The notes under the pieces were generated by a model that saw only the letters and a program-made list of their open reading frames with translations, ran no database searches and was not told where the DNA came from. A DNA stretch of 64,000 bases from an uncultured Micavibrio sp. (GTDB lineage Bacteria; Pseudomonadota; Alphaproteobacteria; Micavibrionales; Micavibrionaceae), in contig CAXBNJ010000008.1 of assembly GCA_963977125.1 (NCBI GenBank), forward strand, positions 4,020 through 68,019. The letters run 5' to 3'. Below are positions 1 to 64,000 of the stretch, piece by piece (within the stretch, counting starts at the first letter, position 1; the number at the start of each line of letters is the position of its first letter). Position numbers and translations under genes: made by a program.

Positions 1-1020
1 CATATCCATTGTTTTATCAAGTGGATCACCAATGCGGAATTTATTGAGGCGGATTTTCAGTTTTTCAACTAAACGCTCTGCCACGCCTTCTTCGACCAAA
101 AGGCGCGAGCCTGCGCAGCATACTTGGCCTTGGTTAAACCAAATCGCATCAACCAAACCTTCAACTGCGCCATCCAAATCAGCATCTTCAAACACGATAA
201 ACGGTGATTTACCGCCAAGTTCTAAAGTCAGTTTTTTGTCAGAGCCTGCCGTCGCTTCACGAATGTAACGACCAACCCCTGTTGAGCCTGTAAAGGCGAT
301 TTTCGCAACATCGGGGTGATTAACAATATGCGATCCCGTCTCACCTGCGCCTGTGACAATATTCACGACGCCCGCGGGCAAGCCTGCTTCTGCGCATAAC
401 TCAGCGAAATATAAAGCTGTAAGCGAAGTATATTCAGCCGGTTTTAAAACCACGCAATTTCCTGCAGCAATTGCAGGGGCAATTTTCCATGCCATCATCA
501 ATAAAGGGAAGTTCCACGGTATAACCTGACCAACAACGCCAAGCGCTTCTTGCTCAGGAAATTCTTGATCCATAAGCTGCGCCCAACCGGCGTGATGGTA
601 GAAATGGCGCGCAACAAGCGGCACATCTATATCGCGTGATTCACGAATAGGTTTGCCGTTATCTAAGGTTTCAAGCACCGATATAAAACGGCCCGTCTTT
701 TGAATTAGGCGCGCTAATGTATACATGAATTTGGCACGTTCATGACCGAGCAGGCCTGACCATTTTGGGAAAGCTTTTGCTGCAGCATTTACCGCAGCAT
801 CAACATCAGCTTTTCCTGCGACGGATACTTTGCCTAAATAGCTACCATCTGCTGGATTATGGCTTTCAATAAAGTTTTCACCTTCAATAGGGCTCACCCA
901 TTTTCCGTCGATGAATAATTTAAACCCATCTTTATGTGCGCCTAACCATTCATGCACATAATCAGATTGTTCTGGCGCAGGGCCGTAAGACATTGTTTCG
1001 TATATTTCTGCAATACTCAT
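1..1020 (-). CDS. NAD(P)-dependent aldehyde dehydrogenase, N-terminal ~340 aa (3' end lies beyond the window)
   Basis: My own minus-strand translation from ATG 1020 (MSIAEIYETMSYGPAPEQSD...) stays open to position 1. It contains the ALDH blocks FTGSTGVGR and LELGGKSP and the catalytic-Cys block NQGQVCCAGSR. It is missing from the ORF track because it has no stop inside the window. Confidence 0.85.
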   Translation of the reverse strand, partial: MSIAEIYETMSYGPAPEQSDYVHEWLGAHKDGFKLFIDGKWVSPIEGENFIESHNPADGSYLGKVSVAGKADVDAAVNAAAKAFPKWSGLLGHERAKFMYTLARLIQKTGRFISVLETLDNGKPIRESRDIDVPLVARHFYHHAGWAQLMDQEFPEQEALGVVGQVIPWNFPLLMMAWKIAPAIAAGNCVVLKPAEYTSLTALYFAELCAEAGLPAGVVNIVTGAGETGSHIVNHPDVAKIAFTGSTGVGRYIREATAGSDKKLTLELGGKSPFIVFEDADLDGAVEGLVDAIWFNQGQVCCAGSRLLVEEGVAERLVEKLKIRLNKFRIGDPLDKTMDM

Positions 1021-1030
1021 GTGATTAATC

Positions 1031-2038
1031 CTAAGCTATGGGATGGCGGTGGGCGGCGGAATAACGGCCGGTAACAAAATGTTCAAGCTGGCGTTCAATA
1101 TCACCAAGCAAGCTTGATGCGCCGAAGCGGAATAGATGCGGCTGCAACCATTCATCACCAAGTTCTTCTTTAATTAAAACCAGATACTGCAAAGCAATTT
1201 TTGATGTGCTAATGCCACCGGCTGGCTTATAGCCAACAATCTGCCCTGTTTTCTCGTAAAAATCGCGGATCATGCGGATCATCACCAGCGATACGGGCAA
1301 GGTTGCGTTAACGCTTTCCATGCCTGTTGATGTTTTAATAAAATCAGAGCCAGCCATCATACAAACCATAGAGGCTTTGGCGACTTTAGTAATTGACCCT
1401 AATTGACCCGTTGCCAAAATCGCTTTCATATGCGCATCGCCACAGGCTTCACGATAGAGTTTAACTTCGTCATAAAGCGCCTGCCAATTGCCTGTAAGCA
1501 CATGGCGGCGTGAGATAACAATATCAATTTCCTCAGCGCCAGCGGCGACCGAAGCGCGAATTTCAGCAAGGCGCGTTTCAAGCGGCGCTAAGCCTGCGGG
1601 AAAGCCTGTTGATACGGCGGCGACAGGAATGCCGCTGCCTTTTAAGGCATCGACAGCGGTTTCAACCATTTCGTGATAAACACAAACCGCGCCTGTGGTG
1701 AGGTTTTGATCTGCAAAGCCAAGCGATTCTAATATATCAGGGCGCACAGGGTTGCGCGCTTTAGCGCATAAACGGCGAACGCGGCCCGATGTATCATCAC
1801 CAGAAAGCGTGGTTAAATCGATGCAAGAGATCGCTTTTAACAGCCATGCGGCTTGATAGTCTTTTTTCACCGAGCGGCGATTATTTAAGCTTGCAATGCG
1901 GCGATCAACGGCTGATTTATTGACTTTGATTTCATCAACCCAGCTTGGGTTAAAATCGCAGCCTTCAACGCGCTTGAAACTGTTATGCAATAATTGAACA
2001 TTATCTTTCATTACTTCCTCAGCTTTCATCTTATTCAT
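1031..2038 (-). CDS. deoC: deoxyribose-phosphate aldolase (long, ~330-aa form)
   Basis: Class I aldolase (DERA) blocks CIDLTTLSGDDT and GAVCVY, with the Schiff-base lysine context SDFIKTSTG. It lies 8 bp after the deoB stop and 10 bp before the ALDH start, so the three genes form one operon. Confidence 0.85.
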   Translation of the reverse strand: MNKMKAEEVMKDNVQLLHNSFKRVEGCDFNPSWVDEIKVNKSAVDRRIASLNNRRSVKKDYQAAWLLKAISCIDLTTLSGDDTSGRVRRLCAKARNPVRPDILESLGFADQNLTTGAVCVYHEMVETAVDALKGSGIPVAAVSTGFPAGLAPLETRLAEIRASVAAGAEEIDIVISRRHVLTGNWQALYDEVKLYREACGDAHMKAILATGQLGSITKVAKASMVCMMAGSDFIKTSTGMESVNATLPVSLVMIRMIRDFYEKTGQIVGYKPAGGISTSKIALQYLVLIKEELGDEWLQPHLFRFGASSLLGDIERQLEHFVTGRYSAAHRHPIA

Positions 2039-2046
2039 ACCCTTCC

Positions 2047-3270
2047 CTATTCGTCTTGCAAAAAGGACACGCCAAATGGCATAGGCTCTAGACCTAAATG
2101 CACAGCAAGGCTGGTTCCAATATCTGCAAAGGTTTCTCTCTTCCCGATTGAACCGGGTTTAACTTTAGGGCCAAAGGCAATCACAGGCACATTTTCACGC
2201 GTGTGATCTGATCCTGGCCATGTTGGATCGCAGCCATGGTCAGCTGTCAGCACCACAACATCATCAGGGCGAAGCGCCGCTTGCAAGCGTGGTAAGTTAC
2301 GGTCAAATTCTTCTAATGCTGCAGCATAACCAATTACGTCACGGCGATGGCCATAGAGCATATCAAAGTCAACAAAATTGGCAAAAACAAGCGCATTGTC
2401 ATTGGCTTTTTCAACATGTTCCATCATCACATCAAAAATTTGTGCATTGCCGTGCGCTTTGTATTTTTGGGTAATGCCTTGATGCGCAAAAATATCAGCA
2501 ATTTTACCAATAGAAATCACTTCACCGCCGGCCTGCGCTATCTTATCAAGCAATGTTGGCGCAGGTGGCAGCACGGATAAATCACGGCGGTTACCTGTGC
2601 GCTCAAAATTGCCCACGCTCTCCCCAATAAACGGACGCGCAATAACGCGGCCAATATTATATTCATCAACAAGCTTACGCGCGACCGCGCAAACCTCAAG
2701 CAAGCGCTCTAAACCAAAATGCGTTTCATGTGCAGCAATTTGCAGCACAGAATCTGATGAGGTATAGACGATTAACTTGCCTGTTTTAATATGTTCTTCG
2801 CCGTATTTATCAATAATTTCTGTGCCTGAAGCATGACAATTACCAACTATGCCATTTAAATCGCATTGCTCAACCAAGTCAGATACAAGCTTTTCAGGGA
2901 AGCTTGGCACTTCTTTGGGGAAGTAACCCCAATCAAACTCAACAGGAACGCCCGCCATTTCCCAGTGACCGCTTGGTGTGTCTTTGCCTTTGCTGAGCTC
3001 CGCTGCAAAACCGTATTTACCAGTGATCTCCGTGGCTTTTTCAATAGGCAGGTCATGACCGGCGGATTCTTCACCCGCAAGGCCAAGGCCAAGCTTCATC
3101 ATGTTGGGGATATGCAAAGCGCCAGAGCGCACGCCGTCTTTATCGGCTTTACCCAGCGCGCATTGTTCAGCGATATGGCCAAAGGTATTTGACCCCACAT
3201 CACCGAAATCGGCCGCGTCATCAGTTTCACCAACACCAAAAGAATCCAAAACAACTATAATTGCGCGCAA
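2047..3270 (-). CDS. deoB: phosphopentomutase
   Basis: Blocks [10 protein letters not shown] and [12 protein letters not shown] prefer TTG 3270, which has AGGAGA 6 nt upstream and gives [12 protein letters not shown], like the E. coli DeoB N-terminus. The track ATG 3312 is the alternative. Confidence 0.88.
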
Positions 3271-3494
3271 CGTCACTCTCCTAAAAAACCAAACGCTGTT
3301 TATAAAGCTCAATGAACAAGCCTATTAACAGCCGAACTGGTCGATAATTTTATCTATACGTTAGAATTTAGTTCACAAACACAGATATGTTTGTATGATC
3401 GAACCAAGTTAAACGTATAGTCCTTTATTTATATGGAGGCGATCATACGCCATTTAGAAAAATATTTCTATAGTCTTATTCAGGAGCAGACCAG

Positions 3495-4319
3495 ATGATA
3501 AAACAAGAGATCGAAAGAAGCGTTGCCGCCATTAAAGCGCAACATAAAGGCGCTTTCCCAAAAACAGCGATTATCCTTGGCAGTGGCCTTGGTAGCTTTG
3601 GCGAAAAAATGGATATCGAAACCACCATTACTTACGATAAAATCCCTGATTTCCCACAGCCAACCGTCGAAGGTCACGCGGGCAAATTATTGATCGGTAC
3701 TGTTGGCCGTACGCCAATTGTTTGTATGCAAGGTCGTATGCATCTTTATGAAGGTCACCCAGCCGCGCAGCTTGCTATCTCAATCCGCACCTTTAGAAAG
3801 CTCGGCGTTGAAACGCTGATCATCACTAATGCGGCCGGTAGCCTACGCATGAATATGCCAGCCGGCTCTATCATGCGCATTGAAGACCACGTCAACATGT
3901 CTGGCTTTAACCCGTTAATTGGCCCGAATGACAATGATTTCGGCCCACGCTTCTTTGATATGAGCGACGCGTATGACAAAGAATTGCAAGACCGCATGTG
4001 CAAAGCTGCACGCAATGTTGATGTACATTTACATCACGGTACATACGTACAATTCTCAGGCCCGAACTTTGAAACCCCCGCTGAGATCAGAATGCTTGGT
4101 AAACTTGGCCTTGATGCGGTTGGTATGTCCACCGTACAAGAATGCCTTGTCGCACGCCATTGCGGCATGAAAGTCGCTGGCCTATCGCTGATTACTAATC
4201 TGGGCGCTGGCCTCGCTGGCCACGCATTGTCTCACGCTGAGACCCTAAGCGAAGGCGAAAAAGCCTATGGCAGCATCAGCAAAGTCCTTGTTGAATTTAT
4301 TGACGGACTTTCTGATTAA
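3495..4319 (+). CDS. purine nucleoside phosphorylase (trimeric PNP/MTAP family)
   Basis: 274 aa with blocks ILGSGLG, MQGRMHLYEG and DAVGMSTVQE. AGGAG lies 8 nt upstream of the ATG. The gene is divergent from the deo operon. Confidence 0.85.
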   Translation: MIKQEIERSVAAIKAQHKGAFPKTAIILGSGLGSFGEKMDIETTITYDKIPDFPQPTVEGHAGKLLIGTVGRTPIVCMQGRMHLYEGHPAAQLAISIRTFRKLGVETLIITNAAGSLRMNMPAGSIMRIEDHVNMSGFNPLIGPNDNDFGPRFFDMSDAYDKELQDRMCKAARNVDVHLHHGTYVQFSGPNFETPAEIRMLGKLGLDAVGMSTVQECLVARHCGMKVAGLSLITNLGAGLAGHALSHAETLSEGEKAYGSISKVLVEFIDGLSD

Positions 4320-4345
4320 TTAGCCTGACTAAACATGTACAAATA

Positions 4346-4383
4346 AAAAGCCCCCTGTTTAAACAATAGGGGGCTTTTTTTAT
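4346..4383. terminator. bidirectional rho-independent terminator
   Basis: AAGCCCCCT (4348-4356) pairs with AGGGGGCTT (4368-4376). It has an A-run upstream and a T-run downstream, and sits between the convergent PNP and cusA genes. Confidence 0.8.
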
Positions 4384-4402
4384 AGGATATCATAAAGCTA
4401 AC

Positions 4403-7400
4403 CTAGCCTTCCTCTCTATATTCGCTCGCGCGTTTCGGCAGTTTAAGCTGCGCTTGCATATACACCGCATAGACAACCGGAATAAGGATCAGCGTTAAAA
4501 TTAATGTCGAAATCATGCCGCCAACCATGGGCAGCGCGATGCGGCGCATAACGTCAGCGCCAGGGCCATCCGTGAGGAAAATTGGGATAAGGCCGAGTAT
4601 AATTGTACTGACGGTCATTAATTTCGGGCGCAGGCGCTGCAATGCGCCATGGCGAACATTCTCGATTAAGTCTTCGAAAAACACTGGCCAATGGTCGCGC
4701 ATTTCATGGTCAATATAGATCAGCATGACAATGGCGGTTTCTACCGCTATCCCCGCCAGAGCAATAAAGCCCACGGCCACGGCTACAGATATATTATAAT
4801 CCGCAAACCACAGCCACCACACACCACCAATTACGCCAAACGGCACAGAGAGCATGATTAACAAAGTACGATCCCAGCGCCCAAAATGTAAATAGAGCAG
4901 GGTAATAATGATCAGCAACGTTGCAGGAATAGCAATTTTTAGACGCGCATTGGCTTCTTGCATTTGTTCAAATTGCCCCGCGAGGTTCACTGTATAGCCT
5001 TGCGGTAAATTAATGGTTTTTAAAACCGCAACTAAATCATCAATATAAGAGCCAATATCACGATCACCGACATCAACAAACACCCAGCCATTGAGCCGTG
5101 CATCTTCTGATTTAATCATTGATGGCCCTTCTGTGAAGCCAATCGTCGCCAAATCCGCCAAGGGTATTTGCGCTCCTGTGCTGCTCGGCACTAGAATATT
5201 ATCCAGATCATTTATATGCTCACGAAAGGGGCGATCATAGCGCAGCATAACAGGGTATCGCGCCCGCCCTTCAATCACTTCATCAAGAGCCATCCCCCCT
5301 AAAGCGGTTTGAATAACCAATTGCACGGTTTTTAGCGATATACCGTGGCGCGCAATTTCTCGCCTATTGGGTATGATTTCAATATATTTACCGCCAACAA
5401 CGCGATCAGCAATCGCGCTTCTCGTACCTTTCACATCGCGCGCGAGGGCTTCAACCTCTTTGGCGATTACATCAATCACACTCAAATCTGATCCTGCGAC
5501 TTTAACGCCAACGGCTGTACGAATGCCTGTTGTCAGCATATCCAAGCGGGTTTTAATCGGGTAGCCCCAGCTATTCATCATACCGGGCAAGCTGACGCGC
5601 TTATTCATCTCAGCAATCAATTTTTCAGGCGTCATGCCAGAGCGCCACTCCGTGCGTGGTTTTAGCTCCACCCATGTTTCAATCATCGCGAGCGGCGCAG
5701 GATCAGTTGCGGTGTCTGCGCGCCCTGCTTTACCAAAAGCATGTTCGACTTCAGGAAAGGTCATGATTTGGCGATTAGTGATTTGCAATATTTCCCGCGC
5801 TTTAGTAATCGACACACCCGGCAAAGTCATTGGCATATACAGCAAGCTGCCTTCATAAAGCGGCGGCATAAATTCATGGCCGAGCTTTGAGGCGGGAAAA
5901 GCCGTGCTTATCAAAGCGAGCAAAGCCAGAACTATCGTCACTTTACGCCATTTTAATGCAGCATTAAGGCAGGGGCGATAGAGCGCAATAAAGAAGCGGT
6001 TAAGTGGGTTGTCTTCCTCCCGCCGTATTTTGCCCTTAATCAACCAGATCATGAGGACGGGTACAACGCTAATCGAAAGCAGCGCTGCGGCCGCCATTGC
6101 ATAAGTTTTTGTATAAGCAAGCGGCGTAAACAAGCGCTCTGATTGCCCCGTTAGTGCGAACACGGGTAGAAAAGATACGGTGATAATCAACAGCGAGAAA
6201 AACAGCCCCGGCCCGACTTCTTTGGCCGCATGGATTAAAGCTTCTTCACGCTGCTTTTTACTTGCCGTGAGGGGTAAATTGCCAAGTTTCCTATGGGCAT
6301 TTTCAACCATCACAATCGAGGCATCGACCATCGCGCCTATGGCAATCGCAATGCCGCCAAGGGACATGATATTGGCGGTAATGCCTTGCGCTGACATAAT
6401 CATGAATGCCGCTAATATCCCTAAGGGGATCGTAATAATCGACACAAAGGCACTACGTGCATGCAACAAGAATAAAAAGATAACAAGCCCCACCATCAGG
6501 CTTTCTTCGATCAGCTTATGCTTTAAATAATCAACGGAGCCTTTAATTAAAGTACTGCGGTCATAAACAACTTTGATTTCAACGCCGCTTGGCAGGCCTT
6601 GTTTTATCGTTTCAAGGCGCGCCTTTATTGATTCAATAACATCCAAAGCATTGGCGCCAGGGCGCATAACAACAATGCCACCAACCGCTTCGCCGACACC
6701 GTTTAATTCTGTCACGCCGCGCCGCAATGCGGGGCCTTCAACAACCCGTGCAACATCACCAATAGTAATCGGCGTGCCATCAACGACTTTTAAAACCGCC
6801 ATCATCAGGTCTTCAGCTTTGCTGACATAGCCAAGCGATCGGATAAGATATTCACTTTCCGCCATTTCCAAGGTTCGACCGCCCGTTTCTTGGTTCGCGC
6901 CACGCACAGCATCTATCACCATTGGCAAGCCAACATCAAAAGCCCGTAATTTATTCGGGTCAACAAGCACTTGATATTCTTTAACAAAGCCGCCAACACT
7001 CGCCACTTCTGAAACGCCGTCTAAAGACGCTAATTCATAGCGGATAAACCAGTCTTGCAGTCCGCGTAATGCCCCTAAATCATTCTGGCCTGTGCGGTCA
7101 AATACTGCATATTGAAATACCCAGCCGACACCAGTGGCATCGGGGCCTAACTCTGGTTTTGCGCCTTCTGGCAGGGCCGAGCTGACTTGCGAGAGCGCCT
7201 CTAACACGCGGCTACGCGCCCAATACATATCTGTCTTATCTTCAAAGATAATATAAACAAACGATGTGCCAAACATCGAAAAGCCGCGCACGACTTTAGT
7301 ATTTGGCAGGCCGAGCATTTGCGTTGATAGCGGGAAGGTCACTTGATCTTCGATCACTTGCGGCGCTTGGCCTTGCCAGTCCGTGCGAATAATCACTTGC

Positions 7401-7585
7401 GTATCCGATAAATCAGGAATCGCATCAAGCGGGATATTACGCATTGATACACTACCCGCCACCAATAACGCCAAAGCGGCCAGCATCACAAAGAAACGAT
7501 TAGCCACCGACCAATCAATAATTTTAGCGACAAGGCTTAAACTTGGATCATGCGCAAGCTGCGCCTTTTGATTAATGTTGTCCAT
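4403..7585 (-). CDS. cusA: CusA/CzcA-family heavy-metal efflux RND permease
   Basis: Collinear with E. coli CusA from the N-terminus (IIDWSVANRF, PDLSDTQVII, GPDATGVGWVFQY). ATG 7585 has AGGAGG upstream and overlaps the cusB stop by 14 nt. The track start at 7654 is an in-frame extension into cusB. Confidence 0.9.
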   Translation of the reverse strand: MDNINQKAQLAHDPSLSLVAKIIDWSVANRFFVMLAALALLVAGSVSMRNIPLDAIPDLSDTQVIIRTDWQGQAPQVIEDQVTFPLSTQMLGLPNTKVVRGFSMFGTSFVYIIFEDKTDMYWARSRVLEALSQVSSALPEGAKPELGPDATGVGWVFQYAVFDRTGQNDLGALRGLQDWFIRYELASLDGVSEVASVGGFVKEYQVLVDPNKLRAFDVGLPMVIDAVRGANQETGGRTLEMAESEYLIRSLGYVSKAEDLMMAVLKVVDGTPITIGDVARVVEGPALRRGVTELNGVGEAVGGIVVMRPGANALDVIESIKARLETIKQGLPSGVEIKVVYDRSTLIKGSVDYLKHKLIEESLMVGLVIFLFLLHARSAFVSIITIPLGILAAFMIMSAQGITANIMSLGGIAIAIGAMVDASIVMVENAHRKLGNLPLTASKKQREEALIHAAKEVGPGLFFSLLIITVSFLPVFALTGQSERLFTPLAYTKTYAMAAAALLSISVVPVLMIWLIKGKIRREEDNPLNRFFIALYRPCLNAALKWRKVTIVLALLALISTAFPASKLGHEFMPPLYEGSLLYMPMTLPGVSITKAREILQITNRQIMTFPEVEHAFGKAGRADTATDPAPLAMIETWVELKPRTEWRSGMTPEKLIAEMNKRVSLPGMMNSWGYPIKTRLDMLTTGIRTAVGVKVAGSDLSVIDVIAKEVEALARDVKGTRSAIADRVVGGKYIEIIPNRREIARHGISLKTVQLVIQTALGGMALDEVIEGRARYPVMLRYDRPFREHINDLDNILVPSSTGAQIPLADLATIGFTEGPSMIKSEDARLNGWVFVDVGDRDIGSYIDDLVAVLKTINLPQGYTVNLAGQFEQMQEANARLKIAIPATLLIIITLLYLHFGRWDRTLLIMLSVPFGVIGGVWWLWFADYNISVAVAVGFIALAGIAVETAIVMLIYIDHEMRDHWPVFFEDLIENVRHGALQRLRPKLMTVSTIILGLIPIFLTDGPGADVMRRIALPMVGGMISTLILTLILIPVVYAVYMQAQLKLPKRASEYREEG

Positions 7586-8789
7586 CTGCGCCTCCTTGGA
7601 TTTCTGGCGCTGCATTATTATCCGCCGCAGGCATTGGAGCGCTTCCATGATCATGCCCCATCGCCGCCATGCCGCCTTTTAAGTTACTTTCAGCATCGAG
7701 CATAAATTGTCCTGAATGCACAATTTTCTGCCCCGCACTTAAACCACTAACTATCTCACTAAAGCCATTTGCAGTAATGCCGATTTCTACCATAACAGGG
7801 CGGAACGACCCTTCACCAAGATCTTCAATAACATATGCGCCCATAGCGCCATAAAGCACGGCTTCGGCAGGTACAGAAAGGCGTTGCTGCGCATCTGCAG
7901 CAAAAACCGCATCAACATAGCTGCCCGTTTTTAAATGCCCCTCAGGATTATCAAGAGCAAGACGCACTATCACAGTGCGGCTTGTCGGATCAGCATTAGG
8001 GTGAATAAACTCAATAGCACTGGCAAAGCGCTCCCCCGTTTCGGGCAGGATAATTTCAGCAGGCGTATTTAGTGATAAGAACTCCGCATCACGCAGCGCT
8101 ACATCAACATTCACCCATATTTTTGAAAAATTTTGCAGCTTCATAATGCTACCGCCTGCAACAACATGCGCGCCTTTGCGAACATTAAGCGCCGTCACTG
8201 TGCCATCCACCGCCGCATAAAATGGCGTTGATTCCAAAAATGCGTTTTTTGATTTTAATGCTGCAATGGCGCGTTTATCCATGCCATAAAGGCGTAAACG
8301 CTGTTCAGCGTCACCAATGCGGCGCCCTGCCAAAAAATCGGATTGCGCTTCCATAAGCTCAGGACTGTAATAACTATAGAGCAGGTCACCTTTTTTCACG
8401 CGATCGCCCACAGCGCTAACGGGTAAGTCAACAATCCAACCTTGCGCGCGCGCATCAATGGCTTGTTCAAGGCGCGTATTGGCGGCTAAACGCCCAAAAG
8501 ATCGAATATGGCGACCAAATATATGATGATCAACAATCGCTGTTTTCACGCCAAGGGCTTGAATATAGGACGGGTCAATTGCGAAACTTCCATCTGCTTG
8601 TAATTCAGATTCAGACGGTGGCGCCATATCATCAAATTGCGGCACAAGCGTCATGCCACATATAGGGCAAGCACTGCCTTCTGGCCCGCTTATATGCGGA
8701 TGCATCGGGCAAATATTTAAAGGCTCAGCTGCGAATGCAGGCGGCATAGAGATACATAAAAATAGAAATAGTAAAATGAAAACACGCAT
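7572..8789 (-). CDS. cusB: efflux RND periplasmic adaptor (CusB-like) with N-terminal heavy-metal-binding domain
   Basis: Signal peptide, Cys-rich metal-binding module CPMHPHISGPEGSACPICGMTLVP, an HlyD/MFP-type core, and a His/Met-rich C-terminal tail (GMAAMGHDHGSAPMP). Confidence 0.85.
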   Translation of the reverse strand: MRVFILLFLFLCISMPPAFAAEPLNICPMHPHISGPEGSACPICGMTLVPQFDDMAPPSESELQADGSFAIDPSYIQALGVKTAIVDHHIFGRHIRSFGRLAANTRLEQAIDARAQGWIVDLPVSAVGDRVKKGDLLYSYYSPELMEAQSDFLAGRRIGDAEQRLRLYGMDKRAIAALKSKNAFLESTPFYAAVDGTVTALNVRKGAHVVAGGSIMKLQNFSKIWVNVDVALRDAEFLSLNTPAEIILPETGERFASAIEFIHPNADPTSRTVIVRLALDNPEGHLKTGSYVDAVFAADAQQRLSVPAEAVLYGAMGAYVIEDLGEGSFRPVMVEIGITANGFSEIVSGLSAGQKIVHSGQFMLDAESNLKGGMAAMGHDHGSAPMPAADNNAAPEIQGGADGQH

Positions 8790-8837
8790 AATAAATCCTT
8801 CGTCTTTTAGGAAAAAACCAATAAGAAGAAGGACGGA

Positions 8838-9245
8838 CTAGATACGTAATCTTTGTGTTGTCAGGATAATAGCGGAAGAGCGCTTATAAGCCTCACCCCA
8901 TTCATGAGGCGGGCCGCGGATAAAGCGTGATTTTTGCAATAACGCCGCTTGATGATCAAATAAATCAATAAAGCCGTAATCAACAGAATCAAGCGCGGCA
9001 AATGGTTGAATATCGCTCGCAACATCATTTAAAAACAAATCAATGCCCATACAATCAAGCGCGAGCATCGGCCCGCCACTTTTATCGCTCGTCTTGTTGT
9101 GGCACGGCATGTCAGCGGGCATATCCGCCGCGCTCATAGTGGTTTGAACCTGTTGCATTGGACAATAAGTCATCGCACACGCCAAAGACGGCGTGAGCAT
9201 AACCAACATTAAAAATCCAAATAAAAACTGTCTCATAAACATCAT
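8838..9245 (-). CDS. hypothetical secreted Met/Cys/His-rich protein; first gene of the cus operon
   Basis: Signal peptide ending LACA. The mature N-terminus is MTYCPMQQVQTTMSAADMPADMPCHNK. It lies 48 bp upstream of cusB on the same strand. No family recognised. Confidence 0.55.
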   Translation of the reverse strand: MMFMRQFLFGFLMLVMLTPSLACAMTYCPMQQVQTTMSAADMPADMPCHNKTSDKSGGPMLALDCMGIDLFLNDVASDIQPFAALDSVDYGFIDLFDHQAALLQKSRFIRGPPHEWGEAYKRSSAIILTTQRLRI

Positions 9246-9354
9246 GATACACTATTCGGTTAAAAAATGGATAAAGTTTCTAGATAAGGCGCTAAAATAT
9301 TTTTTTTGAAGACGCAAACACCAGACATAAACGAGCGCTGACGAGCACTTCAAA

Positions 9355-9383
9355 TTGTAATAAGAAACAATATCCGCTATAAT
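9355..9383 (+). promoter_or_regulatory. sigma70-like promoter
   Basis: TTGTAA (9355-9360), 17 nt, TATAAT (9378-9383). The predicted TSS falls at or within a few nt of ATG 9390. Confidence 0.4.
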
Positions 9384-9389
9384 TAATGC

Positions 9390-9740
9390 ATGGAAACACA
9401 AGGTGATAAAGATAGCGGTAAATCGATTTTTCTGTCATTGGCAGTGTTATTTGCTTTAATCGTCACCTTTTCATATGTAGCGATATATCCTGACATATCG
9501 ACTGATGGGAAATATTCAGAATATGCCATTTTATTCCCGCCAAATACGAAGAACACAGAAGCACTCAACCATATTACTCGCGCAGGGGGAAAACCTGTAC
9601 GCGGCACTAAATTTGAATTTCTTATGATTGCAGTATCAAAAAACCCTGAATTTAAAAAACAGCTAAAGAAACAAGGTGCTTTATTTTTGTTTAATCCTAT
9701 AATACTGGGAGGCTGCTACATAGAAAAAAAGGCCGCTTAA
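9390..9740 (+). CDS. hypothetical single-pass membrane protein (possibly leaderless)
   Basis: 116-aa ORF with one TM helix (IFLSLAVLFALIVTFSYVAIY). It has no SD sequence, and a TATAAT box ends 6 nt upstream of the ATG. Confidence 0.4.
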   Translation: METQGDKDSGKSIFLSLAVLFALIVTFSYVAIYPDISTDGKYSEYAILFPPNTKNTEALNHITRAGGKPVRGTKFEFLMIAVSKNPEFKKQLKKQGALFLFNPIILGGCYIEKKAA

Positions 9741-9761
9741 GAAATATAAGGATTACAAATT

Positions 9762-11249
9762 ATGCGCGATCAAACGAAGAGCCCTGTACAAATATACCAA
9801 AAATATATGTCTTATTACGTCGTGGCACATATTCCAATTTACGTCGTGACCTCATTGCTTTTTAACCATTCAGCATATGCAAGCGCTTTCCTACAAATCA
9901 TCTTGGCCTCTATCGCCTGTTGCGGGGTATTTTTATACAAGAAAAGCCGCGCTTTAAGCCTTGATCTGACCGCAATTGCCATAGCGCTAACCCCAGCTGT
10001 ATTGGTCTACACCCTACAGGGGGAAGCATGGCAGCTTGATGCACATATGTATTTCTTTGCCTCGCTGGCTATGGTGATTGGCTTTAAATCTATTCGTGCG
10101 GCGCTTATGGCTGCGCTGGCTATTGCCTTACATCATTTGAGTTTAAACTTCCTTCTTCCTTATGCGGTTTTCCCTGACGGAGCAGATTTTGCGCGTGTGA
10201 TCTTCCATGCGGTGATTGTGATTGTTGAAACAGCGATTATTCTGATCACGATTCGCGGGCTTTTACAAAATGATAAAACGATCATGGCTGAAAATGAAGT
10301 CACCAAACAAGCATTGGAAGAGGCCAATCAAGCCAAACGCATGCAAGAGCAAGCTGAAAAAAATGCTGAGCAAGAGCGCAAGAATATGATGAATGATATT
10401 GCTATAGACTTTGATGCCAAAGTTGGCGATCTGATCACATCTCTTGGTATTGCCTCAACTGAACTTCGGGACACTGCCGAAGTTATGCGCGGTATGGCAG
10501 ATAAAACCTCTACAGATAGCGAAAGCGTGGCGCATTCATCAGAAGAAGCGACACAAAATGTGAATACCGTGGCCTCTGCTATGGAGGAAATGTCGGCGAG
10601 CTCGTGTGAGATATCATCACAAATGGCCTCGGTTAAAAATCAATCCGCAGACACAGCGCAAAATGCACGCAATGCCAACGAAACCGTCTCTGACCTTAAA
10701 GAACAGGCGGATAATATTGGCGAAGTCGTCGGATCAATACGCGATATTGCAGAACAAACAAATCTCTTGGCCCTAAACGCAACCATTGAAGCGGCAAGAG
10801 CAGGCGATGCCGGCAAAGGTTTTGCTGTTGTTGCTGACGAGGTCAAAAAACTGGCCAGTGAAACCGCAAAGAAAACGGAAGAAATTGGTGAACGTGTCTC
10901 TAAGATTCAGGGCGTCACTCAAGATTCTGTACAAGCGATGGAAAGAATTATTGGTAATGTCTCAGAAATTGAAGACTCTGTATCCAGTGTCTCTGCCGCC
11001 GTCGAGGAGCAAAACGCAACCACTAATGAAATTGTACGAAGCATCTCTGAGGCGTCTAAAAGTGTGCAGCGTGTCTCGGGCGTAATTCAAGACGTACGAA
11101 AAGGTGCAGAGAACTCCGGTAAATCAGCCGATAATGTTCTAACCTCAGCCGTTGGCGTCGCGCAATTCACTGAAAACTTAAAAAAATCTATAGATGAGTT
11201 TTTATCTCAAATTAAAACTAGCGAGAGCAAGAATCATACAGCAGACTGA
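9762..11249 (+). CDS. methyl-accepting chemotaxis protein with polytopic membrane N-terminus
   Basis: Highly conserved MCP signalling tip [35 protein letters not shown]. The N-terminal ~170 aa are 5-6 hydrophobic helices with no periplasmic domain. AAGGA RBS. Confidence 0.88.
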
Positions 11250-11365
11250 CATGGATATGCCATGAGCATGATTGATAGTCAGCCAGCTTGTCAGCCCCTA
11301 TAAATTGAGCTATTATACGCTGCACAACTGCGCCGATCATTATTATTTTATAGAAGGATAATACC

Positions 11366-12616
11366 ATGAGCATAGAGCCGATGATTCCTGTCCTAAACAC
11401 CCCCATAACACAAGCTGATTTTTATAAGCTCTTTACGGATTTCAAGGCGCAGTTTGATGCGATGGAACCTGAAGTATCACAAACCGTCTCAGACCCTGAC
11501 ATGGGGATTGAAGGCTATGTTGTTGTCTGGAATACCGGCATTAGTAAAGGCGGAAAATTAGAAGGCTGCGCCAAAGGCGGCACGCGCATTATTCATGATT
11601 TAGAACTTGGCGATGTGCGCCGTTTGGCGCGCAGCATGGCGTTAAAAAATGCGGCGGCGGGCCTACCGCTCGGCGGCGCTAAAGCAGGTTTGAAATTCGA
11701 CCCTAAAACCCCTGATTTTGAAAAAACTTATCGACGTTTCGTGACCTTATGTAAGCCACATCTTTATGAATTTGGCGGCAAATATGGCGGCTTTGGTTTT
11801 GATATTGGTGCGGACCCTATGCACGCCTTATGGGCGTGTGATGAACTGGGCTCAACAAAATCATTTACGGGCAAACCCCTTCATATGGGCGGCACGGATT
11901 ATGACCGTGAAGGTCATGCAGGATTGGGCGTGGCTACCGCTGCAAAAGCGGCGATTAAAACCAAAGGCCAGGCACCAAAAGACGTCATATTCGGCGTACA
12001 AGGCTTAGGCGCAATGGGCGCGGCTGTGTTTCGTTATTTTTCCGCATATGGCGGCCATTTACGCGCTTTATCTGATCCGCTTTATGGCGGCACATGGCGC
12101 TTTGAACAAGATCCATCAGCCGAGCTGCGCGAAGCGATCATTAAACGCGATGCGGAGCGCGTAAACAGCTTATTATTAATTGAGGCCGAGCATATCAGCG
12201 CGGATAGTCATGATGTTTTATATCAAGAACTCGATGTGCTTTTCCCTTGCGCCATGCAAGATACAATTACCATGGATAATGTTCAGCGCATCAAAGCGCC
12301 CCTAATCTGTGAGGGCGCCAATAACCCAACATCTACGGAGGCTTATACAAGCTTGTTTGAACGCGGCGTAATGGTCGTGCCTGATTTTATCGCCAATGTC
12401 GGCGGTATAATCGCCGCTTATGTTGAAATGACCTCCGATGTAACGCCCGAAGAAAACGTCAAAACCCGCGCTAAAGTCCAAGAAGCCAAAGATATGACCA
12501 TCCGTAAAATCAGCGCGAATGTAGAAGAGCTTTTTGCTATGGTCACGGCCTTTGCCGCTGAGCCATCCCATGTTGGACAATATATGGCTTATCGTAATAT
12601 TTTGGCGGCTTCATAA
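11366..12616 (+). CDS. Glu/Leu/Phe/Val-family amino-acid dehydrogenase
   Basis: Catalytic-lysine block LPLGGAKAGLKFDP, followed by a Rossmann GVQGLGAMG. 416 aa. RBS GAAGGA. Confidence 0.8.
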   Translation: MSIEPMIPVLNTPITQADFYKLFTDFKAQFDAMEPEVSQTVSDPDMGIEGYVVVWNTGISKGGKLEGCAKGGTRIIHDLELGDVRRLARSMALKNAAAGLPLGGAKAGLKFDPKTPDFEKTYRRFVTLCKPHLYEFGGKYGGFGFDIGADPMHALWACDELGSTKSFTGKPLHMGGTDYDREGHAGLGVATAAKAAIKTKGQAPKDVIFGVQGLGAMGAAVFRYFSAYGGHLRALSDPLYGGTWRFEQDPSAELREAIIKRDAERVNSLLLIEAEHISADSHDVLYQELDVLFPCAMQDTITMDNVQRIKAPLICEGANNPTSTEAYTSLFERGVMVVPDFIANVGGIIAAYVEMTSDVTPEENVKTRAKVQEAKDMTIRKISANVEELFAMVTAFAAEPSHVGQYMAYRNILAAS

Positions 12617-12620
12617 ATAA

Positions 12621-12660
12621 AAACAAGGCCAAGCAATTTAGAATGCTTGGCCTTGTTTTT
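12621..12660. terminator. bidirectional rho-independent terminator
   Basis: A 15-bp stem, AAACAAGGCCAAGCA / TGCTTGGCCTTGTTT, flanked by A and T runs, between convergent genes. Confidence 0.8.
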
Positions 12661-12710
12661 AAATTTGTTCTTAAATTAGAGAATAAAATCTATTTATTCA
12701 GATCGAATAT

Positions 12711-13958
12711 TTACATTGAGCAGCCACGTATTGTGTAGCCCATATTATCTGCATTTTGACGTATATCACAAGCCGCAGGATCTAAGCCCGCTTCCCTCAT
12801 CGCGATTTTTTGCTCTGCTAAATTTGCAGCTTCTTCAGCGATATTAATAAACTTATAGCCATCCGCCATTACTTCCATACGATAATCATTTATATCTGTG
12901 CCCTCTGGCATGGCGAGGATAAATTGTTCTTTGGCTTGATCAAAATGGATTTGCTCCAAAATTGATTCACCATGTAGCCATGAACGGTCAAGCTCTTCGA
13001 CTGTTTTCAAAGCCGCTTCTTGGTCAATCGCGATGAATTCATTCATGCCTGTATATTGGAAGTAGGCTATATCAACACGTGCTTTCGCATCACCTGTTTC
13101 AGCAGCATCTTGCAATAATTCAGCGCCCCAGCTTTCACCGCTTACGTGACCGGCAAGCTCGCCGAGTTCATCAAAACCATATTGGCCGTTAATCAGGCCA
13201 AGCCCGACATCTCTGATCGCCCATGTTTGACCATTTAACGCGGCATCAATCATATTGCGCGCTTGGGCTGATAAATTTTCATTTTCCGCAAGCATAGCCA
13301 ATTTCTCATAAGCATCTTCTGGAATAACCAGTTCAGGCTCTGGGATAGGTTCAGGTTCAGGGGTTGGCTCTGGTGTCGGTTCTGGCGCTGTTTCAACAAT
13401 AGGCGCGCTATCGCAGGGCACATCATCCACACAAGGGGCGTTGTTGATCGTGTCACCAATGGTGGTAATTGCTTCTTGGCCTACACCAAAATAATTAAGC
13501 GCCATTTCTGCGCCGCCGAAACCCACTAAAGCTGAAACGGAATTTAAGCCGAGCTTCACTGTATATTTTTTCCAATTGTCTTTAAAGAAATCAAGCTTAC
13601 TCTCATAAAGTCCGTCTTCTTTATAGTCCTTAATAAAGCCATGTGTCGTTAAGCCAACGCCTGCAACGGCCGTAAAGATTGGGCCTAATATCGATGCGCC
13701 CACAGCCATAGCTGCGATTTTAGCGCTAACGCCCGCGGCGACACCAAGTGCCGCTGGGGTAAAGGCTTTTTTCAATGTGCCTTTATTCGGCAAACGCTTA
13801 GATACGCGTCCCCAAATAGATTTTAATGAAAAGCGCGGAGGCTTGGCTGTTTCGCCAGATGGCTCATTAACGGCTTCATTAACTGGTTCGTTGCTTGGCT
13901 CATTAACCGGATCGCCCGCAGGTTTACGCGGAAGCTTACCCATATATTTCTTTTTCAT
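12711..13958 (-). CDS. hypothetical membrane protein with NEP repeats, Gly/Ala-rich TM segments and a PEPT linker
   Basis: 415-aa ORF. Basic N-terminus with NEPSNEPVNEAVNEPSGE, and Gly/Ala-zipper helices at residues 65-105 and 135-160. The linker APEPTPEPTPEPEPIPEPE follows, then a ~200-aa acidic C-terminal domain with a possible Sel1-like segment. Confidence 0.6.
   Translation of the reverse strand: MKKKYMGKLPRKPAGDPVNEPSNEPVNEAVNEPSGETAKPPRFSLKSIWGRVSKRLPNKGTLKKAFTPAALGVAAGVSAKIAAMAVGASILGPIFTAVAGVGLTTHGFIKDYKEDGLYESKLDFFKDNWKKYTVKLGLNSVSALVGFGGAEMALNYFGVGQEAITTIGDTINNAPCVDDVPCDSAPIVETAPEPTPEPTPEPEPIPEPELVIPEDAYEKLAMLAENENLSAQARNMIDAALNGQTWAIRDVGLGLINGQYGFDELGELAGHVSGESWGAELLQDAAETGDAKARVDIAYFQYTGMNEFIAIDQEAALKTVEELDRSWLHGESILEQIHFDQAKEQFILAMPEGTDINDYRMEVMADGYKFINIAEEAANLAEQKIAMREAGLDPAACDIRQNADNMGYTIRGCSM
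13332..13388 (-). repeat. (PEPT/PEPE)n coding low-complexity linker
   Basis: Residues 191-209 are APEPTPEPTPEPEPIPEPE. The DNA is an imperfect GGTTC/GGCTC-type repeat. Confidence 0.8.
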
Positions 13959-14079
13959 AGCTATCTCAGCAATCTCATCAAATGTTCATGTAAATGTGAA
14001 CGCCTTTATTACATAATAAAATGTAAATTGCAAGAAAACTAATTAAATCGTTATATATTAGCAAGTTACATTATTTTTC

Positions 14080-14109
14080 TTGACATAACAGGTGGAGACA
14101 TGGGATAAA
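14080..14109 (+). promoter_or_regulatory. sigma70-like promoter with AT-rich upstream element
   Basis: TTGACA (14080-14085), 18 nt, GATAAA (14104-14109), preceded by ATTATTTTTC. It shares TTGACATAACA with the promoters at 18393 and 27297(-), and a 15-mer with the one at 22890. Confidence 0.4.
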
Positions 14110-14206
14110 GCCGCCAACTTTGGAAAGCGCGTGTTGTTGCGGCCTATATATTAGCCAACACCGCAATAAATATACACGCTACTTAAAAATACGAAAGAAC
14201 AGATAC

Positions 14207-15736
<1,530 letters not shown>

Positions 15737-15757
15737 GGCACTGTAATATAGATATCT

Positions 15758-15796
15758 AAAAAAGGGCTGCTTGAAATTCAAGTGGCCCTTTTTTTA
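15758..15796 (+). terminator. rho-independent terminator
   Basis: A GGGC...GCCC stem around the CTTGAA/TTCAAG palindrome, followed by T7. Confidence 0.7.
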
Positions 15797-15883
15797 GTAA
15801 ATTAGATCAGTGCAATATAAACATTGCTTTTGATTCCATAATACTGTATTATTCCAGAAAATAAACATAAGGTGTGTAATATT

Positions 15884-16477
15884 ATGAGTATGAAATCAAG
15901 CCTAACAAAGCTCTTTATCGCGGCAGCCCTACCAACCATGCTTGCTGGCTGCGCAACGCGCTTCGTACACGATCTTAATGATGAATGCTTGCACAGAGTG
16001 AGCGATGACAAGGGCACAGTACTCAGCGTCGAATTTGACGATAAATGCGGCGCACACAAAAGAGACCTCGCAACCAGTAAAATTGACGCAGAAGGCCAAA
16101 ACGCGATTCTTAAGATAGAAGCCAGCGAAACCGCCCAGATCAATGTCATTCAACAAGAAAAAACTAAAATATTCTGGACGGCTCTGGCCACACGTGCGGC
16201 CTTTGAAATTGGTAACCCACAGCAAGAAGACACGGCCACGCGCCTGTTAATCGCCGCGCGCAGCCATGAGGACCTAAAAGTCAGAGACATGGTGCTGGAA
16301 GCACAAAACGAAATAGGCATCACGCCGAGCATGCTGAATGACAAAAACCAAATCTGGGATAAGATACGCCAAACGCAAGCCACTCCAGGCATACAAGTCA
16401 TCGAACTTGGCAATGGTGAGTTTTATATGGATAAATTCAAACATGCCTACGGCCCATTAGCCCCTATAAAACTTTAA
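15884..16477 (+). CDS. lipoprotein, function unknown
   Basis: ATG 15884 gives MSMKSSLTKLFIAAALPTMLAGC, with lipobox LAGC. AAGGTG lies 9 nt upstream. Confidence 0.65.
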   Translation: MSMKSSLTKLFIAAALPTMLAGCATRFVHDLNDECLHRVSDDKGTVLSVEFDDKCGAHKRDLATSKIDAEGQNAILKIEASETAQINVIQQEKTKIFWTALATRAAFEIGNPQQEDTATRLLIAARSHEDLKVRDMVLEAQNEIGITPSMLNDKNQIWDKIRQTQATPGIQVIELGNGEFYMDKFKHAYGPLAPIKL

Positions 16478-16522
16478 AACAGGCGATATATAGCGCACAA
16501 ATAAACGCTAACTCATTAAACT

Positions 16523-16553
16523 AAAAAAGGCTCCGAAATACGGAGCCTTTTTA
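16523..16553. terminator. bidirectional rho-independent terminator
   Basis: AAGGCTCCG / CGGAGCCTT stem with an AAATA loop, an A-run upstream and a T-run downstream. Confidence 0.8.
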
Positions 16554-16592
16554 TTATCTATATATTATGCCTTGAAAGAACCAACCTCAATA

Positions 16593-18248
16593 TTAAGGTT
16601 TTGGTTGCTGACCAGCGCGTGGTAGCGCTTGATTTTCATCTGTCAGGAAGAATTCAGGCATGTCTTCGGTGTTCATAAGCACGTTATCAAAAGCAACGTT
16701 TAGCTTGTCACCAATAGTAAATTTATGACCACTACGCTCGTTTGTAAGGGTCTTTTTATCATCAGAAATCACGTAATCGCCAACGGGTAAGTTGCCAAAT
16801 TTAATGCTTGCTTGATATTTACATTCATCAATAAGAACACGCACGCCGCGTTTCTCGCTCACATCAATAACCACAGCGCCAAGCGTATCGCCTTGAACTG
16901 CGTTAAAGTGTTTAGACATATATTGTCTGTTCACTTCTTGTGAGGCTTTTTTGGCACGACGTTCCTTGAAAGAACAATCCGAAAGCTGTGAGCCCAGTTT
17001 TGATTTATCAATAAACTCACTCGCCGCGCTAAAGTTAAATGTTTCTTTCAACGCACGATGCGCAAGCAAATCAGGGTAACGGCGTATCGGTGAAGTGAAA
17101 TGCGTATAACCTTTTAAGGCTAAGCAGAAATGCCCAACGTTGTTAGCAACATATTTAGCAGGTTTTTGCATACGCAAAATCATACTGCGCGCTAAGAATG
17201 GGTCTTCGCATCTTTCTGCTTCTAACAGCATCAATGAGAATTTTTTCTGCGATAGGCCGTCACCTTTTTTAATCTGACCGGCGCTGGCTACGCCCAATTT
17301 TTTCAGATCTTTAAGGGTTTCAGCTTTTCTGGCTTCTGGCTTTTCTTGTGTACGATAAACACCGACTTCATCTTGATCTTTAGACGCGCTGATATTTGCA
17401 CCAATCATCGCTTCTTCAATCAAGCTGCGTGCTTCGTCGCCATCAATGTGGTGGAACTCAATAGAGCCGCTTTTTTCGTCTGCGCGAATAGACACTTCAC
17501 CATAACCAAATTCAACAGCATTACGTTTGTTACGTGCTTTCTTAAGGTTTTTAAACACCTCGTATAAAGGCGTAAGAAGCGCAGGAGAGACTGCCGTAGT
17601 CGCTGGGTCATCTTTACCTTCAATGGCGGCAAGGACTTGTGTATAGGTCAGGCGTGCTGTCGACTTCATTACACCTTGGTGCAATGTACGGCCAATAATA
17701 TCGCCATGTACGTTAACTTTCATTTCATAAGCCATACACGCTCTATGCTCATTAGGTTTTAATGAACACAGGCCATTTGATAGCTCCTCAGGAAGCATCG
17801 GTACAACTTTAGACGGGAAATACACAGAAGTACTGCGATTTGCAGCTTCTATATCAATCGCGCTGCCTTGGCGAACATAATGCGAAACATCAGCAATGGC
17901 GACCCATAAAACGTGACCACCTTTATTTGTAGGCTCAGGATCTGCATAAGCATGGACAGCATCATCAAAATCGCGAGCATCTTCGCCGTCAATCGTCACG
18001 AGCGGCAAATGCGTTAAGTCTTCGCGATTAGCCTCATTAAGCAAATCAGCTGGGTTTGATTGTGTTGCAACAATTTCTTTAATTTCATCAATAACCGCTT
18101 GAGAGAATTGGCTAGGGATCCCCATATCCATAATAACATTATCTTCAATGTTATTTAAATAAAGGGGTTTAGGTGCAGGCTTCTCGTAAGGCTTTTTATT
18201 CTTATCGAATTTTTTGTTTTTATTTTTGTCGTATTTTCCGCGTGCCAT
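16593..18248 (-). CDS. RNase R/RNase II-family 3'-5' exoribonuclease, short form
   Basis: RNB catalytic block LVTIDGEDARDFDDAVHA and HFTSPIRRYPDL, plus a C-terminal S1 domain. ATG 18248 (AGGGGA RBS) gives the Lys-rich N-terminus MARGKYDKNKNKKFDKNKKPYEKP. No cold-shock/OB domains precede RNB. Confidence 0.85.
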   Translation of the reverse strand: MARGKYDKNKNKKFDKNKKPYEKPAPKPLYLNNIEDNVIMDMGIPSQFSQAVIDEIKEIVATQSNPADLLNEANREDLTHLPLVTIDGEDARDFDDAVHAYADPEPTNKGGHVLWVAIADVSHYVRQGSAIDIEAANRSTSVYFPSKVVPMLPEELSNGLCSLKPNEHRACMAYEMKVNVHGDIIGRTLHQGVMKSTARLTYTQVLAAIEGKDDPATTAVSPALLTPLYEVFKNLKKARNKRNAVEFGYGEVSIRADEKSGSIEFHHIDGDEARSLIEEAMIGANISASKDQDEVGVYRTQEKPEARKAETLKDLKKLGVASAGQIKKGDGLSQKKFSLMLLEAERCEDPFLARSMILRMQKPAKYVANNVGHFCLALKGYTHFTSPIRRYPDLLAHRALKETFNFSAASEFIDKSKLGSQLSDCSFKERRAKKASQEVNRQYMSKHFNAVQGDTLGAVVIDVSEKRGVRVLIDECKYQASIKFGNLPVGDYVISDDKKTLTNERSGHKFTIGDKLNVAFDNVLMNTEDMPEFFLTDENQALPRAGQQPKP

Positions 18249-18392
18249 GATACGTCCCCTGTTGTTTGTCTTATCGACATTTTTCATAAATTTATATATG
18301 TGAATATACTAATTCGCATAATTATACTGTAAAGTCAAGATGTAGTTTGTATTAACGCGCGCCTTTATAATAAAATAACGATGCGCCATTTA

Positions 18393-18421
18393 TTGACATA
18401 ACACAAAAACTCGTGTAAGAT
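18393..18421 (+). promoter_or_regulatory. sigma70-like promoter
   Basis: TTGACA (18393-18398), 17 nt, TAAGAT (18416-18421), 35 nt upstream of ATG 18456. Confidence 0.5.
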
Positions 18422-18455
18422 TTGGCCATATTCTAAACACATAGGGCACTTAAAA

Positions 18456-19328
18456 ATGAGCAACAATCAAACCACTCAAATTTTCAATCATGCGCAAACA
18501 TGGTCACAACGCGTTCTTAATGCTGATGAAATTTATGCCCAAATAGAAGACGCCCTACAAACCGCTGGTAAGTCACTGCCGCAAACTCCGCGTCGCCCTG
18601 ATATTCGTTTGATCCTTGATAATGACACAGGCCAAGAACTTAATTTTCTAAACCCGGGGGATCACTCAAAACAACAACCTGAAATTATTCCAGCCACAGG
18701 CAACGAAAAATCTGTCATGGTTATGCTCAAGGGCAATACACTTGCAGAACAAAATGCTAACGCTGAAACGCTTGTAAAGCGATTTAATTTACTCGAAAAA
18801 GGGCTCACTAAAGACTTCATACAAGCCTTAGGCACCGAGAGCACCAATGATTTGGTCGATGAAGCCTATGGCCCAGCGCCTTTTTCAGATCAAGCCGATA
18901 AACTTGTTCCCCTTGATTGGGAAAATCAAGATGGATCAACAACCGTAATCAGTGCAACAAAAGATAAGCTCTGCGCATATGGCGCTCGTGCGGCAACACC
19001 AGAAAATGTTTTCAGATCAGAAATTGCGCTCTTTATAAAAGGTACCGGCACCACGGCAGAATGTGTTGAAAGCACCGCAATGTGCATTGCTGTCTCCACA
19101 GACTGGAAAAGTGGCAAACAAACGACGCGCCCCATCGTCCCCAGCATAGCGCGTGAGTTTTACGGCGCGCATTATGACACAATGCCCTGCATCGCTATGA
19201 CCCCGACAGGCGAGGTTCAGTCTATTGATTTAAAAAATGGCGAAATTATATATCTCGCCCCAAAAAGCATTGAAGGGTTAAACGCGACAACATCATCACC
19301 ACACCCCCCTATTCTTCCCCGCCAATAG
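18456..19328 (+). CDS. hypothetical protein (290 aa), no recognisable domain
   Basis: Long ORF in an intergenic-flanked position with its own consensus promoter. No signal peptide or TM segment seen. Confidence 0.55.
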   Translation: MSNNQTTQIFNHAQTWSQRVLNADEIYAQIEDALQTAGKSLPQTPRRPDIRLILDNDTGQELNFLNPGDHSKQQPEIIPATGNEKSVMVMLKGNTLAEQNANAETLVKRFNLLEKGLTKDFIQALGTESTNDLVDEAYGPAPFSDQADKLVPLDWENQDGSTTVISATKDKLCAYGARAATPENVFRSEIALFIKGTGTTAECVESTAMCIAVSTDWKSGKQTTRPIVPSIAREFYGAHYDTMPCIAMTPTGEVQSIDLKNGEIIYLAPKSIEGLNATTSSPHPPILPRQ

Positions 19329-19538
19329 CTTAATAAGCAGCCCCACCTCTGAACATAAATACTTAATAACATTGTCTAAGTTATGGGTTAATCGATTCGC
19401 CAACTGATAAGAAAAAATATATAAATCTGCACATTAGAAACATCTTTTTATCCCACAATAACAATGCGGTATCCTATTAATTTGACCTGATAAAAAAAAT
19501 AACACACAGTAGGGCATATTTTTTAAGGGGTAAATTCA

Positions 19539-20045
19539 ATGTTTTATAAAAACCATTTTAGAGTTTCTATCTTCGCCTCACTATATATAGCCAGCATGGT
19601 CATCTTCTTAGCTTTAGCCAGCCCACACCAAGCCTTAGCACAAACCCCAGCGCAAGCTTCTGAGGAATCCGTAACCTTCGCGCGGTTAATTTCAACACAC
19701 TGCCTTGGCCGCTGGGCTGAACAAGACTGCTTAACCAGCGTTTCACAGTCAACACTCGTCCTTGCCGCAAATTATGCGGGCTTTCTTGAAAGTAATGGGA
19801 TGATTGGCGCTGTTGAACAAATTAAACAGCATTGTTCTGCGGCCACCGCAGGCACAAAAGGTGAATATCCTGCCTATGCCATGCAAAGCGCCTTCACAGA
19901 ATGTGCCAATATGATATTTGATGTGTCAGAACAAACCAACATAAAGCCTGACCTGTCCCATTATCAAATATTGGTCAGCGCTATATTATGCCTCAGCAAA
20001 GACCGCCGCTGTGCAGGTATTGAAAAGCAGCTTAAAGGGCAGTAG
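19539..20045 (+). CDS. hypothetical secreted Cys-rich protein (168 aa)
   Basis: Signal peptide ending ALAQ and eight Cys in the mature part. AAGGGG RBS. Confidence 0.55.
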   Translation: MFYKNHFRVSIFASLYIASMVIFLALASPHQALAQTPAQASEESVTFARLISTHCLGRWAEQDCLTSVSQSTLVLAANYAGFLESNGMIGAVEQIKQHCSAATAGTKGEYPAYAMQSAFTECANMIFDVSEQTNIKPDLSHYQILVSAILCLSKDRRCAGIEKQLKGQ

Positions 20046-20048
20046 ATA

Positions 20049-20282
20049 TTATTTTTTATCCGTGTCCGGCAAGTCCTTTATGCACTTTCTTCTGTTCTTC
20101 TTCCAAACCAGACGGGCTAGCCAGGCAACGACTAAACCAACAGAGACAGCCACAGCAATAATAGGCCCGAATATATACCCTAAAAATACAACAGCAGCGC
20201 CTGGTCCAATATAGGCTTGAGCTGCATTAATCACAAACAGACACGAGAACATTGTCGCTATTGCAAGTCTACGTAATTTCAT
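20049..20282 (-). CDS. small membrane protein; last gene of the sulfotransferase operon
   Basis: 77 aa: signal-like N-terminus ending AQA, then YIGPGAAV, a long TM helix and a basic tail KKNRRK. Its start lies 2 bp after the stop of the upstream gene. Confidence 0.5.
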   Translation of the reverse strand: MKLRRLAIATMFSCLFVINAAQAYIGPGAAVVFLGYIFGPIIAVAVSVGLVVAWLARLVWKKNRRKCIKDLPDTDKK

Positions 20283-20284
20283 TT

Positions 20285-21610
20285 TCAGTCCTTTTCAACC
20301 AAGAAATTTAACTCTAATCCGTTATATCTCTTTCCAGTGTAAACACTAGCCGTTTCCAGCTCATTATCAAGATTACGAATTGGTATAAAATACTCCCAAA
20401 CAATTTCGCTATGCTCATTTATTTCAAATATACGCCCATTATAATGTGAGGTAATCAAGGTATTCCCATTAGCTAATATTTGAAATGAACTACAAAACGG
20501 CGAGAAAAGTGGTGCCTCTTTTGACCCAGAATAAATCACCTTATAATCATTCGTTTGGGGATTATACTCCATCACGCGGCTTTGCTTTAATTTTTTAGCG
20601 CCAAGATTATCAAACAGCATAATATGGCCATTATCGAGAACGACAGTATTATGCTGCCCCTCCCATAGACCTTTACCAACCCATACTAATTCCTCTTTAT
20701 CTATATCAACCACCATGATTGCGCTGCTTGCTTGTGAGGAAACCATGACTTGCCCCTCTTCAAACAAAGGTGAGGATTCTGCTGCAACTCGAGTAATATA
20801 ATGTGCTGTGTTAGGGTGTAAATGGTCACCGCGTTTACCTTTTGGCCACAGCATCTCTAGGTACAATTGCGCTTCGCTTGATTTTTCAATAGCCTTATAA
20901 ATAGAAACTCGTTTTTTAAGTCCTCCATTATGATCTAAGACCTCTATGAACTCATCAAAGGAAGGCCAACTTAAATGTTCTGTATTCTCAGCTTCTAAAT
21001 AACCTGTTTGTATATCTAGAGATAGGGTATAAACATCCCCATTTGGCGCTACATCGATATAGTGGTGATTACGGCCAGCATGAAACCATATTAGTTCACT
21101 ATTTTTGTTAAATTTCGCTAGACCAAAGTTATTCTGAAACTGATTCATGGCCTCATAGACAACGATCACATCGCCATTCCCATACAAATAGGCATCTCTT
21201 ATGCCTAACTCGTCAGCCGCCATGTTCTTTTTTGCATGATCTGGGTAGGGTAACTTCTCTAGGGGGTTCAAATTCCAGCTATGTGCTTCGACTCCATCCA
21301 TATCGATCAACCTAACAACATGATCATAGCTATTGCTGTATAATGTATATCCACCATAAGCTTCTTTTGTATTAACGGTTACGCCAACCCGACCTATAAA
21401 TCCATCAAAAAGGGGCAGATGGTACCTGTTAGAGGCGTATAAAACCTCCATATCACTGTAATCGGTTTTAACGACAGAAATTCCGATTAGGGCATTTTCT
21501 ATATACTTATAAGGAAATATCTTTAACTGAACGCTTAACGCCCCCCATGTAAAGACTAAATACAAAGCGGCGGAGGCCACTATTGCCGTGAATATACTAT
21601 CTATTTTCAT
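20285..21610 (-). CDS. membrane-anchored beta-propeller protein, arylsulfotransferase (ASST)-like
   Basis: N-terminal signal anchor and recurrent His/Asn-Gly blade motifs (GRNHHYIDVAPNGDVY, GDHLHPNTAHY, WEGQHNTVVLDNGHIMLFDN) resembling the ASST family. The start overlaps the upstream stop (ATGA at 21610). Confidence 0.5.
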   Translation of the reverse strand: MKIDSIFTAIVASAALYLVFTWGALSVQLKIFPYKYIENALIGISVVKTDYSDMEVLYASNRYHLPLFDGFIGRVGVTVNTKEAYGGYTLYSNSYDHVVRLIDMDGVEAHSWNLNPLEKLPYPDHAKKNMAADELGIRDAYLYGNGDVIVVYEAMNQFQNNFGLAKFNKNSELIWFHAGRNHHYIDVAPNGDVYTLSLDIQTGYLEAENTEHLSWPSFDEFIEVLDHNGGLKKRVSIYKAIEKSSEAQLYLEMLWPKGKRGDHLHPNTAHYITRVAAESSPLFEEGQVMVSSQASSAIMVVDIDKEELVWVGKGLWEGQHNTVVLDNGHIMLFDNLGAKKLKQSRVMEYNPQTNDYKVIYSGSKEAPLFSPFCSSFQILANGNTLITSHYNGRIFEINEHSEIVWEYFIPIRNLDNELETASVYTGKRYNGLELNFLVEKD

Positions 21611-22761
21611 TATAACTTATATCCCCACAAAGCCGCAACAGCGGCGGTTTCTTCTTCGATGATCGCTTTATCGCCAGCGCTTAGCTGGCTCTCATAATAG
21701 CGTGGCGCGGCGACTTTATCGCTCCATTTTTCGAGCATGTCTTGGTCACATGGTAAATTAATAAAATCGGTGACCTCGCGCAATATTGCGCTCGTGTTTT
21801 CACAAAAATCTTCGTATTTATAACAATAGACAGATGAGTTGGTTTTATACTGGCGATACACATAGCCATATATATAGGCCCAGTACCGCGCATAACCGCG
21901 CAATAACTCGCCCGCTTCAAATAAAGTTAGAATGTTTTGGTACGCCGCATCATTTTCTAAACATATAGGGCGCAGGTCAGCGCCAAATTCAAAATGGCCA
22001 ACGCGCGAGAGATGTTTTAAGGCGCGTTTTTGGCCTTTGGTTTGCTGTAGAAAATTTTGATGCTGACGCAGTAAAGATTCCACATGCGCTTCGGGTGCGC
22101 GCACGGGCACGATGAATTTGGCACTAGGCAGCATATTCAAAATATACTCGATGCGCGTTATATTGTAATTCGCCTTAGCCAAATAACGCGGCGCTTTGCT
22201 CGCTAAGAGTAATTTTTTAATGTGATCTGTATAAAAAGCCGTAAAGCCAGGCTTCGTAACGCCGTCTTTTACCAAGTGAGCTTCATCCAAATCAGCGCCG
22301 AGAGCGGCACTGTGAAGAGTATCATGGCTCTGTGTAAAGAAATGCATCCAAAGCACCTCCTCCATCGCCTCAGGGCTGTTAGAGGAGATAAGCAGGCCGT
22401 CGCCGTGGAAACGCTCCTGCTTTTTCTCTGACTTACCCTGTAAGCGCCCAAGTGACATGATTTTTTGGATCATCCGCCAGAGATACGGCGTGAAGACAAA
22501 AGGAAAGTCACTATATTTATGAGCCGTGAATGTCGGCTGCTCGGCTAATATCTCTAGCAATATCGTCGAGCCAGAGCGTGCAAGGCCGCATACATAGACC
22601 GGCTGGTTAATTTTGATCTCTTCAAGGTCAAACTCAAGAACCTTGCTTTCAAAATCACCAAGCGTCTTCCAAAACTTGGGATAATTACAAACAAGACCAT
22701 TCATCCAATGGCGCTGCCAGCTAATGAGAGTCTTAGATTTTTCTTTATTATGTGAAGACAT
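21610..22761 (-). CDS. PAPS-dependent sulfotransferase-family protein
   Basis: 5'-PSB loop CGLARSGSTILLE and a 3'-PB-like VPVRAPEAHVES. 383 aa with no TM segment. Confidence 0.7.
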   Translation of the reverse strand: MSSHNKEKSKTLISWQRHWMNGLVCNYPKFWKTLGDFESKVLEFDLEEIKINQPVYVCGLARSGSTILLEILAEQPTFTAHKYSDFPFVFTPYLWRMIQKIMSLGRLQGKSEKKQERFHGDGLLISSNSPEAMEEVLWMHFFTQSHDTLHSAALGADLDEAHLVKDGVTKPGFTAFYTDHIKKLLLASKAPRYLAKANYNITRIEYILNMLPSAKFIVPVRAPEAHVESLLRQHQNFLQQTKGQKRALKHLSRVGHFEFGADLRPICLENDAAYQNILTLFEAGELLRGYARYWAYIYGYVYRQYKTNSSVYCYKYEDFCENTSAILREVTDFINLPCDQDMLEKWSDKVAAPRYYESQLSAGDKAIIEEETAAVAALWGYKL

Positions 22762-22899
22762 TGAAACCTAAATATAACCGATGAATAAATATTAGCAAAG
22801 CCGCAACTACAGCCGCTTAAGCGCCTATTACAGCGCAATGAGTGTAGCCTAAAAAACCGATGATGCGAATAAATAAAGTTGGGTATAAGATTATTTTTC

Positions 22900-22927
22900 T
22901 TGACTTTACCATAAGTTATGTTATGTT
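22900..22927 (+). promoter_or_regulatory. sigma70-like promoter with AT-rich upstream element
   Basis: TTGACT (22900-22905), 16 nt, TATGTT (22922-22927), preceded by ATTATTTTTC. It would give a ~200-nt leader for the helicase gene. Confidence 0.35.
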
Positions 22928-23130
22928 CCGCTCGCAGTTTGCAAGATGAAAATCTAAACAGAGCTTGAACCAGAAACAATAATCTGGTGGTGAGGTATAG
23001 TTTAAGATGGTCGGTTCGTTAAGATCTCTTTCCTGAAAAGTTCGGTTTCGCAGTAGTACTCTGACGTAAGTGCAAGGCATATACAAGAGGTATAGCCTTA
23101 ACCAAATTTTTTGTGAAAGACACATTAACG

Positions 23131-25116
23131 ATGACGAAGTTTGAAGACTTCGGCCTTGAGCCGAACTTGCTTAAATCCCTAGAACATATGAACTACACAG
23201 CGCCTACGCCTATTCAGGCGCAAACCATCCCCTTGGCTCTTGATGGCCGCGACATATTGGGCTCAGCCCAAACCGGTACGGGTAAGACAGCCGCTTTTGC
23301 TATTCCACTGATTAATGCGCTTATGGGCTCAGACGAGGGCTCAGCTATTGTCCTAACGCCGACACGTGAACTTGGTAAACAAGTCATGGAAGTTATGCAG
23401 CAATTATTAGGCTCAAAAAGCTTCATCAACACCGCCTTTATTATTGGCGGCGAATCTATGGGCAAACAATTTGAACAGCTTAAACGCAATCCACGTTTAA
23501 TCGTTGGAACGCCTGGCCGTATTAATGACCACCTAAAGCGCGGCACATTAAAACTTGATGACACACGTTTTCTGGTTCTTGATGAAACGGACCGTATGCT
23601 TGATATGGGTTTCAGCATTCAACTTGATGCAATCGCTGAATATATGCCAAAAGGCAAACGTCAAACTTTGATGTTCTCAGCAACTATGCCGCATAACATT
23701 ATGCGCCTCGCTGACCGTTACCTTACCAACCCAAAACGTATTGAAATTGGTGAGAGCAACGCAACAGCGAAAAACATTAAACAAGAAGTATTACACGTTC
23801 AAAAAGACAAAAAATATACAACGCTTGTTAGCGAATTATCGACACGCGTAGGGACTATTCTTGTTTTCGTGAACACAAAGCGCGATACAGAAGCCCTTGC
23901 GAAAAAGCTTAAAGGCGACAGCTTCAGCACCGAAGCTATTCATGGTGATTTAAGACAGCATCGCCGCGAAAAAATCATTCGTAAATATCGTAATGAAGAA
24001 TTCCGCGTTTTGATTGCAACTGATGTTATCGCTCGTGGCCTTGACGTACCGCATATTGCACACGTTATTAACTATGACCTACCCATGATGCCTGAAGATT
24101 ACATTCACCGTATTGGCCGTACTGCACGTGCGGGTGCCGATGGTGAAGCTTTATGCTTAATTACACCGCAAGATAACCGTCGTTGGACAGCTATTCAGCG
24201 TTTAATTAACCCAGAAAGCGCATCTGATCGCGGTAATTATGGCGAACGTCCACGCGGCAAGTCTGGTGGCCATTCAGGTGGTAAATCATTCGGTAACTCA
24301 CGCAGTAACTCATATGGCGGCGGCAAGAAGACTTACGGTAAGAAAAACTTTGGTTCAAGTGAAGGCGGAAGCTGGAAGAAGAAACCATATGGCGAAGAGC
24401 GTAGCTCTGGGTACAAAGGCCGCGATGATCGTTCATCTGGCAATGGTAACTCGAACTACAAAGGCCATAGCGACCGTCCACAAGGTAACGGCAGCTCAAA
24501 CTATAAAGGTAAGAGCGATCGTCCTTTCGAGCGCAGCGCATCTAGCTATAGAGGTCGTGATGAGCGCCCACAAGGCAATGGTAACTCGAACTATAAAGGC
24601 AAGAGTGATCGTCCTTTCGAAGGCCGCGCGACAAGCAACTATAAAGGCCGCGATGAGCGTCCTCAAGGCAATGGCAGTTCAAACTACAAAGGTAAGAGCG
24701 ACCGTCCATTCGAAAGCCGTGGATCATCAAGCAACTATAAAGGTCGCGATGATCGTCCACAAAGCAATGGTAACTCGAACTATAAAGGTAAGAGCGATCG
24801 TCCTTTCGAAGGCCGCGCGACAAGCAACTATAAAGGTCGTGATGCTCGTCCACAGGGCAACGGCAGTTCAAACTATAAAGGTAAGAGCGACCGTCCTTTC
24901 GAAAGCCGTGGCTCATCAAGCAACTATAAAGGTCGCGATGATCGTCCACAAGGCAATGGTAACTCGACTTACAAAGGTAAGAGAGGCAGCGCTAGCGAAG
25001 CAGGTAGCAACCGCCCATTCGCTAAACGCAGCTCAGCTCCACAATCTTTTAAGAAAAAGATGGACCATGACGAGGCGCCTAAGCGCAAGACCCTAAAAAT
25101 AGGTAAAGCGGCGTAA
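23131..25116 (+). CDS. DEAD-box ATP-dependent RNA helicase with long repetitive C-terminal tail
   Basis: Q motif (F..F.L...TPIQ), AQTGTGKT, PTRELG, DEAD-equivalent VLDETD, SAT and HRIGRTARAG. Start is ATG 23131 or GTG 23113. About 250 aa of Y/K/G/R/D/N-rich tail. Confidence 0.9.
   Translation: MTKFEDFGLEPNLLKSLEHMNYTAPTPIQAQTIPLALDGRDILGSAQTGTGKTAAFAIPLINALMGSDEGSAIVLTPTRELGKQVMEVMQQLLGSKSFINTAFIIGGESMGKQFEQLKRNPRLIVGTPGRINDHLKRGTLKLDDTRFLVLDETDRMLDMGFSIQLDAIAEYMPKGKRQTLMFSATMPHNIMRLADRYLTNPKRIEIGESNATAKNIKQEVLHVQKDKKYTTLVSELSTRVGTILVFVNTKRDTEALAKKLKGDSFSTEAIHGDLRQHRREKIIRKYRNEEFRVLIATDVIARGLDVPHIAHVINYDLPMMPEDYIHRIGRTARAGADGEALCLITPQDNRRWTAIQRLINPESASDRGNYGERPRGKSGGHSGGKSFGNSRSNSYGGGKKTYGKKNFGSSEGGSWKKKPYGEERSSGYKGRDDRSSGNGNSNYKGHSDRPQGNGSSNYKGKSDRPFERSASSYRGRDERPQGNGNSNYKGKSDRPFEGRATSNYKGRDERPQGNGSSNYKGKSDRPFESRGSSSNYKGRDDRPQSNGNSNYKGKSDRPFEGRATSNYKGRDARPQGNGSSNYKGKSDRPFESRGSSSNYKGRDDRPQGNGNSTYKGKRGSASEAGSNRPFAKRSSAPQSFKKKMDHDEAPKRKTLKIGKAA
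24400..24985 (+). repeat. coding tandem repeat; two near-identical 189-bp units plus degenerate copies
   Basis: GGTAACTCGAAC recurs at 24445, 24580, 24769 and 24958 (the last as GGTAACTCGACT). Units 24580-24768 and 24769-24957 differ by only a few substitutions. Each encodes NYKGKSDRPFEGRATSNYKGRDERPQGNGSS plus NYKGKSDRPFESRGSSSNYKGRDDRPQ.NGNS. Confidence 0.95.
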
Positions 25117-25137
25117 GTAAACAGCCACAATAAAATA

Positions 25138-25172
25138 CAAAAAGCCCCAGAAATCATCTGGGGCTTTTTTTA
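25138..25172. terminator. bidirectional rho-independent terminator
   Basis: AGCCCCAG / CTGGGGCT stem with an A-run upstream and T7 downstream, between the convergent helicase and dioxygenase genes. Confidence 0.85.
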
Positions 25173-25207
25173 TTGTGATAGTCTTTGAACTTAAACAGAC
25201 TGCGGCG

Positions 25208-26287
25208 CTATACGGGCCTCAAAGCATCTGTCTTAAATTGTCCTGCCATAGAGGCATAGACCTTTCGGCTTCCCTCATAAGATTCACGACCATGGCCGTA
25301 TTTAATATTATCGACAAGCAGAATATCCGTTGGCTTATAATAACGGCCTTCACGCGTTTGCAGAAAAGCTTGAAGCAAGATCGCTGTCTCAGTTTTTGTT
25401 AGCTCTTCATCATCCGGGCCAATCAGGTATCGTCTGTATCCATTGTAAATTGTCGGCTCATCAAGAGCGATGCGAGGAAATAACATGTAGCGTTCACCAT
25501 CGCGCTCATCAACTTTAAAAGCAGGAATATTTATTGTCGTCATTAACGTATGAAAAACACGGTCTCCGTCAACTTCCTCTTTCCACCAACACTCATCAAA
25601 CTGATCGCTAGCCGCCTTACAATTATTCAAAGCCTGATCTAAACACTTCGTACCGAAGCGTTCTTGCCATGAACGGAAATAATTTTGATCTTTCTGCGGG
25701 TGATCCTCATCTAGAAAACCAGTAATAATTGTGAATCCACCAGCCTCCATTTTCTCAAGGAGCTGCTCACCTTCAGGGCCACAATTGCGGATATAGTCTT
25801 CCACCCTTTTAGCCGAGTGAACGAATGTTCTACCGCCATGTCCATCTTGTGTGGTGGCTTCACAAAAAAACATCAATCTTAAAGGCATTGAATGTTGATA
25901 TAAAATTTCATTATGGGGTAAGAGGAATAGATCTTTTGGGTAATCATCTGTGTCACGCATCGCGGGGGAAACCGTTTTTAAATTTGTGCGGCCACTGACA
26001 TTCCCACCCCATTTAAATTGCTCATCATGGCCAAAGCCAAGGCCGTGCAGAATATGATCAGCTAGTTTTTCTGGATCAGCATCCAGACCAGAATTTATAA
26101 TATGCAGCGCGCCCGTTTTATTAAATTGATCTCTAATTTGACCAAGTTTGGCTTCATTCAGCTGCCCCTGTGCATCAAATATATGCATTGGAAAAGATAC
26201 GTCTTTCCAGTCTGATTTATATTCAGGGTAATGGAATCTCTGACCTTCTGGAGGGTTGGCAACAGTATTAAAGTTAATTTTATGCAT
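25208..26287 (-). CDS. Fe(II)/2-oxoglutarate dioxygenase, TauD/clavaminate-synthase-like
   Basis: HxE motif in LLPHNEILYQ, GGRTFV 20-odd residues later, and distal His plus Arg in DNIKYGHGRES. 359 aa. Confidence 0.65.
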   Translation of the reverse strand: MHKINFNTVANPPEGQRFHYPEYKSDWKDVSFPMHIFDAQGQLNEAKLGQIRDQFNKTGALHIINSGLDADPEKLADHILHGLGFGHDEQFKWGGNVSGRTNLKTVSPAMRDTDDYPKDLFLLPHNEILYQHSMPLRLMFFCEATTQDGHGGRTFVHSAKRVEDYIRNCGPEGEQLLEKMEAGGFTIITGFLDEDHPQKDQNYFRSWQERFGTKCLDQALNNCKAASDQFDECWWKEEVDGDRVFHTLMTTINIPAFKVDERDGERYMLFPRIALDEPTIYNGYRRYLIGPDDEELTKTETAILLQAFLQTREGRYYKPTDILLVDNIKYGHGRESYEGSRKVYASMAGQFKTDALRPV

Positions 26288-26304
26288 TTTAAAAAACTCT
26301 TTTT

Positions 26305-27240
26305 TTAAATTGTTTCGAAACCAGCCATGCTCAGTAAAATTTCACGTTTTCCCTGATATGGCTCCCTAGAGTGGCCGTAACGGATATTATCCATTAGAAT
26401 TAAATCTCCTTGCTTCAGCGCCGCCCCTTCTTTGGTTGCGTTATAAGCATTCCTAAGTATTTGTAGCTCTGCGGCAGACAAGTCACGACCATCCCCGAGC
26501 GGAAATCGTCTAAAGCCATTAATTGCACTTGGCCCATTGGCCGCAATACGAGGAAAGCGCAGGTAATCATTTCCATCTCGGCTGTCTTTGAATACACTAG
26601 ACAAGGTAATACGTGTCATAAGGACGTCATGATCACCATCTTTTTTCCACCAACATTCGTCATATTTTTCTATCTGTGATGAGACGCTTTGCAATGCATG
26701 TGCAGGGTCTTCAGTCTCGCACACTTCCTGCCAAGATTTAAAATAGTTATCACTTTTCTGCGGATGGTTTTTATCTAAGAAGCCAACTTCTATCGTCATG
26801 CCATATTTTGCGATCTTATCGTAAAGTTTGGTGCCTTGGTCGCCCTGCGCACAGATAAAATCTGTAACTTTGCTTGCAGAATGCACATTAATACGTCCAC
26901 CAGATTCAGGTTGAATACTGTGGAAAAACAAAACTCTATTCGGAAAACTTCGCTGATATTGAATTTCATTATTGGGCAGTAAAAATAAATGGGCAGGGTA
27001 GTGATCCATCCTGCGCAAGCCTTTTTCAGCCCATTTTTCTTGCCAGTTTTTTGATGTTCGTCCACCCTCATAAAACTGCTCTTCTTCGCTAAACCCCAAA
27101 TTGGGTAAATACGCCAAAAGCTCATTACCATGGGCTACGCCTGTGTTTTTAATACACATGGCGCCGCATTGGTTGAAAATCTCTTTTACAGGTAAAGTTC
27201 CGAGTAACTTCGTATTGCCCTGGATATCTATATTTAGCAT
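26305..27240 (-). CDS. TauD/clavaminate-synthase-like paralogue with Asn in place of the first iron-ligand His
   Basis: Collinear with the downstream paralogue (LFLLPNNEIQYQ, GGRINV, DNIRYGHSREP). The NNE codons AAT AAT GAA were verified on the minus strand at 26973-26965. It lies 17 bp upstream of its paralogue. Confidence 0.6.
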   Translation of the reverse strand: MLNIDIQGNTKLLGTLPVKEIFNQCGAMCIKNTGVAHGNELLAYLPNLGFSEEEQFYEGGRTSKNWQEKWAEKGLRRMDHYPAHLFLLPNNEIQYQRSFPNRVLFFHSIQPESGGRINVHSASKVTDFICAQGDQGTKLYDKIAKYGMTIEVGFLDKNHPQKSDNYFKSWQEVCETEDPAHALQSVSSQIEKYDECWWKKDGDHDVLMTRITLSSVFKDSRDGNDYLRFPRIAANGPSAINGFRRFPLGDGRDLSAAELQILRNAYNATKEGAALKQGDLILMDNIRYGHSREPYQGKREILLSMAGFETI

Positions 27241-27268
27241 TTCACTACATCTTTATTTAACATAAGCA

Positions 27269-27297
27269 TTTATAGGGCACACGCCGTGTTATGTCAA
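27269..27297 (-). promoter_or_regulatory. sigma70-like promoter for the dioxygenase pair
   Basis: On the minus strand: TTGACA (27297-27292), 17 nt, TATAAA (27274-27269). It is embedded in TATTGACATAACAC, identical to the 18390-18403 promoter. Confidence 0.5.
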
Positions 27298-27322
27298 TAC
27301 ATAAGTGTGGTAAACTGACAAG

Positions 27323-36261: not shown

Positions 36262-37674
36262 TTATATCTCCTTAATATGAATGCTTTTAGGACGCGTTAA
36301 ATACTCATAGCCCAAAGAAGACAAGGTACAACCACGACCAGAATTTTTAACGCCTGTCCATGCAAGGGCAGGGTCTAGATAATCACAGCGATTTAAAAAT
36401 ACAGTGCCCGCTTCAACATCATCTGTCAGCGCCTCGCCGATATCTATATCCGCCGTCCAAATTGATGCAGTTAGGCCATAATCACTATCATTCATCAAAT
36501 CAATAGCCTCGGCGTCAGTATGCACCTTCATAATTCCAACAACAGGGCCGAAATTTTCTTCGCGCATAAGGCTCATATTATGATCAACATCAACAACCAC
36601 TTGCGGCGCTAAATAGGCTGTGCCTTTTTTGCTTGCTGGAAACTCGGCTTCATCAACCAATGACTTTGCACCGCTCGCAACAGCAGCGGCAATCTCAGCG
36701 CGGACAAATTCAGCAGAAGATGCACGCACCATCGGGCCTAAATTTGTATCCGCCTCAAGCGGATTGCCCAGGTTGTAATTTTTGGTCAATTTCACGAAAC
36801 CTTCGACGAATTGATCATAAAGATCAGCGTGAACATAAATTCTCTCTATGCCACAGCAAGACTGTCCCGAATTAAAAAACGCACCATCAACCAAAGTTTC
36901 AACAGCATTGTCTAAATCAGCATCTGCGCGCACATAAGCGGGATCTTTACCGCCAAGCTCAAGGCCTGCAGGAATAAACTTTTTGCTGATCGCATTTTGT
37001 ACCGCAAAGCCGCCTTTTACCGAGCCCGTAAAATTGACAGAATCAACGCGCTTATCAGCCATTAATATTTCGGTGTCGGCATGGGTTAAATGCAAGGCTT
37101 GGAAAAGCCCTGAAGGCAAACCTGCCGCTGCGAAAGCTTCGGCATAGCGATCGGCCAATAAAGGGGTTTGGTGTGATGGTTTAAGGATAACCGCATTACC
37201 CGCCAATAAAGCAGGGAAAATCCCATTCACAGATGTTAAAAACGGGTAATTCCACGGCGCAATAATCGCCACAACGCCCAGCGCTTCGCGCTTAATATAG
37301 CGCTTAAAGCCTTCTTGCTCAGTCGGTACAACATCCGCCAAAGCTTCAGGCGCAATAGCGATCATATGGCGTGCGCGTTCTTCTAGGCCGCGCAATTCAC
37401 CAGCAGCCTGCGAAAGCGGGCGACCCATTTGTTTAGTGATTTCAAGGGCGATATCATCTGATTTAGACAATAAAGCCTCAAGCGCCTTAGTCAGAAATTC
37501 TTGTCTTTCTTCAAGCGGTAGCTTGCGCCAAGATTTTTGTGCCATTTTGGCGCTGTCTAATGCTTCATTAATATCGCTTGCGTCATGCAGCGAGCGTTCA
37601 ATAAAAATACTGTTATCAATCGGTGAAATCGTCTGTGCGATAATGCGATTATCTTGCTGTAATGCTTGAGCCAT
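36262..37674 (-). CDS. aldehyde dehydrogenase
   Basis: FTGSVKGG, LELGGKDP and catalytic-Cys block NSGQSCCGIER. ATG 37674 has AAGGA 8 nt upstream. The track start 37692 is a TTG. Confidence 0.88.
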   Translation of the reverse strand: MAQALQQDNRIIAQTISPIDNSIFIERSLHDASDINEALDSAKMAQKSWRKLPLEERQEFLTKALEALLSKSDDIALEITKQMGRPLSQAAGELRGLEERARHMIAIAPEALADVVPTEQEGFKRYIKREALGVVAIIAPWNYPFLTSVNGIFPALLAGNAVILKPSHQTPLLADRYAEAFAAAGLPSGLFQALHLTHADTEILMADKRVDSVNFTGSVKGGFAVQNAISKKFIPAGLELGGKDPAYVRADADLDNAVETLVDGAFFNSGQSCCGIERIYVHADLYDQFVEGFVKLTKNYNLGNPLEADTNLGPMVRASSAEFVRAEIAAAVASGAKSLVDEAEFPASKKGTAYLAPQVVVDVDHNMSLMREENFGPVVGIMKVHTDAEAIDLMNDSDYGLTASIWTADIDIGEALTDDVEAGTVFLNRCDYLDPALAWTGVKNSGRGCTLSSLGYEYLTRPKSIHIKEI

Positions 37675-37711
37675 AGAGAAGATCCTTTTCAAGTTAATGA
37701 AGTAAAACGAT

Positions 37712-39172
37712 TTAAATTATTTCAAAGTAGCGCTGCATTTCCCAGTCGGTAATGGCTTTTCTAAATTCGCGTTCTTCCCATTCGCGCGATTGCGCATAAT
37801 GGGTCACAAAATCAGCACCGAACAACGCTTCCGCTGCCTTTGATTTACGCAAACGCCCTGCCGCCTCGAATAAAGTCGCAGGGAAAGTCAGCGCATCAGC
37901 CACCTCTTGTTCATAGGCATTGCCCTTAAGCGGCGCGTTGGGTTCGATTTTATTCTCAATCCCCCAAAGGCCAGAACCAATAGTCGCGGCAAGAGCTATA
38001 TAAGGGTTTATATCTGCCGCGCCGATACGGTATTCAACGCGCTGCGATTTTTCGCCGCCTTGAATGACCCGCAAAGCACAAGTGCGATTCTCAACGCCCC
38101 ATGTTGCGCTTGTGGGCGCCCAAAAACCGGGAATTAAACGGCTATAGCTATTAACGGTACTCGCCACCATAGAAAGCAGCTCTGGCATTAATTGTTGTTG
38201 ACCGCCAACAAACCAACGCATTTCATCAGACATATCATGGGGTTTTGTTTCATCAAAAAATACTGCTTTGCCAGTTTTCTTATCCTGCATTGAAACATGC
38301 ATATGGCCTGATTGCCCCGGATAGTCTTTAGACCATTTTGCCATAAAGGTCGCCATCATGCCTTTACGCTGTGCCATCACTTTGGTGAAGGTTTTAAATA
38401 AGGCGGCTTGGTCAGCGGATTCTAACGCATCATCATAAAGCAGCGCCGCTTCTAACACGGCGGGGCCTGTCTCTGTATGCAGGCCTTCAATCGGCATGCG
38501 CATAGCATCGCACATCTCCATGAACTCATGATAAAAATCTGAATGCACAGAGTTTCTGAGCACGGAATAGCCAAAAAAGCCCGGCGTCATGCTGTTCAGA
38601 TCTTTGTAATTTTTTTCACGGACGCTATGGGGCGTTTCTTCAAAGAGGAAAAATTCAAATTCACATGAGGATTTAACCGCAAAGCCCATATCATCGGCCT
38701 TAGCCAATACGCGGCGTAATAGCCCGCGCGGACAGATATTTTCAGCTTTATCCGTAAATTCCGCCAAGACCATCGCGCAATTAGGTTCATAAGGTAGTAC
38801 CCGCGCTGTATCAGGTAGCAAACGAACATTAGCGTCAGGATATGCTGTATGCCAGCCCGTAAATTCAGATTTATCGTAAAGCTGATCGTTTGAATCCCAA
38901 CCTAAAACCACATCGCAAAAACCAAACCCGCCTTTTAATGCGGAGATAAACTTACCACGCTTCATGTATTTGCCGCGCAAAATACCATCTATATCAAACA
39001 CGCCGACTTTAATATATTCAATGCCAGCCACTTCGAGCTTTTTATCAACTTCGGCAGGTTCACCTTGAAACAGAGATTGAATATCTTCGCTCTCTTGTTT
39101 GCTGACCTTCATGGCTGGATTGCGTGAAATCGTTTCCGCATAAGATACCGTCTCGGCTCTTTTAGAATGCAT
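37712..39172 (-). CDS. glutamine-synthetase-family gamma-glutamyl-amine ligase (PuuA/GlnA-like)
   Basis: GS catalytic-domain blocks (KPGQSGHMHVS-like DYPGQSGHMHVS, NRTCALRV, VEYRIGAADINPY). ATG 39172. It is the first gene of a 4-gene operon with 2-19 bp gaps. Confidence 0.8.
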   Translation of the reverse strand: MHSKRAETVSYAETISRNPAMKVSKQESEDIQSLFQGEPAEVDKKLEVAGIEYIKVGVFDIDGILRGKYMKRGKFISALKGGFGFCDVVLGWDSNDQLYDKSEFTGWHTAYPDANVRLLPDTARVLPYEPNCAMVLAEFTDKAENICPRGLLRRVLAKADDMGFAVKSSCEFEFFLFEETPHSVREKNYKDLNSMTPGFFGYSVLRNSVHSDFYHEFMEMCDAMRMPIEGLHTETGPAVLEAALLYDDALESADQAALFKTFTKVMAQRKGMMATFMAKWSKDYPGQSGHMHVSMQDKKTGKAVFFDETKPHDMSDEMRWFVGGQQQLMPELLSMVASTVNSYSRLIPGFWAPTSATWGVENRTCALRVIQGGEKSQRVEYRIGAADINPYIALAATIGSGLWGIENKIEPNAPLKGNAYEQEVADALTFPATLFEAAGRLRKSKAAEALFGADFVTHYAQSREWEEREFRKAITDWEMQRYFEII

Positions 39173-39292
39173 GGTCAATATCCCTGTTTATCTTTATTAT
39201 TTTTATCAGCCCAGTGTATTGAATATTTAGGCGCATGCAAGCGCAAACTGCATGCTACAGCCCGTGGCTTAACAGGAAAAATAAAAAATAAG

Positions 39293-39640
39293 TTAGAATA
39301 TTTCAGCGTAGAGTTCTTCGCTAAAGCCAAGATAGATTTCACCTTGATAAGCCAGTAAAGGCCGTTTGATCAAAGATGGATTATCCAAAGCCGCATCAAT
39401 TGCCCCTGCTGCGTCCATTGTCGCCTTCACGTCATCTGGTAATTTACGCCATGTTGTACCGCGGCGGTTAATCACTGTTTCCCAGCCATGCTGCGTGATT
39501 GCGTCTTGCAAAACCGCTTCATCCGCGCCAAGTTTTTTATAGTCATGGAAGCGCGCGTCTATGTTTTGTTCTTCTAGCCATTTCAACGCTTTTTGCATCG
39601 TATTACAGGCTTTGATACCGTAAATTATTGTCTCGCTCAT
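39293..39640 (-). CDS. ArsC/Spx-family protein, YffB-like
   Basis: 115 aa with N-terminal IYGIKACNTMQKALKWL and RRGTTWRKL. Its ATG directly abuts the stop of the upstream JmjC gene. Confidence 0.7.
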   Translation of the reverse strand: MSETIIYGIKACNTMQKALKWLEEQNIDARFHDYKKLGADEAVLQDAITQHGWETVINRRGTTWRKLPDDVKATMDAAGAIDAALDNPSLIKRPLLAYQGEIYLGFSEELYAEIF

Positions 39641-40834
39641 TTAAACCTCCTCAAAATCCAACATATTCATCATGTAGAGCTGCATTATAAAATCTTGTAG
39701 CAGCGCAAGCCCCCCCAATGCTTCAATATCATCCATCATAACGCCGTCATGGCTATTTAAATAGGTGATTAGCGGCTTATAAGCGGCCTGTACAGCGATT
39801 TCATGACCATAAACCGCCATGTGTAGCTTGCCATCATCAGACTCACTCACCGCCCATTTAACATACTCAGCGCGGGTGAGCTTCTCGCCCTCTTGTAGAT
39901 ATGCGATGAGCTCAACTTCAGTTAAACCATCTTCACGCAGTTCTATATTTTCGACATCATTATGGCTTGGCGTTGAAAAATACAAGGCGAGCCATTGCGA
40001 AAAATTCTCTCCACCAATCGCACCGAGCATATGATTTTTGATCTGCGCGCTGGCGCTTGTGTTATCCATGACAAAGGCGGCACTATCGGCGGTTAAGCCT
40101 TGCCCGACATAGCGTATGTTTTGTTCGTCATCTTGCAGTTCAAGATACTGGCCATATTCAACCAGTAATTCTGAAAGTTTAGGGCCAAGAAAGCCAACGG
40201 AAAAAGTCATCGCTTCTTCGAGCGTTACGCCCTCATGCGCGAAGCGCGGCGGTATATAAATAATATCACCAATCGTCACGTCAAAAGCTTCGCCCTGAAA
40301 ACCATTTTTAAGGATTTGATGACCGCCTTGATTGACCAATTCATCATCACGTACAGGGGCCGCGCCAATTTTCCAGCGGCGCTTGCCTTGCCCTTGCACT
40401 AAAAACACATGGTAGCTATCCATATGCGGCCCGACGCTGCCTTTCGGCGCGGAATAGCTGATCATAATATCATCAATCAACCAGCGTGGCGCGAAATTGA
40501 AATGCTGTAATAATGCGGCCGTTTCAATATGATATTGTTCGACATTTTGCACCAGAAGGCTCCAATGCGAGCGCCCCAATGCGGCAAAATCTTTTTCAAC
40601 GAAGGGGCCATGTTCATAGCGCCAAGGCGCAGCTTGATTATTGGGTGAATTATCAGGATTGGTGATCACAAGGCGAGACTTTACATCGTCTTCCATTGAT
40701 AAAGCCGCGAGGCTATCGCCATCAATTAAGTCATTAAACACATCCGCATCAATCGCGCCGCGCACCACAAAAGGCTGCTTACCCCAATAATTTTGATAAA
40801 AATCATCTATTGTCGGCATTTTTGATAAAAGCAT
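39641..40834 (-). CDS. JmjC/cupin-4 ribosomal-protein oxygenase-like (RoxA/YcfD-like)
   Basis: N-terminal FYQNYWGKQPFVVRGA, HxD in GPHMDSYHVFLVQGQGKRRW, and a distal His in PPRFAHEG. 397 aa. Confidence 0.7.
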   Translation of the reverse strand: MLLSKMPTIDDFYQNYWGKQPFVVRGAIDADVFNDLIDGDSLAALSMEDDVKSRLVITNPDNSPNNQAAPWRYEHGPFVEKDFAALGRSHWSLLVQNVEQYHIETAALLQHFNFAPRWLIDDIMISYSAPKGSVGPHMDSYHVFLVQGQGKRRWKIGAAPVRDDELVNQGGHQILKNGFQGEAFDVTIGDIIYIPPRFAHEGVTLEEAMTFSVGFLGPKLSELLVEYGQYLELQDDEQNIRYVGQGLTADSAAFVMDNTSASAQIKNHMLGAIGGENFSQWLALYFSTPSHNDVENIELREDGLTEVELIAYLQEGEKLTRAEYVKWAVSESDDGKLHMAVYGHEIAVQAAYKPLITYLNSHDGVMMDDIEALGGLALLQDFIMQLYMMNMLDFEEV

Positions 40835-40987
40835 TTATGATCCTCAATGGTGTCGCTCAATGGCGTCGTTAGTGCAGTAGTACTTTTTTACGGCATATTA
40901 CCCCTAGGCACAAGACGCAAAGCCGATTACACTCTTTTTAAACCACGCGCCCACGGCGCGGCGCAGCCGATTAAGAGAGTTACTATC

Positions 40988-41437
40988 ATGAAAATTTGGG
41001 TCGATGGGGATGCTTGCCCCAAACCAATCAAAGAAATCTTATTCCGCCTTGCTGATCGCGTCCAGATCACTGTGGTTTTTGTGGCCAATCAATGGCTACA
41101 TTTACCGCAATCAAACTTCATTGAAATGATCCAAGTCGAAAACGGCCCCGATATTGCCGATGATAAAATTGCTGAGTTCTGCGTCGAGATAGACTTGGTC
41201 ATTACCGCCGATATCCCCTTGGCCGCGCGCATAGTCAAAAAAGGCGCAATCGCCTTAGACCCACGCGGCACGCTATACGACAAAAGTAACATTGGACAAA
41301 AGCTCTCTATGCGCGATTTTATGGATGAGCTGCGCGGCTCTGGCGTTGAAACGGGCGGGCCAAGCAGCTTTGGCCATAAAGAACGCCAGAATTTTGCCAA
41401 TGCGTTGGATAAAATAATCGCTCAGCGTAAGCTATAA
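40988..41437 (+). CDS. YaiI/YqxD-family protein (UPF0178)
   Basis: MKIWVDGDACPKPIKE is the canonical N-terminus of this family. ATG 40988. The track start 40847 adds 47 non-homologous residues. Confidence 0.75.
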   Translation: MKIWVDGDACPKPIKEILFRLADRVQITVVFVANQWLHLPQSNFIEMIQVENGPDIADDKIAEFCVEIDLVITADIPLAARIVKKGAIALDPRGTLYDKSNIGQKLSMRDFMDELRGSGVETGGPSSFGHKERQNFANALDKIIAQRKL

Positions 41438-41471
41438 AGCACATAACATAAGGTGCGGGGCTTGCTCCGCC

Positions 41472-44198
41472 TTATTTCAGCGGCGCAATTAACCTAAAGA
41501 CCGTGCCTTTTTCTTGCGCTTCACAAACCAATGTTGCCCCTAACATATCCGCGCTTTTCTTCATCATATAAAGGCCCAGACCTGATCCAAAAGACACTTT
41601 GGGATGGAAGCGTTTAAACATAGAAAACAGATTCTTGCGATGTGCTTCGCCTATACCAAGGCCGTTATCTTCAACTTCAAAAACAAATACAGCATCATCA
41701 TTCCATGAACGAATGGCTAAATAAGGCTCGGCTTCATCGGGGTCTTGATATTTAATGGCATTCGAAATCAAGTTTTCAATGATTAGAACAAGTCTGTTTT
41801 TCTGCATTATAATATCTTCTGTCAGCTGAATATCTATATGCAGCTTGATCCGCTCATAACCCTCCATATGATCCATCTTAGAAATTGCTTCTTGGACAAG
41901 ATCCGCAACGTCAAGGCGCTGTATATCTTCGGCGACATTCTTGGTTTCTGTCAGTGATAAGATGTCCTGTACGAGTGTTTCAAGCTTCACAAGCGAATCC
42001 TTCACATGCGTTAAACACTTGCCTAGCTGGGGTTTATTATCGCTCTCAAGGGCTTTTTCTGCCATAGACAGAAGCGCAATGGACGACACGAGGGGGGAGC
42101 GTAAATCATGTGAGGTTCTATATGCAAATTCTTCCAATTCAGCATTCGATTCAGACAGTTTATCAATAAGCATTTCTTTTTCAGTCACATCGCGTGAAAT
42201 CCCCAATATGAAACGTTCGCCATCGGTTTGTTCAAAGCGAATTTTTTGCGTATATAATGTGCGTGTGAAGCCATCAGGAAACGTAATTGTCTCAACGGTT
42301 TCAGAATAACCCTCTTCAAAAGCTTTACGATCCATAGCAAAGAACTCTTCAGCTTCTTCATCTGAAAAGCCTTCTGACGTATATTTCCCAATTACAGAAT
42401 CCCGTTCATCTTTAGGGTACGCGTCTAAAAATGCTTTATTCGCCTCAATTAACTTTAATTTTTCATCTTTAACAAAAATAAAATCTGGGTTACTCGACAT
42501 AATCAGTTCCAAAAAAGTTTTGGAATCAGTTATTTCTTGTGTTTTCTCCTCCACTAAACGCTTGATAACATCTGTTCTGGCCGTCACGACCAACATAAAC
42601 AAGCTCGTAAACCCTGTGAAAAACAAACCACCAATCATGACAAACCAAAGAAGCCAGTTCTGCGTTGCCCCTTGATCTATATGCGGAATAAAATTCAACC
42701 GCCAAGATCGGCCCGCCACTTCAAAATCATGGAAAATTTGATTTTCTTGCTCTAGAATAGGAGCGCTCGCGGTCATTTCTTTATTGTCGGCCGTACGTGA
42801 ATCATAGAGCAGCACAGGGTGAGCGAAGCGCTCCCCTTCGACCTCCCCCCTATCAGATAGGATCAAATCAATACCGAGTTTTTTCGCTGCGTCATAAGTG
42901 CTCTCCATAAGAACAGGAAATGAAAAGACGCCATTACAATAGCCAATTAAAGCCGCGCGACGCTCATCAATACTTAAGTTTTCTATATCGGTATTATAAA
43001 CTGGATAATAAATAACAAAGCCATAAGAATCTTCGTCTTGAACAATCGATAGACGCTCAGTGGCTAGGGCTTTACCGCTATCACGCGCGGCATCTAAAAC
43101 GGGGTAACGCATCCGACCGGCCACAGGATCTGCGCTATAGACATCAAAGCCTTGCGCTTTATAACCGCGTTCATAGGGCTCGGTATAAGCAATTGGAAAA
43201 TAAACATCCTGCTTATCCATTTTTTGTAAAATACCAAAACTGGTACGCTGTTTAATTTCAAAATCAGAATAGCCTTGTTCTCTCATGCTCTGTACAAAAA
43301 ACTCACGATCTTTATCTTCCACTTTGGGAATCCATGACAGGCCATAAACGCCTTTATTTTTGGCGAAAAAATGCTTTGTAAAGAGCTGAAATTCTTCACC
43401 AGAGACATAGTCAGATGAAGAAATAAAGCGCTCATTCGCGGAAAGCGTTTCTTGCGATACTGTCAATTCCCTTTGTAGGTTTAAGAAAAGTTCAAAGGCC
43501 TGACTCTTAAAGTGACGAAGCTTTTGATTTTCGTCGTATAATTTAACCGTGTAAAAAGAGTAAATAACCGTACTAAATATGGTCAGAAGAACAAAAAAGA
43601 CGATAGATTTGCGCGCAGCGCTAATATAATAAAAAGTTGTTTTTGGCGCAAAAATGAGCAAGAGGACTGGTGTAAAAACAATGATGCCCAATGCATCGCC
43701 CAGCCACCAAACTAGGAAATGGGAGAACAAGGCTTCTTGCCCAACAAACCCTACCAAGAACAGCGTAAGCGTGCCCATTGCCGCGCCAATAAGACAAGAT
43801 AGCGTACCAAGGGAAATGATCTTAACGGAATCTTGAACCGATTCTAAAGCCGTTGGCAAAGTCATAAATTTTCGAATAATAGCCAATCCACAAAGCGCCT
43901 GCAGCGTTGCGCCAACTGCAATGGGCAGCGCAATCATTATCGCGCGGAGGTCGACAACCTCGTGATGATATAAAGACGTGCCCATCGCCCCAATAAGCAC
44001 GGCCGGCCAATAACGCCAACCGAGCAACAAAAGAGCCGCAAGCGCGATCCCTGCAGATGGCCAAATCGCCGCGGCCTGCCCTGGGGGAATAACCAGCAAT
44101 AAACTCAAACGTCCCGCCACATAATAACAAACGGCCAAAATCGCCACTTTTAACACATAGAGTAAAGAGCTTATATATACAGAGCGCGACATCATCAT
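41472..44198 (-). CDS. sensor histidine kinase, MASE1-CHASE-PAS-HisKA-HATPase architecture
   Basis: Eight N-terminal TM helices (MASE1-like), an extracytoplasmic ~230-aa CHASE-like segment, a further TM helix, PAS, the H-box FAYRTSHDLRSPL, and N/G boxes. No receiver domain. Confidence 0.8.
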   Translation of the reverse strand: MMMSRSVYISSLLYVLKVAILAVCYYVAGRLSLLLVIPPGQAAAIWPSAGIALAALLLLGWRYWPAVLIGAMGTSLYHHEVVDLRAIMIALPIAVGATLQALCGLAIIRKFMTLPTALESVQDSVKIISLGTLSCLIGAAMGTLTLFLVGFVGQEALFSHFLVWWLGDALGIIVFTPVLLLIFAPKTTFYYISAARKSIVFFVLLTIFSTVIYSFYTVKLYDENQKLRHFKSQAFELFLNLQRELTVSQETLSANERFISSSDYVSGEEFQLFTKHFFAKNKGVYGLSWIPKVEDKDREFFVQSMREQGYSDFEIKQRTSFGILQKMDKQDVYFPIAYTEPYERGYKAQGFDVYSADPVAGRMRYPVLDAARDSGKALATERLSIVQDEDSYGFVIYYPVYNTDIENLSIDERRAALIGYCNGVFSFPVLMESTYDAAKKLGIDLILSDRGEVEGERFAHPVLLYDSRTADNKEMTASAPILEQENQIFHDFEVAGRSWRLNFIPHIDQGATQNWLLWFVMIGGLFFTGFTSLFMLVVTARTDVIKRLVEEKTQEITDSKTFLELIMSSNPDFIFVKDEKLKLIEANKAFLDAYPKDERDSVIGKYTSEGFSDEEAEEFFAMDRKAFEEGYSETVETITFPDGFTRTLYTQKIRFEQTDGERFILGISRDVTEKEMLIDKLSESNAELEEFAYRTSHDLRSPLVSSIALLSMAEKALESDNKPQLGKCLTHVKDSLVKLETLVQDILSLTETKNVAEDIQRLDVADLVQEAISKMDHMEGYERIKLHIDIQLTEDIIMQKNRLVLIIENLISNAIKYQDPDEAEPYLAIRSWNDDAVFVFEVEDNGLGIGEAHRKNLFSMFKRFHPKVSFGSGLGLYMMKKSADMLGATLVCEAQEKGTVFRLIAPLK

Positions 44199-44389
44199 TT
44201 ATTACTTTACAGAGAAATACAAAAGAACAGGTCATTATTATAGCACAGCCAGAGGCGCTTTTAAACGAACTAAATATCCATGAGTACGATGCCTTCAATG
44301 GGCTTGATCAAGATCAAGGCTGCTGCCCCTCATAAATACTAACATGTGAAGAGATATAAAGCCTTAAATACGTTTATGGGGGTCTAATC

Positions 44390-45379
44390 ATGCCTATTCA
44401 AAAACAAAATATAATACCAGAAACACAGCCAGAACTGATACAAACACAAATGCTCAATAACCTTCTTGTGCAACTGCGCCAGCTGCTTGAGAAAAACGAA
44501 TCCGCCTTAGACGATGCGGGCGTACGCGAAGAAATAGATATTGTTTTAGACTGGGCTAAGCGCGCTGAAAAAGGCGACTTTGATGCCGAAGACATGTTAG
44601 AGCATGAAGGCTTTGCGCGGCTTAAATCAATTCAAAGTCGCCTGCAGCTAACAGCGCAAGAATATATGACTTTGGAAGATGAAAGCCCTGCTGAAAACCC
44701 ACATGCCAGTGCTGACCCGCAGGATATGTTCAATGCGCGCAATGATCTTGTAAACACCATCACAACCATTTTAAAATTAAAGACCCAAGATAATTGGCAA
44801 GATGCCACAGCTGATAATATTGCCTTACATGTAGATATTGTGCATGAAGCGGTTGGCGTTTTTGACAATGAGGAAAGCTTACAAGCCGCAATAGATGAAT
44901 TAGAAGAACGCGGCTTTATGCGCCAAGAATTAAGCATATTGGCCGATGATAAAACGGTAGAAGACAAGCTTGATCATGTGTATAAACGCGTCACTCATGC
45001 TCAAGATGATCCCGCTGCGCCGCGCACTATATTTATCCCTGATGAAACACGCGGCGATGCGCAAGGCGCCCTTATTGCGACGCCACTTTATATTGCGGCG
45101 ACCACAGCAAGCGCTGTAATTGTCGCTTCGGGCGGCACAATACTCAGTGCATTACTTGCCGCGAGCGCAGCGGGCGCTGTAGGCACGGCAATCGGCGCAG
45201 TCTTAGCGAATTTTGTGGCAAAACATCACGCTGATTATATTCTCTCACAGATAGAACGAGGCGGCCTGTTACTTTGGGTCAATTTACGCAGTCCAGAGCA
45301 AGCTGATTTAGCCATAGATATTCTCAATAAACATAGCGCCCATAATGTTCACACCCATAACATCCCTCTATATGGCTAG
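44390..45379 (+). CDS. hypothetical protein with Ala/Gly-rich membrane segment
   Basis: 329-aa ORF. Acidic helical N-terminal half, a segment VGVFDNEESLQAAIDELEERGF resembling YflT-type stress-protein domains, and a hydrophobic stretch at residues 245-285. Confidence 0.5.
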   Translation: MPIQKQNIIPETQPELIQTQMLNNLLVQLRQLLEKNESALDDAGVREEIDIVLDWAKRAEKGDFDAEDMLEHEGFARLKSIQSRLQLTAQEYMTLEDESPAENPHASADPQDMFNARNDLVNTITTILKLKTQDNWQDATADNIALHVDIVHEAVGVFDNEESLQAAIDELEERGFMRQELSILADDKTVEDKLDHVYKRVTHAQDDPAAPRTIFIPDETRGDAQGALIATPLYIAATTASAVIVASGGTILSALLAASAAGAVGTAIGAVLANFVAKHHADYILSQIERGGLLLWVNLRSPEQADLAIDILNKHSAHNVHTHNIPLYG

Positions 45380-45410
45380 GGGCTTAGTTTAGATCACCAG
45401 ACAAGCATGA

Positions 45411-45453
45411 AAACAAACAAAAAGGGACGCATTCACATGCGCCCCTTTTTTTT
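45411..45453. terminator. bidirectional rho-independent terminator
   Basis: GGGACGCAT / ATGCGCCCC stem (one mismatch) with an A-rich 5' flank and T8 downstream. Confidence 0.75.
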
Positions 45454-45494
45454 AATAATAATAAACCTCATCGTAAAACATAAAACCTAAAGCT

Positions 45495-47588
45495 TTACTC
45501 TGCTGCGCCTTCTTTATTCTTGCGCTTTGGCTTGCCTTTATCTTTATTGACTATTTTCTTCTTTTTCTTCTTTGGCTTGTCCTGTGGATGACCGCCCGCT
45601 GGGCTAAAGCCTTCACGTGTTTCGCGCTCCATGTCTTTTTTCTTAAACTTGCGCTTCACAGGCGCGCCAAATGGACCGATTTCGCGCGGTGCATCTGCAC
45701 CTTGCTTGTTATCGCGGTTATATTCAGAGGGCTTAGAAGATGGTTTAGACTCTTGGAAACGTCTGCCTTCAGGCTTAGAGCGCCCTTCAGATTTAAAGCC
45801 CCCTTCTGACTTGTTATAGCCACCAGATTTACCGCCATCACGTGAACCGCCATAAGATTTTGACCCCTCTTTTGACCCGCCGTAAGATTTCTTCTTATCG
45901 CCATATTTACCCGCTGGCTTACCACCACCGTTTGAACGACGTGGTGGACGGCTATCTCTGTCGCCACGTGGCGCTCTGCTTTCAGCCGGCGCGGCTGGCA
46001 CGCCTTCCATACGCGTGGCGACAACGTTATCTTCAACTTTGCCGCTTGGTCCGATCATTTCAAAGAATTTATCAACGCATTCTGGTGAAAGTTCAACATG
46101 TGTTTCTTTATCAAGAATGCGGATTGACCCGATTTGGCGCTTAGTCAATTGACCCGCGCTACACATCATCGGCATAATCCAGCGTGGCGCGGCGTTAACG
46201 TCATGCCCAACAGAAAGAGAAACCCACACACCATTTTTGAAGTTTTCTTGCTTCTTCTTCTTTTTATCAGAAGCATCTGCGCCAAGTAAGTCTTCTGGTG
46301 CTGGTTTTTGCGTATTATGCATACGTAATAAAGCTGCGGCAATTTGTTCAACGCCATAACGTTCAACAAGCTCAGCGGCGAAGGCTTTTTCTTCTTCTTT
46401 AACTGGTATGCTCAAGGCTGGGTCAGCCAAGAAGCGCTCACGATCACGCGCCATGACATCGTCAATAGAAGCCGGAGCACTCCAAACCGCATTAACATTG
46501 GCATTTTGGAGCATGCGATCCGTACGTGAACGTTGGTTATAAGGCACGATTAATGCACTTGTACCCTTACGACCGGCGCGGCCTGTACGGCCACTACGGT
46601 GCAATAAAAGGTCTTTGTTTTTTGGTAAATCGGCGTGAATAACCAATTCCAGCCCCGGTAAATCAATACCGCGCGCCGCAACATCTGTCGCAACGCAGAC
46701 TTTAGCGCGACCATCACGCAAAGATTGTAGCGCTTGGCTACGTTCATTTTGGCTCAGCTCACCCGATATGGACACAACCGAAAATCCCCGGTTATTCAAA
46801 CGGCTGGTTAAGTGGTTCACGGCTGCACGCGTACCACAGAACACAATCGCGTTTTTCGCTTCATGAAAGCGCAATGTATTGATGATCGCATTTTCGCGGT
46901 CACTCGGCGCAATAGTTAGCGCCTGATAGTCAATATCAATATGCTGTTCTTTTTCTTCCTTAGTCGTCACACGTACCGCATCTTTTTGATAGCGGCGCGC
47001 CAAAGACAGGATAGATTTCGGCACAGTCGCCGAGAACATCAAAGTACGGCGGCCTTCTGGCGCAGTACCCAAAATATATTCAAGCTCATCACGGAACCCC
47101 ATATCGAGCATTTCATCGGCTTCATCAAGCACAGCGACTTTCAAACCGCTTGTGTCAAAATAACCACGTTCAATATGATCACGCAGGCGCCCTGGCGTAC
47201 CAACAACAATATGGGGGCCTTTTTCCAAGGCGCGGCGCTCAGCGCGTATATCCATACCACCAACGCAAGAAATAACCCCAGCGCCACTAATTTGATACAG
47301 CCATTCCAACTCACGGCGAACTTGCAAAGCCAATTCACGCGTTGGCGCGATCACCAAAGCCAAAGGCTTGGCTGCCTTACCAAAAGATTGTTTGCCTTCA
47401 AATAAAGTCGCAGCCATCGCCAAACCAAAGGCTACGGTCTTACCAGAGCCTGTTTGTGCAGACACTAATAAATCAGCACTCTCAAGGTCATTACCCAAAA
47501 CGGCTTTTTGGACGGGCGTTAATTCTGTGTAGCCGCGCTTAGTTAAAGCTTGGCTCAGCGCAGGATAAACGCCATCAAATTCTGTCAT
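45495..47588 (-). CDS. DEAD-box RNA helicase with DbpA-type RNA-binding domain and Lys/Gly-rich tail
   Basis: AQTGSGKT, PTRELA, VLDEADEM, SAT and HRSGRTGRAG. A DbpA-like segment (WVSLSVGHDVNAAPRWIMPMMCSAGQLTKRQIGSIRI) is followed by ~165 aa of G/K/S/R low complexity. ATG 47588. The track start 47615 is a TTG. Confidence 0.88.
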   Translation of the reverse strand: MTEFDGVYPALSQALTKRGYTELTPVQKAVLGNDLESADLLVSAQTGSGKTVAFGLAMAATLFEGKQSFGKAAKPLALVIAPTRELALQVRRELEWLYQISGAGVISCVGGMDIRAERRALEKGPHIVVGTPGRLRDHIERGYFDTSGLKVAVLDEADEMLDMGFRDELEYILGTAPEGRRTLMFSATVPKSILSLARRYQKDAVRVTTKEEKEQHIDIDYQALTIAPSDRENAIINTLRFHEAKNAIVFCGTRAAVNHLTSRLNNRGFSVVSISGELSQNERSQALQSLRDGRAKVCVATDVAARGIDLPGLELVIHADLPKNKDLLLHRSGRTGRAGRKGTSALIVPYNQRSRTDRMLQNANVNAVWSAPASIDDVMARDRERFLADPALSIPVKEEEKAFAAELVERYGVEQIAAALLRMHNTQKPAPEDLLGADASDKKKKKQENFKNGVWVSLSVGHDVNAAPRWIMPMMCSAGQLTKRQIGSIRILDKETHVELSPECVDKFFEMIGPSGKVEDNVVATRMEGVPAAPAESRAPRGDRDSRPPRRSNGGGKPAGKYGDKKKSYGGSKEGSKSYGGSRDGGKSGGYNKSEGGFKSEGRSKPEGRRFQESKPSSKPSEYNRDNKQGADAPREIGPFGAPVKRKFKKKDMERETREGFSPAGGHPQDKPKKKKKKIVNKDKGKPKRKNKEGAAE

Positions 47589-47920
47589 AATTTTCTCTTT
47601 CGGGGTATGTCCCAAGGGTTTTTAAATCAATTTAAAATACTATGTACAGTGTAAATGCCCAAAGCACAACAACTGCGATGAAAATTGTGGATAATTTTTT
47701 TTAGCGTGAGGTGAGGACTAGACTCACTTTATCGCCGAAAACAGATCCAAAACCAAACGACAAAAGGACCGATCACACCCCTCATTTGCTATATCCCCAC
47801 CATCCCCCTTGCTGCACAGCCATGAATGCCGCATGATAGTGGGGGTATATTATCTATATCATCCCCTCTCTATATATTCTGAAATGTCTTGAAATATGTC
47901 CTGAACGGAGCCCCTTACTT

Positions 47921-49147
47921 ATGAGTATCATCACTATCACCAGTATTTTGGTTACTTTTTGTGCGCTATTTTCTTATATTAATTTTCGCTTTATCAAACT
48001 GCCAACGACGATCGGCATCATGGTTATGGCGCTGATTGCGGCGTCGTTCATTATCATGACACCGTTTTTAGGCATTGATATTTTAGAGTCCGCCCATGAT
48101 ATGATGAATGGCATAGATTTCTCTGAAGCGTTACTGCATGGCATGTTGAGTTTTCTGCTTTTTGCGGGGGCGTTGCATGTTAACTGGGGGCGGCTACGTG
48201 AACAAAAATACATTATTGGTTTTATGGCGTTAATCGGCACCGTGGTTTCAACCGCGTTGGTTGGTTTGATTGTCTATCATTTATTCCCTGTATTGGGCTT
48301 TGATATAGCGCTTATTCATGCGCTGCTCTTTGGCGCGCTGATCTCACCGACTGACCCCATCGCCGTTATGGCGATTTTGAAAAAAGCCGGCGTCGCAAAA
48401 TCATTAGAAACCAAAGTCGTCGGGGAATCATTATTTAACGATGGCATTGCGGTTGTAATCTTCATTGCGCTATTAGGCGTTGCGGCGCATGGCGAAGTCA
48501 GCGCCCCGCATATTGCGCTATTATTCGTCGAAGAAGCCCTTGGCGGCGCGCTGATCGGTGGCGTGCTTGGTTACATTGCTTTTTTAATGCTGCGTAGCGT
48601 TGATAATTACCAAGTCGAAATCTTCCTTACCCTTGCTTTGGTGATGGGCGGCTATGAACTTGCCAGATTCCTGCATACATCAGGGCCAATCGCCATGGTC
48701 GTGGCGGGGCTAATTGTTGGTAATGTCGGGCGCAGCCATGCTATGTCAGCGCATACCAAAGAAAACCTCGATAATTTTTGGGAGCTTATTGATGAATTTC
48801 TTAATGCGATTTTATTCTTACTTCTTGGCTTTAGCTTGCTGATTATCGAATTTGATAAAACCGCGCTTCAGGCAGGGCTTGTGATGATCCCGATTTTACT
48901 CTCTGTGCGCTATCTCTCCGTCGTGATTCCCATCACCTTCCTCAAACAATTCCGCAGCTTCAGCCCGGGCGCTGTGAATATGCTGACATGGGGCGGCCTG
49001 CGCGGCGGTATATCCGTAGCGCTTGTTTTATCGCTGCCTGCCAGTGAAGTGCGTGACTTCCTTTTGCTCGTCACCTATTGCATTGTGATGTTCTCGATCA
49101 TCATACAAGGTTTAAGCATTGGTAAATTAGCGCGGCATTATCAGTAA
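47921..49147 (+). CDS. Na+/H+ (cation:proton) antiporter, CPA1/NhaP-type
   Basis: About 12 TM helices with the signature LLFGALISPTDPIAV. 408 aa. Confidence 0.85.
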   Translation: MSIITITSILVTFCALFSYINFRFIKLPTTIGIMVMALIAASFIIMTPFLGIDILESAHDMMNGIDFSEALLHGMLSFLLFAGALHVNWGRLREQKYIIGFMALIGTVVSTALVGLIVYHLFPVLGFDIALIHALLFGALISPTDPIAVMAILKKAGVAKSLETKVVGESLFNDGIAVVIFIALLGVAAHGEVSAPHIALLFVEEALGGALIGGVLGYIAFLMLRSVDNYQVEIFLTLALVMGGYELARFLHTSGPIAMVVAGLIVGNVGRSHAMSAHTKENLDNFWELIDEFLNAILFLLLGFSLLIIEFDKTALQAGLVMIPILLSVRYLSVVIPITFLKQFRSFSPGAVNMLTWGGLRGGISVALVLSLPASEVRDFLLLVTYCIVMFSIIIQGLSIGKLARHYQ

Positions 49148-49273
49148 AGCCGGTCAAATACTCCATTTGGGCCGCCACACAACCGCATGAAAGCGGCGCC
49201 ATAATTGACCCAGCCTCACTACGGCGTATACTTAAATTATGCGCTCTAAGACACAATAAAACAGGAGAAATTC

Positions 49274-49666
49274 ATGGAATACGCAATCGCTTTAATGACC
49301 GGGCTGACTTTATTTATAATAGGGCTTTCTTGCACCTTGCGTGCAAAAGACTGGTCCGCGTGGCTTGGAACCCTCCGTGGCAAAGAATCCTTTCATGCCC
49401 TGCCCATTGGCGCATTTGAAGTCGCTTTTTGCGCACTTTTATTATCCCTACACCAAGTGTGGAGCGGTCCTTTTGTGCTTGTCTCGTTAATTTGGTTTCT
49501 CGGTATAATTGAAGGCACGCTCTATTTATTATACCCCGCAGCTTTAAGCAAAGTTATTGGCTTATTCATGCCCAATTGTTTAAAAATATTACCCGTCTTC
49601 GGTATAATAATCACAGCTTTAGGGGGATTCATTTTATATCAATCCTGGCTTATCGGAGCGATATAA
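49274..49666 (+). CDS. hypothetical 4-TM membrane protein
   Basis: 130-aa hydrophobic ORF with a GGAGA RBS. Its 3' end overlaps the convergent ORF 49639-50001 by 28 nt. Confidence 0.5.
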   Translation: MEYAIALMTGLTLFIIGLSCTLRAKDWSAWLGTLRGKESFHALPIGAFEVAFCALLLSLHQVWSGPFVLVSLIWFLGIIEGTLYLLYPAALSKVIGLFMPNCLKILPVFGIIITALGGFILYQSWLIGAI

Positions 49667-50001
49667 GCTGATGATGAACTATCTAGATTTTCGCTAATCG
49701 CCTCAAGCGGTATGCTGAGCCTCTGGCTGACTATATCTAACGGCAATGGGGAGTCTTTCACCAGATAACCGTTATTCAGCAAAAACACCAGATATTGCTT
49801 ATTATAAACCACCATTTGCAATAAAGCCGATAAGCCTAATGTCAGGATAAATGCCAAAAGCCAAAAAAGCGCCGCGGAATAATGCCCACGGAAAAGCGGG
49901 ACCAGAGGCCCCAATAAAGCCGAACTCAAAGAAAGCCCAATCGGCGCTTTTTTATACTCATCAAAGCTCGGATATTGCATCATTAGCGTGGTGTAGGCCA
50001 T
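49639..50001 (-). CDS. hypothetical 2-TM membrane protein
   Basis: 120 aa with two hydrophobic helices (LSSALLGPLVPLF, FWLLAFILTLGLSALLQMVV). Confidence 0.45.
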   Translation of the reverse strand: MAYTTLMMQYPSFDEYKKAPIGLSLSSALLGPLVPLFRGHYSAALFWLLAFILTLGLSALLQMVVYNKQYLVFLLNNGYLVKDSPLPLDIVSQRLSIPLEAISENLDSSSSAYIAPISQD

Positions 50002-50288
50002 ATTGAGGGTCTTTCATGGGTCGGGGAATGTTGTAAGGTTTCCAATTTATACCGCCTTAAAGAAGGTAATGACGCTTAATAGATCCAATTCAGCCGTTCC
50101 ATCATACGAAGAAAAGCTATATCTTGCAAATGTGTCTCACTTTCTTATGGCTTATTGGTTTTACAAAAACGGCACAATGTTCTTACTAAAAGAACTAAAA
50201 AAGTTCATTATAGGGATTCACAACTTGAAATATTTGTGATTCAATACATTTGGTAACAAAAGTATTAACTAAATTTTCATGTTTTGCA

Positions 50289-50316
50289 TTGACACTTAAC
50301 ATATTATCTATATACA
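50289..50316 (+). promoter_or_regulatory. sigma70-like promoter of the Panacea pair
   Basis: TTGACA (50289-50294), 16 nt, TATACA (50311-50316), 37 nt upstream of ATG 50353. Confidence 0.45.
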
Positions 50317-50352
50317 GCCATAGGTTTATCAATGTTGAGTTAGGATAACACA

Positions 50353-50799
50353 ATGATAAAAGTACTGAGTGTAGCATCATATATATTAGAGAACTTCGGG
50401 CCCATGACAGCGATGAAGCTTCAAAAGCTTGTGTACTATTCGCAAGCTTGGCATTGTGTCTGGGAAGAGGCAGATCTCTTTGATAGTGAAATACAAGCGT
50501 GGGCAAACGGACCTGTAATTATAGACCTATATAAACACCACGCGGGAGAATTTATGCTCTCACCAGATAAACTCTCAGGCACTGATTATCCAGATTTATC
50601 ATCAGCGGAAACGGAAAGTATAAACGCTGTTTGTGAACACTACAGTAAGTTCACAGCCCAACAGCTTAGTGACAAAACCCATAATGAGGCTCCTTGGATA
50701 AAAGCTAGAGAAGGGCTTGAGGATGGAGATCGCTCTGCTGCCCCAATAACATTGGCATCCATGCACCAGTATTATAGCGGGCTATCTAGTGTATCTTAA
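50353..50799 (+). CDS. Panacea-domain (DUF4065, SocA-like) antitoxin candidate
   Basis: Diagnostic N-terminal pattern MTAMKLQKLVYYSQAW.....ADLFDSEIQAWANGPVIIDLY. 148 aa. Confidence 0.8.
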   Translation: MIKVLSVASYILENFGPMTAMKLQKLVYYSQAWHCVWEEADLFDSEIQAWANGPVIIDLYKHHAGEFMLSPDKLSGTDYPDLSSAETESINAVCEHYSKFTAQQLSDKTHNEAPWIKAREGLEDGDRSAAPITLASMHQYYSGLSSVS

Positions 50800-50827
50800 T
50801 ACGTACAAGTGCTGAGAGGCCCTTCCT

Positions 50828-51304
50828 ATGCGGAAATCTAGTAAAAAAAGCAAAAAAAAGAGAATCATAGATAATCGACCTGCTTCTAATGAGAAAACAG
50901 TACATGACCGCAGCGAAGCCACCAACTATAAAAACAGATACGTAAAATTCTCCACTCTGCACCACGACAAAGACGGTGAGTGGGGGTGGGAGAGCATATG
51001 CGGACACACGTTCCTCAAAGACCTGTTTGACAAAATATATAATGATTACAGCTCTATGAAATATTCAGAACTAATAGATCCCAAAAAAAACTCTCATGCC
51101 GTGTCATTCGATGCTAAAGGCTTACATAAAAATGCAATTAAAAGATTATCAGATCTGAAACTAATTGATCATTTTGATGAACTCATTACCATTAGGGTTA
51201 CAGGAAAAAAGAGATTGTGGTGCCTGCATAATGAGCATGTACTTCATATGCTTTGGTGGGATCCTGACCATAAAATATACCCATCACACAAGAAAAACAC
51301 ATAA
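50828..51304 (+). CDS. unrecognised 158-aa basic protein; putative Panacea-associated toxin
   Basis: Starts 28 nt after the Panacea gene with a GAGAGG RBS. Lys-rich N-terminus, and a C-terminus ITIRVTGKKRLWCLHNEHVLHMLWWDPDHKIYPS. No family recognised with confidence. Confidence 0.6.
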   Translation: MRKSSKKSKKKRIIDNRPASNEKTVHDRSEATNYKNRYVKFSTLHHDKDGEWGWESICGHTFLKDLFDKIYNDYSSMKYSELIDPKKNSHAVSFDAKGLHKNAIKRLSDLKLIDHFDELITIRVTGKKRLWCLHNEHVLHMLWWDPDHKIYPSHKKNT

Positions 51305-51318
51305 GCAGTATAATTAAA

Positions 51319-51408
51319 TGGCGGAGACGGTGGGATTCGAACCCACGTAGGGTGTGAACCCTAACACGCTTTCCAAGCGTGCGCCTTAAGCCACTCGGCC
51401 ACGTCTCC
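51319..51408 (-). tRNA. tRNA-Ser (anticodon GGA), CCA encoded
   Basis: Folded by hand. Acceptor GGAGACG/CGTCTCC, anticodon stem CACGC/GCGTG with loop TTGGAAA, an 18-nt variable arm, T arm GTGGG-TTCGAAT-CCCAC, discriminator G, and CCA. 90 nt. Confidence 0.92.
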
Positions 51409-51601
51409 GTTTATAGTCATCGGCTAGTTTGAGGGCGTAAATTAACCTGTCTTTTGGACAAAGGCAAGTCTTAACTTACCCCGCTTTCTTATATGACCAT
51501 CACAGCATAAGAACATTCTAATATTTACCCTTGTTTAATATATTAGTGTTATTGTATATAGTATAGTTCATCCATAACGGGGGTAGATATAGGGTTTTAT
51601 A

Positions 51602-52009
51602 ATGAAGTTTTTTGTTTATTTTATTTTCGCAATTTCGCCGCTCGTTGCGACTATTCTTCATGATGTCCTTATGGATCACGGTAAAGCGTCTCTGTTCTTA
51701 CCTTTGGGCTATTATATTTACAATTACCTACCCGATTTTTTCAACATCATACGCTCAACATTTATTGATAGTGACTTGCGCGTCTTTGTCTCTATTTTAA
51801 TGAAAACGCCTCTCCTCGTCTATTCTGGGCTGTTCTCGCTAAGTGTTAGCGGGTTTCTTGTTCATTGCTATTTGAACAATAGTGGCCCTTTTAGAGATTA
51901 CCTTGAGGGCATTCCGCAGCTTGAAAAAAAGTGGCTGACCAAAGACAAGCTCAATGCTCGTTTCAGCGGCACAAAAACACCCCCTGCCAAAAATACCCAA
52001 AAAAAATGA
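51602..52009 (+). CDS. hypothetical 4-TM membrane protein
   Basis: 135-aa hydrophobic ORF with a basic C-terminal tail. Confidence 0.45.
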   Translation: MKFFVYFIFAISPLVATILHDVLMDHGKASLFLPLGYYIYNYLPDFFNIIRSTFIDSDLRVFVSILMKTPLLVYSGLFSLSVSGFLVHCYLNNSGPFRDYLEGIPQLEKKWLTKDKLNARFSGTKTPPAKNTQKK

Positions 52010-52012
52010 TCG

Positions 52013-52789
52013 TTAAGACATTGGCGGCGTGTTAATCGCTGCGTTTAGGTGATTAACCGCTTTATCAAGCCGTATTAAATCTTGCGGGCGCGACACATTA
52101 TGCGCAGCGTCTTTTATCAACTCAATAATCACATTTTGCCCCGTAATATGGGCGCTTATTTTCTGGGCTGTTTGCCAAGGCACTTCTGCATCACATTGCC
52201 CTTGAACTAAGTAAACAGGGCAATTGATAGCAAGCTTATCAGCGCTGTTCAGCACGCAATGCGCCGCGCCATCATCAAGCAGAGCTTGAGTAAAAATATA
52301 CGGATCATCCGAATAATCATTAGGCACAGCCAAAAAACCTTGCTGCTTAAATTCTTGTTGCTGCGCGGGGGAAAAACGGGTAAATAAATCTATTGTGAAA
52401 TCAGGGGCGGCGGCAATGCCCAAAAACCCAGCAATACGCTCAGGGCGCGCACGCGCGCAAAGCAGCGCGATCCAACCGCCCATAGATGACCCTGCAATTA
52501 AAACGGGCCCTGTAATCACTTCATCTATAATTGTTAACGCATCCGCGCACCACAGCCCTATCGTGCCGTCTTCAAATCGGCCTTCGGATAGGCCGTGACC
52601 GCTATAGTCAAACCGCACATAGCTTTGACCGCGAAGCTTGGCTTGCTGTTCTAAATACACCGCTTTACTGCCCATCATATCGGACTTAAAGCCCCCACAA
52701 AACAATAGGGTTGGCAAATCAGTCGTACCTTGATAATAAAAATACGCAAGCTTCTGGCCTTTTGCATTGGCAATCTTACTGTAGCTCAT
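52013..52789 (-). CDS. alpha/beta-fold hydrolase
   Basis: Nucleophile elbow GSSMGG, with Asp and His downstream (QGQCDAEVP, AAHNV). 258 aa. Confidence 0.75.
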   Translation of the reverse strand: MSYSKIANAKGQKLAYFYYQGTTDLPTLLFCGGFKSDMMGSKAVYLEQQAKLRGQSYVRFDYSGHGLSEGRFEDGTIGLWCADALTIIDEVITGPVLIAGSSMGGWIALLCARARPERIAGFLGIAAAPDFTIDLFTRFSPAQQQEFKQQGFLAVPNDYSDDPYIFTQALLDDGAAHCVLNSADKLAINCPVYLVQGQCDAEVPWQTAQKISAHITGQNVIIELIKDAAHNVSRPQDLIRLDKAVNHLNAAINTPPMS

Positions 52790-52910
52790 GCTATATATGT
52801 CCTATAAAAAGTTATGGTGGTTAGACGGTGAATCACTTGACCGATTAAGCCTAAACGGCAAGTCTCTAGAGTATGACAAAAAACACAACAATGATAAAGA
52901 CGCTTATACA

Positions 52911-54131
52911 ATGAATCATAGCCTGCCAATAGAAACCAGCGCAACACCAGCGAGCAAACAGCCCGTTATTTTGCAAATCATACCAGAGCTTAGCGCCGGC
53001 GGCGCGGAGCAAGGCTGTATTGATGTTGCCAACGCTATCCAAAGCGCTGGCGGACAAGCTATTGTTTCATCCAATGGCGGTAACCGCACGCATGAAATTA
53101 CGCGCCATAATGTCATTCATATTGATCTGCCCGTCCATAGCAAGAATCCGTTAATTTTATGGCGTAATATTGGACGCATTAAAAAAATTATTCGTCAATA
53201 TGATGTCGACATAGTGCATGTACGCTCGCGCGCCCCTGCATGGAGCGCCTATAGAGCTTGCAAAAAAACGCCCGCAAGATTTATGACGACGTGCCATGCC
53301 CCGTATAATTACCATTCTAAACTTAAAAAATTCTATAACTCAGCCATGGCAAAAGGTGAGCGCGTTATCGCGATATCTGAACATGTCTATGAGTATTTGA
53401 AATCCGGTTACAACGCCCCAGAACAACGCTTACGCCTTATTCATCGCGGTATCCCGATTGAAAAATTCCACCCGACCGTTGTCTCCCCTGAGCGCATGAT
53501 TACCTTGAATAATAACTGGCGCATTCCTGAAAGCGCGGCCGTTATTTTGCTGCCTGGTCGCCTAACACGCTGGAAAGGCCAAAAAGTCTTGATTGAGGCT
53601 ATGGCGCAGATACAAAATAAAGATGTCTATGCCGTGCTCATAGGCTCAGATCAAGGCCGTACAGAATACCGCAAAGAATTAGAAGACTTAATGAACGAAA
53701 AGGGCTTATCAGCGCAAGTTCGTATTGTTGACCATTGCAATGATATGCCAGCAGCTTACATGCTCTCAACGGTGGTTGTATCAGCGTCAACCGACCCAGA
53801 AGGCTTTGGCCGCATCCCTGTGGAGGCACAAGCCATGGGCCGTCCGATTATCGGTACAGACCACGGCGGTGCGCGCGAAACAATCTTACGCGGCGAGACG
53901 GGCTGGCTTATTCCCCCTAATGACCCAACCGCTTTGGCTGGCGCAATTAAAGAGGCATTATCATTAACCAACGCACAGCGCGCTGTTTTAGCCACCCGCG
54001 CCATGACCCACGTCATGCAAAAATTCACCAAAGAAATCATGACGGAGAAAACCTTAAGCGTGTATGCAGAACTGCTTGCTGAGAAAAACACGCCGCTAAG
54101 TGATACTCCGCCGCATTCCAAAATAGCTTAA
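52911..54131 (+). CDS. GT4-family glycosyltransferase (LPS-core type)
   Basis: N-terminal ELSAGGAEQG, and a C-terminal EX7E region PEGFGRIPVEAQAMGRPIIGTDHGGARE. ATG 52911 preferred. The track start 52788 overlaps the divergent hydrolase gene. Confidence 0.8.
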   Translation: MNHSLPIETSATPASKQPVILQIIPELSAGGAEQGCIDVANAIQSAGGQAIVSSNGGNRTHEITRHNVIHIDLPVHSKNPLILWRNIGRIKKIIRQYDVDIVHVRSRAPAWSAYRACKKTPARFMTTCHAPYNYHSKLKKFYNSAMAKGERVIAISEHVYEYLKSGYNAPEQRLRLIHRGIPIEKFHPTVVSPERMITLNNNWRIPESAAVILLPGRLTRWKGQKVLIEAMAQIQNKDVYAVLIGSDQGRTEYRKELEDLMNEKGLSAQVRIVDHCNDMPAAYMLSTVVVSASTDPEGFGRIPVEAQAMGRPIIGTDHGGARETILRGETGWLIPPNDPTALAGAIKEALSLTNAQRAVLATRAMTHVMQKFTKEIMTEKTLSVYAELLAEKNTPLSDTPPHSKIA

Positions 54132-54145
54132 AAGCAAAGCCAATC

Positions 54146-55114
54146 ATGACCACTACAGAAAATATTTTAGTTGTAAAACTCTCCGCGCTTGGTGATTTCA
54201 TTCAAGCCCTCGGCCCGATGAAAGCTATTCGTCAACATCACCCCGATGCGCATATCACCTTAATGACCACCAAGGCTTTTGCTGGATTTGGTAAAGATTG
54301 CGGCTATTTTGATGAAATATGGATCGATGAAAAGCCCAAATGGTATAATTTTACCGATTGGGTGGATTTATCACGCCGTTTAAATCTGGCGAATTTCGCA
54401 CGGGTGTATGACTTACAAAATAACGACCGTACGCGTATGTATTTTAAATTTCTTCGTGGCCCTAATCGCCCCGAATGGGTTGGAACGGCTAAAAAAGGCT
54501 CCCATTACAATGGCTCGAGTAAGCGCACCCAAGGCACCGCTTTTGCTGGACATGCACAAACCTTGGCTTTAGCTGGTATTAACAATGTCAGCATAGATAA
54601 ACTTGAATGGATGGACACGGACCTTTCCCTCTTCCCCATAGAAAGCCCTTATGCGCTTATTGTTGCAGGCTGTGCGCCTTCGCGCCCTAATAAACGCTGG
54701 CCAATTGAGAATTTTGTTAAAATCGCAAAAAAACTGACTGATCACAATATTCAGCCTGTGTTAATTGGATCAGAAAGCGAAAAAGATATAAATGCGGCGA
54801 TAAAATCAGAATGTGCACAGGCGTTAGATTTAACCGCTCGTACAAATTTGACACAAATTGGCTGCCTTGCACGCGATGCCGTATTAAGCGTCTGCAATGA
54901 CACTGGCCCCGCGCATATTATCGGCGTTACCGGCTGCCCTTGTTATGTCGCCTTTAGCTCTAAAGAGTCCAATCCGCACAAACATGCGCCATTAGGCGAA
55001 AATATTTATAAATTTGTAGCTGAAGATATCGCCGATATACATAGCGCCGATATTTGGGAAAGTATTAGCAATCAAATAAACCCAAAGACAGCAAAAACCA
55101 AAACAACAAAATAA
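54146..55114 (+). CDS. GT9-family glycosyltransferase (heptosyltransferase-like)
   Basis: N-terminal ILVVKLSALGDFIQALGPMKAIR and C-terminal CNDTGPAHI. Confidence 0.8.
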   Translation: MTTTENILVVKLSALGDFIQALGPMKAIRQHHPDAHITLMTTKAFAGFGKDCGYFDEIWIDEKPKWYNFTDWVDLSRRLNLANFARVYDLQNNDRTRMYFKFLRGPNRPEWVGTAKKGSHYNGSSKRTQGTAFAGHAQTLALAGINNVSIDKLEWMDTDLSLFPIESPYALIVAGCAPSRPNKRWPIENFVKIAKKLTDHNIQPVLIGSESEKDINAAIKSECAQALDLTARTNLTQIGCLARDAVLSVCNDTGPAHIIGVTGCPCYVAFSSKESNPHKHAPLGENIYKFVAEDIADIHSADIWESISNQINPKTAKTKTTK

Positions 55115-55144
55115 AAGCCCTGCCTAATGGATTAGCGCGCTATT

Positions 55145-55498
55145 TTAGCTGGCTGTTTCATTGTGTTGAGCATTTGCGCTTGCCTCATAATATTCAAGGC
55201 CGCCTTGTGGCGCATAAATATCATATAAGCATTTAAGCATCGCCTTGACTGCTTTATCATCCAAACGATAATAAATTGTTTGCGCTTCGCGACGCGTTAC
55301 GACTAATTTATCGCGGCGTAAACGTGCTAAATGTTGTGATAATGCTGATTGTGACAAGCCGACAATATCTTCGAGTTGCCCGACACATTTTTCGCCCTTA
55401 TAAAGAGCGCACATGATTATTAATCTGCGTTCGTTTGAAAGTGCCTTGAGAAGGCCAACTGCGACCTCCGCATTTTTTTCTATTTCTTGAATGTCCAT
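55145..55498 (-). CDS. ArsR/SmtB-family transcriptional regulator
   Basis: wHTH blocks LKALSNERRLIIMCAL...EKCVGQLEDIVGLSQSALSQHLARLR. 117 aa. Confidence 0.85.
   Translation of the reverse strand: MDIQEIEKNAEVAVGLLKALSNERRLIIMCALYKGEKCVGQLEDIVGLSQSALSQHLARLRRDKLVVTRREAQTIYYRLDDKAVKAMLKCLYDIYAPQGGLEYYEASANAQHNETAS

Positions 55499-64000: not shown

Follow-up and report, generated by a model that had tools for sequence, protein, structure and literature searches.

Genetic organization of the locus

Two genes encoded on the same strand, panA and panT, adjoin tRNA-Ser(GGA) in the window, i.e., the whole 64,000-nucleotide stretch of DNA analyzed in this study (Table 1). The panT start codon follows the panA stop codon after a gap of 28 nt, and 14 nt separate the panT stop codon from the tRNA CCA end; the 3' end of the tRNA faces panT. 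Both distances, as well as the coordinates of the two genes and the tRNA reported in the original prediction, were correct on re-examination. The start codons of panA and panT are consistent with those of their homologs, and the many homologs found for each indicate that both ORFs are real genes.

Table 1. Features of the panA-panT locus and adjoining DNA (window coordinates).
Feature	Position	Strand	Remarks
Sensor histidine kinase gene	41472-44198		Conserved; precedes the variable segment
Variable segment	44199..51318		Between the sensor histidine kinase gene and the tRNA 3' end
Conserved upstream block AGGGATTC	50212-50219	+	Pairwise DNA alignment of the window with the related locus L090
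Conserved upstream block TGTGATTCAATA	50235-50246	+	Pairwise DNA alignment of the window with L090
Inverted repeat TCACAA-N10-TTGTGA	50218-50239		Within the upstream blocks (50212..50246)
Promoter-like TTGACA-16-TATACA	50289-50316	+	5' of panA; read from the sequence
panA, Panacea gene	50353-50799	+	ORF of 148 aa
RBS GAGAGG	50814-50819	+	8 nt 5' of the panT ATG; read from the sequence
panT, putative toxin gene	50828-51304	+	ORF of 158 aa
tRNA-Ser(GGA) with encoded CCA	51319-51408	-	ARAGORN; Rfam RF00005, 61.4 bits

PanA and its linkage to PanT

PanA matches the Pfam family PF13274 (SocA_Panacea; E=1e-19, 72 bits, cutoff 25.7), which bears out the Panacea identity first assigned to it, and also phrog_1281 (E=2.8e-36). 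It is a stand-alone Panacea (DUF4065/SocA-like) protein lacking an N-terminal accessory domain, with a conserved C-terminal tail (R119, I132, Y140, and Y141), and it is 40-50% identical to most upstream partners of panT homologs in other phyla.

The association of the two genes extends far beyond the window. A Panacea gene lies on the same strand and directly upstream in 82 of 85 panT homologs from named genomes of many phyla, in favor of the genomic linkage on which the original prediction depends, and 71 of 75 upstream partners belong to Pfam Panacea. In addition, the pairwise identity matrices of PanA and PanT correlate (Mantel r=0.57, with none of 2000 permutations giving a higher value). 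The PF13274 match, the 28-nt gap, and the recurrent linkage together support the earlier proposal of a PanAT-type two-gene module.

The PanT family

An exhaustive HMMER search recovered 1,361 PanT-family representatives of 50%-identity clusters, and the family occupies 559 loci in GTDB species genomes. The impression of an orphan family, gained from a word-indexed protein search that returned two proteins, was overturned by this result. Searches at the BLAST level badly under-report the family, since tblastn of the toxins yielded just one match apiece in phage and in plasmid collections.

D47, H90, R106, R129, D145, and H148 are near-invariant. Among 152 representatives, R129 and H148 are each conserved in 151, D145 in 150, and H90 in 140, and these four residues constitute a candidate catalytic set of PanT. 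The C-terminal motif of the family reads WWDPxHxVxPSxKKHT.

The PanT group has no Pfam family, and its members are annotated as 'hypothetical'. The window protein reaches 16.1 bits (E=0.013) with the NCBIfam model NF046006 ('MAG6450 family protein'), below the cutoff of 40 bits; 55 of 61 PanT relatives match this model weakly over the C-terminal core (best E=4.8e-9), and 59 of the 61 match phrog_8366 over its full length (best E=5.5e-17). Neither family has an assigned function, MAG6450 being known only as a Mycoplasma agalactiae 'conserved hypothetical protein'. A match of PanT to Pfam FGF (E=0.018), common to none of the 61 relatives, was rejected as noise.

Predicted structure of PanT

The AlphaFold2 model of PanT, built on a 37-sequence alignment, has a pLDDT of 88.6 and a pTM of 0.74, compared with a pLDDT of 39 when the alignment held two sequences. 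The basic tail of residues 1-35 is modeled with low confidence, and residues ~36-158 make up a beta-alpha-alpha-beta-beta-beta core. When the model was compared with PDB structures by Foldseek, ~36 of the top 50 matches were RelE, YafQ, YoeB, HigB, ParE, HP0894, and GraT toxins. The RelE-family matches span 90-120 aligned columns with a target-normalized TM-score of at most 0.57, and all Foldseek matches are sub-significant (best E-value 0.12, probability 0.8); long alignments recur for the RelE/YafQ/YoeB/HigB-type fold only. The resemblance of the PanT C-terminus to RelE/ParE-type toxins, first noted from residue spacing, thus gains support from the dominance of RelE-family chains in a list that is itself sub-significant. 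No significant match to the model was obtained among viral structures with Foldseek.

The PanT model has a small alpha/beta core, its antiparallel sheet comprising three to four strands, and a histidine close to the C-terminus, past the last strand, as do RelE, YafQ, YoeB, and HigB. In contrast, no sequence similarity to these toxins was detected: neither PanT nor the family profile had a relevant match among PDB sequences, and hhalign of the PanT family against E. coli YafQ gave no match. PanT is also ~60 residues longer, with the basic disordered tail and an extra N-terminal hairpin that bears a D47...G-x-W-G-W motif. Furthermore, its antitoxin is a Panacea protein, whereas the RelE/YafQ/YoeB/HigB systems use RelB, DinJ, YefM, or HigA.

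Relationship of PanT to cluster T1 toxins

Both hhalign (97.1% probability, E=6.7e-11) and hmmsearch (E=4.5e-10) detect homology between the PanT family profile and the Salmonella phage Emek toxin (YP_006560566; L089:15152-15634), a T1 member. In Dataset S1 of Kurata et al. (2022; PMC8832971), cluster T1 comes first among the predicted pairs and fills the opening five-plus parts of the list (an estimated ~160 rows), and the three T1 toxins tested in that study are labeled 'mRNase' (PMC8832971, SI Table S1). Like the window pair, T1 pairs comprise a stand-alone Panacea gene followed closely by a gene for a 'hypothetical' toxin of ~150 aa, and the taxa of T1 and of the PanT relatives overlap (e.g., cyanobacteria, Rhodobacteraceae, Rhizobium, and Fibrobacter). 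We infer the T1 membership of the window subfamily from homology and these overlapping taxa, not from an accession match.

The partner of PanA had been described as unrecognized and as a candidate for a new PanT family. Neither description held: the protein belongs to a family of more than a thousand representatives and is homologous to a listed T1 member, a cluster of which three tested toxins have carried the 'mRNase' label since 2022. Because of this homology to a catalogued cluster, PanT is better regarded as a new member of a known group than as a new family.

There are also differences within this group. WWDPxH and KKHT are present in the window subfamily and missing from the Emek T1 protein; T1 is therefore heterogeneous, as the absence of WWDPxH from the Emek protein indicates. 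The window pair differs from published T1 pairs in being a probable chromosomal remnant adjoining a tRNA. The T1 toxins of E. coli MOD1 and phage Emek were non-toxic in E. coli, and that of Clostridium cadaveris was toxic but was not neutralized by its own PanA (PMC8832971). With two toxins non-toxic and the third unrescued, no member of the group is a validated toxin-antitoxin (TA) pair.

Relationship of PanT to Menshen NsnC

A second sequence link leads to NsnC, the effector of the anti-phage system Menshen. The PADLOC NsnC model is matched by 43 of 61 PanT relatives (best E=3.3e-9), and in all seven members checked the match sits within profile positions ~156-280 of 284; these matches belong to the relatives only, the window PanT itself giving none at E<0.01. 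Li et al. [quoted passage not shown] PanT and NsnC PB-BECR1 both carry a conserved His-Arg-His set, and both resemble YafQ in structure comparison, PanT below significance. Unlike NsnC, PanT consists of 158 aa and lacks the inactive-PIN N-terminal domain. The surroundings differ as well: NsnA (ParB-DUF262) and NsnB (ABC ATPase) were sought beside PanT and not found, so the locus does not have the Menshen architecture, and its neighbors are instead a Panacea gene, which would take over control, and a tRNA. Neither PMC12065111 nor the 2026 BECR preprint contains the terms Panacea, DUF4065, or SocA.

The tRNA-Ser(GGA) site

PanA and PanT were not found in any of 80 related loci carrying the flanking hydrolase, and tRNA-Ser(GGA) is also present in 17 of the 34 longest of these loci that were checked. 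A comparison of tRNA sites had been proposed earlier, and it reveals a locus that is not invariant. The pair forms the tRNA-proximal end of the variable segment, which measures 7.1 kb here and 1.3-1.9 kb in the closest relatives (L091 and L093), and tblastn comparison with these two relatives places the break in synteny exactly at the tRNA-Ser(GGA) 3' end.

In L090, a homologous pair is located inside a 13.75-kb island with genes encoding an integrase, AlpA, a Toprim primase, and DUF3631, and the tRNA-Ser(GGA) 3' end recurs as a 16-nt direct repeat at the far boundary of this island. This tRNA is the integration site of the L090 island. Compared with P4-like islands, the window keeps only the pair and ~140 bp of upstream DNA: Pfam searches of the genes flanking the pair revealed no integrase, as originally observed, and a search of the whole window for the 16- or 25-nt tRNA end, allowing up to 3 mismatches, gave no further copy. 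The absence of the pair from the 80 loci and the L090 island at the same tRNA support a view of the pair as accessory DNA lodged at a tRNA hotspot for integration. A 26-nt inverted repeat on either side of the pair and the tRNA (50187-50212 and 51598-51623) was considered as an element boundary and rejected, being at chance level (2 of 15 dinucleotide shuffles).

Proposed function of the PanAT pair

We consider it probable that the window pair is a PanAT-type type II TA module with a BECR-fold RNase toxin, left behind as the remnant of an island, and, as part of the same explanation, that its PanT belongs to the same homologous group as the toxins of cluster T1. PanT most likely cuts RNA by means of H90, R129, and H148, aided by D145, and in its free form such cutting would arrest translation. 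PanA most likely binds PanT directly and holds it inactive, by analogy with validated stand-alone PanA proteins, which neutralize their toxins directly (Ernits et al., 2023). The two genes appear to be transcribed as a bicistron from their own promoter. The module would have been brought to the tRNA-Ser(GGA) 3' end as accessory cargo by a P4-like integrative island of the type that one relative (L090) retains intact, and what remains here would be a remnant devoid of integrase and att repeat. Survival of the pair as a bare remnant is the behavior expected of an addiction module, and the intact island and the bare remnant at the same tRNA would offer a clean natural example of a TA pair outliving its mobile element.

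Little of this is new in kind, as Panacea-toxin pairs and the partnering of Panacea with multiple toxins are established and the mRNA-cleaving prediction has already been made. Nevertheless, the group that heads the Dataset S1 list of Panacea partners has had neither a Pfam family nor a validated member, and its proteins are still called 'hypothetical'. What the present analysis adds is a confident structural model, H90, R129, D145, and H148 as candidate catalytic residues, and a connection by sequence to the Menshen effector's RNase domain; together these make mutational and biochemical tests straightforward.

The biological role of the pair could also be primarily anti-phage defense by abortive infection, with Panacea sensing a phage cue and releasing or activating the RNase instead of being a plain addiction antidote. 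This reading is compatible with the molecular picture of a PanAT module given above, and we regard it as possible rather than likely. The homology of the PanT core to the Menshen effector domain points in this direction, as do the phage homologs, comprising the phage Emek pair and the phrog_8366 matches of nearly all relatives. P4-like elements reportedly carry defense genes, and an integrative element of this type carries the L090 pair as cargo. The failure of T1 toxins to act, or to be rescued, in plain E. coli assays would likewise fit the need for a trigger. However, a defense phenotype has been reported for no member, and there is no other recognizable defense gene beside the window pair; PADLOC gave no credible match for the neighboring genes in the window or for the other genes of the L090 island. 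PADLOC models searched with PanA also returned no match, and PanT yielded only PDC-M22A as a weak candidate (E=2e-4), which was rejected as noise because it was common to 1 of 61 relatives. A sensory role for Panacea is favored by Ernits et al. (2023), but the argument was made for multidomain PanAs, whereas stand-alone Panacea proteins were direct neutralizers.

Only tentatively, and with rather little expectation of being right, can this idea be carried over to the whole group, such that T1-type PanAT pairs would be minimal, trigger-dependent anti-phage modules whose RNase effector and Menshen PB-BECR1 are one evolutionary unit. If so, one toxic domain would operate under either a ParB-ATPase sensor-transducer pair or a single Panacea sensor, and the failure of T1 pairs to behave as classical TA pairs in E. 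coli would reflect the missing phage cue.

It is unlikely that, in this lineage, PanT is no toxin but simply accompanies Panacea, either as a BECR-like protein that is non-toxic or has been domesticated or as a regulator; the pair would then not be a TA system. The outcome for T1 proteins in E. coli, where two of three lacked toxicity and PanA gave no rescue from the third, and the lack of an experimentally validated TA pair in the group would agree with such a protein. On the other hand, H90, R106, R129, D145, and H148 are near-invariant in the 152 diverse representatives, which argues for a conserved active site, and the WWDPxH motif, retained in the window PanT, has been lost from the Emek protein, which was non-toxic. 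The strict antitoxin-first order of the two genes in 82 of 85 loci across many phyla, and the persistence of the pair alone after the rest of the island was lost, as an addictive module would persist, also speak against a passive companion of Panacea.

Finally, it is very unlikely that PanT acts like ParE, poisoning DNA gyrase rather than cutting RNA: ParE2 chains do occur among the weak Foldseek matches, and the fold by itself cannot tell the two activities apart (PMC10440598), but the longer and higher-ranked structural matches are the RNases HP0894, YafQ, YoeB, and HigB, the sequence link goes to NsnC PB-BECR1, a predicted RNase, and PanT has an invariant His-Arg-His-Asp set. Such a set is typical of RNA cleavage by acid-base chemistry, and ParE toxins are not known to possess one.

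Base composition and upstream region

The pair had been described as AT-rich, which is true to a modest degree: its G+C content is 38.5%, compared with 44.3% for the window, and falls in the lowest 1.6% of 1.1-kb windows, whereas the third-codon-position G+C is ordinary and no outlier.

The claim that the pair has its own TTGACA-16-TATACA promoter was upheld in part. Both hexamers are present, and the sole diverged homologous locus, L090, has a counterpart (TTGACA-17-TATACA) 5' of its Panacea gene. A consensus promoter scan, however, left the window site uncalled because the final T is absent from its second hexamer, and the 7 promoter-like matches found in this AT-rich stretch are no more than chance would give (6.6 expected). 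Homology between the window and L090 starts at the conserved upstream blocks, which may represent an operator or the leftover edge of the island.

The panAT locus

The coordinates originally predicted for panA, for panT immediately downstream on the same strand, and for the 14 nt separating the panT stop codon from the 3' end of tRNA-Ser(GGA) were confirmed, and PanA aligns over its full length with phrog_1281 in a profile match. No terminator-like structure was found between the panT stop codon and the convergent tRNA gene; therefore, read-through from panAT would give RNA antisense to tRNA-Ser(GGA). The hexamers proposed as the pair's own promoter are present, and L090 (ENA ERZ23496902, SATO17-1 scaffold_26), a metagenomic scaffold encoding a 53%-identical PanT homolog and the only diverged homologous locus, carries TTGACA-17-TATACA at the equivalent place, with two more conserved blocks 5' of it. 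However, a consensus promoter scan did not call the window element, and promoter-like matches near panAT are at chance level (7 found vs. 6.6 expected); a panAT promoter, resting on two sequences (window and L090), is plausible. The blocks kept in both, AGGGATTC and TGTGATTCAATA, are accompanied by an inverted repeat, TCACAA-N10-TTGTGA. No DNA-binding domain is known in stand-alone Panacea proteins. The suggested AT-richness holds for overall G+C (38.5% vs. 44.3% in the window, within the lowest 1.6% of 1.1-kb windows) but not for third-position G+C, which is unremarkable. A 26-nt inverted repeat bracketing panAT and the tRNA gene (22/26 complementary) was rejected as an element boundary, being at chance level (2 of 15 dinucleotide shuffles reach the same); its right arm is just the T-rich 5' end of the orf135 coding region.

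Features of the panAT locus, the rest of the window, and the comparison loci
Feature	Coordinates	Strand	Details
878-aa protein	27323-29959	-	partial match to MzaA model
Variable segment	44199-51318		histidine kinase to tRNA
Inverted repeat (rejected)	50187-50212 / 51598-51623		26 nt
Blocks shared with L090	50212-50246		5' of promoter
TTGACA-16-TATACA	50289-50316		upstream of panA
panA	50353-50799	+	148 aa; Pfam SocA_Panacea PF13274, E=1e-19, well above gathering score
GAGAGG		+	8 nt 5' of panT ATG
panT	50828-51304	+	158 aa; begins 28 nt after panA
Interval without terminator-like structure	51305-51318		panT stop to tRNA
tRNA-Ser(GGA)	51319-51408	-	CCA encoded
L090 island	L090:230-13994		P4-type integrase, AlpA, Toprim primase, DUF3631, several small genes of unknown kind, PanA, PanT, 978-aa protein
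Phage Emek T1 pair	L089:14764-15637		orf149 and orf161
Toxin homologs without recognizable Panacea gene upstream	L055:2839-3321; L059:2869-3321		Hyphomicrobiales MAGs

The predicted toxin family and its relation to PanT cluster T1

A word-indexed protein search with PanT returned only the identical protein and one homolog (53% identity). Starting from both as queries, exhaustive HMMER searching recovered 1,361 cluster representatives (clusters of 50% identity) at E<=0.001, 251 of them at E<=1e-10. Scanning one genome per GTDB species for the pattern gave 559 loci, spanning cyanobacteria, Poribacteria, Desulfobacterota, Chlamydiota, Planctomycetota, Alphaproteobacteria, and other groups. The family proteins, each of about 150 aa, carry the annotation 'hypothetical' throughout; Pfam has no model for the family, and among 61 relatives, 55 weakly match NCBIfam NF046006 ('MAG6450 family', without known function) and 59 match phrog_8366. 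The partner, at first taken as unrecognized and as a candidate new PanT family, is thus a member of a large family with homology to a published toxin cluster, T1, and its reading as a new toxin family is not supported.

The published survey predicted 1,268 PanAT pairs in 88 toxin clusters, of which T1 stands first in the list of pairs, fills more than the first five parts of the sheet, and is antitoxin-first, with a stand-alone PanA and a toxin annotated as 'hypothetical' (Kurata et al., 2022, PMC8832971). Three T1 toxins that were assayed carry the label 'mRNase' in SI Table S1 of that survey: the one from Clostridium cadaveris proved toxic but was not neutralized, and the other two, from E. 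coli MOD1 and from phage Emek of Salmonella, were non-toxic (Kurata et al., 2022). The taxa of T1 overlap many of those of the PanT family. Emek orf161, the toxin of that phage's T1 pair, matches the PanT family profile (hhalign 97.1%, E=6.7e-11, 110 columns; hmmsearch E=4.5e-10), and the Emek and window PanA proteins share 33% identity. Judged by the orf161 match, the window toxin and T1 fall into one homologous group; we infer membership of the published cluster itself, since no accession of a close relative was matched to the Kurata dataset. In Emek (vB_SemP_Emek, P22-like), the pair is flanked by the injection-protein genes on one side and the mnt/arc immunity region on the other, and its toxin has WLDREF where the family has WWDPxH, which may be the reason for its reported non-toxicity.

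Linkage to Panacea

In the best 80 genomic loci, the toxin homolog nearly always follows, by a few nucleotides, a same-strand ORF of 145-240 aa; Pfam identifies 71 of 75 of these ORFs as Panacea, and most share 40-50% identity with the window PanA. When HMMs of the two families were used, a Panacea gene was found directly upstream of 82 of 85 toxin copies, and the PanA and PanT pairwise identity matrices correlate (Mantel r=0.57, reached by 0 of 2000 permutations); therefore, panA and panT move as a unit. The linkage of toxin homologs to antitoxin genes bears out the two-gene PanAT reading. A Rhizobium plasmid copy is annotated in RefSeq as 'SocA domain-containing antitoxin' followed by 'hypothetical protein'. 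Two Hyphomicrobiales toxin homologs (L055, L059) have no recognizable upstream Panacea gene, which could point to a swapped partner, an orphaned toxin, or decay.

Predicted fold and function of PanT

The AlphaFold2 model, built from a 37-sequence alignment (pLDDT 88.6, pTM 0.74), comprises a low-confidence basic tail (residues 1-35) and a core of a short strand, helices 54-57, 60-74, and 79-82, strand 90-93, helix 101-109, and three strands within 118-145. Foldseek against the PDB returned nothing at E<=0.001, and neither PDB sequence and profile searches nor hhalign matched a solved structure or its sequence significantly. Below significance, about 36 of the top 50 Foldseek matches are RelE-superfamily toxins (HP0894, YafQ, RelE, YoeB, HigB, ParE2, GraT), over 90-120 columns with target-normalized TM-scores <=0.57; the remainder are short Arf GTPase fragments. 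PADLOC's model of the Menshen effector NsnC is matched by 43 of 61 relatives (best E=3.3e-9), always within profile positions ~156-280 of 284 in seven members checked; the window PanT itself falls below its threshold. [quoted passage not shown] Both kinds of match are in line with the loose RelE/ParE-like resemblance of the C-terminus noted at first. Among 152 representatives, R129 and H148 are each conserved in 151, D145 in 150, R106 in 147, and H90 in 140. From the model, the NsnC matches, and this conservation, we infer that PanT would be a BECR-fold toxin that cleaves RNA, its candidate catalytic set being H90, R129, and H148.

We consider it likely that the locus is a T1-type PanAT module, in which the stand-alone Panacea protein would hold the predicted BECR-fold RNase in check. 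A further reading, as a trigger-dependent anti-phage module whose effector domain would be common to Menshen, seems less likely.

A variable tRNA-Ser(GGA) locus

A metagenome scan gave 80 related loci with the alpha/beta hydrolase gene that flanks tRNA-Ser(GGA) on the side away from panAT; the tRNA gene lies beside it in 17 of the 34 longest loci checked, and neither PanA nor PanT is encoded in any of the 80. In the closest relatives (65-67% identity), hydrolase-side genes are conserved, content past the tRNA 3' end varies by genome, and a sensor histidine kinase gene, the next one conserved, lies 1.3-1.9 kb from the tRNA, compared with 7.1 kb in the window. The locus is not invariant, and these comparisons indicate that PanAT is accessory cargo at a variable tRNA hotspot. 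Its host, an uncultured pseudomonadotal bacterium of marine origin, is represented in Tara Oceans assemblies. The whole 7.1-kb segment varies among relatives and also holds a YflT-like gene, a DEAD-box RNA helicase, a Na+/H+ exchanger, and two small ORFs of unknown kind, which, given their genome-typical G+C, are probably older insertions or rearrangements.

L090 and the window share right-hand synteny (tRNA-Ser(GGA), alpha/beta hydrolase, GT4 and GT9 glycosyltransferases, HTH_5 regulator), and their homology begins only ~140 bp upstream of panA. The L090 PanAT is carried by a P4-like integrative island of 13.75 kb that is intact and sits at tRNA-Ser(GGA), in agreement with the proposed mobility; the island is bounded by a 16-nt direct repeat, TGGCGGAGAGGACAGG, that is the tRNA 3' end. 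Whereas this island has an integrase and a tRNA-end repeat, the window, as originally noted, has no integrase, nor a second copy of its tRNA-Ser(GGA) end; the simplest reading of the window PanAT is that it is left over from a P4-like island. The 978-aa island protein has no family match beyond a weak one to a type II restriction enzyme (E=0.0017). Elsewhere in the window, the 878-aa protein partially matches the model of the sigma factor MzaA from the anti-phage system MZA, with 81 bits against a cutoff of 800, so that the match is probably just a sigma-70 domain.
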